Positions 1-40,000 of a DNA stretch of 40,000 nucleotides are shown in pieces. The notes beneath the pieces were generated by a model that was not told the origin of the DNA, did not search any database, and worked only from the letters and a program-made list of their open reading frames with translations. Every line of letters starts with the position of its first letter. Positions within the stretch are counted from its first letter, which is position 1. The translations under genes and the position numbers were made by a program. This stretch comes from Bacillus chungangensis. Lineage in GTDB: Bacteria > Bacillota > Bacilli > Bacillales > Bacillaceae_C. The stretch lies in assembly GCF_030812995.1 (NCBI RefSeq), contig NZ_JAUSTT010000001.1, forward strand, positions 182,396-222,395, read 5' to 3'.

Positions 1-2259
1 TAGTTCTTCCCTCACACTTTCAGGAATATCGTCAATATCCTTTTCATTCTCTTTTGGCATAATAATTGTTGTTAAGCCAGCTCGATGGGCACTCAGCGTT
101 TTTTCTTTTAAGCCGCCGATCGGAAGTACTCGTCCTCTCAAGGTGATTTCACCTGTCATGCCAACTTCTTTCCTAATCGGTCGATTAGTTAGTGCAGAAA
201 CTAAAGCAGTTGCCATTGTAATCCCAGCTGAAGGTCCATCCTTAGGAACCGCCCCTTCCGGCACATGTACGTGGATGTCTACTTTTTCATGAAAATTTTT
301 ATCCAGCTTTAGCTCTTCTGCTTTTGAGCGTACAAAACTAAAGGCTGCTTGAGCTGATTCTTTCATTACGTCACCTAGTTTTCCAGTTAACACAAGCTTG
401 CCTTTTCCAGGTGAAAGCGAAACTTCAATTTGAAGCGTGTCTCCTCCAACTGTTGTATAAGCAAGCCCAGTTGCTACACCAACCTGGTTCTCCATTTCCG
501 CTTGTCCATAACGATATTTAGGTTTGCCCAGAAAATCGGCAAGATTCTTTTCAGTCATGATGACCCGTTTCTTTTCACCTGCGACCATAATTTTAGCTGT
601 TTTTCGGCAAAGGGTAGCAATTTGTCTTTCCAATTCCCTTACACCGGCTTCTCTTGTATAATAACGAACTATTTTTTGAAAAGTCTGATCTCTAATTTGC
701 AATTGTCGTTTTGTTAAACCATGATTTTTTAATTGTTTTTCCAATAAGTGATCTTTTGCAATTTTGATTTTTTCCAATTCCGTATATCCTGCAATCGTGA
801 TAATTTCCATCCGATCACGAAGCGGCCCTGGGATTGTTGCTAAATTATTTGCTGTCGCAATAAACATAACTTTAGATAAATCATACGTCTCTTCAATATA
901 ATGGTCGCTAAACGTATTGTTTTGCTCTGGATCTAGTACTTCTAACATAGCAGAAGAAGGATCGCCTCGAAAGTCGCTCGACATTTTATCTACTTCATCT
1001 AGCAAAAATACCGGATTAATAGTAGTCGCTTTTTTCATGCCTTGAATAATTCTTCCTGGCATTGCTCCTACATATGTTCTGCGATGCCCCCGAATTTCTG
1101 ATTCATCTCGAACTCCCCCTAAGGAAATACGGACAAATTTTCGGCCTAAAGATTCTGCGATTGAGCGTGCAAGACTCGTTTTTCCAACGCCTGGAGGACC
1201 TGCGAGGCAAAGGATAGGGCCTTTTAGTGAATTCGTCAAATGTTGTACAGCCAAATATTCAAGCACACGCTCTTTCACTTTTTCAAGTCCATAGTGATCG
1301 CGATTTAAAATTTTCTCTGCTTTTTCAATATTTAGGTCATCCTTTGTTGCCTTCGTCCAAGGCAGCGAAGTCAGCCAATCTAAATAGTTTCGAATCACAG
1401 CACTTTCCGCAGAAGCGGATGGAACTTTTTCATAGCGATCCAGTTCTTTAAGCGCTGCTTTTTTTACGTGTTCCGGCATCTCCGCTTTTTCAATTTTTTC
1501 TGTCAGCTCAGCAATTTCACCGGTTTTTCCTTCTTTATCACCAAGTTCTTTTTGGATAGCTTTCATTTGCTCTCGCAAATAGTACTCTTTTTGTGTTCTT
1601 TCCATCGATTTCTTTACACGCTGGCCAATTTTCTTTTCTAAGCTTAATACTTCTTTTTCGTTGTGAATCATTTCAATCACACGAATCATTCTTGTTTTAA
1701 TATGCACAGTTTCAAGTATTTCTTGCTTATCCTGAAGCTTTAATGGCAAGTGAGAAATGATCACATCTGCCATCCTTCCAGGTTCTTCTATATCTGCTAC
1801 TGTTGCAAAAGCTTCAGCAGAAATTTTATTGGACAGTTTTATGTATTGCTCAAAATAATCGAGCATTGTTCTCATCAACGCTTCCATTTCTGTATCAACA
1901 TTGTTGTCATCTTTAAAGATTTTCAGTTTTACATTATAATGATGATCTTCTTGAATAAATTTAACAATTTCAGCGCGCTTTAAGCCTTCCACTAAGACAC
2001 GTATTGTGCCGTTTGGAAGCTTGAGCATTTGTTTGACCTTTGTAAAAGTTCCCATTTTGTAAATATCACTTTCATCAGGATCATCTATGGAAACATCCTT
2101 TTGTGTAGCCAAAAGAATTAAATTATCACCCATCATCGCTTGTTCCAACGCTTCAACAGACGCCTTTCTTCCTACATCTAAATGAAGCACCATCGTTGGA
2201 TAAACAAGCATTCCTCTTAAAGGCAAAAGAGGAACAACTGGCTCATTATTCTGTGACAT
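1..2259 (-). CDS. lonA: ATP-dependent Lon protease LonA (C-terminal ~20 codons lie beyond window start)
   Basis: Minus-strand frame is open from ATG at 2257-2259 (RBS GGGAGGTG upstream) to the window edge. N-terminus is [32 protein letters not shown]. Walker [14 protein letters not shown] lies near 1180-1215. The visible end ...[11 protein letters not shown] matches the Lon C-terminal region. Absent from the ORF track because no stop lies in the window. Confidence 0.95.
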
Positions 2260-2354
2260 ATCGTGCACCTCCCAGTACAACCTCGTAAGTAAAATTAAGT
2301 AACACTTTTATCGGAAGGAGGGCTTTCCCTCCATCCAGAGAATCTCTTTTCCCA

Positions 2355-2490
2355 CACTAATCGGACATTTCGCTTCCGTTATCCCCTACCTAGATTTCCC
2401 TCATTCCTAAATTGTTTATAAGCAGCAGACATTCCCCAAAAAATCTTCATGCAGTGCTGATTTTATCGTTTGGCTAAATGTGGGTAACGT
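2355..2490 (+). repeat. Degenerate copy (D) of the structured repeat family, in the lonA upstream leader
   Basis: aatcggacatttcgcttccgttatcccctacctagatttcc ... ggctaaatgtgggtaacg aligns by eye with the 3' half of the copies at 10207-10316 and 11728-11844 (aatcggacatttactggcagttatcccccac...agatgtgggataaac). Confidence 0.5.
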
Positions 2491-2745
2491 ATAACCTCTA
2501 TCAAGTGAAAGGAGCAATTCCCCTCATTATCACAACACTTCACAAAAAATACTTGTGACCTATGCCCTATAATCTTCTATGCAGATTGAGATTGCCTGAA
2601 CGGGTAAATGATAAGGATTCCTTATCTTTGTACAATTCTAACCCATTTATAAAAACGTGTCTATTATCGCAGCATTCCGATGCTATTTTTTTCTGTTCTT
2701 CCTATTTTCGCTTTACTTTTAGAATGTATCAAGAAAAGCGCATTT

Positions 2746-2780
2746 CATAAAAAATCGACTTGGGATAAACCAAATCGATT
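2746..2780 (-). terminator. Rho-independent terminator downstream of lonB
   Basis: Minus-strand hairpin aatcgatttgg/ccaagtcgatt (one G-U pair) followed by a TTTTTTAT tract, about 65 nt after the lonB stop. Confidence 0.7.
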
Positions 2781-2845
2781 TTATCTGATTTGTCAGGACG
2801 AAGTTAGTACACCCTTCCAAGTCGATTCACACTTCTTTCATCATT

Positions 2846-4477
2846 CTACATGCTTTCTTTCTGCTCAAATTTATTTACAAGCGCCACTTCATACACTTCT
2901 TCTAATTGTTTAACTGGAATAATTTGAATACCGCTTATTTTATGCAACATTGCTTGCATATTTTCAAAAGGAACAATCACTGTTTTTACACCAGCTTTTT
3001 TTGCAGCTTTCACCTTTGCTAAAATACCGCCAATTGGTTTTACACTTCCGTGGATGCTTATCTCTCCCGTCATCGCAACCTCATTATTTACTGGGATTCG
3101 ATAAATAGCAGAATAGATGCCCGTTGCCATTGCTATGCCAGCAGAAGGTCCGTCAATCGGAATACCACCAGGGAAGTTAACATGAATATCATACTGCTCA
3201 GCTGGAACACCCATCGTACGCAGTACTGTAATGACATTTTCAACAGAGCCTTTCGCCATACTTTTTCGGCGAATAGATTTTCCTTGGCCGCCAATATTTT
3301 CTTCTTCGATAATACCAGTAATATTGATCGATCCTTTTTCCTTAGCAGGAATAACCGTCACTTCAATTTCTAACAGCATACCGCAATTAGGTCCAGTAAT
3401 TGCAAGGCCATTTACTAGCCCAATTTTCGCTTTATCTGCAATTTTCTTCTCTGGTCTTGGCATTAATTGGCTTGATTGTACAATCCAATCAATGTCTTCA
3501 TTCGTAATGTGATTTCTTCCTTCAGTTATAGCGAGCCCAGCTGCTATTTGCACAATATTAACAGCTTCACGGCCATTGCGAGCATGTGAGGCTAAATAAT
3601 GAATTCCTTTTTCCGGAATGGACACTTCCATTTTATCACAGGCTTTTTTAGCAACAATCATTATCTCTTCTTGATCCAGTTCACGAAAAAAAACTTCCAT
3701 GCATCGTGAACGAATTGCAGCTGGTATTTCGTTAGGTGTTCTTGTTGTGGCACCTATTAAGCGAAAGTCAGCAGGGAGCCCATTCTTAAAAATATCATGG
3801 ATATGCAATGGGATTTGTGTATTTTCTTCACTATAATATGCACTTTCTAAAAATACTTTACGATCCTCTAACACTTTTAAAAGTTTGTTCATTTGAATCG
3901 AGTGCAATTCTCCGATTTCATCAATAAAAAGAACTCCTCCATGTGCATTCGTTACAGCACCTTGTTTCGGTTGTGGAATGCCTGCTTGCCCCATGGCACC
4001 TGCACCTTGATAGATAGGATCATGCACTGATCCTATGAGAGGATCCGCAATCCCACGCTCATCAAAGCGGGCTGTTGTTGCGTCCAATTCTACAAATACA
4101 GCATTTTGTTGGAAAGGAGATTTTTCTTGACGTTTTGCCTCTTCCAACACAAGGCGTGCAGCAGCTGTCTTGCCTACCCCAGGCGGCCCGTAAATAATGA
4201 CGTGCTGAGGGTTAGGGCTGCAAAGTGCAGCTTTAAGAGATTTGATACCATCTTCCTGGCCAACAATATCTCCAAAGGATGCTGGTCTTACTCGTTCTGC
4301 TAACGGTTCTGTTAAAGAGATGGAGCGCAGCTTTCGCAATTGCGCCATTTCTTTTCTCGATTCACGATCGATGGATACTTTCTGTGTTCGTTGATTTTTA
4401 AGCAAACTCCAAAAATATAAACCGATAATCACACCAAAAAATAATTGAATCATTAATGCTATCCCTGTCCAATGCAT
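2846..4477 (-). CDS. lonB: Lon-like ATP-dependent protease LonB (membrane-anchored, sporulation-type)
   Basis: ORF track 2846..4516. The preferred start is ATG at 4475-4477 (MHWTGIALMIQLFFGVIIGLYFWSLLKNQRTQK) with GGAGG 8 nt upstream. It has an N-terminal TM helix, Walker [14 protein letters not shown] and a C-terminal Lon protease domain (DGPSAGIAMATGIYSA). Confidence 0.93.
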   Translation of the reverse strand: MHWTGIALMIQLFFGVIIGLYFWSLLKNQRTQKVSIDRESRKEMAQLRKLRSISLTEPLAERVRPASFGDIVGQEDGIKSLKAALCSPNPQHVIIYGPPGVGKTAAARLVLEEAKRQEKSPFQQNAVFVELDATTARFDERGIADPLIGSVHDPIYQGAGAMGQAGIPQPKQGAVTNAHGGVLFIDEIGELHSIQMNKLLKVLEDRKVFLESAYYSEENTQIPLHIHDIFKNGLPADFRLIGATTRTPNEIPAAIRSRCMEVFFRELDQEEIMIVAKKACDKMEVSIPEKGIHYLASHARNGREAVNIVQIAAGLAITEGRNHITNEDIDWIVQSSQLMPRPEKKIADKAKIGLVNGLAITGPNCGMLLEIEVTVIPAKEKGSINITGIIEEENIGGQGKSIRRKSMAKGSVENVITVLRTMGVPAEQYDIHVNFPGGIPIDGPSAGIAMATGIYSAIYRIPVNNEVAMTGEISIHGSVKPIGGILAKVKAAKKAGVKTVIVPFENMQAMLHKISGIQIIPVKQLEEVYEVALVNKFEQKESM

Positions 4478-4699
4478 GACATCAACCTCCAGCCTAACCT
4501 TTTTATCCGCATTCAATCGAATTGAAACACTTTTCTCATTAATTGTTTGTTCTTTAAAACGCTTGAGTAAAAGTGATTATAAAACGATCGAAAGCATTTT
4601 TGATCTCGTTTAATTAGTTATCTCACTAAAGGTTAGTATCTCCTGGATAGAGCGGGAATAAACTTTTTTTATTGCCTGAAAAATATCCAATTATCGGAA

Positions 4700-4740
4700 T
4701 ACAAAAGCAGCCTTGGCTTATCGATGTCCAAGGCTGCTTG
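4700..4740 (-). terminator. Rho-independent terminator downstream of clpX
   Basis: Minus-strand hairpin gcagccttgg-(10 nt loop)-ccaaggctgc followed by TTTTGTATT. Confidence 0.8.
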
Positions 4741-4860
4741 CTATCTCTTGATTCCCGTGTGGCATGTAAGTATGAAAAATGATTTTCTCATTTCACTTAA
4801 GCATTACCACATCACGTAAGCGAATTTATTGTGTCGTCTTAGCTTAGCGCCAGAAAAGAT

Positions 4861-6138
4861 TTACGCAGATGTTTTTGATTTTTTATCAGCATCTACAGGT
4901 GTACCATCTGAGAGCAGCAGTTTTGGCGGCTGCTGTTGATCAAGAACAGATTCTTTTGTGATAATGCATGTTTTTATATCATCACGAGAAGGCAGATCAA
5001 ACATTACCTCAAGCATAATGCTTTCTATAATGGATCGTAGACCGCGTGCGCCTGTTTTTCTTTCAATTGCTTTTTTCGCTATTTCTTTAAGCGCTGATTC
5101 ATCAAATTCCAATTCAACATCATCGAGCTCCAGCATTTTCTGATATTGCTTAACGAGTGCATTTTTTGGCTTTGTTAATATTTCAATGAGTGCTGATTCA
5201 TCAAGCGGCTCTAAACTCGCAATTACAGGTAAACGCCCAATGAACTCTGGAATGAGTCCAAATTTCAATAAATCTTCTGGAACGACTTTTGTTAATAAAG
5301 ATTTGCTGTCTTCTTCTTTCACTTTAGTTGGCTCAGAACCAAAACCAATCACTTTTTGTCCTAAGCGCCGTTTAATGATTTGTTCAATACCATCAAATGC
5401 GCCACCGCAAATGAACAAAATATTAGTTGTGTCAATTTGAATAAATTCTTGGTGAGGATGCTTTCTTCCACCTTGTGGCGGAACACTCGCAACCGTTCCC
5501 TCTAAAATTTTTAATAATGCTTGCTGCACACCTTCTCCAGAAACATCACGTGTAATAGATGGATTTTCCGATTTACGTGCTACCTTATCAATTTCATCAA
5601 TATAGATAATCCCTTTTTCCGCTTTCTCAACGTCATAATCAGCAGCCTGGATCAGTTTTAACAAAATATTTTCAACATCTTCTCCAACATAGCCTGCTTC
5701 TGTTAATGACGTCGCATCAGCAATCGCAAACGGTACATTTAATATCCTTGCAAGCGTTTGTGCCAACAAGGTTTTACCGCTTCCAGTAGGTCCAATGAGC
5801 GCAATATTACTTTTCGCGAGCTCCACATCATCCACTTTGCTGTTGGAATTAATGCGCTTATAATGATTATAGACTGCAACAGCCAATGATTTTTTTGCTT
5901 GGTCTTGGCCAATGACATATTCTTGCAGAATTTCTCTAATTTCCCGAGGTTTTGGTACGTCCTTAAATTCTACTTCTTCTTCAGATCCTAATTCTTCCTC
6001 TACAATTTCTGTACAAAGCTCAATACACTCGTCACATATATATACACCTGGTCCGGCAACAAGCTTTCGGACCTGATCCTGTGTCTTTCCACAAAAAGAA
6101 CATTTTAACTGTCCCTTTTCATCGTTGAATTTAAACAA
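4861..6138 (-). CDS. clpX: ATP-dependent Clp protease ATP-binding subunit ClpX
   Basis: 425 aa with an N-terminal zinc-binding motif (CSFCGK...CDECIELC), Walker [16 protein letters not shown], and RBS AAGGGGTGA upstream of the ATG. Confidence 0.97.
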
Positions 6139-6752
6139 TGGTTTTCACCCCTTATAAAAACTGGTTTGAAGCGATCTATAACGTGAAGACCAAACAGTAG
6201 GCATGCATCCTAAAAGCTTGACTGAATGATCAAAAACAAAGAAAGCATTTTTCAAGAAAAAGCAATCATCACCTTTTATTTACATAATAGAGAAGCTTTA
6301 GCTAATCTTTGGTGCTACCTCCCTTATTATATAGCTTAATTATAGAGCTTTCCCTTTTACAAGTAGTAATAGTCTTCATAAAAAAGAATCACTCAAATAA
6401 AAAGGTTGGAAAATTCGTCATGAGTTTTCAACTTTAAAACATTGATGTATTGCATTGTATCATAATTAATCAAGGACAGGAACTAAAACACTTATCATCA
6501 TTATGTAAAAATATTTCCAAATTATTTTCGCTAAAGATGTGTGTTCAAAAGAGGAGAAATAGTGCCAAGAAGTTTCAGGATTGAAAGCCTCAATGACCGG
6601 ACTAGATGCGATGTTCTGACTATGTTTTCTGAAAATGTAAAATTCCGTAGATGTTATTACTATATGTGAGATCCGGAGAGAGTACCTCTTTTCCCCAGAC
6701 TATTTGAACAATCTCTAACAGATTTATGTATGTATAAACTACCTTAGACGAT

Positions 6753-6788
6753 TGTATAAAAGAAGGCACGAGTAATCCTTCGCGCCTT
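6753..6788 (-). terminator. Rho-independent terminator downstream of tig
   Basis: Minus-strand hairpin aaggcgcga/tcgtgcctt (one G-U pair) followed by CTTTTATAC. Confidence 0.65.
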
Positions 6789-6912
6789 GTTCTATACAGT
6801 TTTGCTTTTTTATATTTTTATACTTTGCGATTAGTGAATCAACTTCCTGCCATGAATATCTTGTACTTGAACGCAGTCATTATTTCTTCAGTTATATGTC
6901 GCTTCAATATTA

Positions 6913-8199
6913 TTATGCAACAATTTTACTGTTCTGTACAAGAAAATCAATCGCTTTACGAACTTTTAAATCTGTTTGAATGCCATCCAAATTTCCTAAT
7001 GCTTTCTTTATTTCATCTACTTGCATTTGATACATGGATGCCATTTTCTCCAGCTCTTCATTCACTTCTTCTTCAGTCGGTTCTAAGTTTTCTTTCTGAG
7101 CAATTGCCTCTAGCGTTAAATTCATTCGAACACGCTTCTCTGCTTCTGGCTCCATTTGCGTTCTTAGAGCTGCTTCATCTTGTCCAGAATACTGAGTATA
7201 AAGTTCAAGATTCATTCCTTGCATGGATAGACGCTGAACGAATTCTTGCACCATGCGTTCTACTTCATTCTTAACCATCACTTCTGGTAAATCGATTTCT
7301 GCATTTTCTGTTGCTTTTTCGATCACAGTGTCTTCCGTTTTATGTTTTGCTTCATGCTCTTTTGACTCTTTTAGACGTTTTTTGATGCTTTCCTTTAGTT
7401 CATCCAATGATTCTGCTTCTTCATCTACATCTTTAGCAAATTCGTCGTCTAAAGCAGGCAATTCTTTTGTTTTCACTTCATGAACCTTTACTTTAAAAGT
7501 AGCTGGCTTTCCAGCTAATTCTGCTGCATGATATTCCTCTGGGAAAGAGACCTCAATATCTTTTTCTCCCCCTGCCTCTATGCCAATCATTTGTTCTTCA
7601 AAGCCAGGAATAAAAGTATTAGAACCTAAAACAATGGTGTAATTTTCTGCTTTGCCGCCTTCAAATGCTTCTCCATCTACAAAACCTTCAAAATCAATAA
7701 CGACAGTGTCGCCTTCTTCAGCTTTTTCTCCTTCTTTAAGGATCAATTCTGCATATTTTTCTTGAAGTGTTTTCAGTTCATTGTCAATGTCTTCCTCTGT
7801 TACTTCTGTCTCTACTTTTTCAACTTCCAAACCTTTGTATTCGCCGAGCTTTACTTCAGGTTTAACCGTTACAGCAGCAGTAAAGATAAATGGTTTGCCT
7901 TTTTCAATTTGCACGACGTCAATTTCAGGCTGATCTACAGGGAATATTCCTGCTTTATCAACAGCTTCCGCATATGCTTCTGGAAGCATAAAATCTACTG
8001 CATCTGCATAAAGAGATTCCACACCAAATCTTTTTTCAAACATAGGACGTGGTATTTTTCCTTTACGAAAACCAGGGATATTTACTTTTTTTACCATTTT
8101 TTTAAAAGAAGCATCTAACCCTTTATTGACAGTTTCTACATCTACTTCAACCGTTAGAACACCTTTGTTCCCTTCTTTTTTTTCCCAATTTACTGACAT
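6913..8199 (-). CDS. tig: Trigger factor (ribosome-associated peptidyl-prolyl isomerase)
   Basis: 428 aa starting [20 protein letters not shown], with an FKBP-type middle region ([25 protein letters not shown]). RBS GGAGGG. Conserved synteny with clpX and lonB. Confidence 0.97.
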
Positions 8200-8495
8200 T
8201 CACATTCCCTCCAACAACAGTTAAAATGAATCAGTGAGCTTAAACTGCAAGCATGTACACTGATAAAAAGGGGATCAACCCTAAAAAATCCCTGATAAAT
8301 GAACAACAAGTTGTTCATTTTAATTTGTCATATTTTAAAATAAAGATAGGTGTTGAAAAAAGTTCATGATATAACCATTTTATTATAACATAGGTTTTTT
8401 TTGTTTCAAGTCTGTGTTTAAAAGTCATAAATAAGACAAAAGGGAAGAAGAAGTTTTTATTAGATGGCTTCCCCTTGCATTAAGAAAGAGTGTTA

Positions 8496-9542
8496 TCATT
8501 CATAAAGTATCGAAATTCCCTCTAACGTTTCTACAAAAGCAAGTGCCGCCCGCAAGGCAGCTTCGTCCAAACAATAAAACTCACAATTTTTCTTTATATC
8601 TAGTGTCTGATCGTATAATACCTGTGCCCGTAATAGATAAGCAACAGACCAAAGCAGTGCATTATCCTCCTCTGGTTCAAATGGATAAAGTAAAAAAAAG
8701 TGGTGTTTCATCATGGCGGTGATCTGTTCGTATAAGGTAGGATCCTGTTGCTCTACGATTTTCTGAAGCGTGTCTAACATTTGCAAATATAGCGGTGTTT
8801 CTAACACGTTTGCTGTATGGGCAGGGATAAAAGTTCCCTTTAAATGAAGCTTCTGTACTTCAATTTCTTTTTCTATTCTATGTTCTTTTAAAACATGGAA
8901 TAGAATAGCTTGAATAAATGGGTCTTTTTGAGCATCTTTTAAATAGACAATTAATTCTTCCATATAAGGATGAATATTTTTATGCGCCAATTGTGCTGCA
9001 AGAAATGATTGTTCTTTTAAATTCCCATTGTTAAACAATTTTTCTTGAATAACCGAATCACTCTGCTTTTCAACTATTTTTTCTGGTGAGCCCACAAGTG
9101 GTGTTTCTTTTGACATCCTGCTTTCACATAGCAGCAACAAATCTTGATAATATTCCAATTTATCATCTGGGATCTGCTGTTCCTCTATAAGCATCGTAAT
9201 GGCATCTGTCACTTTGCTTTCTTCCTGTAAATGCAGCAAAACCATTAAATATATATCGAAAATTTCTATATAATCGCCGATTCCTTTGCTTAACATGTCA
9301 TCACAATGAATCCTTGCTTTTTCAAAAGCGCCTGCCTCATAATAAGCTAACAAAAGCCCCATTCCAATTTCTTCATCTTCTGGATCATAATTCGCTGCTT
9401 CTGTAAAATAATGAATCGCTTTTTCATATTGACGATGTTCTAAAGATTCAAAACCTAAATGACGCAATCTATCTTCTAATCCAGGAAAAGGTATCAAATT
9501 ATTAATGTGTTTCTTTCCACCTGGTTTTTCCATTTTCATCAT
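8496..9542 (-). CDS. ysoA: TPR-repeat protein, YsoA-like
   Basis: 348-aa ORF with TPR-like helical repeats (YEKAIHYFTEAANYDPEDEE..., AYYEAGAFEKARIHCDDML). Its position next to tig matches B. subtilis ysoA. The true start may be the ATG at 9533 (MEKPGG), which has GAAGGA 8 nt upstream. Confidence 0.7.
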   Translation of the reverse strand: MMKMEKPGGKKHINNLIPFPGLEDRLRHLGFESLEHRQYEKAIHYFTEAANYDPEDEEIGMGLLLAYYEAGAFEKARIHCDDMLSKGIGDYIEIFDIYLMVLLHLQEESKVTDAITMLIEEQQIPDDKLEYYQDLLLLCESRMSKETPLVGSPEKIVEKQSDSVIQEKLFNNGNLKEQSFLAAQLAHKNIHPYMEELIVYLKDAQKDPFIQAILFHVLKEHRIEKEIEVQKLHLKGTFIPAHTANVLETPLYLQMLDTLQKIVEQQDPTLYEQITAMMKHHFFLLYPFEPEEDNALLWSVAYLLRAQVLYDQTLDIKKNCEFYCLDEAALRAALAFVETLEGISILYE

Positions 9543-9561
9543 CCTTCATAAACATGAAAAT

Positions 9562-9775
9562 ATAAAGTAAATTTTTCAGAAGTTTTTTCTTATTAGAAAG
9601 GCAAGGAACGCAACGTTTTCGAAAAAGGAATCCTTTTTCTTCGCCCATTGCTATGCAAAAAGCTTTCCTATTTACCAATTGGACTTTTGACTTTCAGTTA
9701 TCCCCTACCTAGACTTCTTCTATTCCTTTAATCTTAATCCAGAGGCCTTACTTACCAGTAAATTGTGAGTAAAAA
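9562..9775 (+). repeat. Degenerate copy (C) of the structured repeat family, ending about 20 nt from the ysoA start codon
   Basis: ataaagtaaattttt...aaaggcaaggaacgcaacg...ctttttcttcgcccattgcta...accaattggacttttgactttcagttatcccctacctagacttcttc...ccagaggccttacttaccagtaaattgtgagtaaaaa aligns by eye with copy R1, including R1's extra 59-nt segment. The first hairpin is eroded. Confidence 0.6.
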
Positions 9776-10034
9776 TCAAATTTTCTTTGGCAGCCTCTAT
9801 AAAAACTAAAAAAGTTTACCTTTTTTGGCAAACTTCTTTACACTTGATATTCGAACGTTTAAAAAACTCCATACGCTCTCTGTGTAAAATATGTTAATTT
9901 TATCTTTTTTAGGAGCTGCTTCTGGTCTTATATATAACGCTTATTTAAGTATAACGGTTGTAAAGAAATTATAAAAGTTCGAGATAATAAAAAATGACTA
10001 AAAATCAGAAAGAAAGTCTGCCAATATATTGCGC

Positions 10035-10316
10035 AATAAAGTAAAACTTCCATCAGTGGGGGTTTTCTCTCATCCCCCACTGATAAGAAGTAGAACAAAG
10101 GCTAAGATCGCAACGTCCTGTTGCAACGCCTTTGTGACCGACATCCTCAAAAAAGAAGAGCACTTTTTCTTCGTGCGATGCTGATTCAAGGAGCTTTCCT
10201 TGTCCTGTCGGCCCGAACCAATCGGACATTTACTGGCAGTTATCCCCCACATAGACTTCTTGATTACTCTAACTCTTGAGGTGGGGGTCTTACTGCCAGT
10301 TAGATGTGGGATAAAC
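10035..10316 (+). repeat. Structured repeat copy R1 (282 bp)
   Basis: Near-identical to 11614-11844 except for a 59-nt extra segment (10148-10206) and a different loop sequence. Hairpins: cttccatcagtggggg/cccccactgataagaag; acaaaggc...gcaac-gtcct-gttgc...gcctttgt; ccgac...gtcgg; tactggcagttatcccccac/gtgggggtcttactgccagta. Confidence 0.9.
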
Positions 10317-10417
10317 AAATGTAAGTAATATAAAATGAAACGAAATACGATAGGTCGTGCAGCTGTCTATAATGAAAAGAGTTACACTCGGATTATGTAA
10401 ATTAGATGTTGAATGAA

Positions 10418-10453
10418 TAAAAAATATCCGTAAAGGCCTTACCCTTACGGATA
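10418..10453 (-). terminator. Rho-independent terminator of the 180-aa gene
   Basis: Minus-strand hairpin tatccgtaa-(11 nt)-ttacggata followed by TTTTTTATT. Confidence 0.8.
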
Positions 10454-10491
10454 CAATTGAGTGAATACAGTATTGAAATAAAATGTTCAGG

Positions 10492-11034
10492 CTAGAGAGA
10501 GACCAAAGCACTTACTGTTAATTCCCCGAGATATCGTCCTAAATTTGTATCATATCCAGGTGTGATTGGTGCTGTTACTGTTGCGTCTACTACAATTCGC
10601 GCACTATTGCCAACTAATACCCCAGCTGCAATTAAAGCTTCTCCTACAGCAATTTCAACGTTCTGAGGGTTTCCGTCATTTGAATCTGTAAATAATGGGA
10701 TACTTAGTACAACCACTCCGAGTATATTTATAATTTCTAGCGTAGCAGTTACTGTTGCAGTTTCATTTGCTGCAAATGCATATGTGGCACTAACTGGCAA
10801 CACTACACTAAGAATTGGAAGTCCTGGGACTGCAAAAGTACTTCGGAACGTAACCGTTTGCCCTGATGCATTATTTGGCGACCAAATATAATTGTTGTTC
10901 CCATCTATTGCAGGTGATGTTAATGCTGGTGGTTGAAAAACAGCGGGTGTAGGAAGCGTTCCTGGTGCCGCAGCAGTGTCAGCGATGACTAAAGTATTCG
11001 TTGGCGTTGTAAATTCTTGTAAAACTATAGGCAT
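10492..11034 (-). CDS. Hypothetical acidic Thr/Ala/Val/Pro-rich protein, possibly a beta-sandwich spore-surface type (DUF3992/BxpB-like by composition only)
   Basis: 180-aa ORF with a strong RBS (AGGAGG 8 nt before the ATG) and its own terminator. It has no Lys, Cys or His and no internal Met, and no signal peptide or TM helix. The style of the C-terminal half resembles exosporium/appendage proteins, recalled from memory rather than searched. Confidence 0.75.
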   Translation of the reverse strand: MPIVLQEFTTPTNTLVIADTAAAPGTLPTPAVFQPPALTSPAIDGNNNYIWSPNNASGQTVTFRSTFAVPGLPILSVVLPVSATYAFAANETATVTATLEIINILGVVVLSIPLFTDSNDGNPQNVEIAVGEALIAAGVLVGNSARIVVDATVTAPITPGYDTNLGRYLGELTVSALVSL

Positions 11035-11321
11035 AAAAATGACCTCCTAACACTAAATTATTTGTCAATGTTAGTTGACGATAATATATTATGGTTTTCA
11101 AGTACTTTTGATTGGACAAACAGTATGGGAAAAACGAATATTTTTGATAGATGAAGAAAATAGGAGGTTCTTTCAGATAAAGAAGTATTTTAAATTTAAA
11201 TTAACTGCTGTGTGTTGCACCCTTATCACACAGATGAGGAGGCTGCTGTTTGATTCATTATGTTTACTTGTGTTCTCTTATTAACGTCAAAGATTACTTC
11301 TTAAATCTTTTTAGGAAAAAC

Positions 11322-11382
11322 GCCAGTCTTAACCGGAATTCTTTCTGAAGTATTCGGTTAGCTGGCTTTTTTTTCTTTTTTT
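11322..11382 (+). terminator. Orphan plus-strand terminator-like hairpin
   Basis: gccag-tct-taaccg ... cggtta-gctggc followed by a T-run of 8 or more. No convincing upstream plus-strand gene; the 69-aa track ORF 11075..11284 has no good RBS. Confidence 0.5.
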
Positions 11383-11613
11383 GATGAAAGTCTCTTTGGC
11401 GTCGCACCTTTCATTATTAATCCAATACACAAAAAATTAGTAACTCTCTTTTAAAGGTCTAAAAAATACTTAAAAAACACATGATCATACATAAAGAAGA
11501 TTTTTAAAAAGTTGACAAGCTAATAAATGGAACGATCCCAATACCGGATGAAACCTTTGAAAAGCATCTATTAACTATAAGGTTAAAAATATTGTTCTAC
11601 AAAATGATGACAA

Positions 11614-11844
11614 AATAAAGTGAAACTTCCATCAGTGGGGGTTTTCTCTCCCCCCCCCACTGATAAGAAGTAGAACAAAGGCTAAGATCGCAACGTCCTG
11701 TTGCAACGCCTTTGTGACCGACATCCTGTCGGCCCGAACCAATCGGACATTTACTAGCAGTTATCCCCCACCTAGACTTCTTTTCTTTGATTCCTCTTAC
11801 TCCCCGAGGTGGGGGTCTTACTGCCAGTTAGATGTGGGATAAAC
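11614..11844 (+). repeat. Structured repeat copy R2 (231 bp)
   Basis: Direct repeat of R1 in the same orientation. The first ~114 nt differ from R1 only by one substitution and the AT versus CCC change inside the C-tract. Confidence 0.9.
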
Positions 11845-11994
11845 CATCATTCAAGTTTGAAAAAATGTTTTACATAGGAAATGATTAGAGTTACCATACT
11901 TACATAAAAAAATGAAAGCCGTTATTTTTTACTTTAATTGTTTCCATCAGCCAAATTACTTGTCTTAACACAAGTTTTCTTGAGGAGGGCATCT

Positions 11995-13353
11995 ATGAAT
12001 GACAAAACCAAACAATCAAATGAAGTTAACGGATGGCTAAAACCCAGTTCAAGCATTAGCTTGGAAGAAGTAAATAACTCCGTTCGAATTCCCAAAAATG
12101 TGGGGTTCTGGCGAAAATTTTTTGCTTTTGCAGGACCGGGATCATTGGTTGCTGTTGGGTATGTCGATCCTGGAAACTGGGCCACTTCGATTGCTGGTGG
12201 TGCCCGATTTGGTTATACGCTGCTGTCTATCATTTTGATTTCTAATTTAATTGCTATGCTACTTCAAGCTTTAGCTGCTAAGCTTGGAATTGTGACAGGA
12301 CGGGATTTAGCACAGGCTACGCGAGATGCAACAGGTAAAAAAGCAGCGATGTTTCTTTGGATATTAACCGAGCTTGCGATTATCGCAACCGATCTTGCAG
12401 AAGTGATCGGTTCCGCTATCGCTTTGAATTTACTGTTTCAAATTCCTTTGCTGCTCGGTATTTTAATTACAACGCTTGATGTCTTGTTGTTACTTCTACT
12501 TCAGAAAAAAGGGTTTCGAATTATTGAATCAATTATTATCGTCCTCATGGCGACCATATTTGTTATTTTTACTTTTGAAGTCATTGTTTCGAAGCCGGAT
12601 GTATCGGCGTTATTTAGTGGCTATATCCCGAAGGCTGAAATCATTGCAAATCCCGAAATGTTATTTATTTCACTTGGAATTCTAGGAGCAACCGTTATGC
12701 CGCATAATCTTTATCTTCATTCGTCAATCGTGCAAACGCGGCAGTATAAACGCAACAAGGAAGGTAAAAAAGAGGCAGTTAAATTTTCTGTATTGGATTC
12801 AACCATTTCATTAGGGGGGGCATTCTTCATTAATTCTGCCATTTTGATACTAGGTGCCGCCGCTTTCCATGGAACAGGGTTGGATGTTTCCGAAATTGAA
12901 GGGGCTTATCGATTACTAAGCCCTACAGTAGGTGTCGGAATTGCAAGTACATTATTTGCTGTCGCATTACTTGCCTCTGGGCAAAACTCAACAATCACTG
13001 GGACAATCTCCGGGCAAATCGTGATGGAAGGATTTATCAATTTAAAAATTGCACCATGGCTTCGCCGTCTGATTACCCGTTTAATTGCTGTTATCCCTGC
13101 GTTTATTGTAACTTGGATAGCGGGTTCAAGAGGAACAGGAGATTTGCTTCTATGGAGCCAAGTGGTATTGAGCTTACAGCTTCCATTTGCAGTCGTTCCA
13201 CTGGTGATGTTTACAAATGATAAAAAGAAAATGGGCGAATTTGCAAACAGCTTATGGGTTAAAGTTCTAGCCTGGATTTGTACTGCTGTCATTATCATCT
13301 TGAATATTTTCTTAGTTGGATATATCATCGTGACAGGTCAAGACCTGGGCTAA
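11995..13353 (+). CDS. mntH: NRAMP-family divalent metal (Mn2+/Fe2+) proton symporter MntH
   Basis: ORF track 11938..13353. The preferred start is ATG 11995 (MNDKTKQSNE) with GAGGAGGG 5 nt upstream. NRAMP signature GPGSLVAVGYVDPGNWATSIAGG, multi-pass membrane protein. Confidence 0.93.
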   Translation: MNDKTKQSNEVNGWLKPSSSISLEEVNNSVRIPKNVGFWRKFFAFAGPGSLVAVGYVDPGNWATSIAGGARFGYTLLSIILISNLIAMLLQALAAKLGIVTGRDLAQATRDATGKKAAMFLWILTELAIIATDLAEVIGSAIALNLLFQIPLLLGILITTLDVLLLLLLQKKGFRIIESIIIVLMATIFVIFTFEVIVSKPDVSALFSGYIPKAEIIANPEMLFISLGILGATVMPHNLYLHSSIVQTRQYKRNKEGKKEAVKFSVLDSTISLGGAFFINSAILILGAAAFHGTGLDVSEIEGAYRLLSPTVGVGIASTLFAVALLASGQNSTITGTISGQIVMEGFINLKIAPWLRRLITRLIAVIPAFIVTWIAGSRGTGDLLLWSQVVLSLQLPFAVVPLVMFTNDKKKMGEFANSLWVKVLAWICTAVIIILNIFLVGYIIVTGQDLG

Positions 13354-13380
13354 CATACTGAATTAGAGAATTATAAAAAA

Positions 13381-13405
13381 AGCAGGGAATTCCCTGCTTT
13401 TTTTA
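13381..13405 (+). terminator. Rho-independent terminator of mntH (A-run upstream, so possibly bidirectional)
   Basis: agcaggg-aatt-ccctgct followed by TTTTTTT. Confidence 0.85.
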
Positions 13406-13446
13406 TACAGAAACATTTCCCATTCAACTTAAATATAGTATGAAAT

Positions 13447-13508
13447 AATAAATATTTATCGTTAAACGATAAATATTTATTGACTTAAAAGGTATTTCGG
13501 TTTATTGT
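13447..13508 (+). promoter_or_regulatory. 35-bp perfect palindrome (operator candidate) overlapping a sigmaA-type promoter
   Basis: aataaatatttatcgtt-a-aacgataaatatttatt (13447-13481). Promoter: TTGACT (13480-13485), 17 nt spacer, TATTGT (13503-13508), about 30 nt upstream of the 13541 ORF. Confidence 0.7.
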
Positions 13509-13540
13509 ATTGTTAGCTTGCTAAGAAAGGGAGATTTTTT

Positions 13541-14020
13541 ATGAAACAGAAAGAATTATCAGCGTGGTTAAAAATGATCATTGTTATTTGTGGATTTTTT
13601 GGTCTGTTGTTGTGCATATATATTGGTCCTGAAATTGGAAGGGAAATGTTACTAGACTCAAAAAATTTGCAGGTGCTGTATACGCCCTTTGTTGCATTTA
13701 TTTGGATTACAGGAATTCCATTTTTCATTGCCTTAGCATTAGGGTGGCAGATATGTTCGGATATTGGCTCTGATCAGGCTTTTACCATTAAAAATGCAAG
13801 TAGATTGAAGATAATAAGTGTTTTATCAATAATTGAAGGTGTTTTATACATTGGGGCATTACTTTATATTTTCGTAGTCGGAAGTTATTATATGAACATT
13901 TTATTTGTTTTTTTACTGATACTATTTTTCTCAGTCGTTATTTCCGTATTTACTTCCATGCTTTCTCATTTAGTTAGAAAAGCTAGTGAAATAAAGCAGG
14001 ATAACGATTTAACGATATGA
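13541..14020 (+). CDS. Multi-pass membrane protein (YoaS/DUF2975-like, usual partner of YozG-type regulators)
   Basis: 159 aa with about 4 hydrophobic helices and RBS AAAGGGAG. Lies immediately upstream of a YozG-like HTH gene. Confidence 0.75.
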   Translation: MKQKELSAWLKMIIVICGFFGLLLCIYIGPEIGREMLLDSKNLQVLYTPFVAFIWITGIPFFIALALGWQICSDIGSDQAFTIKNASRLKIISVLSIIEGVLYIGALLYIFVVGSYYMNILFVFLLILFFSVVISVFTSMLSHLVRKASEIKQDNDLTI

Positions 14021-14028
14021 GGTGTTGA

Positions 14029-14238
14029 ATGATGACTATCATAGTAAATCTTGATGTTATGTTGGCTAAAAGAAAAATGAGTGTTACAGAATTATCTGAA
14101 AAAATAGGGATTACAATGGCAAATGTATCAATTTTAAAAAATGGAAAAGCAAAAGCGATTAAATTTTCTACTTTAGAAAAAATTTGCGAAGTTCTAGAAT
14201 GTCAACCAGGTGATATTCTAGAATATCAAAAAAATTAG
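14029..14238 (+). CDS. yozG: XRE/Cro-family HTH transcriptional regulator, YozG-like
   Basis: 69 aa. LDVMLAKRKMSVTELSEKIGITMANVSILKNGKAKAIKFSTLEKICEVLECQPGDILEY matches the YozG family pattern recalled from B. subtilis. Confidence 0.85.
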   Translation: MMTIIVNLDVMLAKRKMSVTELSEKIGITMANVSILKNGKAKAIKFSTLEKICEVLECQPGDILEYQKN

Positions 14239-14267
14239 ATTAGGGTTAATTAAATGAAGGAGAGTAT

Positions 14268-14489
14268 ATGATGAAAAATAAATATCGATTAGCTTCCACA
14301 CCAATATTTTTAGGGGTTTTATGTTTAGTTATCTATAGTATGATTGGTGCAAGATTGGAACCAGACGGTACTTTGGTTGAACCTTTCTTCTTGATTCCAT
14401 TAAGTTATCTTTTTGTTTTTAGTGGGATTATTACATTATTGTTTGTGGCTATTATTTCGGTGTTCAATAAAAGCAAACATAAAAATTAA
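14268..14489 (+). CDS. Small two-TM membrane protein
   Basis: 73 aa with two hydrophobic segments, RBS GAAGGAG. Third gene of the operon. Confidence 0.65.
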   Translation: MMKNKYRLASTPIFLGVLCLVIYSMIGARLEPDGTLVEPFFLIPLSYLFVFSGIITLLFVAIISVFNKSKHKN

Positions 14490-14675
14490 GGTTATTGTCA
14501 CCTAAATAATAGTAAATAAATCAAAAAGGATAAAAAGCTGAGTGTGTATTAATAATTCATAGTTACGATAAAGGTCTCTGTCAAATAGAAGAAGACTTAG
14601 AAATGATACTACACGTTTTTTCTAGGGAAAGTAGAGATTATATAAAAAATGATAATGTAAAAATTGATTTTAAAT

Positions 14676-14702
14676 AGACGTCCCGTTGGGCGTCTTTTTT
14701 TA
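14676..14702 (+). terminator. Rho-independent terminator
   Basis: agacgtcc-cgtt-gggcgtct followed by TTTTTTTT. Confidence 0.75.
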
Positions 14703-14833
14703 AATTCTCGTCATAATATTTTCAGACAAGCCTAAAAGATATTTGTAGCTTTGAAATAAAGTTTAACCGTTTTACCCCTTTGAATATTTGATTATCTTAA
14801 TGGGGTAAACATCATCCTTGATTTTTATTTATG

Positions 14834-14867
14834 TTGAAAATTATAATGAAAATGATTATCATTATAA
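14834..14867 (+). promoter_or_regulatory. SigmaA-type promoter overlapped by a Fur-family (Fur/PerR-like) 7-1-7 box
   Basis: TTGAAA (14834-14839), 17 nt spacer, TATCAT (14857-14862). TGATTAT-C-ATTATAA (14853-14867) compares with the B. subtilis Fur 7-1-7 TGATAAT-N-ATTATCA and PerR TTATAAT-N-ATTATAA. Confidence 0.45.
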
Positions 14868-14934
14868 TCAGGATTAGTTGATGTAATACTTATGCTTATT
14901 TTTTTAGTAATGTTTGAAAGAATGGTGTTATAAG

Positions 14935-15007
14935 AAAAAACGCCCAAAACGTTGATAAATCAACATTTCAGACGTTTATTAAATCATTCTGTTTTGAGCG
15001 TTTTTTC
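14935..15007. terminator. Long bidirectional terminator-like hairpin flanking the tRNA remnant
   Basis: aacgcccaaaac (14939-14950) pairs with gttttgagcgtt (14991-15002) with one mismatch. There is an inner hairpin gttga-taaa-tcaac, an A-run upstream and a T-run downstream. Confidence 0.6.
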
Positions 15008-15015
15008 TTAAAATA

Positions 15016-15050
15016 CGTCCCAGGAGAGATTCGAACTCCCGACCGACCTG
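15016..15050 (-). pseudogene. tRNA 3'-end fragment (T-arm plus acceptor 3' strand), probable prophage attachment-site core
   Basis: Minus strand reads ...aggtcggtc GGGAG TTCGAAT CTCTC CTGGGAC G: T-stem, canonical T-loop and 7-nt acceptor strand. No matching 5' acceptor strand (GTCCCAG), D-arm or anticodon arm is seen upstream. Confidence 0.7.
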
Positions 15051-15264
15051 TAACGTGTTATGTGTTAACCGTTGATATAACGCTATTTGATACGCTCATT
15101 GATTCGGTCATTTACCGAACTTTCGACCGATTTCATTATAGCACGTCGTATTATAGAAGAAAAGCGTTAACGGTATTCGAATCTGTTTCCGTTATGTTAA
15201 ACTAAAAACCAAGGGTATTGTGAGGTTTAAGTAATTAAAATATCTTCGATGAGTAGGTGCTACT

Positions 15265-15594
15265 ATGGGTGTTAAGAAAGTTACTCTTGTTATTCGCAAT
15301 GGAGAAGCAATCGATATCCGAACATCTGATCTTATTAAATTTGAGATTTCCGTCTTAAAGGAAAATCATAAATTGATAAATGACGGGAAGATATTAATAG
15401 ATGAAATCGAAAGATTGTGCGATGAATTTCGGCTAGAAATGAAATATAATCCTAGCTTAGAACGAATGCTTCGAGATGACATCGAAAAAATTATCTTGCA
15501 CAGGCAAAAAGAAAAAACAATATATTGTATTGATTTCCGAGTACAACAACAAGCTGGTCATGACAATGTGCTGTGGGTGTCTGGGTGGCAATAA
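15265..15594 (+). CDS. Hypothetical prophage accessory protein (109 aa)
   Basis: ORF with AGGTG RBS and its own terminator at 15594-15620. No recognisable motifs. Confidence 0.6.
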   Translation: MGVKKVTLVIRNGEAIDIRTSDLIKFEISVLKENHKLINDGKILIDEIERLCDEFRLEMKYNPSLERMLRDDIEKIILHRQKEKTIYCIDFRVQQQAGHDNVLWVSGWQ

Positions 15595-15620
15595 CTCCTC
15601 TTTTTAGGGGAGTTTTTTGT
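15594..15620 (+). terminator. Rho-independent terminator
   Basis: actcctc-ttttta-ggggagt followed by TTTTTTG, starting at the stop codon of the 109-aa ORF. Confidence 0.7.
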
Positions 15621-15647
15621 TTGGGCAAAAATAATTTTAAAAAAGTC

Positions 15648-15682
15648 TTGCGTAGTATACTTAAGTTTAGTATACTTAAGTT
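15648..15682 (+). promoter_or_regulatory. Strong sigmaA-type promoter with a perfect 2 x 15-bp tandem repeat (operator candidate)
   Basis: TTGCGT (15648-15653), 17 nt spacer, TATACT (15671-15676). tagtatacttaagtt occurs at 15653-15667 and 15668-15682. Each unit contains the palindromes AGTATACT and CTTAAG. Confidence 0.75.
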
Positions 15683-15707
15683 AATCAAAACAAAGGGGGA
15701 AGTAACG

Positions 15708-16127
15708 ATGAAGAAAATCGTCATGACGAAGGCTTGGCAAATTGCCAGAAAAGGTTTTTCTAAATTTGGTGGAAAGATTAAAGATTATTTTGCAGAAGCT
15801 CTTCGCATGGCGTGGGCAATCGTGTTAAAGGGAATGGAAAGTAAGATTGGATTTTGTGAATTACCAAAAGGCATAAACGGTTCTTGCTACTTTGTTATAA
15901 ATGATGACAAAGGCATTCAAGTATCTCTTCTTTCAAAAGAAAAATCATGGAGAGGAAAAGAATATATCAAACGTAATCCAATTGAAAGATACAGAACTGG
16001 AAAGAATAAATTAACAGGCGCTCCAATCCGAATGTACCACTACGCTAAGAACTGTGGAGACATCGAAATTCGTCTTAATGATGAGGTTATTGTGATTGAA
16101 AACCACATCGATCCAAAATGGCTTTAA
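15708..16127 (+). CDS. Hypothetical prophage accessory protein (139 aa)
   Basis: The track ORF 15573..16127 runs through the terminator and promoter. The realistic start is ATG 15708 (MKKIVMTKAWQIARKGFSKFGGKIKDYFAEALRMAWAIV) with AAAGGGGGAAG RBS. This N-terminal helix motif recurs in small phage/plasmid proteins of unknown function (from memory). Confidence 0.7.
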   Translation: MKKIVMTKAWQIARKGFSKFGGKIKDYFAEALRMAWAIVLKGMESKIGFCELPKGINGSCYFVINDDKGIQVSLLSKEKSWRGKEYIKRNPIERYRTGKNKLTGAPIRMYHYAKNCGDIEIRLNDEVIVIENHIDPKWL

Positions 16128-16175
16128 TTATAGAGGGTTCTTCCCTCATACATATAAAAGGAGGAAATAAAAAAA

Positions 16176-16484
16176 ATGGCTGTAAAAGAATTATTTAAAG
16201 GGTTAGAAGATGCTCGCAAGGAATTTAACGGTTGGCAAGGGAATGCGGTTATTTTTATCGATTTTGAAGATATGTCAGCGTGGACACAAGTGTTTGATAT
16301 ACCGACCTATCACAGCGATTCGATCGTTACATTGATAAGCAAAGACGATCTTTACGGCAGAAATGACAGATACAATTATAGGGTTTTAGAAAAATTAGCT
16401 AAAGCTAAACACAAAGACTACAAAGAAGGCTTTGCACATTGGCAAATCGAAGATGATTATCGATACGCAGAAATATTCTACTAA
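16176..16484 (+). CDS. Hypothetical prophage accessory protein (102 aa, acidic)
   Basis: ORF with AAAGGAGG RBS, tightly spaced within the cassette. Confidence 0.65.
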   Translation: MAVKELFKGLEDARKEFNGWQGNAVIFIDFEDMSAWTQVFDIPTYHSDSIVTLISKDDLYGRNDRYNYRVLEKLAKAKHKDYKEGFAHWQIEDDYRYAEIFY

Positions 16485-16498
16485 GAAGGTGTTAAAAA

Positions 16499-17023
16499 AT
16501 GCAAGAAGCAAAACGAGCTATAGAATTTCTACTTTTTGAGTCAAATGTATCTAACTATAAAATATCCCAAGAGACGGGCATTAGCCAGCCTGTCCTTGCA
16601 AAATACTCGAAAGGTGTATCGGATATTGAAAATATGACGTTTGGCAATGCTATAAAACTGTACGATTGTTATTTGAAACTCAAGGGGGAAAAGGTGTTGG
16701 GTAATAAAGATAGAGACATGCTATTTGGAAAGTTATTTGCCACAGCAGATGTGTTTGGTAGTGGTGTTTTTGAAAAAGATAAATACTCTGTACAAAATAA
16801 ATACATGGAAAAATTTCAGAAAAAGCCGATGTCTACTTTTGTTAAAATCCATGAAGATTTGATGAATTACACGCACAAATTTGGGAGAAAAGAAGATATA
16901 TTGATGAAACAATTTGATGAAATAGTAGACGAGATAGGATTGGAATCTTATGACGACAGACCATTGGGAGATAAGTGGCTACTTGGTTTTTACAAGCAAA
17001 GGCATGATCTAGAGAATATTTAA
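16499..17023 (+). CDS. HTH (AcrIIA1-NTD/Aca-like) fused to a helical C-terminal domain resembling Cas8c C-terminus/Cas11c
   Basis: 174 aa, RBS GAAGGTG. The N-terminus NYKISQETGISQPVLAKYSKG is a clear HTH. The C-terminal motifs LFGKLFATADVF, KKPMSTFVKIHEDLMNYTHKF and WLLGFYKQRHDL parallel my recollection of the Csd1/Cas8c C-terminal consensus (..GRLFAvLE.., ..sAsatPa.vFp.Ll....hHl.KL.., ..FaLGYYHQR..). Not verified by search. Confidence 0.6.
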   Translation: MQEAKRAIEFLLFESNVSNYKISQETGISQPVLAKYSKGVSDIENMTFGNAIKLYDCYLKLKGEKVLGNKDRDMLFGKLFATADVFGSGVFEKDKYSVQNKYMEKFQKKPMSTFVKIHEDLMNYTHKFGRKEDILMKQFDEIVDEIGLESYDDRPLGDKWLLGFYKQRHDLENI

Positions 17024-17097
17024 ATTTAAGCATCTCCTCTCTGTGGGAAGGGCTATTTTTTAATTGACAAAAAATTTGAAAAAGGTAAAATTAAAGT

Positions 17098-17180
17098 AGT
17101 GTTGGGTTTTAGTGTACCTAATCGAGACCCTTGGATGGTCATATTGGGTAAATAAGGCATCCAAGGGTTGTTTTATTTAT
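17098..17180 (+). ncRNA. Candidate ~80-nt small RNA (orphan promoter plus terminator), convergent with the endolysin 3' end
   Basis: Promoter TTGACA (17064-17069), 16 nt spacer, TAAAAT (17086-17091). A 10-bp hairpin cccttggatg/catccaaggg (17128-17167) is followed by TTGTTTTATTTATTTT. No ORF or RBS in between. Confidence 0.4.
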
Positions 17181-17181
17181 T

Positions 17182-18429
17182 TTACTTCTTATAAATTAGT
17201 GGCAGCAAATTGTTTCTCAATCTATTCACAACAACAGCCATTTCCTCACGAGTGATGTTGTCTTGTGGACGTGTGCCGTCAAAATATCCATTAGCGACAG
17301 CTTCGTCCCAATCTTTCTTCGCCCATGCAGATGGTTTATTTTTATCCACTGAAGATTCCTCCTTTGGCACTGTAGGGGCTACGACGCCACTCTTCTTTTT
17401 TAGTCCAAACTGTTTCGCCAAACCGGAAACAATCGCTTGGGCACACTTGCGCCGATAACTGTCCGACTTCAATAACGCTAATTCTGCCGGATTATCCATA
17501 AAGCCACATTCGACTAGAATTGCGTCCATTTTCGTCTCGCGGAGCACGTGGAAATTGGCCACCTTTACGCCTCGATCACGAAGTCCGGTCGAAGCTATTA
17601 GCGCAGCCTGCACCTTCGTCGCGAGGGCGACAGCGCCCGCTGGCTTAGACGTATATACATAAGTCTCGATGCCGTTCGCATTGCTCCACGCAGAGCCTAC
17701 CGCATTAGCGTGAATAGATACGAAGGCATCGGCGCCCCATCGGTTTGCTTTGTCCGTTCGTTCTTTTAGTGGGATATCGCGAATGCCTGAAGGGTCATGT
17801 GTAATTTCGACGAGCACGCCTTGATATGTCCGAAGTTCTTCGACTACATATTTTGCCACAACGCTATTAAAATGAAACTCTCGCATACTATCGTCTGGCG
17901 CACGTTTTCCCGGAGTATTATTACCGTGTCCTGCATCGATTGCTATACGCAAATCTAAATCGACTCCTTTCGTATTAACATCATATTTCGTTAGATTATT
18001 CGTTTCTATTACGCCTATCAACTTTTCGGCGTACTTAGGATCAGTCGCATAGCCAGCGTTTTTAACTGCCCACGCTGCCTTTCGATAATCCTTTTCGCCA
18101 ACAACCGCCCTGTACAAGTCCTTATTCCATGACACACCGTTTACGTATTTGTCGGTCAGGTCACGAATTGATTCAAGCCATGACGGGTACTTACGGAAGG
18201 CGGCGTTTACCTTGATTTCTTTTCCGTTCACGAATTCCGAAGTAATAATCATAACGGATTGCCCTTTGTATTCGCCTTTTATACCAAATAGATTCTTTCC
18301 TTTTTGCGCTAATTCCGATGTCCCCCAAGCCGACTCAAGTACGGCCTGTGCGAGTATTAGTGACGCTAGGACATCCGACTCCGCCGCTGCTTTCCGTGCG
18401 TGAGGGGCGATCTCTTCGATGAAACTCAT
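17182..18429 (-). CDS. Three-domain endolysin: N-acetylglucosaminidase (GH73-like), N-acetylmuramoyl-L-alanine amidase (Amidase_3-like) and a C-terminal SLH-like wall-binding motif
   Basis: 415 aa. N-terminus LILAQAVLESAWGTSELAQKGKNLFGIKG (glucosaminidase). Middle IAIDAGHG...FVSIHANA...ILVECGFMDN (amidase_3). C-terminus AVANGYFDGTRPQDNITREEMAVVVNRL (SLH-like). Confidence 0.88.
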   Translation of the reverse strand: MSFIEEIAPHARKAAAESDVLASLILAQAVLESAWGTSELAQKGKNLFGIKGEYKGQSVMIITSEFVNGKEIKVNAAFRKYPSWLESIRDLTDKYVNGVSWNKDLYRAVVGEKDYRKAAWAVKNAGYATDPKYAEKLIGVIETNNLTKYDVNTKGVDLDLRIAIDAGHGNNTPGKRAPDDSMREFHFNSVVAKYVVEELRTYQGVLVEITHDPSGIRDIPLKERTDKANRWGADAFVSIHANAVGSAWSNANGIETYVYTSKPAGAVALATKVQAALIASTGLRDRGVKVANFHVLRETKMDAILVECGFMDNPAELALLKSDSYRRKCAQAIVSGLAKQFGLKKKSGVVAPTVPKEESSVDKNKPSAWAKKDWDEAVANGYFDGTRPQDNITREEMAVVVNRLRNNLLPLIYKK

Positions 18430-18674
18430 TATTTAGAACCGTCCTTAGTCGTTACATTCTTGCCGAAACTATATAGGCCACTCGCAGCGAGTCCCATAGC
18501 AAGGCCGATAATCAGGCCGTCTTTTAGGCCGTCGGCTACGTAAAATATGCCGAATAGTAAGCCGAACACAACCGCTACTATTGGCGAATATTTAGTCGGC
18601 AAGCCAAGCCGTTTGGCCAATTCGACCACGCCAAGAATTAATGGAATTAATGCGATATCGTAAATTTCGAACAT
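18429..18674 (-). CDS. Holin (small multi-TM protein)
   Basis: 81 aa with hydrophobic helices and a charged C-terminus. AGGAGG RBS. ATGA overlap with the endolysin start. Confidence 0.8.
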   Translation of the reverse strand: MFEIYDIALIPLILGVVELAKRLGLPTKYSPIVAVVFGLLFGIFYVADGLKDGLIIGLAMGLAASGLYSFGKNVTTKDGSK

Positions 18675-18704
18675 ATAAACGCCTCCTGTTTTTCCTATTT
18701 TGTT

Positions 18705-18905
18705 TTATTGCCGAGGGGGTAAACGATCTTTCATCTTTCGAATCTCTTCCGCAATGTCGTCGTACTTCGCTGTCATCGCTTCGAGTAGGTTTTGATAGCG
18801 TAATTCCCGCGCTTCGGACGACTTCATTTGGTGGATAAAAAGCCACACAAAAAGGACCGCAAAGGGTCCTTGTGTTAAGAAATATTGCATTACATCTTCC
18901 ATCAT
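18705..18905 (-). CDS. BhlA/UviB-family holin-like protein
   Basis: QYFLTQGPFAVLFVWLFIHQMK followed by a coiled-coil tail matches the BhlA family signature (TQGPFA.LF). The second ATG (18902) has better RBS spacing. Confidence 0.75.
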   Translation of the reverse strand: MMEDVMQYFLTQGPFAVLFVWLFIHQMKSSEARELRYQNLLEAMTAKYDDIAEEIRKMKDRLPPRQ

Positions 18906-18934
18906 TAACTCCTTTCGAAAAATAAAAATACGCC

Positions 18935-19075
18935 CTATTCGGCGTTTTCTTCTTCGTAAGTTTCACCTGTGATTTTTTTGAAATCTTCGGATGTGATTTC
19001 TTTGTACAGCACAACTAGTCTAAGCTGATCAATAGAACACCATCCCCATCCGTAAGCTAGCTCCCAATAACTCAT
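18935..19075 (-). CDS. XkdX-family small phage protein (46 aa; below ORF-track cutoff)
   Basis: Hand translation gives MSYWELAYGWGWCSIDQLRLVVLYKEITSEDFKKITGETYEEENAE. The ...IT.EDFKKITGE.Y motif is typical of XkdX. ATGA overlap with the upstream gene's stop. Confidence 0.7.
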   Translation of the reverse strand: MSYWELAYGWGWCSIDQLRLVVLYKEITSEDFKKITGETYEEENAE

Positions 19076-19284
19076 TGTTTAGCCTCCCCTTTCAGTGCAA
19101 GAACCTCGATTTTTAATTGCGTAACTTCCTGCCCCAGTTGTGATAACATCGCATCTTTCTGAGCATTCTTTATTTTTTCTTCTGTCAAGGCAAAACCAAG
19201 CTGCTGTAGCTGTTTATCCTTGTCTTCTAACTCCTTTTCTTTCTCACGCAAAACTTGCAAAGGCGTTACGGTAATTGCTTTCAA
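19072..19284 (-). CDS. Small coiled-coil phage protein (70 aa, TTG start)
   Basis: The track ORF 19072..19461 overlaps the tail-fibre gene. The realistic start is TTG 19282-19284, preceded by AAGGGAGGGA, just after the fibre stop. Sequence KAITVTPLQVLREKEKELEDKDKQLQQL... has no TM helix. Confidence 0.6.
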   Translation of the reverse strand: MKAITVTPLQVLREKEKELEDKDKQLQQLGFALTEEKIKNAQKDAMLSQLGQEVTQLKIEVLALKGEAKQ

Positions 19285-19298
19285 TGTGATTCCCTCCC

Positions 19299-21401
19299 TT
19301 AATCGAACGAGAAGCCAAGCCCGCGCATCTCGATAGCTCCCAATGAATCGTTCGCCAAGAATGTAACACGAATATCTAACGCGTATTGCTGCGCTGTTTT
19401 TGTCGTATTGGAAAACGTGAAGTAATCCGCATTTTGATAGGCGGCTGTCGCATCCTCCCACATTGGATTAGTGTCCAATGCGTTATTTGTAACTTCGATT
19501 TTCATGGTCGCCTTGTTTATGCCATCTTGCGCCATGTAGTAGTCGGCAGCAATTAATATTCTTCGTGCTGCGGTATTACCTGTTTCAATTGGTCTTTTCA
19601 GCTTAAATTGCAACGTATTTCCACAACGAATACACCTAGTGTTTGACCACTTGCCGCGGGCTTTGGTGTTGGCATCAATCGCAGCAAGGCGCCAGTAGTA
19701 AGTACGGCCTTCGTCTAAGTCCACTTGCAGAGTATAGCGAACGCCTTTACCCTCGTAACTATTGTCCACGCCTTCCTCCGGCAGATCATACCACTGAGAG
19801 CCATCGGACACTTGCCAGCCTTTTCGGTCATTCATGGATGACAATTCAAGCACGTGTTTCTCGAATTTTTCGTCCTGCGAAATCTGGATGATAAAGTGTT
19901 GAGGATCGTTTTCTTTATCCGATCCAATAAGTCCCTCGAAAGTCGGTCGCAAGCCCGTCCGATAGGTATTTGCTGGATTCGTAAGCGTTGGCGGCGTAGG
20001 TGTAGAGTTCGTCACAAAATACGCTTTTTCACTGTCCTTATCCAAGCCGAACGGATCCCATACCGTCACAACGGCATAATAAATAGTCCCTTCAGTCAAT
20101 ATGCCTTCGGGGATTTTGTGCATATTTATTGTTTTCTCGATTCTTCCCGAATCATATATAAGGACATCTTTTGTGTCGTAAATTCTAAGCTGATATGCGG
20201 CCTGCGCTTGTTGATCTAAATCCTCGAACGTCCAGCTGAACTCTGGCGCTGTTCCCGTGCCTGCTGGTTCTTCAACGTTGGGGCTTCCTGGCATCACGTC
20301 CGTTACGTTTGGCGGTCGTTTTGGTAGAAAAAACTGATACGAAGAATATTCGCTCGCTAAGTCGTATTTGTCCCATACTCTTGCTTTCCATTTGTACCTC
20401 GTTGCCCACTTTAAGTCGGGAACAATATAGAAAGATTGAGAGGATGCTATTTTCCCGCTGTTGTGGGCTACTTTATTGGTAGCATTTTCTACAATAAAAA
20501 CTTGATACGACGATTGAGCGTCCCCTAGGTCGGTGTCTTCGAACCTCCAAACTAAGACTGGGTTGATTGTGTCAACGATGGCGATTTTAGCAAGGTCGCC
20601 TTTTGGTTCGACTGGAACGGCTCTCGGCGGAACATTATTCATTACCGTATATTTAGAAGATACTATTGCTCGTGAGACGTAATTTAGCGTATTTTCTACC
20701 CATGCTCTAAACTGAATCGACGTTGTGCCAGACGGAATAGTGTAACTATGGCTGCTTGAGCCGCTTGACGTATTCTTCGTTGCAACAGATGACCAACTGC
20801 CGCCATTTCTCTGTACTTCCAAGAAATGTTTTGTAATCTTATCTCCGGGATCGGATGCCCCAGACCAACTGACAGTTATAGTGTCTCCCACTCGTAAACC
20901 GCTTGTTTTCGATAAAGTGATAGATGTTGGTGGATTTGGCCCTTCATACATATTACCTCTAACATACCAATAACCGTCAGTGTGTTTGCCGTCAGTTGGG
21001 TAAGCGTTGTATTCAGCTAGAATGTTAGATTGTACCAAGCTTCCTCTTTCTTCTCTATATTTAGTATCGATATAGTTGACACTAAAATATATTCCATAAA
21101 TATCACTGTTCCCTCTAAAAAATAAATAATCTCCTTGATCGCTATTACGGTCCGGTTCTCTCCAATTGTTACCAAACATATAATACATCCATGGAGTCTC
21201 TTGTAGGAGGTGTGATTCCTTTTCACCTCGCGCATGAAACTTTCCATTGTGTATTTCATATTTTTGCCATGAATCATATATTGGCCGTTGATCAATACTA
21301 CCGCTGTCCAAACTGGCATATTCTATATACGTTTCACCTTTAACTTTTTGATCATATCCAATCACTTTTGAGTCAATTCTATATTTATTATAATAATACA
21401 T
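19299..21401 (-). CDS. Tail fibre / receptor-binding protein with an FN3-like domain and three tandem rhamnosidase-N-like beta-sandwich modules
   Basis: 700 aa. FN3-like region at residues ~155-255. Repeated modules start W-R/T-FED-.D-...-Q..YQ and end Y.W...W D, at residues ~280-360, ~385-465 and ~485-595. Confidence 0.8.
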   Translation of the reverse strand: MYYYNKYRIDSKVIGYDQKVKGETYIEYASLDSGSIDQRPIYDSWQKYEIHNGKFHARGEKESHLLQETPWMYYMFGNNWREPDRNSDQGDYLFFRGNSDIYGIYFSVNYIDTKYREERGSLVQSNILAEYNAYPTDGKHTDGYWYVRGNMYEGPNPPTSITLSKTSGLRVGDTITVSWSGASDPGDKITKHFLEVQRNGGSWSSVATKNTSSGSSSHSYTIPSGTTSIQFRAWVENTLNYVSRAIVSSKYTVMNNVPPRAVPVEPKGDLAKIAIVDTINPVLVWRFEDTDLGDAQSSYQVFIVENATNKVAHNSGKIASSQSFYIVPDLKWATRYKWKARVWDKYDLASEYSSYQFFLPKRPPNVTDVMPGSPNVEEPAGTGTAPEFSWTFEDLDQQAQAAYQLRIYDTKDVLIYDSGRIEKTINMHKIPEGILTEGTIYYAVVTVWDPFGLDKDSEKAYFVTNSTPTPPTLTNPANTYRTGLRPTFEGLIGSDKENDPQHFIIQISQDEKFEKHVLELSSMNDRKGWQVSDGSQWYDLPEEGVDNSYEGKGVRYTLQVDLDEGRTYYWRLAAIDANTKARGKWSNTRCIRCGNTLQFKLKRPIETGNTAARRILIAADYYMAQDGINKATMKIEVTNNALDTNPMWEDATAAYQNADYFTFSNTTKTAQQYALDIRVTFLANDSLGAIEMRGLGFSFD

Positions 21402-21419
21402 AGCTATCTTATTCCCTCC

Positions 21420-21803
21420 TTATCGTAAATAAATTTTTCTATCCTCTACATCGTGTGAGCCATGCGTCAAGTCGATATCCTCAAGTGAATCAAAATTCTC
21501 GACAAAGATGTTACTTGTCAATCCACTTGTCACAGACGCTTTCAACAACAAAAATTCCAATCGAAGATTCTTCTGAACATGTGTCATGTCTTCGAGATAG
21601 GCAATGATGTTATTTAATCTTAAATGTGCAAGCTGCGTTCCTTTTTCTAAGTTGTTCCCCCTACGAGCTGTCCATGGTGTACCCGGATGGGATAGGTCAC
21701 CCTCAGGGTCATCTATTTTATCTCGCCATTCGGTCGGGATATATTGGAATATCTCAGCTAACAAATCCGGCAATTCAATCCTTTCTTCCGCCAACGTTAC
21801 CAA
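21420..21803 (-). CDS. Hypothetical tail-fibre-associated protein (start uncertain)
   Basis: The track start is a TTG with no spacing to an SD. An alternative TTG at the tenth codon follows AAAGGA by 5 nt and overlaps the upstream stop. Confidence 0.55.
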   Translation of the reverse strand: MVTLAEERIELPDLLAEIFQYIPTEWRDKIDDPEGDLSHPGTPWTARRGNNLEKGTQLAHLRLNNIIAYLEDMTHVQKNLRLEFLLLKASVTSGLTSNIFVENFDSLEDIDLTHGSHDVEDRKIYLR

Positions 21804-22104
21804 CCTCGCTTTCGTCTTTGATTTCGATCACAAGCTTAAATGAAATAATCCAGCCATCTTGGCCTTTTTCTAAGTTTGGTTCTTGGATTATTAGCTCACG
21901 TCCGTACTGATCAACTAGTACCGCACGTTCGATCAAGCCGCTAGGCTCGTCTTCGATATAGACGTATTTTTTTATGATGTTATCTCGGATGATAGTTTCG
22001 TAAATTTCATATTCTTGTTCGATGCCGTTAATCGTTACTTTCGCTTTATTAAAATGACGATTTAGGTCTTGCTGAATAAGACTGGTTAATAAAGGTGTGA
22101 TCAT
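21775..22104 (-). CDS. Hypothetical baseplate/tail protein (109 aa)
   Basis: The track ORF extends to 22137. The realistic start is ATG 22102-22104 (MITPLLTSL) with GGGGAGGAG RBS and an ATGA overlap with the upstream stop. Confidence 0.6.
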   Translation of the reverse strand: MITPLLTSLIQQDLNRHFNKAKVTINGIEQEYEIYETIIRDNIIKKYVYIEDEPSGLIERAVLVDQYGRELIIQEPNLEKGQDGWIISFKLVIEIKDESEVGNVGGRKD

Positions 22105-22943
22105 GAAATCTCCTCCCCGCAATAAAAATCGCCACAAATCGGATATGTGACGTTAACGGTGTAGCTATTATCTTTTGTTATCGATCTGAAATGACTATTT
22201 TTAACTTGCGCTTGTGGCGGTTGCATTTCGCCACAGATCGGATATTCCACAGCAAAATCATAAGTTTGATCGATGCTGACTGTCTTTTCCTTTTTTAAAC
22301 TGCTAACCTTCGTTTCGCTTACTTCGTATTCAACGCTGAAATCGTAAGAACCTTCTGTGACGCGCATTTCGTCTTCTTCTATAGAGACATGAGCTTCACT
22401 CGGTGGCATGTCACCGCAAATTGGGTATTGGACGTGAAAGTCGTAGGTGTTGTCAATAAAACTTAATAAGATCGCATAAAACTCGCCAATAAAAATTGCT
22501 TCAAGGTGTGCTGGCTTTACTTCTGATAACGCATTTTTTATTTCAGCCAACCTATTAAGGCTTTCTATCGGCATTAGCACTTCAAACCAGTACTCTTCGT
22601 TATGTTCGATAATTTGTCCGGTCTTATTTTCAACAAACAAATTTAAGATGTCGGTCATGTAGCGCACAGTCGCCGGGGCATTTCCGTTTAGCTTTGCCAA
22701 AATGCGTTCACGTCGAGCGTCTAGTGAGGCGTGTTTCATTGGCGGCAAGTCGAGTACGCGTTCCCAGTCGGAAAGTCCCCACGTTGCCGTTCTAACGAAC
22801 ATCTGATCGAGAGTGTCCCGCATCAATGCACGTATACGATCAATTTCGGCCGAGGCAATGTCCGTTAATGCGGTCAATTCGGGCGAATGATCGTAATATG
22901 GCGGCATGTATTCGTGCAAATTTCGCTTGGTTTGGCTTATCAT
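22101..22943 (-). CDS. XkdU/YmfQ-like (DUF2313-type) baseplate wedge protein with a C-terminal repeat extension
   Basis: The N-terminus HEYMPPYYDHSPELTALTDIASAEIDRIRALMRDTLDQMFVRTATWGLSDWERVL is typical of the family. The C-terminus carries 4 copies of a Y-D/T-F/V-x-V-x-Y-P-I-C-G-D/E motif. Confidence 0.75.
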   Translation of the reverse strand: MISQTKRNLHEYMPPYYDHSPELTALTDIASAEIDRIRALMRDTLDQMFVRTATWGLSDWERVLDLPPMKHASLDARRERILAKLNGNAPATVRYMTDILNLFVENKTGQIIEHNEEYWFEVLMPIESLNRLAEIKNALSEVKPAHLEAIFIGEFYAILLSFIDNTYDFHVQYPICGDMPPSEAHVSIEEDEMRVTEGSYDFSVEYEVSETKVSSLKKEKTVSIDQTYDFAVEYPICGEMQPPQAQVKNSHFRSITKDNSYTVNVTYPICGDFYCGEEIS

Positions 22944-23980
22944 ACGAAATCAACCTCGCCAACGACAGCAACGGAGTCAAGTGCTATCGGAATGTTTGCC
23001 GTTCCTCCGTTAACTAATAAGTCTTCATAATCGATCACATGTTTCGTTTCGATGATCGCATTGGCAATTTTGGCATACCTAATAATCCGAGTTTCTTCTA
23101 CTATATATGCAGTTATAGAATCGATAATATCTTGCTTGACATCGTCCGCTTTTAGGTCGCCCGCAAGCGTTAGTTTTGCCGAAATTGATAACGGTACTTC
23201 CGAGATACCTACGACAGTAACTGTTGCGCCGATCGGCCGTTCCCGTTCGATATGCTCGGTTACGGCATCCATGACGACGGCGTCAGGCGCTTTTCCATCA
23301 CGACCGATCACCACAACTTTTACCGTGCCGGGACCGTCCCATATTGGAAAGACACGCGCTGCCGCAACGCCCTCGATGTCAGTTGCCCATTTTTCGTAGT
23401 GATACACGTTTCCGGACGTTATCGGCTTACGAACTTTAAACAAATAACGGCCGAGCAACTCCTCGTCGGTCTCTGCGTTCACACCACCGGCAAATTCAGT
23501 CTCATTCGCTACGGCGTCGATGCCGCCCACGATTTGCTCATAGCCGACGATTTCTCCAATCCCGATATTACCTGCCGAGCCAGCTTCGACGGCCTCGACT
23601 GGCACGGACGCTTTACCATCGATAATCTTTGCGTTTTCGGTCGTTACAAAATATAAAGGCGTAGTATTGTTAGTAAATACTCGCAAGCCTTTAGGTATTT
23701 CGGCGCCGTTGCTGCCCGTGAAAACGACTTGCCCGACAGCCTTCGTTGCAGGCTTTCTTGTTATACCAAGTTCAGCCGTTCGTCGTTCGAGATATTCATG
23801 TTCAGACGTGTCGGCAAATCCGAGTAGACGCGTAGCATGGTTTTCCCATTCAAGCATTTCGACTTCGTAGGCTAGTGCTGCCGATACATCCCAGACGATC
23901 TCACCTTTTCGTTTACTAACGTCATCGCGAATGTTATTTAATAAGCTTTCTAAAATTTCCGACTGAGTCCGTACGCTCAC
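22940..23980 (-). CDS. Baseplate J-like protein (XkdT-like)
   Basis: 346 aa. Size, position and sequence style (..GTVKVVVIGRDGKAP.., ..VTVVGISEVPLSISAKLTL..) fit Baseplate_J. Confidence 0.8.
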   Translation of the reverse strand: MSVRTQSEILESLLNNIRDDVSKRKGEIVWDVSAALAYEVEMLEWENHATRLLGFADTSEHEYLERRTAELGITRKPATKAVGQVVFTGSNGAEIPKGLRVFTNNTTPLYFVTTENAKIIDGKASVPVEAVEAGSAGNIGIGEIVGYEQIVGGIDAVANETEFAGGVNAETDEELLGRYLFKVRKPITSGNVYHYEKWATDIEGVAAARVFPIWDGPGTVKVVVIGRDGKAPDAVVMDAVTEHIERERPIGATVTVVGISEVPLSISAKLTLAGDLKADDVKQDIIDSITAYIVEETRIIRYAKIANAIIETKHVIDYEDLLVNGGTANIPIALDSVAVVGEVDFV

Positions 23981-24408
23981 AAGACCACCCCCTCGTCAAT
24001 ATCACCGAAAATGGAAATTACCGTGAATTGAATGAACACCGAATCATTTTTGCGTGTAACAACGATATTTGTAACGTCCTCGATTCGATCGTCGTACACA
24101 AGCGCCTCGCGAACCATCCGAGGAATTTCCGACTGCAAATAACCATCTGTTACGTCCTCACCAAGTAGACCCGGAATCTCACAACCGTAATCGTCGTCGT
24201 AAATCAGATAACGACTCCGCCTCGTAATAAGAGCTTTCCGAATGAATTGTTTCAGCGCTTCCATTTCGTCAACTACACCACTAATCCGACCTGTTTCGAA
24301 ATCAAAACGATAGGCCAACGATGGTTCAGGCTTTGGTGCGTCCGCTAGTTCGACGTTGTCGATATAGTCATCCAGTGCTTTCGAGCTATGCTTCGGAGTC
24401 AGCGCCAT
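23977..24408 (-). CDS. XkdS-like (DUF2634, gp25/W-like) baseplate protein
   Basis: 143 aa, by position and motif FIRKALITRRSRYLIYDDDYG. Start overlaps the upstream stop. Confidence 0.7.
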   Translation of the reverse strand: MALTPKHSSKALDDYIDNVELADAPKPEPSLAYRFDFETGRISGVVDEMEALKQFIRKALITRRSRYLIYDDDYGCEIPGLLGEDVTDGYLQSEIPRMVREALVYDDRIEDVTNIVVTRKNDSVFIQFTVISIFGDIDEGVVL

Positions 24409-24842
24409 CAGTACATCACCGCCCGATCTAGTACGACGAATTTCATTTGATCATCGAGACATACGACTGACACACGGTCGCCCGGCTTCAGGACGTCTTC
24501 AAATCGCAATATTATGTTTTTATGTTCGTAAGTATCGGGTACGATAGCCGGTATGCCGTTGTCTATTCGATCGTCTTCTACGGTATTGTCGCCAAGATCA
24601 CGTTCGGCTTCCTGCTCATGCATTAGCGTTACTACACGTTCGTGTCTCGTTAAATGCTCAAGTATTATTAAGTCATCCTTGTCAAGCTCAATAGGCGAAC
24701 TGTCTAGCCGAATTTTAATATCCGGAGGAGCCGAAACAACTACGCCAGTTTCGCAGTCAATCGGTTTATTTTCTCCATGCTTACGCATTAGCTGCACGAT
24801 CTGCGAATACGGACTACCTTCCACGCTTAGGTTTTTCTGCAT
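24408..24842 (-). CDS. XkdR-like (DUF2577) baseplate/spike-associated protein
   Basis: 144 aa, GGGGAGG RBS. Position is between the XkdQ-like and XkdS-like genes. Confidence 0.65.
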   Translation of the reverse strand: MQKNLSVEGSPYSQIVQLMRKHGENKPIDCETGVVVSAPPDIKIRLDSSPIELDKDDLIILEHLTRHERVVTLMHEQEAERDLGDNTVEDDRIDNGIPAIVPDTYEHKNIILRFEDVLKPGDRVSVVCLDDQMKFVVLDRAVMY

Positions 24843-25845
24843 CCTCGTCTACCTCCCCGTCAATTTCTGCTAAATCTAACGTTCGTGATAATTTCAAAGA
24901 CATCGTATATACGTTATTCGCTTCAAACTTATGGGAATCGTTTGAAACGAAAAAAGCACCCGAAAGTCCCGTAACACTGTCGCGTACTACTATAGATTCG
25001 CCCGATTTTATACGGATGTCACCCAACGCACTTACGTCGAAATCCTGCTGCGTTTTGTTTAATTCCGCTAACAATTGCGTCGCTAACTGATTTAGCTTAT
25101 TAGCGTCCTTGACTTCGCCGTTATGTTCGTAATGCTGCATGATACCGTACTTTGCGATACCTGCATCGCTCTTCACAACCGCCGTTACCGCCGGTTTCTT
25201 CTCGTCACCACCGGTTAACTTTACTTGGGTACGGCGATCTTCGATTGATTCGGAAAAAGTCGCATTGGTTAAGTTTCGGCCACTTTCGATTACGATGCGA
25301 GTGTCCTTCGTTAATACTTCGATTAATTCGAGAGCACCTTCAGTGTTGCGCAACATAAAGCGTCGTCCGTTTTTCTTTCGTGTCTCCGTTAGCGCTAGGA
25401 CTACGATATCGTAGAGCGTTTTTCCTCGTTGGATAAAACGTTTGAAAACATAACCCGTGTCAGCAATCTTTCCCGTTTTTATGCCGTATTTGGAGCACAA
25501 TTCACTAAGGATTTGCGATGCTTTTTTATTCGTAAATTTTACCGTGTCACTATTTTTAGATAAGTAGACGTTAGAATCATAAGCTGTTAAGGATTGTTCT
25601 CCCTTTTCATTTATATCCGTTTGGAAAACGATACCTCGGAAAACCTCAGACTTTTCGTAAAGGACACGAATCTCCCCACCATTCTCAAAAGGGTACAGCT
25701 TCTTACGGCCATCTTGTGTATTATTTAAAGAGACATTACAAGTGCGCGCTTCTTTTGCTATATCGCCGGAAATATTTACCGATTTAACTAAACCATCTAA
25801 TGTATATATCTTCCCATTATGAAAATAAATTACACGCATAGTCAC
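24814..25845 (-). CDS. XkdQ/YqbQ-like baseplate hub (gpD-like) protein
   Basis: 343 aa. Start is GTG 25845 (GTGA overlap) or ATG 25839. Position is after the LysM protein, as in PBSX. Confidence 0.7.
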   Translation of the reverse strand: MTMRVIYFHNGKIYTLDGLVKSVNISGDIAKEARTCNVSLNNTQDGRKKLYPFENGGEIRVLYEKSEVFRGIVFQTDINEKGEQSLTAYDSNVYLSKNSDTVKFTNKKASQILSELCSKYGIKTGKIADTGYVFKRFIQRGKTLYDIVVLALTETRKKNGRRFMLRNTEGALELIEVLTKDTRIVIESGRNLTNATFSESIEDRRTQVKLTGGDEKKPAVTAVVKSDAGIAKYGIMQHYEHNGEVKDANKLNQLATQLLAELNKTQQDFDVSALGDIRIKSGESIVVRDSVTGLSGAFFVSNDSHKFEANNVYTMSLKLSRTLDLAEIDGEVDEDAEKPKRGR

Positions 25846-26504
25846 GGTATCACCAGCTTTTTATCAGGATAAATCAGATTCGGATTTGCTCCGATAACAT
25901 CCTTATTAGCTTCATAAATTTTTCGCCAATCGTTGGCGTTCCCATAGACTTCCTTAGCAATTTTTGATAAGTTATCGCCCTTTTTTATTGTGTACGATTT
26001 ATTAGCCGGTCCCGCCGAACCGTCGTTTACAACGGGCGGTCTTTGTTTTTCCGCTGGCTTCGTAGTTTCTTCGACTTTCGTTTTCAAGAAACGATATTCT
26101 TTAAGTGCAAGCGTATAATATATATCGCCAGCAGCGCCGGCGCGTTCGATCTCCCGCTCAAACTCTCGAATTGTGACAGCGTAGTTTATTTGTGTGCCGG
26201 TCACTAAAAAACGGATAGGGCGCCGCGTATCTCGCCAACGTTCGATAATTGCTACAAATTCATTTGGTGATAAAAAGCCGGAGTATTCGCAGTAGCTCGC
26301 ATTATATCGTGATGGAAAAAAGGAATGAAAAGAAAATTCAGCTAGACCCCGTTCACCGATTACTGTAAATTCGCCAAGCTGTGCGACTTCGATGTCGGTG
26401 TTACTAAACGGGGTTTTCATTTCCAGTGTCGGAGGATTGACGGGCAGCCGAATTTTCTCCGCACCATTATTGAACGAAAGCCAAAATTCAATTCGATTGT
26501 TCAT
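25842..26504 (-). CDS. XkdP-like tail protein with a C-terminal LysM domain
   Basis: 220 aa. The C-terminus YTIKKGDNLSKIAKEVYGNANDWRKIYEANKDVIGANPNLIYPDKKLVIP is a LysM motif. ATGA overlap with the tape-measure stop. Confidence 0.85.
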   Translation of the reverse strand: MNNRIEFWLSFNNGAEKIRLPVNPPTLEMKTPFSNTDIEVAQLGEFTVIGERGLAEFSFHSFFPSRYNASYCEYSGFLSPNEFVAIIERWRDTRRPIRFLVTGTQINYAVTIREFEREIERAGAAGDIYYTLALKEYRFLKTKVEETTKPAEKQRPPVVNDGSAGPANKSYTIKKGDNLSKIAKEVYGNANDWRKIYEANKDVIGANPNLIYPDKKLVIP

Positions 26505-28987
26505 GCCCCCAATTCCCCCGCTTCGTAAATTTTTCGTGCCAGTTGATTAGCAATACGGTCGATGTCCGCTTCTTCTCGGATTACTAATGTCTCTGCCAAT
26601 TTTTCGACAACCACATCACCTAATGATTTACCTCCACCAGTCGTTGCCGAACTACTTTGACCGTTTCCACCGTTAGACTTTGACGCTGTGCCACCTGCCG
26701 CCGAAACGGATGAATACATAACATTGTCGAATGCGTCCGCCTGTTTTCGATTCAGAATTCTTTCACCTTTATGCATTCGTGCGACGTAACCGTCGTAGGG
26801 CACTCGTTCCAAGCCGTGGTAGTGCGAACCGTTAACAGCCTTTTTACCTTTGCCGAACCCATCCGAGAAAGAACTTCCCGCCTTTTTACCCATATCGGTA
26901 AAGTTTGAAATGCCTGCCGACAGCTTATCGATCGCCCAACTGGCCGCGCCACTGATTGCCTTTTTAGCTCCGTTGAATCCTTCGGCGATTGCCTTTGGAA
27001 TAGCCGCGCCGAGTTCCTTAAACTTCGCCCATACAGCGCTAATTGCGCCGCCAACAGCGCCCGGAATTGCGGAGACAAACCCGCCAATTTTTTCCGGTAA
27101 CTGCGAAACCCACTCAACCGCATTGTCGTAAGCCTTCATAAACCATTCACCGAAGCTAGCCGCTATACTTGAAAGCCAAGACACGGCGCTATCCCACGTG
27201 TTGGATAAAAATTCACCGACCTTGCCCGGCAACTGACCGAGCCATTCGGCTGTGTTCGTATATGCTTGCGACATAAATTCAGCAAACTTGCCCGGAAATT
27301 GCGAAAGCCATTCGACCGCAACCCCGAACATAAAGCCGAGCCACTCCGCGACCTTGCTCGGAAGTTCCGAAAAGAACGTAACAACGTTTTCGATAGCGCT
27401 CGAAACTTTCTCTTTCATTGTTTCTTTTAATTTTCCGAACCACTCGACGGCTGACAAATACATACCGACAACTTTTTCGGTCGCCACCGTCTTCATTTCG
27501 CCCCATTTCGTCTTTAGCCATTCGCCCATTTTGCCGAATATTTCTTTCGTTTTACCCCATAGCTCTACGGCTTTGGCTTTAACCGTGTCCCAGTTACGAT
27601 ACAAAAGCACGCCTGCTGCGACAAGACCTGCGATGCCTGCGACTATCCATGTAATTGGACTCGCCCAAAAAGCCGCGTTTAGGCCGAGTTGAGCAATCGT
27701 CGCTGCCATCGTTGCCGTGCGCCAACCTTGCATTAACATTGTAACGGTCTTAATCATCTTTAGGCCAAGCATTGCGGTTTTAAACGTTCCCACTGCGACG
27801 GCTGCTGTAATTAAACCGTCTTTTATTTTCGGCCAAAGCTTTATGAAAGCGTCGAATTTAGCCGGCAATTTGCCCGCAAATTCCGTGGCCTTTTCTACGA
27901 GTCGTGTAAGCGCCGGTGCAATCTGTTCGTATATGTGCAATGCGACACCGGACATAGCCGACTTAAATAGTTCGAATTTGCCCGGTAAATTATCGAGCAT
28001 ATCGGCAGCCATCTTTTCAGCAGCACCATCCGCATTTTCAAGCTGTGTCGTCATGTTCGCTAGTTCGTCTGAGCCACGTTCGAGTAGTATTGCCCAATGT
28101 TTATAGGCTTGCGCGCCGAATAACGTAGTCAGGACGGAAGATCGCTGTTCTTGTGTCATCTTCGCTGTGGCTCGCTCGACTTGCCCGACTACTTCAGGCA
28201 AAGATTTCATGTTACCTTGTGCGTCGAAAAACTCGATTCCAAGCTTTTTCATAACCACGTTCATTTGTTTTGTCGGCTTTGCGAGTCGCGCCAACGAGGT
28301 AGCAAATGCTTGACCAGCCATCGAACCTTTCAAACCGGAATCACCGAACGTCATAAGTGCGGCCGAAGATTCCTCAAGACCCCAGCCGAGCGCATTCGCG
28401 ATTGGTGCTAGGTAGTTCATTGCGTCCCCCATTTGCTGTACGTTTGTATTTGCGTTTGCTTGTGCGTAGGCAAATACGTCAGCAACGTGAGTTGCTTTTT
28501 CTGCTGAAATACCGAAAGCTTGCATAGTGTCGGAGGTTATATCAGCCGCCTGACCGAGATCGAGCGCACCAGCCGCGGCGAGGTTTAACATACCAGGCAT
28601 TCCCGCAATGATTTCGTTAACTTTCCAACCTGCCAAAGCGAGGTATTCCATACCTTCACCGGCTTGAGTTGCTGTAAATACCGTGGTCTCCCCGAGATGT
28701 TTCGCCGTTGCTCGCATTTTCTCGAACTCTTCGTCGGTAGCTTGCGAAAATGCTTTTACACGGGACATCTGTCCGTCAAAGGCAGCGCCTATGCCGATGA
28801 TAGACTTGGCAACTGCGGCAGCGCCTAGAGTGACGCCAAACCCTGCGAGTACGCCCGAAAACTTTTCCGCAGCGCTTGTTGATTTTTTCGTTTGCTTTTC
28901 GAAACCACTTAGTCCCGCCGTCGCTCTTTTTAAGCCAGCAGTCATGCGATCACGCAATGTTAACTTCGCAACTAAATCAATCGCCAC
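26501..28987 (-). CDS. Tail tape measure protein
   Basis: 828 aa with a GTG start, helical and Ala/Gly-rich. Internal repeats of the EWL(S/G)Q(F/L)PGK(F/V).EF(M/L)S type. Follows the chaperone pair. Confidence 0.9.
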   Translation of the reverse strand: MAIDLVAKLTLRDRMTAGLKRATAGLSGFEKQTKKSTSAAEKFSGVLAGFGVTLGAAAVAKSIIGIGAAFDGQMSRVKAFSQATDEEFEKMRATAKHLGETTVFTATQAGEGMEYLALAGWKVNEIIAGMPGMLNLAAAGALDLGQAADITSDTMQAFGISAEKATHVADVFAYAQANANTNVQQMGDAMNYLAPIANALGWGLEESSAALMTFGDSGLKGSMAGQAFATSLARLAKPTKQMNVVMKKLGIEFFDAQGNMKSLPEVVGQVERATAKMTQEQRSSVLTTLFGAQAYKHWAILLERGSDELANMTTQLENADGAAEKMAADMLDNLPGKFELFKSAMSGVALHIYEQIAPALTRLVEKATEFAGKLPAKFDAFIKLWPKIKDGLITAAVAVGTFKTAMLGLKMIKTVTMLMQGWRTATMAATIAQLGLNAAFWASPITWIVAGIAGLVAAGVLLYRNWDTVKAKAVELWGKTKEIFGKMGEWLKTKWGEMKTVATEKVVGMYLSAVEWFGKLKETMKEKVSSAIENVVTFFSELPSKVAEWLGFMFGVAVEWLSQFPGKFAEFMSQAYTNTAEWLGQLPGKVGEFLSNTWDSAVSWLSSIAASFGEWFMKAYDNAVEWVSQLPEKIGGFVSAIPGAVGGAISAVWAKFKELGAAIPKAIAEGFNGAKKAISGAASWAIDKLSAGISNFTDMGKKAGSSFSDGFGKGKKAVNGSHYHGLERVPYDGYVARMHKGERILNRKQADAFDNVMYSSVSAAGGTASKSNGGNGQSSSATTGGGKSLGDVVVEKLAETLVIREEADIDRIANQLARKIYEAGELGA

Positions 28988-29592
28988 CTAAACGCCTCCT
29001 CTCCGCCTATTTCGTTTTGCTGCCCGCTCTTGTCGTTTGGCCTCCTCGGCCTCTTCTTCGATTACAATCATTTCGGAAGCGACCATAAATTGCCTATGTC
29101 GAAAATGTTTCGAGTAAAATTCGTCGGGCGTTACGCCGTGCAATTGAAAAAGGCGATGCAGGATGTATGCTTTCCCGCCCGCCTTTATGAGTTTTTTACG
29201 TCTTCGATCTCGTCTTCGTCTTCGTCCGCAGTAAATCCGGATAGTTCCAAAATGGCTTGGTGTAGCTCGAAAATCTCACCGGCAAGTAGCGCTTTTTTTA
29301 CGCATTCGCCCGCCGTGGGCGCTCCAAATTTTTCAAGCACTCGTGGGTCGGCAAAGTCGGGGTCGGCACAACCCGCCGCGATCGTTAGATAGCCGAGCTT
29401 ATCGCCATCGACGACCTTTTGTTTCTTCTTGCCGCGCCCTTCAAAGTCCGAAGCTTCTTCCCGAATCTTATTCAAGGTATCACCGTCAATCGCTTTGATG
29501 GTGAAGTAAGTGTCTAAACGTTTTACGAAGTATTTTTCCTCTACGTTTACGTCCGAATTTAGTAACGCATCGATTGCGCTTAATTCCGCCAT
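28988..29592 (-). CDS. Tail assembly chaperone, long form via programmed -1 frameshift (XkdN-like plus extension)
   Basis: The zero-frame product is 29185..29592 (135 aa, acidic tail). The slippery heptamer A_AAA_AAC at 29191-29197 sits 2 codons before the stop. The -1 frame stays open for about 65 codons to TAG at 28988-28990, directly abutting the tape-measure GTG. Confidence 0.7.
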
Positions 29593-29613
29593 GCTATCGT
29601 CTCCTTATCGTTT

Positions 29614-30036
29614 TTATAGGTATTCGACTCCGCCAAATGTAAAGTTGTATTCCTCCTCAACTATAGAATTAGCTTCAGCATTTATAATAGGGGCTGCCTC
29701 AAACTGTACTTCTTTTAGCCGTATGAATGCTTTCGATTGCGGCGACTCTGGATCGTTGACTTCTATAAGTAGTTCCGTGATATAGGGCGAACTTTTATCG
29801 TCTCCCACAACGGAAATTAGTTTCGCAAAATCATGAGTCATCTTAAAGCCAGACATAGAACCTTCCCCGGATACGCCCATAGCCTTCTTACCGACCCACC
29901 TAGTGCCAGATCGTGCTATATCCTCGTAGTCAACGTTCATTGTTGCTTCGAGTGAGTTGACAAACGTTAACCATCGTCCTTCATGATAAACTTTACAGAA
30001 AGCCCCGTTAATTACCGTCTCTGCCTTTAAAACCAT
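29614..30036 (-). CDS. Tail tube protein (XkdM-like)
   Basis: 140 aa, GGAGGTG RBS, immediately after the sheath gene. Confidence 0.85.
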   Translation of the reverse strand: MVLKAETVINGAFCKVYHEGRWLTFVNSLEATMNVDYEDIARSGTRWVGKKAMGVSGEGSMSGFKMTHDFAKLISVVGDDKSSPYITELLIEVNDPESPQSKAFIRLKEVQFEAAPIINAEANSIVEEEYNFTFGGVEYL

Positions 30037-30059
30037 CCGTTAACACCTCCAATTTATCG

Positions 30060-31148
30060 TTATTCTTTTGCGTCAATCGTTACAAAGAATCGTTCCGCTG
30101 AATCTACTTCGATGTAGGAAATTAAAAGAAATACCGCATCGCCCTTTGAGGGTCGTTCAGGGTCAAGCTGTACGGTTGGTTCTGCGAGAACATTCTCGGT
30201 TTCCAGCATTTCTAAATACGCCTTAACCGCGCTTATTAACGACGCTTGACCCGCTTCGTTATTGTCAATCTTTCCGATGTAGTGATCACAAGCAGTTGCG
30301 GTAATGTCCGTTTGAATCGCCTGCCGAGCGCGCATGATGCGAATTTTCCCTCGTTTACCTGCGTCTGATTGCGTCACGATTCCTTGCATAACCTTCACTT
30401 TTCGCCCGTCGTGAAAAAGAACGAGCGAACCGCTAGTGAGCGCTTTGTTGACTTCACTATTTTTTAAGCGTCTAGTAACGTCTACGACCGGAATATCCCG
30501 ATACGTAATCGCTTGGTTAATCGGAGTGCCTGCAATTAAACCCGCGATGTACGGCGCAAATTGCCCGGAACTCAATTCTGTGCCGGAGCCGCTAATTACT
30601 CCCGAAATTAGATTTACTGCATAGTCGTCAGCCAATCGAATTGAGCGAGCATTTCCGACCTCGGGGTCTTGGTCCTCTGTGAGTGTGCCACCATATACGA
30701 CCATGAAGTGCTTACCCTCTTTGCGGTTTCGTTTGCACCACGCTAACGATGCGTCTTGCTCCGTTGCTTCTACAGCATCGGGGTACACAAACACGTTAAA
30801 ATGCTGTGCTTCGTACTTATCCCGTACACTGAAAAACGCTTCTTCTTTGTCGCTCGACTCTAGATCGTCTATTTGTGACATAGCATATACAAGGACTTCT
30901 TTCGCTCCGCCTTGCAATACCCGAATAACTGGCCTAGCGTAATCCATGCCGAAAAGTTCGATCGCCTCGGCTTCCCGTTCGATCGTATAAAATTTTCCAA
31001 TGTCAGCCGTACCTTCGTGTTCGAACAAAGGCATAGCCACGATTCCGCGCGCACCGCCCGAAATTTGCGCTAAGGCTGCGTCTCGAAATCGTATATACAT
31101 TCCGGGCTGAATCGGTAAGGACGTCGGGTCCCAAGTTCCACCTGCCAT
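30060..31148 (-). CDS. Contractile tail sheath protein (XkdK-like)
   Basis: 362 aa. N-terminus MAGGTWDPTSLPIQPGMYIRF is typical of sheath proteins. Followed by the tube gene. Confidence 0.85.
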   Translation of the reverse strand: MAGGTWDPTSLPIQPGMYIRFRDAALAQISGGARGIVAMPLFEHEGTADIGKFYTIEREAEAIELFGMDYARPVIRVLQGGAKEVLVYAMSQIDDLESSDKEEAFFSVRDKYEAQHFNVFVYPDAVEATEQDASLAWCKRNRKEGKHFMVVYGGTLTEDQDPEVGNARSIRLADDYAVNLISGVISGSGTELSSGQFAPYIAGLIAGTPINQAITYRDIPVVDVTRRLKNSEVNKALTSGSLVLFHDGRKVKVMQGIVTQSDAGKRGKIRIMRARQAIQTDITATACDHYIGKIDNNEAGQASLISAVKAYLEMLETENVLAEPTVQLDPERPSKGDAVFLLISYIEVDSAERFFVTIDAKE

Positions 31149-31622
31149 CTATTTCCGCCTCCCACATTCTGTTTTCGTTTTATCGCCATTTGTTTCAACT
31201 TCAACAACGCCAATTTTTTCGTATTTTTCTTGTGGTCTTGCCTGTCGAAGCTCTACCTGCAAAGTTGCAAGCATACAAAAAGCGCCACCCTCCGTTTTAA
31301 ACGGCTGTGACGCACCAAAACTTTTAGGAATAACTCGATAATCTGTCGTTTTAAATTGCAGCGTGTTTCCGAATACTTCCTCGATAAGTTCGAATTTACG
31401 CAAGCAATCTACTTCGCTTTGTCCGTAATATAACAACCGAAAAGTTCGATCAATTCGATAATGATACGCCGTTTCTGTCGTATTGCTGCTTTCCACGTAT
31501 TGGATAACCGCAAGTCCAAGCGTTGGCTTTTCCGGCAAATGCTGATATTTAATAGTAGCGTCCGGTAAGGTTCCTGAAATAATCGCCCCGATCGCTTCTA
31601 TTTCGTCGGTTATTTTCGCCAT
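31149..31622 (-). CDS. Hypothetical tail-completion/terminator-position protein
   Basis: 157 aa, called by position only, between the HK97 gp10-like gene and the sheath gene. Confidence 0.5.
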   Translation of the reverse strand: MAKITDEIEAIGAIISGTLPDATIKYQHLPEKPTLGLAVIQYVESSNTTETAYHYRIDRTFRLLYYGQSEVDCLRKFELIEEVFGNTLQFKTTDYRVIPKSFGASQPFKTEGGAFCMLATLQVELRQARPQEKYEKIGVVEVETNGDKTKTECGRRK

Positions 31623-32027
31623 CTACCAGCCGCTCCTTTTAAGCGCAGCTTTTATATCGGACTCAAGCCACTGCTGCCACGCCGTTTCCCGCTTATCTGC
31701 GGATACGTCAAGGAATTTCTTTTCAGTGCCCGCGTGACGAAGCGACTTACCACCGGCATCTAGTTCGTGAATATAATACGCATAATTAAAACGACCGCCG
31801 GAATCAGTCGTAGCATTCGCCGTTACCACAACTTCGGCTGTATCTGATTCCCCTGTTATCTGATCACGTAAGTTACGTTTATCCATCGGTGCAACATCGC
31901 GAGCTTCACGAATCCAGTCGTCTTTAATGTCACCTAATGCTTGCGTTGCACCCCGTTTTACTGCTCGGGGCGAAGTCCGAATGGCTCGTTTAAATTTTTT
32001 TAAATCGAGATGAAACTCTTTCGCCAC
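31623..32027 (-). CDS. HK97 gp10-family head-tail joining protein
   Basis: 134 aa. The N-terminal style (KKFKRAIRTSPRAVKRGATQALGDIKDDW) and the position fit the family. Confidence 0.65.
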   Translation of the reverse strand: MAKEFHLDLKKFKRAIRTSPRAVKRGATQALGDIKDDWIREARDVAPMDKRNLRDQITGESDTAEVVVTANATTDSGGRFNYAYYIHELDAGGKSLRHAGTEKKFLDVSADKRETAWQQWLESDIKAALKRSGW

Positions 32028-32041
32028 CTTACCGCCCTCCT

Positions 32042-32356
32042 TTATACATAAACGATTGTCAGCGTCGGCTTTCCACTAAGCATTCGGACCGGCTCGATCT
32101 TAATAGGCCTAGCTTTCGTTGTAATTCCTCGTTCATCTGTGTATTCGAATGCGTCGTCATAACGAACGTCGGGGAATTTATCGAACCACATTTCCGCACC
32201 GCTGACGACCTCTTCGCCCGCTACGTTTTTTACTATTTGCGTTCGTTCGTCAATACGGCACTTCATTTCGTTAGATGTCGTTTTTTCTTCGCCCCACTTA
32301 TTCTTTTCGACAACTCGATGCACTGTCACGATTTGCTTTAATGGGACTATAGCCAT
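32042..32356 (-). CDS. Head closure protein (by position)
   Basis: 104 aa, between the connector-like and gp10-like genes. Confidence 0.5.
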   Translation of the reverse strand: MAIVPLKQIVTVHRVVEKNKWGEEKTTSNEMKCRIDERTQIVKNVAGEEVVSGAEMWFDKFPDVRYDDAFEYTDERGITTKARPIKIEPVRMLSGKPTLTIVYV

Positions 32357-32731
32357 TTACAGCACCGTCCATTTCGCAATTCGGCCTTTAGGCGCACCTA
32401 TCATTTCGTATACTTCCTCGGGGATAAGATCGTCCAGCCCCTTCTTAGCCCAATCCTTAAACGTAAACGCGATTCCTCGCACTGAAAACGACGCAACGCC
32501 TTGCTGCTGGTATTTGTTCGTATCGTTATACGCTGCTCCGAGCACCGCAGCGAAAATGTACACGGCTTGTGTCGGTATAATGTATCCGTCAAATTTTCGG
32601 TTGAGCGTTCGGTACGCTACGTTAAGCAGCGCGTATTTTCGCTCGTCTTCAGCTTCGAGAAAATCTTCGTTATCGAGCGTGTTCATTTGAATGTAGTCCG
32701 TTGCATCGTCGAGATACCATTCGATTGACAT
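32357..32731 (-). CDS. Head-tail connector/adaptor protein (gp6/YqbG-like by position)
   Basis: 124-aa helical protein, the second gene downstream of the major capsid gene (after the 82-aa ORF). Confidence 0.5.
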   Translation of the reverse strand: MSIEWYLDDATDYIQMNTLDNEDFLEAEDERKYALLNVAYRTLNRKFDGYIIPTQAVYIFAAVLGAAYNDTNKYQQQGVASFSVRGIAFTFKDWAKKGLDDLIPEEVYEMIGAPKGRIAKWTVL

Positions 32732-32747
32732 AAACCCACCCCCGCTT

Positions 32748-32996
32748 CTATTTTTTGGCGGAGGCTTTCGGTTTAGGTTTAGGTTTCGTTGCCTTTGGCT
32801 TCTCCGCTGGCTCTGATTTTTCTTCGGTTTTTAGCTTCTCCGCCTTTTCTAAGCACGTTAAATAGCGAGGACAAAGCTCCATTAACGCCCTGATCTCGCC
32901 ATCGTCTTCTGTTTCATATATGCCGTCCAATCCGAACGTTAAGCTTTTGTCACCATAACGGACCGAGTAAAACGGCGTCGCTTTAAACTTCGCCAA
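32748..32996 (-). CDS. Small hypothetical protein with a Lys/Pro-rich tail
   Basis: 82 aa. C-terminus KPKATKPKPKPKASAKK. Lies directly after the capsid gene. Confidence 0.5.
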   Translation of the reverse strand: MAKFKATPFYSVRYGDKSLTFGLDGIYETEDDGEIRALMELCPRYLTCLEKAEKLKTEEKSEPAEKPKATKPKPKPKASAKK

Positions 32997-33010
32997 TCAC
33001 TACACCCCCG

Positions 33011-34141
33011 TTATTTTACTTTTTTACTTACGTTCTCAAGCACAGCGATTTTTTCTTTAGCATTCATAATTTTTATGCCATATTCTCCGCGAATTTGGCG
33101 AGCGACAAAGTCGGCACCGTTCGGAGTTGCATCTAAGTCATGTAGTGCACGATTTTGCAACGGATGGAAAGATAAAATTGATCGGTCGAATAGGATGATT
33201 TTATCTTTCGGCATATTTTTATCTACAACGACTGTTACCACGTCACCACCAACGATATCAGACACGAATGTAGCTACGTAGTTTCCGCGTGCTGTGTCTT
33301 GCCTTTCGATCGTGATTTTATCGTTTAGTAGTTTAGATAATTGACGAGAACCCGGCGTATTGGTAAGAATAGTGTTTACACTGCCGCCACGTTGAAACAC
33401 TTTTTCAAGCGCTTCGTTGATTACCTTCGCTGAAAGCTCTCCCCCGCTAAGGTTCTCCTTCACGGAATTTTTAATCTGTGCGAAGTGCAATAGACCTCCT
33501 GTCATACGTGGCTGCCCTACACTTCCCGCATTTCTACGTCCATAGATCAATTGATCGTTAAATTCGCGCGCAAGCTCTTTTAGACGCAGTTGGACTTGAT
33601 AATTTAATTCGTCTGAGACGTTGTGTGTTCGCACTGCCTGTTGTGTTTTCGATACAGCCGCATATCTTTCGAAAATTTGCGTGTAATTAAAGTCAACATA
33701 ACGGTCGTGTGACTCGTCCTGTCCCGGCATAGCCGCTTCTAGCTGTGGTCTTGCGACAATCCGAATTTCGGAGTCTTCCGTATCTTTCGCGTGTGCCGTT
33801 TTTGCAGTATCGTCAAACCCTCGAATGACTGTAATTTTGTCCTCATTTACAGAAACGACTTTCATGTATTCGTCTTCGATTACAATTACTGCATTCACTC
33901 GGAATTTCTCGCCATCACCTGCTACAACATCGATTTCGGTTTGCGAGTCGTCAATGTCTCCGGCAAGATTCGCCCGATTTGAATTTAGGTGATCGGACAT
34001 CCATTCGTATTTTGTTTGAAAAAGCGTTTCGCCGCTTAGTCCGATCGTGCTAAGTAAAGTCGGTTCATCCTCAATAATTAGGGAAATTCCTGCTTCGAGC
34101 TGTCGTACCTGATCTTGAAAATCATAAGATTGCATAACCAT
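33011..34141 (-). CDS. Major capsid protein (HK97-fold type with an N-terminal insertion domain)
   Basis: 376 aa, strong RBS, position after the scaffold gene. Confidence 0.8.
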   Translation of the reverse strand: MVMQSYDFQDQVRQLEAGISLIIEDEPTLLSTIGLSGETLFQTKYEWMSDHLNSNRANLAGDIDDSQTEIDVVAGDGEKFRVNAVIVIEDEYMKVVSVNEDKITVIRGFDDTAKTAHAKDTEDSEIRIVARPQLEAAMPGQDESHDRYVDFNYTQIFERYAAVSKTQQAVRTHNVSDELNYQVQLRLKELAREFNDQLIYGRRNAGSVGQPRMTGGLLHFAQIKNSVKENLSGGELSAKVINEALEKVFQRGGSVNTILTNTPGSRQLSKLLNDKITIERQDTARGNYVATFVSDIVGGDVVTVVVDKNMPKDKIILFDRSILSFHPLQNRALHDLDATPNGADFVARQIRGEYGIKIMNAKEKIAVLENVSKKVK

Positions 34142-34162
34142 TTACATCCGTCTCCTTTTTAA

Positions 34163-34795
34163 CTATTGTTCTAGTAATTTATTCGATAACTCTACGACCT
34201 TGGCAAAATCCTTGTTCTGTCTCGCTTCAGCTAATTGTGCTTCTAATGTTTTGGTATCCTTAGTTTTACCACCGTTCGTACTCACGCCTATTGGCTCTTT
34301 CGGTTGTGTTGCCGATTCAGTCAAGGCTAAGAAAGGATATTGTTCGACCAAGCCACCGAGAATATTGTCTAGCCCATCGATTTTGTTATCTTCCGTAATT
34401 GTAGCCGCTGTGATATCGGCTAGTTTTAGTGCAGCACCTAACCGTTCCGTTGGAATATTGTAGTTTGGCGCTTCTTTGATAAATTCGTTGATGACTTGTT
34501 GTCGTTGTGCTTTTGAAGATAGTTCCTCGATCTTCTTCGTTAGTGTTTGCTCAACGTTTGATTTTTCGGCAAGTTGTTTTTGTAGTCGCTCTATTTCTGT
34601 CAATTCAGCGTCTTTTCGCTCCTGTTCAGCCGCTTCAAATCCGGACAGTTTTGCTTTTAAATCATCGTAATCAGCATACTTTTTCTCTACACGAGCGAGG
34701 CTTTTCGTAATAATTTCGTTAACTTGCTCCTCCGTAAACGTCTTTTCTTCTGTCGTTACTTCTTCCTTCTGTTGCTGTTGTTGTTCTTCTGACAT
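34163..34795 (-). CDS. Capsid scaffolding protein (GP20-like)
   Basis: 210 aa, highly charged coiled coil (MSEEQQQQQKEE...). Position between the head-morphogenesis and capsid genes. Confidence 0.8.
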   Translation of the reverse strand: MSEEQQQQQKEEVTTEEKTFTEEQVNEIITKSLARVEKKYADYDDLKAKLSGFEAAEQERKDAELTEIERLQKQLAEKSNVEQTLTKKIEELSSKAQRQQVINEFIKEAPNYNIPTERLGAALKLADITAATITEDNKIDGLDNILGGLVEQYPFLALTESATQPKEPIGVSTNGGKTKDTKTLEAQLAEARQNKDFAKVVELSNKLLEQ

Positions 34796-34844
34796 TCGTA
34801 TACCTCCCCGTTTTAAGGCCGTCGCCTATAAGTGGCCGAAAGTT

Positions 34845-35735
34845 TTACGCCATTTCGTAAGGCAATTCGTTTAATTCGAGCAAGTCCGTTGGAAGACGAT
34901 CTGGACGCCTAACTGGACTGATCGTGTGCTTACAACATGGATGAAAAATTTCATTCCGTGGCAGGTCTTCGAAAGCAGGAAAATTTCCCGGAGCTTCTGG
35001 CGTCAACTTAATTAACTTACCCTCGTATGCTCGGCAGTCATCTTTAGCGTTATGTCGGCTGATAACGCCATATATAACGTCGCGCCCGATCGCTTCGTTT
35101 ATTGTCGATTCTAGATGTGCTTCCATCATTTTTGTACGTCCTAGCATTTCCGTATAGTGACTTAGTCGCCATCGTCGGCCGGCCGCATCGATAATAGCCG
35201 TATCTACTTCGTCGCCAAGTCGTTTCTTCAACTCGCGGGCAATGTCCTTATTAAGTGATTTTATATCGTTTATACCTTGCGTTGCCTTAGTGCGCATGAC
35301 AAGCGCAGACGTTCGGCGGATAGCTGTTTTTGTACGCCTTTCTACGTTTTCAGTAACCGCTAATAAATCAGACTGCGTGTCAGCCACGATCGCCTCGATC
35401 ATCGCCTTATTTAGCTTATTAAAGGTGGCAATTTTTTTAGCTTCCTCGAAAGTGACGGCCAATCCCATCGAATATAACGTAGATGCAACGCCATCTCTCG
35501 CTGATTTTGTGATCGCCTCGCTAGCCCATTTACCAGCGTTTGCGCCGAGTTTCTTTAAGATTTCGATGATTTCCGCTTCAACCGCAAGAATTTGTGCGCG
35601 TTTAAAATCCGTAAGAAAAAGCGAATTTAGCTCTTTTCGGATTGCTTTAAGTGCCTGCTCGTACTGCCGAACTAGTCGTTGAGCATCGTAATCGTAATTT
35701 GGTCGAGGAGATTCACGAAATTCACGCTTCGTCAT
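34845..35735 (-). CDS. Head morphogenesis protein, SPP1 gp7 / Mu F-like
   Basis: 296 aa. C-terminal motif NAKDDCRAYEGKLIKL...FHPCCKHTISPV is typical of the family. Overlaps the portal stop. Confidence 0.85.
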   Translation of the reverse strand: MTKREFRESPRPNYDYDAQRLVRQYEQALKAIRKELNSLFLTDFKRAQILAVEAEIIEILKKLGANAGKWASEAITKSARDGVASTLYSMGLAVTFEEAKKIATFNKLNKAMIEAIVADTQSDLLAVTENVERRTKTAIRRTSALVMRTKATQGINDIKSLNKDIARELKKRLGDEVDTAIIDAAGRRWRLSHYTEMLGRTKMMEAHLESTINEAIGRDVIYGVISRHNAKDDCRAYEGKLIKLTPEAPGNFPAFEDLPRNEIFHPCCKHTISPVRRPDRLPTDLLELNELPYEMA

Positions 35736-37254
35736 CTTCGATTACCTCAACCTTTTCGTTGAAAACCGTAGAATTTACGGTACCAGTTTCGCGATCCTCG
35801 TCCTCGTTGATTCGACGAATTATTTCTGTTGCTTTTTTATCTCCAACGTCATCGAGTGATTTTATAGCCGTGTGGACATCGAGCGTAGGCTTGCCACCAG
35901 TCCTTATGCTTGCGATTTCAGCTTCTTCTTTTTCGTTTTTCGGAAGGCCATCTTGCCATCGAATAGTAGGGTACACCGCTTCTCCTTCATACGTGCCGAA
36001 TTTCTGATCGAATAGATAGCAGGTATACAGGGCGTCACGTATTGCACGCTCGTACTGCGCCCGAATACGTTTTACCTTCGACAAAATCGGCATAAAGCGT
36101 GCTTTTGTAGTGCTGCTATCCGTATGCGACGTACCGGTACCGCCTTTTTGATCGCCTGCCATTACCGTACCGAAAAGCCATTGCGGAGTTTCTGCGATTA
36201 TAAAGATAGACGATATTAATATGTCAAGTTCACGAAAGGCAGACTCTAGTTGCGCCTCCCACGTCATGTAGCCGGGCGTTGCGTCTTCTTTCGTAATCGG
36301 TATATATTTACCGCCGAAACGAACTGCGCCTTCCGAGTTGCCAGTTAAGTCCGGTCCATACGCTGTTGGGTCAGCGTGTTTCCACAAGATGTAGTCGATT
36401 TGCACCAGCCGATCGTTGATGGCTGTAAACGTGGACTCCATCTTTTCTAACCCTCCGATGCCTTCCCATCGATCATCGATCGACTTGTATGGAATATGGA
36501 AAACGGGCATATAAGAAAGCCCCGTTTCGACTATATCGGTAGCCCTGCCGGTCGGCACTTCCTTTTCAATATAAAATGTCTGAATCGGTGCGCCCCAGTA
36601 CGTATCCACAGACGTGGAAATTAGCCGAAAACGTTTATATTGAATATAGCCCGGTATGTGCCTTTCGACGTTAAGGTACGGTATTTCGTTCTTTTTTGTC
36701 TCGACCCATTCGACCGTTGCAATGTTTATCGCTTTAAACTTTTTGATATTTCCGTTCGAAGTCTCCGGAAAAACACAAGTAGCGTCAACGTGCTCAACGA
36801 TTGGCTCCATTTCGATGCCGTCCGGCAACGGTAGTCCAGCCGACAGAACTTCCGAATAATCCTCCTGATAGTCCCAACGAACCTTTATCCAAGCGTCAGC
36901 GCGATACCCATTTGCGATTGCAGATTCATATATTAGATGATTCAGGTCGTTTTCTTCAATGTACTTATTTAGCGCAATCTGTTCGGGAGAATCGTCGTCC
37001 TCGCCGCTCTCAAATGTCGGAGGGTCGCCTATAAGTAAGTCTGCCGGCTTTGTCGCTATAATGTCAGCCAAGTTTACAGCGATATAGAGTTTCTCGATTT
37101 GTGCAGCCGCTGGCGTCCCTTTCAATACTTCCGTTGCTCGCTCATATATTTCCGCTTGCTTGCCGTCGAATAGCTTACGCATTCGTTCGTAGCGCGCCAA
37201 ACGTTCTAGGTCTTCTTGTGGCGGAAACTGTGCGCCCTTAACGAATAGAGTCAT
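35722..37254 (-). CDS. Portal protein
   Basis: 510 aa with an acidic C-terminus. Position is between the packaging genes and the gp7-like gene. ATGA overlap with the upstream stop. Confidence 0.88.
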   Translation of the reverse strand: MTLFVKGAQFPPQEDLERLARYERMRKLFDGKQAEIYERATEVLKGTPAAAQIEKLYIAVNLADIIATKPADLLIGDPPTFESGEDDDSPEQIALNKYIEENDLNHLIYESAIANGYRADAWIKVRWDYQEDYSEVLSAGLPLPDGIEMEPIVEHVDATCVFPETSNGNIKKFKAINIATVEWVETKKNEIPYLNVERHIPGYIQYKRFRLISTSVDTYWGAPIQTFYIEKEVPTGRATDIVETGLSYMPVFHIPYKSIDDRWEGIGGLEKMESTFTAINDRLVQIDYILWKHADPTAYGPDLTGNSEGAVRFGGKYIPITKEDATPGYMTWEAQLESAFRELDILISSIFIIAETPQWLFGTVMAGDQKGGTGTSHTDSSTTKARFMPILSKVKRIRAQYERAIRDALYTCYLFDQKFGTYEGEAVYPTIRWQDGLPKNEKEEAEIASIRTGGKPTLDVHTAIKSLDDVGDKKATEIIRRINEDEDRETGTVNSTVFNEKVEVIEDDEA

Positions 37255-37685
37255 TCGGCATCGTCCTCCAACAACGCATCTATGTCCTTCAAACCTTTTT
37301 CTAGATTATTTGTAGAGCGCTTTTCGTCACTACTGTCAGACTGCGTAATTTGTCTTTCGGTGAGTAGTCCGAAACGACGCAGGAATAAGTCGATAGCCCT
37401 TACGGAAGGCTGATTGCTGTTTATTAATTTCATCAATTGGCCGTATACTTGGTCCCTTTTGTCCGATAAGAAATCGTCTGCTATCTCGTTCTTATATTCG
37501 ATAAAATTACGATTCTTCGTACGCCACTCCCACATTGTCTTGTGGTGTACACCGACTTCCGCAGCAATTTCTTTCATAGTTCGCCGTTCTTCTGTGCCAA
37601 GCATTTCGTTTTCAACTAGCAAATACGCTGCCGTTCGTTGCCTTGCGTCTAATTTTGCACCAAGTTCTCTTTTTCGATCGCTCAT
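37251..37685 (-). CDS. HTH protein of the terminase small-subunit type (phBC6A51/XtmA-like)
   Basis: The track ORF extends to 37709. The realistic start is ATG 37685 (MSDRKRELG) with GGAGG 7 nt upstream. HTH segment RRTMKEIAAEVGVHHKTMWEWRTKN. Unusually located downstream of terL. Confidence 0.65.
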   Translation of the reverse strand: MSDRKRELGAKLDARQRTAAYLLVENEMLGTEERRTMKEIAAEVGVHHKTMWEWRTKNRNFIEYKNEIADDFLSDKRDQVYGQLMKLINSNQPSVRAIDLFLRRFGLLTERQITQSDSSDEKRSTNNLEKGLKDIDALLEDDAE

Positions 37686-37699
37686 ATCATCGCCTCCTT

Positions 37700-39463
37700 T
37701 TATAACCAATCCGGCTTTGTTGTGACAACCGCCCTCGGCCTTTGCACCGAAGTAACCGCCATATTTAAGGCGTCAGGACCATCATCGTGCCACTTAGCTC
37801 CATATCGCTCGAACTGCTCAAGTAACCTTTCGTGTTCATGAGAAAAAACGATGGTCCCGCTTTCTATGTCCGGTAACATCGCTTCTATACGAAGTTCTTT
37901 TCGTTGTCGTTGTTGGATTTTTTTAACTCGACTGTGCGCTGGATATCCGATGTACTGTAATGACTCTTTTAGTTTATCGACGAAAAATTCCTGAGCCATT
38001 TGCGCTTCCGCTCCGATTACGTCCGGCTGATATTTCCGCACGCGCTTGACGATTACATCGAGAAACTTGTCAGGATGTACTCGTTCAATATAGGCGTCGA
38101 TGACGTAAATCTTTTTTGTTATCTTATGTTTTGCTACCGTCACGAGCGCTGAATAGTCACCTTTTTGTTTCCCCATAGCAAAGTCCATGCCCATCGCAAT
38201 ATAATAATCTTTGTGGGAGAATTCATTTGTTCCGTCGTGGTATTGAAAACGTTCCGGCTTAAATAGCTGCGAATCCTCGTCGATAGGATTATTCATAAAT
38301 TCGGTATTGAAAGCCTTAGTACCACCGTTAATCTTTTCGAGTATTAGGCTAGATAGAGGGAACCTTTCCGGCCATAGTACCTTTGCGCCCCTGTCCATTT
38401 CTTCTCGATGTTTCTCATAAAAACCTAGCGCTGCCCGTGCGCTTGGCGTTGGCGTTTCTTCTGTTGCTTCTTCCATTTCCGCCATCTCTTCATCCGACGG
38501 CTCATACTCTTTGTAAATTCGCTCAAATTCCGACCACAAGTCCATCCGTTCAGGCCATTCGATAATGGCCGGAAATTGATTCGTAATAAAATCCCGACGC
38601 TCTTTAAGTACATAATTTAACAAAGAATCGTGGTGTACTAACGTTCCCATGAATATGACGGCAGTCTGCGTCGGGTCGTAAGCTGGCATTAAATCTTGAT
38701 TAAGCCAATCTTTTGCTTTTTGTCGCAGTTCTGGCGTGTTATTAGAGTCGCGAGATTCTAAGTCATCGAGGATGATTAGATCAGGTCGTTGATTTCCGTT
38801 ACGGAACCCTCGGATTTGCATTCCGAGTGACGTAGCTTCCATTTTAATCCCGGTTGTCGTTAGAAACGCTTCTTCGGAATCCTTTGTATTTCTCGTCTTT
38901 TGTTCGTGTAATAAGACTCCGAAATCTTCGCGTAACTTTAGATTATATTTAAGCTGGTCGCTAACCCATTTGATAAACTTTTTAGACCCTGCGTTTGTTT
39001 CCGAGATTATAAGAATCATTTTTCGTTTTCGATAGACGATTTCATGCGTAGGAAAAGCGTTCGATAGGTAAGCTGACTTTGCGTGCCCTCGGCTGGCTGC
39101 CCACGCAATACGCGCTGTACGATTTCGATTAGATACCGAATCGAGAATACGTGACAATTTGACGTGAAAGTCAGGCGCATTGTCTATATCAACGTTGATA
39201 TCAGGAACTAAATTGTCGGGATTGCCAGGATTACGAGCTTCCGAAAAATATTCATAGAAAAAGTACAACATGTCGACTTCAGCCCGATGTATTCGTTTTA
39301 ATCGAACTAATTCTTCTTTGTCGCGAAAGAACATGTCGACATAATAGTCGTTTGCACGGCCGGCTTTAATTGCCTCCGCTAACTTACGTACTCTCTGAAC
39401 GAGAATGTCGATTCTTTTTTGCCGCGCGGCTCGGTCTAACCACTCACCGTTTACATACGCCAA
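37700..39463 (-). CDS. terL: Terminase large subunit
   Basis: 587 aa. TTG start preceded by AAAGGAGGG at 7 nt. ATPase region WAASRGHAKSAY...ILIISE. Nuclease region GMDFAMGKQKGDYSALVTVAK...IYVIDAY. Confidence 0.88.
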   Translation of the reverse strand: MAYVNGEWLDRAARQKRIDILVQRVRKLAEAIKAGRANDYYVDMFFRDKEELVRLKRIHRAEVDMLYFFYEYFSEARNPGNPDNLVPDINVDIDNAPDFHVKLSRILDSVSNRNRTARIAWAASRGHAKSAYLSNAFPTHEIVYRKRKMILIISETNAGSKKFIKWVSDQLKYNLKLREDFGVLLHEQKTRNTKDSEEAFLTTTGIKMEATSLGMQIRGFRNGNQRPDLIILDDLESRDSNNTPELRQKAKDWLNQDLMPAYDPTQTAVIFMGTLVHHDSLLNYVLKERRDFITNQFPAIIEWPERMDLWSEFERIYKEYEPSDEEMAEMEEATEETPTPSARAALGFYEKHREEMDRGAKVLWPERFPLSSLILEKINGGTKAFNTEFMNNPIDEDSQLFKPERFQYHDGTNEFSHKDYYIAMGMDFAMGKQKGDYSALVTVAKHKITKKIYVIDAYIERVHPDKFLDVIVKRVRKYQPDVIGAEAQMAQEFFVDKLKESLQYIGYPAHSRVKKIQQRQRKELRIEAMLPDIESGTIVFSHEHERLLEQFERYGAKWHDDGPDALNMAVTSVQRPRAVVTTKPDWL

Positions 39464-40000
39464 TCAAACGCCCTCCTTTCGCTTAAAATTCCCGTGAAAA
39501 TATCGTATTGGTTTACATCGAATACAAATACCTTACTTAGCGCTTAAAACAGCTCTTAGGCTTCGTTAGTAAGGCGTTAGCTAGGTGAAATACTTTCGAA
39601 ATACATACGTCATGCACCCCGAGTTAGAAAAATTGTGCGCTAATTTCGAACAGCAGTCGTGGGGTCTAGCGCCGTGCCCTTGGGGGTTTGGTCGTTAATG
39701 ACGCTGCTCAACGGTTTTTTATTCGTAATTCAAACGTATTTATTCATCGTTTTAATTTCTTTTATTCATTTCGTTGAATTTCGTATGCAATTTTAGTTTA
39801 CATAATCACAGTTTCAGGAAGTTGATCGTTGTCATAAACGTTGTTGTTATGCGCTTTATAAAACGTTTGAAATTATCGATTATGCACGTTTTTATACATC
39901 GTTGATATGGCGCTGTTTGTGTGGCGCGTGCTGCGCGTAAAACTAACGCTGATTGCATAAGGTACGACCATCGAAATAGTTAGGGCTATGCATAAGTTAT

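Follow-up and report, generated by a model that had tools for sequence, protein, structure and literature searches.

The window, that is, the whole stretch of 40,000 nucleotides of Bacillus chungangensis DNA analysed here, contains two hairpin-rich repeats in direct orientation, R1 and R2, and an ORF of 180 aa that lies between them on the minus strand without being part of either. Two decayed copies of the same repeat are found at lower coordinates, one of them in the lonA-lonB spacer. The features are listed below with their coordinates in the window, their strand and, where relevant, the type of evidence behind them.

About 2293–2490, plus strand: decayed copy in the lonA-lonB spacer.
9562–9780, plus strand: R0, an old decayed copy with traces of P1, of the core, of the 59-nt module and of P3, orthologous in sister genomes.
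10035–10316, plus strand: R1 (282 nt), read as a bcr1-type element in which a Bacillaceae-1 module is nested, and a 59-nt module in addition.
10036–10040, plus strand: left ATAAA of R1 (TTTAT on the other strand), half of a 5-nt direct repeat (sequence).
10052–10084, plus strand: P1 hairpin of R1, ATCAGTGGGGG / CCCCCACTGAT (fold, RNAalifold).
10086–10147, plus strand: Bacillaceae-1 (RF01690) match of R1 (55.9 bits, gathering score 35).
10148–10206, plus strand: 59-nt module of R1, flanked by TCCT at either end and lying within the loop of the second Bacillaceae-1 hairpin.
10215–10231, plus strand: conserved linker of R1, GAACCAATCGGACATTT.
10232–10300, plus strand: P3 of R1, a long imperfect hairpin (inverted repeat).
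10311–10315, plus strand: right ATAAA of R1 (sequence).
10492–11034, minus strand: 180-aa ORF.
11614–11844, plus strand: R2 (231 nt), read as a bcr1-type element whose nested Bacillaceae-1 module is intact.
11631–11664, plus strand: P1 hairpin of R2 (fold, RNAalifold).
11666–11732, plus strand: Bacillaceae-1 (RF01690) match of R2, full length, loops GUCCU/AUCCU (77 bits, E = 1e-12).
11753–11828, plus strand: P3 long hairpin of R2 (inverted-repeat arm, fold).

The original prediction described R1 and R2 as near-identical direct repeats, and a global alignment bears this out, with 214 identical bases among 223 aligned positions (96.0%) and gaps of 1, 59, 6 and 1 nt; a 37-mer taken from the 3' end of the repeat occurs exactly twice in the window, with 0 occurrences expected by chance. 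The alignment also places the differences where they had been announced, namely in the 59-nt block (10148–10206, TCCT on each side) and in hairpin loops; apart from the block, they are confined to the loops of the first and last hairpins and to three single bases. Compared with shuffled sequences, the fold of R2 reaches z = -6.7 on the plus strand and -5.6 on the minus strand. That the repeats directly flank the 180-aa gene does not hold: R1 lies 175 nt past its stop codon, beyond the gene's own terminator (10424–10454, minus strand), and R2 is located 579 nt upstream of its start codon.

The basic unit of the element is about 160 nt long and is made of a conserved 5' leader ATAAAGYGAAACTTC, the hairpin P1, a linker, the long hairpin P3 and a tail that is likewise conserved (TTA..TG.GGGATAAA), the 3' end GGGATAAA being common to all copies. 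Its borders read ATAAA, or TTTAT on the opposite strand, and were seen at both ends in 17 out of 17 aligned copies. It lacks the terminal inverted repeats of a classical MITE: comparing the first 30 nt with the reverse complement of the last 30 nt gave local scores of 4–6, for a shuffle mean of 5.2. RNAalifold applied to the aligned relatives returned 45 pairs, 11 of which have changed on both sides; 7 of these belong to P1, which has 13 pairs. Compensatory changes in P3 turn GGCAG/CTGCC into GGCTG/CAGCC or GGTCAG/CTGACC, and the R of GA-R-C in the linker covaries with the Y of the 5' AAAG-Y-GAAAC. We also looked at the GAACCAATCGGACATTT motif in viral contigs and discarded this lead, as 6 of the 8 matches are chance occurrences within coding DNA.

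The C and G tracts that had drawn attention to the repeats are indeed there, CCCCCAC at 10074, 10244, 11654 and 11765 and GTGGGGG at 10056, 10281, 11635 and 11809, four tracts per copy making two hairpins, but the alternative pairings proposed for them are not conserved in relatives. There, P1 reads CAACAGGG/CCCTGTTG and the inner part of P3 CCGCC/GGCGG, which are unable to cross-pair. A riboswitch or attenuator operating through such pairings was set aside, since the tracts are not conserved in relatives and the downstream genes are functionally unrelated. As for the minus-strand terminator that each repeat was thought to end in, its hairpin did not pass our terminator scan, having a loop of 11–12 nt and an interrupted U tract (GGAAGUUUCACUUUAUU). 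The scan found no intrinsic terminator inside the elements on either strand, those at 10424–10454 and 9807–9840 lying outside, and the window scan found neither a promoter nor a canonical terminator carried by the repeated unit. An outward promoter in the conserved tail or leader was considered and dropped, the hexamers being poor and the TG motif not conserved.

No known Rfam family had been recognised in the repeats; a covariance-model check, however, returned RF01690, or Bacillaceae-1, with 77 bits for R2 and 55.9 bits for R1, above the gathering score of 35. The match corresponds to the middle two hairpins of the element and covers its central 67 nt. Both terminal loops of the family, RUCCU, are found in R1 as in R2 (GUCCU and AUCCU); in R1, the 59-nt block interrupts the second hairpin after AUCCU, and the 3' half of this hairpin, GTCGG, is found at 10207–10211. 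In relatives, the second loop often reads AUCGU (18 of about 80 copies), so that GGA is missing from the opposite strand. Like the members of the family, the window copies have two RUCCU-loop hairpins, are multicopy and occur in many gene contexts. In Rfam, however, RF01690 is a free-standing 67-nt sRNA core, whereas in the window the core lies inside a larger mobile repeat as one of its modules and, in one of the two copies (R1), has its second hairpin interrupted by the 59-nt insert. Bacillaceae-1 is known from B. subtilis, B. licheniformis and Oceanobacillus, among others, and the alignment published by Weinberg et al. has no member from the B. cereus group.

The rest of the repeat has relatives in the B. 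cereus group. The core-less form aligns with plasmid repeats of B. mycoides, B. cereus, B. thuringiensis and B. tropicus at 78–85% identity over 99–100% of its length, the matched repeat being about 158 bp long, and it occurs at no fewer than 40 places in the 5.5-Mb replicon NZ_CP093325.1 of Bacillus sp. N5-665. The outer modules of R1 and R2 are 80–84% identical to a B. mycoides copy, and the Bacillaceae-1 module is absent from all the B. cereus-group plasmid matches found. The group A "Bacillus cereus repeats" comprise bcr1 to bcr3 (Okstad 2004; Klevan 2007; Kristoffersen 2011; via PMC3184786, PMC6199540, PMC6542083, PMC3446304); in these sources, bcr1 is a repeat of about 155 bp with a 5-bp TTTAT direct repeat, two independent stem-loops showing compensatory changes, a non-conserved location and MITE-like behaviour. 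Our element and bcr1 share a length of about 155–160 nt, TTTAT/ATAAA at both ends and a single one at empty sites, two stem-loops kept by compensatory change, an intergenic position that is not conserved between close strains, the lack of terminal inverted repeats and frequent partial or decayed copies. They differ in their hosts: bcr1 is described as specific to the B. cereus group, whereas the element is also present in the Bacillaceae lineage of the window (whose nearest named MntH relatives are about 85% identical), in Virgibacillus proomii, in Pseudalkalibacillus hwajinpoensis and in several metagenome contigs. The label "bcr1-type" is used here on the grounds of homology to B. cereus-group repeats that fit the published description, and it does not tell bcr1, bcr2 and bcr3 apart. 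Judged by sequence, R1 and R2 are thus bcr1-type non-coding elements carrying Bacillaceae-1, two parts that were both already known; their combination, as well as the presence of such elements outside the B. cereus group, appears to be new.

The window copies owe their lengths of 231 and 282 nt to the one or two modules nested in them, Bacillaceae-1 being placed between P1 and the linker in this lineage. Indeed, the scaffold is found without any insert at L006, L007, L128, L067a, L093b, L141 and L151, with Bacillaceae-1 in R1, R2, L004, L056, L064, L067b, L083, L051 and L093a/c, and with other inserts at the same position at L005 and L021. The element is modular, the 59-nt block of R1 being a further conserved module, with homologues in R0 (9622–9669), in the R0 of L137 and in L125, L093 and L095. 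The long form amounts to more than the short form with something inserted, since the linker adjacent to P1 differs between them (GTTAGTT in long versus AAGAAGTA, CAGGAG or AAGGG in short forms).

MITE-like mobility, one of the interpretations first offered, is supported by the sister genomes, where presence and absence are clean and each empty site has a single A(T/A)AAAC. L137 and L152 lack both R1 and R2, and their empty sites read TGCGTAAAAAACAAATG and CAAATAAACATGATTC; there is a single AAAAAC at the empty R1 site of L137 and one ATAAAC at the empty R2 site (L137/L152), while the filled sites of the window read TGCGCA[ATAAAG..GGGATAAAC]AAATG for R1 and CAAA[ATAAAG..GGGATAAAC]CATCATTC for R2. 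A third insertion, in L153, occupies a CTCTATAAAAAG site at which both L138 and the window are empty. The comparison yielded three filled/empty pairs in all, with the TTTAT direct repeat described for bcr1, and the location of the copies differs between close strains (window versus L137/L152, L138 and L153). Units stand head to tail in L093 with one TAAAG in common, and Logan contigs end within the element. The multiple intergenic copies and the homology to B. cereus-group repeats of the bcr1 type point in the same direction. Copies that stay at fixed sites decay: R0 is identical to the L137 copy at 193 of 219 positions, the window copy having lost P1, and L138 has decayed copies at the corresponding lonA-lonB place, including one with a remaining RF01690 score of 70 bits. 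R1 and R2 are either independent insertions at A(T/A)AAAC sites or copies precisely lost in the sister lineage; insertion and precise excision look the same here because the outgroup, L138, lacks the whole segment. No transposase or recombinase was found linked to the element, nor any autonomous parent with the same ends among the loci fetched. On this evidence, R1 and R2 are probably recently inserted copies of a small, non-coding, non-autonomous mobile element of the bcr1 type.

Two direct repeats on either side of a patchily distributed gene could also be the boundaries of a cassette, either as attC-like recombination sites or as the direct repeats that remain when a circle bearing the 180-aa gene has integrated by the Campbell mechanism. 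The 180-aa protein belongs to no Pfam or NCBIfam family. Its best named relative, from Neobacillus, is 74% identical, whereas for the neighbouring ysoA no relative beyond the species group exceeds 40%; the repeats are spaced by 1580 nt, which is about as much as the window and L138 differ in size, and the GTTAGAT of the tail fits the attC core GTTRRRY. However, the repeat does not move with the gene: L137 and L152 carry the gene (internally deleted) and its flanks without the repeats, with one A(T/A)AAAC per site, and L138 has neither gene nor repeats, from which it follows that R1 and R2 are independent insertions rather than cassette ends. Moreover, the element does not delimit the segment by which L137 and L138 differ, single copies at other loci bracket nothing, the terminator of the 180-aa gene lies inside the bracket, and the list of neighbouring genes for the source contig shows no integron integrase. 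We thus regard recombination substrates bracketing a cassette, which had been put forward as an interpretation, as highly improbable.

The proposal of a multicopy structured sRNA agrees with the way in which the central 67 nt are filed in Rfam; the unit, however, has no promoter or terminator of its own, and its fixed copies decay. If the unit were a gene for a trans-acting structured RNA, its two RUCCU loops, which read AGGAY on the opposite strand, would be bound by a homodimeric protein, for example as a CsrA decoy made from the minus strand, and the copies would be gene duplicates. Weinberg et al. (2010, supplement) proposed Bacillaceae-1 as a trans-acting RNA binding a homodimer, and Gardner and colleagues noted CsrA-site matches on its reverse complement, the strand being uncertain (PMC4333381). 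We obtained a weak minus-strand match to PrrB/RsmZ (E = 0.25), but its 18.3 bits are far under the gathering score of 44 and the second minus-sense GGA loop is often lost, which is not what one expects of a CsrB/RsmZ sponge. The strand signals themselves conflict. On the plus strand, the Bacillaceae-1 stems have A.C in 21 cases versus G.U in 10 (unique stems), a hint of selection on a minus-sense RNA, and the G-rich strand carries the minus sense in 13 of 13 loci, while in 15 of 16 copies the minus sense faces the next gene; the consensus scaffold, in contrast to this minus-leaning core, folds better on the plus strand (alifold -45.6 versus -34.0). Strong covariation and conserved single-stranded stretches would also be expected of a functional RNA. 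On the other hand, a terminator at L004 abuts the minus-sense 5' end of the element, copies appear and vanish between sister strains, and the scaffold spreads without the Bacillaceae-1 module. All in all, we find it unlikely that the unit is a trans-acting RNA gene.

The orientation of the copies may be read in another way: the element could act in cis on its neighbours, as a read-through barrier, a stabiliser of mRNA in UTRs or an insulator placed before promoters, and be retained for this reason, as has been proposed for REP, BOX and bcr3. The start codon faced by the minus sense in these 15 of 16 copies is 19–580 nt away, promoter-like sequences often intervening, and R2, placed between the divergent mntH and the 180-aa gene, immediately precedes the promoter-like sites of mntH. 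According to PMC3446304, about half of the B. cereus bcr copies are transcribed in UTRs or operons and bcr3 correlates with decay rate, but bcr1 does not correlate with mRNA decay. A chromosome sample from the B. cereus group shows less of this bias (5 of 7 full-length copies), the genes downstream have unrelated functions, the hairpins score as a terminator on neither strand, and a sister strain has the same genes without the elements. Retention for a cis effect is, on balance, quite unlikely.

Returning to a mobile element of the bcr1 type, it would be moved at the DNA level by an enzyme that acts in trans and has its gene at another place in the genome. This enzyme would recognise the two subterminal hairpins and the conserved ends; such recognition of the hairpins would explain their compensatory changes, parallel in the short and long forms of each lineage. 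A single-strand route (HUH/IS200-IS605-like) or one resembling site-specific recombination may be envisaged, since either fits the lack of terminal inverted repeats and the fixed pentanucleotide. The analogy with IS200/IS605 derivatives (PATEs, REP/REPIN with RAYT) would cover the absence of terminal inverted repeats, the subterminal hairpins about 16 nt from each end, the insertion beside a fixed pentanucleotide that is also the element's own last five bases, the head-to-tail arrays and the strand bias relative to GC skew (13/13 in one sample). IS200/IS605 derivatives have a Y1/HUH transposase, however, and none seems linked to the element, while the strand bias is weak in the B. cereus-group sample; a 5-bp target duplication would fit equally, as duplication and non-duplication look the same because the element itself ends in ATAAA. 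Any effect of the Bacillaceae-1 RNA would then be that of a passenger, arising secondarily when the element is co-transcribed with its neighbours.

Modular interspersed repeats are familiar from other bacteria, with pneumococcal BOX (boxA-boxB(n)-boxC) and enterobacterial BIMEs. The element may be likened to them in having constant ends and a variable internal module and in being hairpin-rich, intergenic, non-coding and sometimes co-transcribed; the likeness would be one of organisation, BOX and BIMEs being unrelated to the element in sequence and its modules appearing as unrelated nested hairpin units rather than tandem boxes.

The literature on bcr1 in the B. cereus group and that on Bacillaceae-1 in Rfam had not been joined before, although one can be nested in the other. 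The question of the Bacillaceae-1 sRNA and its strand has to be considered knowing that its copies are carried by mobile DNA, are present in one sister strain and missing from another, and degenerate at sites where they are fixed. Elements of this kind break short-read assemblies, get annotated as non-coding RNA genes and create direct repeats able to delete the intervening DNA; their presence beyond the B. cereus group offers a wider set of genomes in which to look for the mobilising enzyme by phylogenetic profiling. One may go further and ask whether the Bacillaceae-1 "sRNA", among the most abundant orphan families of Rfam, is not a gene family at all but a portable hairpin cargo of several unrelated mobile repeats, which would scatter a protein-binding RNA/DNA module beside Bacillaceae promoters, the strand preference reflecting single-strand transposition at the replication fork; we hold this view to be doubtful for now, if worth stating. 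The cores of B. subtilis and B. licheniformis belong to different composite repeats, with a closing helix TCAGCGTGTCGAC...CACGCTGA, and another core-bearing scaffold family, from metagenomes, has tandem sub-repeats. A 190-bp repeat was reportedly described alongside the B. subtilis genome sequence. When all Bacillaceae-1 cores are considered, no bias in orientation relative to genes or GC skew was seen, either overall or in the largest scaffold family; in B. subtilis, judging by their coordinates and by a terminus that we take to be at about 2.0 Mb, four copies would be leading and four lagging.

R1 and R2 are real repeats and are well accounted for by known kinds of element. As originally predicted, they are near-identical direct repeats: a global alignment gives 214/223 identical aligned positions (96.0%) with gaps of 1, 59, 6, and 1 nt. 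The 59-nt gap corresponds to the block 10148-10206, with TCCT on either side, and the remaining differences lie in the loop of the first hairpin (P1), in the loop of the long last hairpin (P3), and at three single bases. One 37-mer taken from the 3' end is present two times, and no more, in the window, where none would be expected, and R2 gives a far more stable fold than its shuffles whichever strand is read (z = -6.7 and -5.6). They do not directly flank the 180-aa gene, as had been claimed, since R1 lies past the gene's own terminator (10424-10454) and R2 579 nt upstream of its start codon; nor does any of the element's hairpins, on either strand, satisfy the scan criteria for a terminator such as had been read into it.

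Features of the repeat locus (window positions)
~2293-2490: decayed copy in the lonA-lonB spacer
~9562-9780: R0, decayed copy with R1-like architecture
10035-10316: R1, direct repeat of R2
10086-10147, + strand: RF01690 match in R1, 55.9 bits (cmscan at gathering thresholds)
10492-11034, - strand: 180-aa ORF (L137 counterpart, 8876-9178)
11614-11844: R2, direct repeat of R1
11666-11732, + strand: RF01690 match in R2, 77 bits (cmscan at gathering thresholds)

The original prediction recognized no known Rfam family here, but cmscan at gathering thresholds assigned the core of both repeats to Bacillaceae-1 (RF01690), with a lower score in R1 because the 59-nt block splits the second hairpin; this block is itself a conserved module, with relatives in R0, the L137 copy of R0, L125, L093, and L095. 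The small loops GUCCU and AUCCU that had been singled out are the RUCCU loops defining the Bacillaceae-1 motif, for which binding of a homodimeric protein was suggested, the RNA being regarded as trans-acting (Weinberg 2010 supplement). Its reverse complement matches CsrA sites, and the strand was uncertain to its discoverers (PMC4333381); no function is established in the accessible literature. The module, when transcribed, could bind protein, and we treat it as cargo on the evidence presented here. It is also present inside quite different composite repeats, including one metagenome family with long-range pairing and tandem sub-repeats, and the form found in B. subtilis and B. licheniformis has a closing helix TCAGCGTGTCGAC...CACGCTGA. 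Larger composites were seen in metagenome contigs L008-L127 (e.g., L112, L123, and L110); in the commonest, GTTGATT..ACTGGGCG..CCTTGGGG pairs over a long range with CCCCAGG..CGCCCAGT..AATCAAC, and a ~38-nt unit (..TGCGCGAAAGCGAAGCGTCAGC..) is present in tandem, in one to several copies.

The outer parts of the element form a second unit, separate from the Bacillaceae-1 core. A genome-collection scan using a last-hairpin pattern retrieved copies in Virgibacillus proomii and a Bacillota MAG that have the 5' leader, P1, linker, P3, and tail as in the window, without the core; further relatives came from metagenome (core pattern) and viral-contig scans. The 17 aligned scaffold copies, drawn from several lineages, all follow one plan, and what varies is the insert.

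Scaffold plan in the 17 aligned copies, and insert carried
Part 1: leader ATAAAG-Y-GAAACTTC
Part 2: P1
Part 3: GTTAGTT or an inserted module
Part 4: linker GA-R-C.AATCGG.CWTTT
Part 5: P3
Part 6: tail TTA..TG.GGGATAAA
Without insert: L006, L007, L128, L067a, L093b
With Bacillaceae-1: R1, R2, L004, L056, L064, L067b, L083, L051, L093a/c
With another hairpin: L005
With Bacillaceae-1 and further hairpins: L021

Both kinds can stand side by side, as in L093, where head-to-tail units with and without the core have a single TAAAG in common.

This scaffold resembles bcr1 of the B. cereus group. The literature (PMC3184786; PMC6199540; PMC6542083; PMC3446304) describes bcr1 as a transcribed, MITE-like repeat about 155 bp long that has a 5-bp direct repeat, linked to TTTAT, on its flanks, forms two independent stem-loops maintained through compensatory changes, and varies in location among close strains. 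The window element likewise has a terminal ATAAA at both ends, i.e., TTTAT on the other strand, and each of its empty sites holds a single A(T/A)AAA, as is reported for bcr1. A core-less copy searched against PLSDB (blastn) gave full-length matches of 78-85% identity in plasmids of B. mycoides, B. cereus, B. thuringiensis, and B. tropicus. It also matched the 5.5-Mb, hblD-carrying replicon of Bacillus sp. N5-665 at 40 or more places, and a Pseudalkalibacillus plasmid. With R2 as the query, B. cereus-group matches were limited to the outer modules, and no B. cereus-group accession appears in Weinberg's Bacillaceae-1 alignment, which argues for a hybrid: by sequence homology, the window element is best described as a bcr1-type scaffold with a nested Bacillaceae-1, the bcr1 label resting on its B. 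cereus-group relatives fitting the published description. What appears to be new is that an Rfam "sRNA" lies nested within a mobile repeat of bcr1 type, that repeats of this kind occur beyond the B. cereus group, and that sister strains show clean filled and empty sites.

Sister-strain contigs were reached via MntH relatives (94-97% identity). L137 and L152 carry ysoA, R0, a 100-aa internally deleted version of the gene, and mntH, without R1 and R2; L138, L139, and L140 have neither the gene nor either repeat, and their ysoA-mntH spacer is 848 nt. With the element in parentheses, the R1 site reads TGCGTAAAAAACAAATG when empty (L137/L152) and TGCGCA(ATAAAG...GGGATAAAC)AAATG when filled (window); the R2 site reads CAAATAAACATGATTC when empty (L137/L152) and CAAA(ATAAAG...GGGATAAAC)CATCATTC when filled (window). 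L153 begins within an intact element end, with AGATAAAAAAGTTTACC adjoining it; neither L138 nor the window has an element at that site, which there reads CTCTATAAAA... These pairs bear out the proposal of a MITE-like mobile element; insertion or precise loss would account for them, and mobility is implied either way. The element is a non-coding repeat of modular build, gained by insertion at, or lost from, ATAAA/TTTAT sites. The rival proposal, that the repeats bracket a cassette, is contradicted by the internally deleted gene that L137 and L152 keep without either repeat: R1 and R2 are insertions and not cassette ends. Logan assemblies break within the element, as expected of a multicopy repeat. 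The L153 end (1-30; L138 ~9440-9450, window ~9790) represents a third strain-specific intact insertion, whose CTCTATAAAAAG site lies just past R0.

The hairpins of intact copies are conserved by compensation. RNAalifold predicted 45 pairs from five natural core-less copies, 11 of them changed on both sides, with 7 of these in P1 (CATCAGTGGGGG/CCCCCACTGATG to ATTCAACAGGG/CCCTGTTGAAT or CATCAGAGGGGG/CCCCCTCTGATG); at the base of P3, GGCAG/CTGCC becomes GGCTG/CAGCC or GGTCAG/CTGACC, and the leader Y covaries with the linker R (T-A in 13 copies, C-G in 4). The alternative pairings proposed for the C/G tracts find no such backing: the tracts are lineage-specific, making a conserved switch unlikely. 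R0 is present in each of the three sister lineages; the window copy no longer has P1 or most of the core, and its identity to the L137 copy (193/219) can be set beside that of the adjacent spacer (210/225). Copies at fixed sites are not maintained, suggesting that hairpin conservation in intact copies reflects the needs of spreading and not a per-locus host function. R0 and the start codon of ysoA are 19 nt apart, and the orthologous copies in L137 and L138 are in a better or worse state of preservation. The lonA-lonB spacer of L138 (1834-2370) holds two decayed copies, one still scoring 70 bits for RF01690.

We propose that the element is moved as DNA by an enzyme supplied in trans, which would read its conserved ends and both of its subterminal hairpins. 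Short and long forms within each lineage have identical lineage-specific hairpin sequences, which fits co-evolution with one enzyme. No TIRs were found in the element, and their absence, together with the fixed pentanucleotide, would fit a single-strand (IS200/IS605-like) or site-specific-recombination-like route, as suggested by the bcr1 authors.

Signals of strand and orientation conflict. In Bacillaceae-1 stems, A.C mismatches, which the minus strand would form as G.U, are more numerous than G.U pairs (21 to 10 among unique stems), whereas the scaffold (alignment A5) folds better on the plus strand (alifold energies -45.6 vs. -34.0). In a first sample, the gene 5' of the element's plus sense was on the opposite strand for 15/16 copies, and GC skew was negative on that sense in 13/13 loci (window, L004-L007, L021, L051, L056, L064, L067, L083, L093, and L128); in a 450-kb sample of the N5-665 chromosome, the orientation rule was kept by only 5/7 full-length and 3/6 partial copies, and other Bacillaceae-1-bearing repeat families had no such bias. 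We consider these strand and orientation signals a lead and not a finding. Among 83 distinct copies of the Rfam core, A.C is tolerated in the stems at twice the frequency of G.U; in the bcr1-type scaffold, it is on the plus strand that G.U pairs lie.

The 180-aa ORF belongs to no Pfam or NCBIfam family and is patchily distributed, its best named relative (74% identical) being from Neobacillus; one B. cereus relative is labelled "Exosporium leader peptide" in UniRef. It is absent from L138, and the deletion that leaves a 100-aa version in L137 and L152 is internal and in-frame; it may have been gained horizontally, independently of the repeats. Further along, window ~14000-40000 is a prophage-like region: directly beyond mntH, the source-contig gene table lists XkdX, a BhlA holin, an amidase/glucosaminidase, and tail-fibre-like and other phage genes.

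Follow-up and report, generated by a model that had tools for sequence, protein, structure and literature searches.

An operon of three genes, ORF2 to ORF4, at the att end of a Bacillus chungangensis prophage (positions 15648-17023 of the window, by which we mean the whole 40-kb stretch of DNA analyzed) is most plausibly an anti-CRISPR locus that represses itself and belongs to a temperate Bacillus myophage, with ORF4 as a bifunctional Aca-Acr protein and type I-C poison subunit; we put the probability of this reading at about 0.6. The HTH domain that forms the N terminus of ORF4 is predicted to act as an autorepressor, and the protein probably disables host CRISPR immunity as a faulty Cascade subunit. 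Because the C-terminal half of ORF4 is a Cas11c homologue, no other product of the cassette is as strong an anti-CRISPR candidate, and the likely target is a type I-C system.

The element is a myovirus-type prophage, and the cassette faces the endolysin gene, beyond which the minus strand carries holin, tail, sheath, capsid, portal, and terminase genes. The prophage junction can be placed by alignment with L014, in which positions 10996-11116 are identical (100%) to window positions 14927-15047; the match takes in the last 33 nt (3' end) of the L014 tRNA-Arg(TCT) gene (11084-11159, minus strand) and the DNA downstream of it, and the homology ends at 15047/15048. A tRNA search of the window found no intact tRNA, and a DNA-level search of phage genomes returned only the 34-nt tRNA fragment. 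The cassette sits outside the core structural and replication modules, on the opposite strand between the att junction and the endolysin gene, which agrees with the initial annotation. That annotation had also likened the position to that of the Listeria acr loci, and here too the endolysin gene adjoins the island; an amidase endolysin gene is likewise convergent in L009 and in six of nine IMG/VR loci. The features discussed below are collected in Table 1.

Table 1. Features of the prophage end in window coordinates
Feature	Position	Strand	Remarks
tRNA-Arg(TCT) 3' fragment, 33 nt	15015..15047	-	Displaced att core; overlap with tRNA-Arg of L014
ORF1	15265..15594	+	109 aa, pI 6.3; no known family
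Intrinsic terminator of the ORF1 unit	15593..15614	+	Nine-pair stem followed by a T-run
Promoter and predicted operators of ORF2-ORF4	15648..15682	+	Tandem repeats over the -35/-10 region
ORF2	15708..16127	+	139 aa, pI 9.7; Pfam Phage_Gp111 module
ORF3	16176..16484	+	102 aa, pI 5.1, acidic
ORF4	16499..17023	+	174 aa; two domains
ORF4 N-terminal domain, aa 1-64	16499..16690	+	HTH of the Aca11/AcrIIA15 N-terminal type
ORF4 C-terminal domain, aa 68-174	16700..17023	+	Entire Cas11c-like domain; counterpart of the C-terminal domain of Cas8c
Promoter-like TTGACA-16-TAAAAT (17064-17091), then strong hairpin and T-run (17126-17170)	17064..17170	+	
Endolysin (Glucosaminidase and Amidase_3)	17182..18429	-	Convergent with the cassette

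All four of the plus-strand ORFs first listed are present at the sizes originally given, and we regard them as real genes because database entries identical to their products exist for B. chungangensis and because the genes show low dN/dS in comparison with L004, the most closely related locus (0.05 for ORF2, 0.29 for ORF3, and 0.13 for ORF4). The length of ORF2 is counted from an ATG with a good ribosome-binding site; the longest frame begins at an upstream GTG. The idea of a four-gene cassette had to be given up. ORF1 is a separate transcription unit closed by a strong terminator (z-score, -4.97; folding energy, -14.9 kcal/mol), and this terminator is kept in L004, where ORF1 itself is missing and homology with the window restarts at position 15572. 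Since ORF1 is separately terminated and absent from L004, the conserved cassette consists of ORF2 to ORF4. The 90%-identity cluster of ORF1 has a single member, from B. chungangensis, and we take the gene to be unrelated variable cargo.

The other part of the original description, a three-gene unit behind one promoter with the HTH gene in last place, is borne out. Its promoter combines a -35 box, TTGCGT (15648-15653), with a 17-nt spacer and a -10 box, TATACT (15671-15676). It had been called near consensus, which is fair for the -10 box (5/6) and the spacer but not for the weak -35 box (3/6), and a consensus promoter scan of the window did not pick it up; the relatives carry TTGACT at -35. 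Two tandem 15-nt repeats, TAGTATACTTAAGTT, occupy positions 15653-15667 and 15668-15682, and each contains the palindrome ACTTAAGT (15659-15666 and 15674-15681), so that, as putative operators, the palindromes cover part of the spacer and part of the -10 box. Exact matches to TATACTTAAGTT in the window are confined to the two promoter copies. The same promoter/operator architecture is found in L001, L002, L003, L004, L005, L007, and L008, which with the window makes eight loci.

At the other end of the operon, both the promoter hexamers and the hairpin stem of the element between ORF4 and the endolysin gene are kept in L004, and the hairpin has a z-score of -3.55. The element may be either a bidirectional terminator serving ORF4 and the endolysin gene or a small RNA some 85 nt long. 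It was also considered as a solitary-repeat RNA anti-CRISPR and rejected, as it matches no Rfam family and bears no likeness by eye to type I-C repeats.

The HTH reported for the last gene was recovered both by sequence and by fold. In sequence comparisons with the PDB, the ORF4 HTH matches the N-terminal domain of AcrIIA15 (8jfr; E = 2.4e-4) and Aca11 (9lx2; E = 0.015), and its fold superimposes on Aca11 and on the palindrome-bound AcrIIA15 N-terminal domain with an rmsd of 0.9 Å at 31 to 33% identity. Like ORF4, AcrIIA15, AcrIIA1, and Aca11 are encoded by the last gene of their operons. The palindromes in the ORF4 operon promoter, as putative operators, would correspond to the palindromic operators in the promoters of these proteins, which have a different sequence. 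AcrIIA15 and AcrIIA1 also resemble the ORF4 family in that the N-terminal domain is conserved and the C-terminal domains are swapped; the C-terminal domain of ORF4 is unrelated to their Cas9-binding domains, and its predicted target is type I-C Cascade rather than Cas9. From the homology to Aca11 and AcrIIA15 and from the conservation of the operators, we infer that the ORF4 HTH, probably as a dimer, would bind the two palindromes and shut the operon after an initial burst. Identification of the HTH gene as an Aca is thus sound as far as the domain type is concerned but incomplete, in that its C-terminal half is Cas11c-like and ORF1 lies outside the operon it would control.

Gene turnover in related prophages, which had been proposed as a check, follows the pattern expected of such an operon. 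The promoter/operator region and an ORF4 homologue are retained in seven related loci (L001 to L005, L007, and L008; L006 is the same place as L001), and the upstream cargo is exchanged: one set is shared by the window and L004 and another by L002 and L003, and L005, L007, L001, and L008 each differ. In L001, the only other gene of the operon encodes a 77-aa protein. Full-length homologues of ORF4 are rare, with only seven among 5.8 billion protein clusters. A scan of GTDB representative genomes for the ORF4 family gave one match, in Lederbergia, and a scan of IMG/VR viral contigs gave none.

Four independent profile libraries assign ORF4 residues 69-171 to the extreme C terminus of Cas8c and to no other part of it. 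The Pfam Cas_Csd1 model is matched over positions 450-558 of 559 (E = 2.7e-13), TIGR01863 is matched as well, and four PADLOC Cas8c models match with E values down to 4.7e-18. The family profile matches the separate Cas11c chain of D. vulgaris from end to end (7kha_K, residues 8-118 of 124), and the AF2 model of ORF4 (pLDDT, 82) has Cas11c as its top PDB match (Foldseek 8dex_J; TM, 0.75). The domain is 38% identical to the C-terminal 106 aa of P0062, which is the Cas8c of a canonical I-C operon. A word-indexed search with the C-terminal domain alone returned no genuine Cas8c, which an exhaustive profile search does find. NCBI PGAP names the protein Cas8c/Csd1; it is not a full-length Cas8c, having 174 aa versus about 600 aa for the large subunit with its N-terminal PAM-recognition domain. 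High total profile scores had first suggested closeness to Cas8c variants of about 870 aa with three tandem Cas11-like domains. These were rejected as the closest source, since each repeat scores 15 to 51 bits versus 60 to 86 bits for canonical Cas8c C-terminal domains.

ORF4 belongs with a set of orphan Cas11c-like proteins, which form about 44 representative clusters and occur free-standing, with an N-terminal HTH, with a C-terminal HTH_17/HTH_59, or as an AbrB-like fusion, the last assigned by eye from sequence. In neighbor-joining trees, the orphans split from all Cas8c C-terminal domains; the exact split is recovered in 75 to 76 of 100 bootstraps and a near-exact split in 97 to 99. Of the 44 orphans, 2 retain the C-terminal aromatic residue and 5 retain the dibasic motif; among 44 canonical Cas8c proteins, the numbers are 25 and 27. 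Net charge is -2.4 in the orphans versus +3.3 in the canonical proteins. These counts and charges take no account of phylogeny, and the canonical set consists of the top matches to a profile built from the family itself. The positions concerned correspond to F605, K607, and K608, which have been described as conserved contacts with the non-target strand, and ORF4, which ends in ...QRHDLENI, lacks both the aromatic and the dibasic contacts. Judged from these sequences, the orphan clade has lost the C-terminal residues and the positive charge by which Cas11c holds the displaced strand.

A genuine Cas8c is encoded in a cas3-cas5c-cas8c-cas7 operon, and L021 and L035 contain genuine operons for comparison, but the surroundings of ORF4 and of all its homologues are free of cas genes; neither a CRISPR array nor any other cas gene was found in the window or in any related locus, and the window has no type I-C system. 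A literature search for CRISPR in B. chungangensis found nothing. These observations bear on whether ORF4 might instead be a functional small subunit that supplements or re-tunes type I-C Cascade for the benefit of the phage, for example, against competing elements. The whole Cas11c fold is retained, and at the domain boundary four of seven loci have an SD-like sequence with a GTG or TTG after it, from which a free Cas11c-like protein could be translated, as in genuine cas8c. We nevertheless consider such a role highly improbable, given the lack of an array or other cas gene, the loss of the non-target-strand contacts and of positive charge, and the separation of the orphan clade from genuine Cas8c C-terminal domains; in Listeria, moreover, diverged viral copies inhibited and genuine Cas subunits did not.

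The genes upstream of ORF4 recur in similar company. ORF2 starts with a conserved module of some 45 aa (Pfam Phage_Gp111; E = 1.8e-14) and continues into a variable C-terminal domain. A member of this Gp111-N family is the first gene in L002, L003, L004, L005, L007, and L022 to L025, and in phage D4276 one lies directly upstream of the validated AcrIIA5. The ORF3 family is marked by a conserved motif, KDDLYGRNDRY. In L004, L028, and L029, an ORF3 homologue immediately precedes a Cas11c-like gene; in L008, the homologue precedes such a gene by two genes within the same operon, and the IMG/VR contig L013 contains a further homologue. Neither ORF3 nor ORF1 has a match in Pfam, NCBIfam, or PADLOC, a significant match in PHROGs, or a tblastn match among phages, and the AF2 model of ORF3 is unusable (pLDDT, 44). 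Other anti-defense links are an Apyc1-like gene in L004, a homologue of adc37, the Listeria acr-locus marker, adjoining L029, and the ArdC/RadC genes around a free-standing version of the ORF4 HTH. As recurrent partner genes, ORF2 and ORF3 are further anti-defense candidates. Together with the Aca11-type HTH, the tandem palindromes, and the retention of promoter and HTH gene with swapped cargo, the links to AcrIIA5 and adc37 favor the acr-aca-like character originally proposed for the locus, as do all the computational tests applied here.

This recurrence also raises the question of which gene product is the inhibitor. ORF4 could be an Aca-type regulator only, with its Cas11c-derived domain exapted for oligomerization or sensing (for example, of Cascade or DNA) and with ORF2, ORF3, or both acting as inhibitors, possibly against non-CRISPR defenses. 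Within ORF4, conservation is highest in the N-terminal domain, and this type of HTH is found elsewhere with unrelated C-terminal domains (P0008 to P0010) or alone (P0174). The association of the ORF2 and ORF3 families with Cas11c-like genes, the Gp111 gene flanking AcrIIA5, and the fact that ORF3 is small and acidic, like many Acrs, point the same way. However, the same clade includes Cas11c-like proteins that have no DNA-binding domain, such as P0025, P0034, and P0039, and because such free-standing versions exist, the domain should have a function of its own. Furthermore, at least three kinds of DNA-binding domain have been fused to it independently, which is the pattern of Acr-Aca fusions rather than that of a dedicated oligomerization domain, and the operon of L001 offers just the one small product as an alternative inhibitor. 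A purely regulatory ORF4 therefore seems unlikely.

A lysogeny-expressed moron or superinfection-exclusion cassette with no link to CRISPR, in which the Cas8c similarity would be a relic with a different present role, appears clearly improbable. Morons typically sit, as this cassette does, at one end of a prophage, are encoded on the opposite strand, and have their own promoter; ORF1 to ORF3 have no assignable function in the libraries searched; and the L002 and L003 loci are adjoined by a gene for SocA_Panacea, which we take to be an antitoxin-like domain. Against this, the HTH is specifically of the Aca11/AcrIIA15 type, and related loci are linked to AcrIIA5, adc37, and the Apyc1-like gene. 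The Cas11c-like domain, moreover, matches Cas8c models only and is under purifying selection, with dN/dS against L004 of about 0.1 on both domains of ORF4.

If ORF4 is an Aca-Acr protein, its C-terminal domain would act as a diverged Cas11c in which, by sequence and model, the helical-bundle core is kept and the aromatic residue, the dibasic motif, and the positive charge are lost. It would take the position of genuine Cas11c by entering the belly of the host type I-C Cascade or by binding either Cas7 or the C-terminal domain of Cas8c. Cas3 would then not be licensed, because the poisoned complex could not complete or lock the R-loop. This step is proposed by analogy with AcrIB4 of Listeria (Katz et al. 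2024, bioRxiv 10.1101/2023.06.24.545427), for which a role as a poison small subunit in place of Cas11 has itself been proposed. We also suggest, tentatively and as an unlikely extension, that the HTH-Cas11c fusion is a self-titrating device, in which free protein would repress the operon and capture by Cascade would draw the repressor off the operator, so that anti-CRISPR output, including ORF2 and ORF3, would rise with the amount of Cascade. In a stronger form, poisoned Cascades may be tethered by the dimeric HTH, either to one another or to the DNA of the phage. If self-titration is true, the repeated fusions to different DNA-binding domains would reflect selection for coupling and not mere gene economy.

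The parallels with AcrIB4 are several. Both are encoded on a mobile element as orphan proteins whose homology to a type I large subunit is confined to its C-terminal, Cas11-equivalent part; AcrIB4 has 38% identity to the C-terminal domain of its cognate Cas8, the same value as that between ORF4 and P0062; and in both cases the family forms its own clade apart from genuine Cas proteins, and the gene lies beside lysis genes in an acr locus, a putative one for ORF4. The two have no detectable sequence homology (hhalign probability, 0.1%). Unlike AcrIB4, the ORF4 domain derives from I-C Cas8c and not I-B Cas8b, comprises the whole Cas11c in about 107 aa, is fused to an Aca-type HTH, and is a predicted inhibitor. 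With Cas11c itself, which is translated from within cas8c (D. vulgaris; 7KHA and 8DEX), ORF4 shares the helical bundle and the DRxxLFGRL and LLGYYxQ motifs; it differs in lying outside a cas operon, in lacking equivalents of F605, K607, and K608, in its net negative charge, in the HTH fusion, and in its separate clade. As a virus-borne orphan cas homologue in an anti-defense neighborhood and in a distinct clade, ORF4 is a candidate for the class of viral cas-derived Acrs described by Katz et al. Orphan viral cas8c fragments, some of about 300 bp, from IMG/VR contigs without arrays or cas operons appear in Table S3 of that study (bioRxiv 10.1101/2023.06.24.545427), where they are catalogued only; in the part of the table considered here, most hosts are Clostridia or unknown, Bacillaceae do not occur among them, and no Aca fusion is noted.

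To these cases ORF4 would add a clear lost-function signature and a built-in Aca. AcrIB4, directed against type I-B, is to our knowledge the only Acr proposed to work by replacement of the Cas11 small subunit. Type I-C is among the commonest and most compact of CRISPR systems and is used for large-deletion genome editing. If the proposed role is correct, ORF4 would be a candidate off-switch for I-C editors, and the system would be structurally tractable because several I-C Cascade structures exist. The finding also yields a search rule, namely, to look outside cas operons for short matches to the C-terminal domain of Cas8c, which are now misannotated as "Cas8c/Csd1," and the Gp111-N and ORF3 families may provide new anchors for anti-defense islands in Bacillota phages. 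An independently arisen I-C counterpart of AcrIB4 would establish small-subunit co-option as a general way in which anti-CRISPRs arise.

The product of ORF4, the last of four small plus-strand ORFs between the prophage junction and the endolysin (see table), joins two domains with different relatives. In several profile libraries, residues 69 to 171 match the extreme C terminus of Cas8c/Csd1 and no other family, with hits to positions 450 to 558 of 559 in Pfam (E = 2.7e-13), to NCBIfam TIGR01863, and to four PADLOC Cas8c models (best E = 4.7e-18). Furthermore, the family profile of this domain matches free Cas11c from the D. vulgaris Cascade structure in an end-to-end alignment (7kha_K, 8 to 118 of 124; E = 1e-5). 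In type I-C systems, this small subunit is the C-terminal domain of Cas8c as a separate polypeptide, made from an internal translation start (O'Brien et al.). Residues 1 to 60 match Aca11 and the AcrIIA15 N-terminal domain. An AF2 model (pLDDT 82) supports both assignments: the best PDB match of its C-terminal half is Cas11c (8dex_J; TM 0.75), and those of its N-terminal half are Aca11 and the AcrIIA15 N-terminal domain on palindromic DNA (rmsd 0.9 A, 31 to 33% identity). The closest bona fide Cas8c found (P0062, neighbor of P0063 in the ranking), whose last 106 aa share 38% identity with ORF4, lies in a canonical cas3-cas5c-cas8c-cas7-cas4-cas1-cas2 operon. The NCBI name of ORF4, "type I-C CRISPR-associated protein Cas8c/Csd1," is misleading, because ORF4 lacks the N-terminal ~450 residues of Cas8c and lies outside any cas operon. 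A Shine-Dalgarno-like AAGGGGGAAAAG, resembling the ribosome binding site of ORF2 and followed by GTG/TTG, falls precisely where the HTH domain meets the Cas11c-like one; good versions occur in L004, L005, and L008 and poor ones in L001, L002, and L007, all loci with ORF4 homologues. If translation starts internally there, the Cas11c-like protein could be made in free form, much as genuine Cas11c is produced from cas8c.

An exhaustive profile search with the Cas11c-like domain gave 828 matches. By per-domain scoring and in neighbor-joining trees, short proteins forming about 44 representative clusters stand apart from the C-terminal domains of all Cas8c proteins; this division is reproduced exactly in 75 to 76 of 100 bootstraps and with at most two misplaced leaves in 97 to 99. 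This orphan clade contains free-standing Cas11c-like proteins (P0025, P0034, and P0039), proteins with an Aca-type HTH ahead of the domain, proteins with HTH_17 or HTH_59 after it (P0028, P0032, P0040, P0041, and P0063), and one, P0047, in which an AbrB-like segment, as judged by eye, precedes it. The Cas11c-HTH_17 form is encoded on nine IMG/VR and two metagenome contigs, and both L009 and six of these nine IMG/VR loci have a convergent amidase endolysin no more than ~3 kb away. In P0099 (237 aa), the Cas11c-like domain is followed by a weak Pfam match to the type I-C anti-CRISPR AcrIC5 (22.2 bits against a cutoff of 27; E = 1.5e-4). The search also revealed about 35 representative Cas8c clusters, mostly of 850 to 950 aa, with two or three (mostly three) tandem C-terminal Cas11c-like domains instead of one. 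Examples include P0180 (WP_270638413.1 from Limosilactobacillus mucosae, L021 3703 to 6363), which sits in a complete cas3-cas5c-cas8c-cas7-cas4-cas1-cas2 operon, as well as P0027, P0030, P0031, P0033, and P0042 to P0045. A single chain of this kind could supply the complete minor filament, with the C-terminal domain of Cas8c and two Cas11c units; the text of the 2025 paper on CRISPR classification gave no mention of it.

Residues F605, K607, and K608 of the Cas8c C terminus and their Cas11c equivalents contact the nontarget strand, and no basic residues other than the two lysines are highly conserved across I-C systems (O'Brien et al.). At the C terminus of ORF4, where ...LLGFYKQRHDLENI aligns with ...GYYHQRKALFTKK, E, N, and I replace F, T, and K, and the protein then ends. 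With sequences treated as independent, the C-terminal aromatic is kept in 2/44 orphans versus 25/44 canonical Cas8c proteins (Fisher P = 8e-8) and the dibasic motif in 5/44 versus 27/44 (Fisher P = 2e-6), and mean net domain charge is -2.4 versus +3.3 (Mann-Whitney P = 3e-13). The core motifs DRDxLFGRL, a conserved P, and LLGYYxQ are retained in the orphan domains. This pattern is evidence, at the level of sequence, that the orphan domain would act as a defective small subunit.

Features of the cassette and its surroundings (window coordinates)
Feature	Position	Strand	Size or remark
DUF2975, HTH_26, and DUF3955 genes	13541-14489		host side, between mntH and the tRNA-Arg fragment
Displaced att copy	15015-15047		identity with the 3' end of tRNA-Arg(TCT) in L014
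Repeat at ORF1 start, GCTACTATGGGTGT	15259-15275		
ORF1	15265-15594	+	109 aa
Repeat near ORF1 end, GCTGTGGGTGT	15570-15583		
Strong terminator closing ORF1	15593-15614		
Tandem 15-nt repeat	15653-15682		
ORF2	15708-16127	+	139 aa, counted from the ATG after AAAGGGGGAAG
Phage_Gp111 module	15708-15850		N terminus of ORF2
ORF3	16176-16484	+	102 aa
ORF4	16499-17023	+	174 aa
Possible internal start site in ORF4	16685-16699		
Promoter-like site and hairpin	17064-17175	+	
Endolysin (Glucosaminidase + Amidase_3)	17182-18429	-	convergent with the cassette, downstream of ORF4

All four ORFs are present as initially annotated, and exact copies of their products and of the flanking MntH are deposited for Bacillus chungangensis. 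With respect to L004, the closest related locus, dN/dS is 0.05 for ORF2, 0.29 for ORF3, and 0.13 for ORF4, which indicates that these three evolve as proteins. They are tightly spaced, with gaps of 48 and 14 nt; ORF1 stands alone, with its own terminator. Homology searches found no relatives of ORF1 outside B. chungangensis, and it is missing from L004, with which homology begins only at 15572. L004 keeps a single hybrid copy of the short similar sequences flanking ORF1, which suggests that the gene was gained or lost through recombination between them.

The ORF2-ORF4 promoter (-35 TTGCGT, 17-nt spacer, -10 TATACT) has a weak -35 box in the window and contains a perfect tandem repeat, two copies of TAGTATACTTAAGTT, each with ACTTAAGT, a palindrome of 8 bp. 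Elsewhere in the 40-kb window, TATACTTAAGTT has no exact match. The same arrangement (TTGACT, N17 containing TATACTTAAGTT, TATACT, and then TAAGTTAATCA) is found in 7/7 related loci, and the upstream DNA shows no relationship from one locus to another. Just past ORF4, an 11/12 match to the sigma-70 consensus (TTGACA-16-TAAAAT) is followed after ~35 nt by a very stable hairpin and T-run (z-score, -3.55). Promoter hexamers and stem are identical in L004, and the inner loop differs; the region has no Rfam match. The element may represent a small RNA of 85 nt or simply a bidirectional terminator.

The family is rare, with only seven full-length homologues of ORF4 (57 to 94% identity) among 5.8 billion protein clusters. 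In L004, a Gp111 gene and ORF3 and ORF4 homologues adjoin the lysin. L002 and L003 have a Gp111 gene, an unrelated 80- or 70-aa gene, and the ORF4 homologue. A 237-aa Gp111 protein, the ORF4 homologue, and a 75-aa gene lie ahead of the lysin on a phage-plasmid (L005), and a 200-aa Gp111 protein and the ORF4 homologue lie between lysin and integrase in L007. In a Lederbergia sp. prophage (L001), a 77-aa gene precedes the homologue, and a GH25 lysin and a holin lie nearby. L008 encodes an ORF3 homologue, a 314-aa protein, and the ORF4 homologue. The ORF4 homologue and its promoter/operator are kept in all seven and the cargo is shuffled; a conserved regulator and operator with shuffled cargo are the hallmark of acr-aca loci. 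The 314-aa L008 protein (5910 to 6854), encoded between the ORF3 and ORF4 homologues, exceeds the Pfam threshold for Cas_VVA1548, a putative CRISPR-associated family (27.6 bits; cutoff, 25), and is thus a second orphan cas-like domain in such loci. The L004 island also holds, upstream of the conserved operon, DUF3006 and HTH_17 genes and a 312-aa Lactamase_B protein (583 to 1521) with a weak Anti-Pycsar_Apyc1 match. The ORF4 N-terminal domain is also joined to unrelated C-terminal domains (P0008 to P0010) and stands alone in P0174, the product of an ICE-like region that also encodes RadC and ArdC.

The Phage_Gp111 family combines a conserved ~40-aa N-terminal module (VMTKAWxIAxxGxKKFGGKxKEYFAxALxMAW) with unrelated C-terminal domains that span 60 to 190 aa. 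Its genes come first in lysin-adjacent islands of phages of streptococci and the Bacillus group. The AcrIIA5 locus is one such case: D4276_027 (L011 3516 to 3836) of S. thermophilus phage D4276 is immediately upstream of AcrIIA5, just past the lysin. Gp111-family genes also directly precede Cas11c-HTH_17 genes in L022 to L024, as does a 5'-cut ORF in L025 with the same C-terminal domain as its Gp111-family counterparts. ORF3-family genes occupy this position in L028 (46% identity) and L029 (38%), and in L029 the next gene is an adc37 homologue (36% identity; E = 1e-29). adc37 is a Listeria acr-locus marker that neighbors acrIB3 to acrIB8 and acrVIA2 (Katz et al.).

The element is a myovirus-type prophage; beyond the endolysin, the minus strand encodes a holin-like ORF and tail, sheath, tape-measure, SU10-type capsid, portal, and terminase genes. 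The endolysin itself is deposited at three lengths for B. chungangensis (415, 311, and 256 aa), which points to inconsistent start calls in public annotations. Window positions 14927 to 15047 have a 100% identical counterpart in the related genome L014, which consists of 33 nt from the 3' end of tRNA-Arg(TCT) and the sequence downstream. Since this identity stops at the prophage junction, 15047/15048, and the 40-kb window has no intact tRNA, the tRNA fragment is a displaced att copy, and the cassette thus lies between att and the lysis genes, as had been proposed. The host-side trio is absent from L014, where other genes occupy the mntH to tRNA-Arg interval, which makes the stretch a variable islet in its own right.

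The initial acr-aca interpretation is strengthened by the Aca11/AcrIIA15-type HTH, the operator, and the shuffled cargo, and it is sharpened, in that type I-C is the probable target and the "Aca" (ORF4) itself the probable effector. We put the probability that the locus is an anti-defense island at about 0.85. It is quite probable that the ORF4 HTH represses its own operon; a dimer of this domain would bind the two palindromes, like AcrIIA1, AcrIIA15, and the Aca proteins. Inhibition of type I-C by subunit mimicry is, by analogy, somewhat favored. [quoted passage not shown] AcrIB4 is the direct precedent, as it blocks DNA binding and does not abolish assembly, and genuine Cas8b is not inhibitory; a later proposal is that AcrIB4 takes the place of Cas11, "the first example" of such a mechanism. 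Katz et al. list orphan viral cas8c matches, some only ~300 bp, which they neither analyzed nor tested. The ORF4 cassette would belong with the viral cas-derived Acrs and Acr-Aca fusions and not form a category of its own. Type I-C systems occur in Bacillaceae, for example in B. halodurans. ORF4 is not homologous to AcrIB4 and would thus represent an independent co-option, from type I-C.

Follow-up and report, generated by a model that had tools for sequence, protein, structure and literature searches.

AcrIB4 from Listeria seeligeri is a homologue of the Cas8b C-terminus with proven anti-CRISPR (Acr) activity (Katz et al., bioRxiv 10.1101/2023.06.24.545427; Nature 2024). It blocks type I-B interference upstream of DNA binding, and in its presence Cascade assembles and all subunits co-purify (Katz et al., bioRxiv 10.1101/2023.06.24.545427). 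In types I-B and I-C, the C-terminal region of the large subunit is also translated separately as Cas11, and a model in which AcrIB4 replaces Cas11 has already been proposed. The same study lists orphan viral cas8c matches (Table S3 in Katz et al., bioRxiv 10.1101/2023.06.24.545427).

Other inhibitors are fused to their own regulator. [quoted passage not shown] On operator DNA, the AcrIIA15 dimer bridges two Cas9-sgRNA complexes, and it has been suggested that AcrIIA1 and AcrIIA15 sense the level of Cas9. Aca11 from Streptococcus is a dimeric repressor of type II-A acr operons. Finally, AcrIF3 is a phage protein with a likeness to the helical bundle at the C-terminus of Cas8f, a type I large subunit, and it exploits this likeness; homology to Cas8f is not detectable in its sequence, and it acts by binding Cas2/3.

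Here we describe a gene from a prophage of Bacillus chungangensis, located in a 40-kb stretch of DNA analysed as a whole (the window). Its product consists of an HTH domain followed by a Cas11c-like domain. In contrast with AcrIF3, it displays clear Cas homology and its predicted target is Cascade. We propose that the protein is probably a self-repressing Acr-Aca fusion directed against type I-C systems, which would act as a defective small subunit. The features of the locus are collected in Table 1.

Table 1. Features of the HTH-Cas11c-like locus (positions in the window).
Feature	Position	Strand	Remarks
Terminator-like hairpin and T-run	15593..15614	+	9-bp stem, 4 GC pairs
Putative -35 element of the operon promoter	15648..15653	+	TTGCGT; from position and conservation in an alignment of seven loci
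Candidate operator	15653..15682	+	Two exact 15-bp direct repeats TAGTATACTTAAGTT; predicted binding site
-10 element	15671..15676	+	TATACT; 17 nt downstream of the -35
First operon gene, 139-aa protein	15708..16127	+	Pfam PF07410, E=1.8e-14
Second operon gene, 102-aa protein	16176..16484	+	Variable cassette position
HTH-Cas11c-like gene, whole	16499..17023	+	174 aa plus stop; RefSeq WP_307225763.1
HTH DNA-binding domain, AcrIIA15-NTD/Aca11 type, residues 1-65	16499..16693	+	PDB matches, Foldseek, phrog_1529
Candidate internal translation start in the interdomain linker	16682..16699	+	SD-like AAGGGGG, 8 nt, in-frame TTG (Leu67)
Cas11c-like helical bundle, residues 69-171	16703..17011	+	Profiles, structure, orphan clade, residue loss, pI, dN/dS

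The gene and its genomic setting

The open reading frame lies exactly where the initial annotation had placed it, and the three C-terminal motif blocks quoted there are all found in the translation. It begins with ATG, preceded by a Shine-Dalgarno-like aagaaggtg, and its product has seven full-length homologues (57-94% identity). The protein bears the name 'type I-C CRISPR-associated protein Cas8c/Csd1' in RefSeq and 'XRE family transcriptional regulator' in UniRef. The RefSeq identity can be ruled out, because only the end of the TIGR01863 profile is matched, with a score of 49.5 against an equivalog cut-off of 218.65. Moreover, a Cas8c/Csd1 large subunit has a full length of ~600 aa, with PAM-recognition and body domains, and here the first 65 residues form an HTH. 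Type I-C cas operons have the order cas3-cas5-cas8c-cas7-cas4-cas1-cas2, and a genuine one was available for comparison at locus L019. The gene under study sits in a prophage accessory operon instead, and no cas genes were found in the 40-kb window.

The operon is located at the edge of the prophage, with host genes on one side and a holin-endolysin (lysis) cassette on the other. A position adjoining the lysis cassette is typical of acr loci. Homologues occupy the same position in Lederbergia prophages and in contigs from metagenomes and IMG/VR, and are also carried by Paenibacillus plasmids. The subgroup with a C-terminal HTH is represented on 9 IMG/VR contigs; the close family (alignment A2) has no match in IMG/VR. 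A genome scan with the family profile, in a collection that seemingly lacks the B. chungangensis genome, retrieved Lederbergia and two weak archaeal loci only. In a protein search, B. chungangensis is absent among the 120 listed of 4,644 Cas8c relatives across Bacillales. None of the isolated sequenced phages in the collection carries the Cas11c-like domain as judged by tblastn, which detected the HTH domain only, in the terminal regions of Streptococcus Javan prophages as well as in two Staphylococcus phages; BFVD likewise gave matches to the HTH and none to the Cas11c-like domain. A search of the locus for a solitary I-C repeat or RNA anti-CRISPR found no 3' half of a Bacillus-type I-C repeat at ≤3 mismatches, and an Rfam scan of the locus showed nothing of note. 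A tRNA 3' fragment at ~15020-15060 on the reverse strand, considered as an att site, was supported neither by ARAGORN nor by Rfam.

A three-gene operon with a candidate operator

The gene is the last of three, after a Gp111-like gene and a gene for a 102-aa protein, and the terminator-like hairpin divides this operon from an upstream ORF of 109 aa (15265-15594). The 139-aa Gp111-like protein comprises an N-terminal helical hairpin of the Phage_Gp111 type and a beta-rich C-terminal domain; its AF2 model, derived from a 3-sequence alignment, is of low confidence (pLDDT 60). Homologues of it are encoded immediately 5' of Cas11c-like genes at loci L014-18, L008-11 and L020-23. A likeness between the N-terminus of AcrIIA3 and the Gp111-type gene, noticed by eye, was discarded (no Pfam Gp111 match; phmmer E=0.85). 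The 102-aa protein was without match in Pfam and PHROG searches, and tblastn finds its homologues immediately 5' of Cas11c-like genes at L014 (86%), L025 (47%) and L027 (39%). The neighbouring genes show no similarity to known Acrs, including the tested Listeria Acrs and candidates.

The promoter region is conserved among the homologous loci. The -35 element reads TTGACT in most of them, instead of the sequence found in the window, and the -10 element is kept in six of the seven, L017 having TAAACT. Each copy of TAGTATACTTAAGTT holds the palindromes AGTATACT and ACTTAAGT; the first copy forms the spacer between -35 and -10, and the second overlaps the -10 and +1. Across both repeats, positions 15654-15676 correspond to AGTATA-N11-TATACT. 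The operator repeat is the only tandem repeat in the window, and TATACTTAAGTT is present in two exact copies, to be compared with 0.27 expected at ≤1 mismatch. It is conserved in six loci between unrelated flanking DNA, and in L018 it is altered in step in both copies. At the sequence level, the locus possesses a candidate palindromic operator that overlaps the promoter of its own operon. The two copies mirror the arrangement of the AcrIIA15 repeats, and the operator of Aca11, AGTATA-N12-TATACT, has outer half-sites identical to those of the window.

The N-terminal domain is related to AcrIIA15 and Aca11

Residues 1-60 match the N-terminal domain of AcrIIA15 (8jfr; E=2.4e-4, 31-33% identity) and, by sequence, Aca11 (9lx2; E=0.015). 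With Foldseek, the HTH superposes on both structures with an rmsd of 0.9 Å and TM scores of 0.82-0.88, and it matches phrog_1529 (E=1.9e-13) and adc43 (20 bits). Residues 1-65 therefore have the fold and belong to the sequence family of Aca11 and the AcrIIA15 N-terminal domain. The initial annotation had described an Aca-like HTH resembling the N-terminal domain of AcrIIA1. The Aca-like type holds, in view of the 8jfr and 9lx2 matches; the resemblance to AcrIIA1 is marginal (9.4 bits only, in a 20-sequence database), the domain being nearer to AcrIIA15-NTD, Aca11 and adc43. Membership of the AcrIIA1 family was discarded on the same score and on the C-terminal domain, which is Cas11c-like and unrelated to that of AcrIIA1.

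Two of the four DNA contacts of AcrIIA15 are identical in our alignment, K31 and T43 corresponding to the family-invariant K35 and T47, and the other two differ (K37 to S41 and S46 to N50). Two of the six Aca11 contacts are identical (Y18 to Y20, Q28 to Q30). Aca11 and the HTH share the pattern Y..IS...G..QP....(S/D)IEN(L/M)T; however, Aca11 is a standalone 8-kDa regulator and its KKR motif is not conserved in the 174-aa protein. The HTH is predicted to be a dimeric autorepressor of its operon. The layout of the whole protein, with an N-terminal HTH, a short linker and an effector domain, is that of AcrIIA15, and also of AcrIIA1 and AcrIIA13/14. However, the effector of AcrIIA15 is an unrelated DNA mimic that blocks the PAM site of Cas9, whereas a Cas-derived helical bundle is found here, presumably acting against type I-C Cascade.

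The C-terminal domain is homologous to Cas11c

Residues 69-171 match the end of Pfam PF09709 Cas_Csd1 (positions 450-558 of 559, E=2.7e-13, 49.9 bits for a gathering score of 27) and positions 472-580 of 588 in TIGR01863 (E=2.4e-13), together with four PADLOC Cas8c models (best E=4.7e-18). The family profile aligns end to end with the solved Cas11c of D. vulgaris (7kha_K, residues 8-118 of 124, E=1.1e-5). The AF2 model of the 174-aa protein has a pLDDT of 81, and its top Foldseek matches are the type I-C Cascade entries, every one of them; with the Cas11c chain 8dex_J, the TM score is 0.74 and the rmsd 2.7 Å over 114 columns. Residues 69-171 are thus homologous, in sequence and fold, to the C-terminal helical bundle of Cas8c, that is, to Cas11c. 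The architecture put forward in the initial annotation, an Aca-like HTH fused to a Cas8c-C-terminus/Cas11c-like domain in a prophage protein, is borne out for both halves by profiles and structure. The profile searches suggested there give clear Cas_Csd1 and TIGR01863 matches, far above chance, and the structural search places the type I-C Cascade entries on top.

The motifs DR..FGRL, P..T and LLG(F/Y)Y.Q of Cas11c (D. vulgaris 7KHA and 8DEX; N. lactamica 8G9S) are kept in the 174-aa protein. However, Cas11c is made by internal in-frame translation within cas8c and is basic, whereas the 174-aa protein is encoded by a separate prophage gene, with no cas8c body, and is acidic and fused to an HTH. 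The SD-like sequence of the interdomain linker has the strongest anti-SD pairing in the gene, in the window as well as in L014 and L017 (AAGGAGG, 8 nt, GTG); the site is weak in L015, L001 and L018. Speculatively, a start at Leu67 would give a free Cas11c-like domain. The SD-like sequence could also be a by-product of Lys, Glu and Gly codons.

An orphan clade lacking the non-target-strand contacts

An exhaustive profile search gave 835 matches at E≤1e-3, with 63 short cluster representatives. A single clade gathers 44 of these 63 and contains no Cas8c; in bootstrap analysis it is supported at 78/100 (exact) or 95/100 (relaxed). The family therefore counts at least 44 orphan clusters, from prophages and plasmids, apart from all bona fide Cas8c. 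Within the clade, the domain is found standalone, with N-terminal HTH fusions or with C-terminal HTH_17 or HTH_59 fusions. This variety shows the helical domain to be the constant functional unit, repeatedly joined to regulators. Such repeated joining is typical of Acr-Aca fusions.

AcrIB4 presents the same situation in several respects. [quoted passage not shown] Both belong to clades of their own, apart from bona fide cas genes, and lie in acr loci (an acr-typical locus, in the case of the 174-aa protein). However, no sequence relationship to AcrIB4 is detectable (hhalign probability 0.08% with the clade profile; phmmer E=1.5). Since AcrIB4 derives from Cas8b (I-B) and the 174-aa protein from Cas8c (I-C), the two were captured independently. 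Moreover, AcrIB4 is an 88-aa standalone protein, whereas the 174-aa protein is fused to an HTH repressor domain, and the activity of AcrIB4 was demonstrated experimentally, whereas the present protein is a candidate from sequence. The initial annotation spoke of a new kind of anti-CRISPR; this is an overstatement, because AcrIB4 with its Cas11-replacement model and the orphan matches of Katz et al. (Table S3) came before. The Cas11c-like family, its I-C origin and the HTH fusion appear to be undescribed so far.

Positions contacting the non-target strand (NTS) were taken from D. vulgaris Cascade and compared between 56 Cas8c and the 44 orphans. The Y567 column is aromatic in 47/56 Cas8c and Leu in 39/44 orphans, including the 174-aa protein. 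At the F605 column, 24/56 Cas8c have Tyr or Phe, and the tabulated orphan residues comprise 3 His and no Tyr or Phe. A Lys or Arg occupies the K607 column in 36/56 Cas8c versus 6/44 orphans. In contrast with these positions, R498, G503 and P536 are common to Cas8c and orphans. The 174-aa protein ends with ...HDL-E-N-I, compared with ...AL-(Y/F)-T-K-K in Cas8c, and it lacks the conserved NTS-groove residues of Cas11c (aromatic 566/567, F605, K607, K608) as well as the basic surface. The median pI is 5.9 in the orphan clade versus 8.1 for Cas8c C-terminal domains (p=1e-8). Hence, throughout the clade, the fold is kept, the residues that hold the non-target strand are lost and the charge is acidic instead of basic. 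A domain recruited to some unrelated protein-protein interaction could likewise lack the contact residues and have an acidic surface. Purifying selection acts on both domains, with dN/dS values of 0.08-0.10 for the HTH and 0.05-0.13 for the Cas11c-like domain.

Proposed mechanism and alternatives

In the model that we favour, the HTH would dimerise and bind the duplicated operator, over the spacer and the -10 of the promoter (15648-15682), and would thereby repress its own operon of Gp111-like, 102-aa and HTH-Cas11c-like genes. The Cas11c-like domain descends from the Cas8c C-terminus with the small-subunit fold and core motifs kept, which would allow docking at the Cas11c position. Docking would occur in the belly of Cascade, on the C-terminal 'nucleation' domain of Cas8c and the Cas7 backbone. 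With the aromatic and lysine residues of the NTS groove gone and the domain acidic, a Cascade having incorporated it would fail to stabilise the R-loop. Target DNA would then not be stably bound and Cas3 would not be licensed. We infer that the HTH binds DNA and represses its own operon, that the Cas11c-like domain enters Cascade and that interference is inhibited. The reading of the domain as a Cascade poison or decoy is favoured by the lysis-adjacent locus, the conserved operator, the orphan clade and the loss of NTS residues and basic charge. The precedents of AcrIB4 and AcrIIA15 favour an inhibitor as well. Points that speak against this model are the lack of any known Acr among the matches of the neighbouring genes, the absence of the domain from the isolated phages of the collection and of the close family from IMG/VR, and the absence of B. 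chungangensis among the 120 Cas8c relatives listed.

It is possible, with a rather low probability, that docking and repression are coupled. The HTH dimer would offer one Cas11c-like domain for each of the two Cas11c sites of type I-C Cascade, and docking into Cascade would control the repressor, either by pulling it off the operator or by tethering Cascade to the operator. The level of Cascade in the cell would thereby determine how strongly the entire anti-defence operon is expressed. In such a device, a free domain released by the linker start (16682-16699) would copy the production of Cas11c from cas8c.

The protein could alternatively be an Aca-type repressor in which the Cas11c-like part is no inhibitor of CRISPR. 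This part would serve as a sensor that binds Cascade or Cas8c and so adjusts derepression of the operon to the CRISPR levels of the host, or for multimerisation, the effectors being the Gp111-like and 102-aa proteins. The HTH and the operator are well supported, the two upstream genes are conserved partners and a sensing role has been proposed for AcrIIA1 and AcrIIA15 with respect to Cas9. Nevertheless, ~27 clade representatives consist of the domain without any HTH, indicating that it has a function of its own. Moreover, three HTH families were fused to it independently, at either end, which better fits an effector gaining a regulator, and AcrIB4, a standalone homologue of a large-subunit C-terminus, is a sufficient inhibitor. 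We thus regard this explanation as unlikely.

Equally, the domain might work by sequestration, binding the free nucleation surface of Cas8c, or Cas7 or Cas3, and so keeping Cascade from assembling or Cas3 from being recruited; through its dimeric HTH, the protein might tether two targets, as AcrIIA15 does with two Cas9. The homology and the clade are the same evidence as for a poison subunit, Cas11 subunits are known to nucleate on the Cas8 C-terminal domain, and the bridging of two Cas9-sgRNA complexes by the AcrIIA15 dimer on operator DNA offers a parallel. We consider it unlikely because AcrIB4, the closest analogue, leaves all Cascade subunits co-purifying and exerts its block at the DNA-binding step, and because placement of the domain at the Cas11c position is the simplest explanation for a loss that specifically affects the NTS-groove residues.

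A captured cas gene that is neutral or beneficial to the host, supplying an extra small subunit to support or modulate the type I-C immunity of the lysogen, for instance in superinfection exclusion, is very improbable. Early stimulation of immunity by captured viral cas genes has been raised (Katz et al., bioRxiv 10.1101/2023.06.24.545427), and the fold and core motifs are indeed kept. However, the NTS-binding residues and basic charge that small-subunit function needs are lost clade-wide, the clade is old and apart from functional Cas8c, and the domain is fused to repressor domains of the anti-CRISPR type in a locus of the anti-defence type. As for a decaying fragment of a captured cas8c or a functionless annotation artefact, suggested by a Cas8c/Csd1 label on a protein covering only the last fifth of that family, it is already refuted by conservation and selection: the ORF is intact with a ribosome-binding site, it has its seven full-length homologues and a 44-cluster clade, dN/dS is 0.05-0.13 over both domains, and operon structure and operator are conserved.

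Implications

If the favoured mechanism is confirmed, type I-C, a subtype much employed for CRISPRi and for making long-range genomic deletions, would have its first inhibitor of Cas origin. A mobile element would then have converted the small subunit of Cascade into a poison in a second, independent case, and 'small-subunit poisoning' would rank as a general strategy and no longer as a curiosity of Listeria. The family would then constitute a natural experiment on the role of Cas11, in which fold and interfaces are kept and NTS-groove residues and basic charge are removed; changing the Leu to Tyr and restoring the C-terminal YTKK tail should turn the inhibitor back towards a working subunit. 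With three independent HTH-family fusions and a conserved operator, it would equip type I-C tools with a compact off-switch that regulates itself. Furthermore, the RefSeq 'Cas8c/Csd1' label on 100-190-aa orphans would have inflated type I-C counts and hidden an anti-defence family, and the Gp111-like and 102-aa partner genes would offer a guilt-by-association handle on anti-defence genes in Bacillales prophages.

As a side observation, part of one clade member, P0084, is similar to AcrIC5, an inhibitor of type I-C; with 23.8 bits for a gathering score of 27, this association is weak.

A prophage-edge gene encoding an HTH domain fused to a Cas11c-like domain

The open reading frame singled out in the initial annotation is real: it starts with an ATG preceded by aagaaggtg, encodes 174 residues and corresponds to RefSeq WP_307225763.1 from Bacillus chungangensis. 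RefSeq names the product "type I-C CRISPR-associated protein Cas8c/Csd1" and UniRef "XRE family transcriptional regulator"; each name covers one half of the protein. Residues 69-171 match positions 450-558/559 of Pfam Cas_Csd1 (E=2.7e-13, 49.9 bits; gathering score 27) and positions 472-580/588 of TIGR01863, as well as four PADLOC Cas8c models (best E=4.7e-18). Moreover, a family profile matches the solved Desulfovibrio vulgaris Cas11c chain 7kha_K over its full length (E=1.1e-5). In the AlphaFold2 model (pLDDT 81), which comprises two helical domains, the best PDB matches are Cas8c and Cas11c chains from all type I-C Cascade entries (8dex_J: TM 0.74, rmsd 2.7 Å, 114 columns). The Cas8c-C-terminus/Cas11c-like domain proposed in the initial annotation is thus borne out by profiles and by predicted structure. 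The AcrIIA1-type HTH proposed for the N-terminus holds as an HTH, but AcrIIA1 itself is a marginal match (9.4 bits). Residues 1-60 match instead the N-terminal domain of AcrIIA15 (8jfr, E=2.4e-4) and Aca11 (9lx2, E=0.015), on both of which the model superimposes with an rmsd of 0.9 Å. The N-terminal domain also matches phrog_1529 and, at 20 bits, adc43, an untested anti-defence candidate from Listeria.

The protein is not a Cas8c and does not lie within a cas locus. The match is confined to the final fifth of the Cas8c profile, and its TIGR01863 score (49.5) is far under the equivalog cut-off of 218.65. Its gene is the last of a short operon placed between the host core chromosome and the prophage late region, convergent on the endolysin gene. 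Firmicutes prophages keep acr loci at such positions, at the edge and beside the endolysin.

Features of the window discussed in the text
Feature	Position	Strand	Remarks
Host core chromosome	1-14.5 kb		LonB, ClpX, trigger factor, Nramp
Three-gene group	13541-14489	+	DUF2975 membrane protein, HTH_26 regulator, DUF3955 membrane protein
tRNA-like segment	~15020-15060	-	ggtcgggagttcgaatctctcctggg
Terminator-like hairpin	15593-15614		ahead of operon promoter
Operon -35	15648-15653	+	TTGCGT; 17 nt before -10
Candidate operator	15653-15682		two exact TAGTATACTTAAGTT copies
Single-element reading	15654-15676		AGTATA-N11-TATACT
Operon -10	15671-15676	+	TATACT
Gp111-like gene	15708-16127	+	139 aa
102-aa gene	16176-16484	+	
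HTH-Cas11c-like gene	16499-17023	+	174 aa
Linker SD-like site	16682-16699	+	AAGGGGG, 8 nt, in-frame TTG (Leu67)
Promoter-like site	17064-17091	+	TTGACA, 16 nt, TAAAAT; 11/12
Myovirus-type prophage late region	17-40 kb	-	terminase, portal, capsid, tape measure, baseplate J, tail fibre, holin, endolysin

Other features were observed around the operon. The group of three small genes just beyond the prophage on the host side includes DUF2975 beside an HTH_26 regulator, a pairing that looked familiar. By eye, ggtcgggagttcgaatctctcctggg looks like the 3' half of a tRNA (T-arm and acceptor), and if tRNA-like it could mark the prophage attachment site; neither ARAGORN nor Rfam calls a tRNA there. The near-consensus sigma-70 promoter-like site between the gene and the convergent 3' end of the endolysin gene points into the endolysin antisense strand, with no ORF of note downstream.

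An orphan clade of Cas11c-like proteins

A word-indexed search retrieved seven full-length homologues (174-183 aa, 57-94% identity) and three further proteins sharing only the HTH, with unrelated C-termini. When the C-terminal domain was searched exhaustively by profile against 1.84 billion cluster representatives, 835 relatives were found at E<=1e-3. About 65 of the best 150 are short orphans: about 27 consist of the Cas11c-like domain alone, about 14 carry an N-terminal AcrIIA15-type HTH and about 15 a C-terminal extension, which is HTH_17 or HTH_59 in those scanned. An NJ tree built from the domain places 44 of the 63 short representatives in a single clade that contains no Cas8c (bootstrap 78/100 exact, 95/100 relaxed) and adjoins the canonical Bacillota Cas8c C-termini. 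The other 19 are basic and scattered among Cas8c; they probably represent genuine Cas11c ORF calls or else fragments. Both domains of the HTH fusion show dN/dS of 0.05-0.13.

In the contexts checked, the orphan genes lie at prophage edges beside lysis genes, in Lederbergia (locus L001), metagenomes (L005-10, L014-18) and IMG/VR (L020-27), and on Paenibacillus plasmids (L011-13); no cas operon was seen at these loci. The plasmid orphans are L013:5998-6324 (WP_187298948.1, plasmid pSC2 of P. polymyxa SC2, near genes for an LPD28-domain protein and DNA polymerase IV), L012:1233-1724 and L011:6007-6468. Their products have 108 (standalone), 163 and 153 residues (with a C-terminal HTH), and two bear the annotation "Cas8c/Csd1", no cas operon lying close to them. 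One homologue with the full HTH-Cas11c-like architecture, P0012 (179 aa, POD46303.1), comes from a 36-kb contig filed under Pseudomonas syringae pv. syringae. As the distribution is otherwise confined to Bacillota, the contig may be contamination, or the gene may truly have been transferred.

Loss of the DNA-contacting residues

In D. vulgaris, Cas11c contacts the non-target strand through aromatics at 566/567, F605, K607 and K608, the two lysines being the only highly conserved basic contacts. The same groove runs along the Cas11 subunits in the N. lactamica structures. In both contact regions, Bacillota Cas8c and the orphans align without gaps, and the contact residues differ.

Residues at D. 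vulgaris Cas8c/Cas11c positions in Cas8c and in the orphan clade
Position	Cas8c	Orphan clade
H566	aromatic 31/56	essentially no aromatic
Y567	aromatic 47/56	Leu 39/44, aromatic 1/44
F605	Tyr/Phe 24/56	3 His, no Tyr/Phe, among tabulated residues
K607	K/R 36/56	K/R 6/44
K608	K/R 23/56	K/R 3/44
R498, G503, P536 (fold-defining)	retained	retained

The B. chungangensis protein ends in ...GFYKQRHDL-E-N-I, where Cas8c has ...GYY.QR.AL-(Y/F)-T-K-K. In charge, the C-terminal domains of Cas8c are on the basic side (median pI 8.1; 8.9 in D. vulgaris), whereas the orphan clade is acidic (median pI 5.9, net charge -3; p=1e-8), as is the B. chungangensis protein (pI 5.9, net charge -2). Retention of fold and core with deletion of the DNA groove is what would be expected of a defective small subunit.

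The operon and its putative autorepression

The TAGTATACTTAAGTT pair is the sole tandem repeat of the 40-kb window, and TATACTTAAGTT occurs exactly twice, against 0.27 expected at up to one mismatch. The first copy of the candidate operator fills the -35/-10 spacer and the second overlaps the -10 and +1. Six other loci, with unrelated DNA on their flanks, keep this arrangement upstream of the homologous operons, with TTGACT as the -35; at the most divergent, L018 (protein 57% identical), CTTAAG becomes CTTTAG in both copies. Read as a single element, AGTATA-N11-TATACT resembles the experimentally defined Aca11 operator, AGTATA-N12-TATACT. AcrIIA15 likewise binds a pair of inverted repeats in the promoter of its own gene, one of which lies between -35 and -10, and two of its four DNA contacts, K31 and T43, have identical, family-invariant counterparts here in K35 and T47. 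Given the conserved, duplicated candidate operator, its likeness to the Aca11 and AcrIIA15 operators and the two contacts in common, the predicted autorepression is well supported at the sequence level.

The Gp111-like gene is a conserved partner directly upstream of orphan Cas11c-like genes across both fusion types, the 102-aa gene less often so. The Gp111-like product has a Phage_Gp111-type N-terminal helical hairpin, full-length homologues at L015/16 and L020-23 (42-48% identity), N-terminal-only homologues at L008-11, L017 and L018, only two relatives in a 5.8-billion-protein index, and an AF2 model of pLDDT 60; it may be a further anti-defence protein. The 102-aa protein has no family match; its homologues directly upstream of Cas11c-like genes at L014 (86%), L025 (47%) and L027 (39%) make it a second recurrent cassette partner. 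No neighbouring gene matches a known Acr.

The SD-like AAGGGGG of the interdomain linker is the strongest anti-Shine-Dalgarno pairing site across the whole gene. A similar arrangement is found at L014 and L017 (AAGGAGG, 8 nt, GTG), but three further homologues have only a weak site. The Cas11c-like domain might be translated separately from it, much as Cas11c is produced from cas8c; alternatively, the site might be an artefact of codon composition.

A possible mode of action

[quoted passage not shown] With its HTH, the protein would be a self-repressing Acr-Aca fusion. Three HTH families have independently become joined to the Cas11c-like domain, at one end or the other, which argues that the helical domain would be the effector and the HTH its regulator. 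Type I-C systems are widespread in Bacillales (Lysinibacillus, Heyndrickxia, Cytobacillus, Bacillus spp., Paenibacillus, B. cereus-group megaplasmids).

This mechanism matches what is known for AcrIB4, a homologue of the last 90 residues of Cas8b that blocks the binding of target DNA while Cascade still assembles; replacement of Cas11 by AcrIB4 was proposed in a later preprint. AcrIB4 derives from Cas8b and the present family from another subtype (Cas8c, I-C), with no sequence relationship detectable by hhalign (probability 0.08%). AcrIIA15 is likewise a self-repressing HTH-Acr fusion. The protein would thus work in the manner of AcrIB4 plus AcrIIA15 while belonging to neither family. A sub-threshold AcrIC5-like segment in the clade member P0084 is the sole direct link to type I-C anti-CRISPRs.

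P0084 (L008:7361-8074, 237 aa) carries a Cas11c-like domain, an AcrIIA15-type HTH and an acidic C-terminus of ~65 residues that scores 23.8 bits against Pfam AcrIC5 (gathering score 27), AcrIC5 being a type I-C anti-CRISPR. In its promoter, the spacer between -35 and -10 holds another palindrome, ACCGTAAACGGT.

Cas-derived Acrs, including the large-subunit C-terminal homologue AcrIB4, and HTH-Acr fusions are already published, as is a compilation of orphan viral cas genes that includes about two dozen cas8c hits, of which some are only ~300 nt long and none was tested in the preprint. The literature searched describes the present family neither as such nor as an Aca fusion, and does not mention its residue-level "defect".

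Tandem Cas11c-like domains in long Cas8c proteins

Among the best 150 cluster representatives of the 835 relatives, about 48 are long Cas8c proteins (850-920 aa) whose C-terminus carries two or three Cas11c-like domains in tandem, a form not described in the papers searched. At the one locus checked, P0013 (L019:3499-6159, Limosilactobacillus mucosae WP_270638413.1) has three such domains and is encoded in a canonical cas3-cas5-cas8c-cas7-cas4-cas1-cas2 operon. The tandem form suggests a type I-C variant with the two Cas11c subunits covalently fused to Cas8c in place of internal translation, and the tandem domains look like a covalently fused minor filament.
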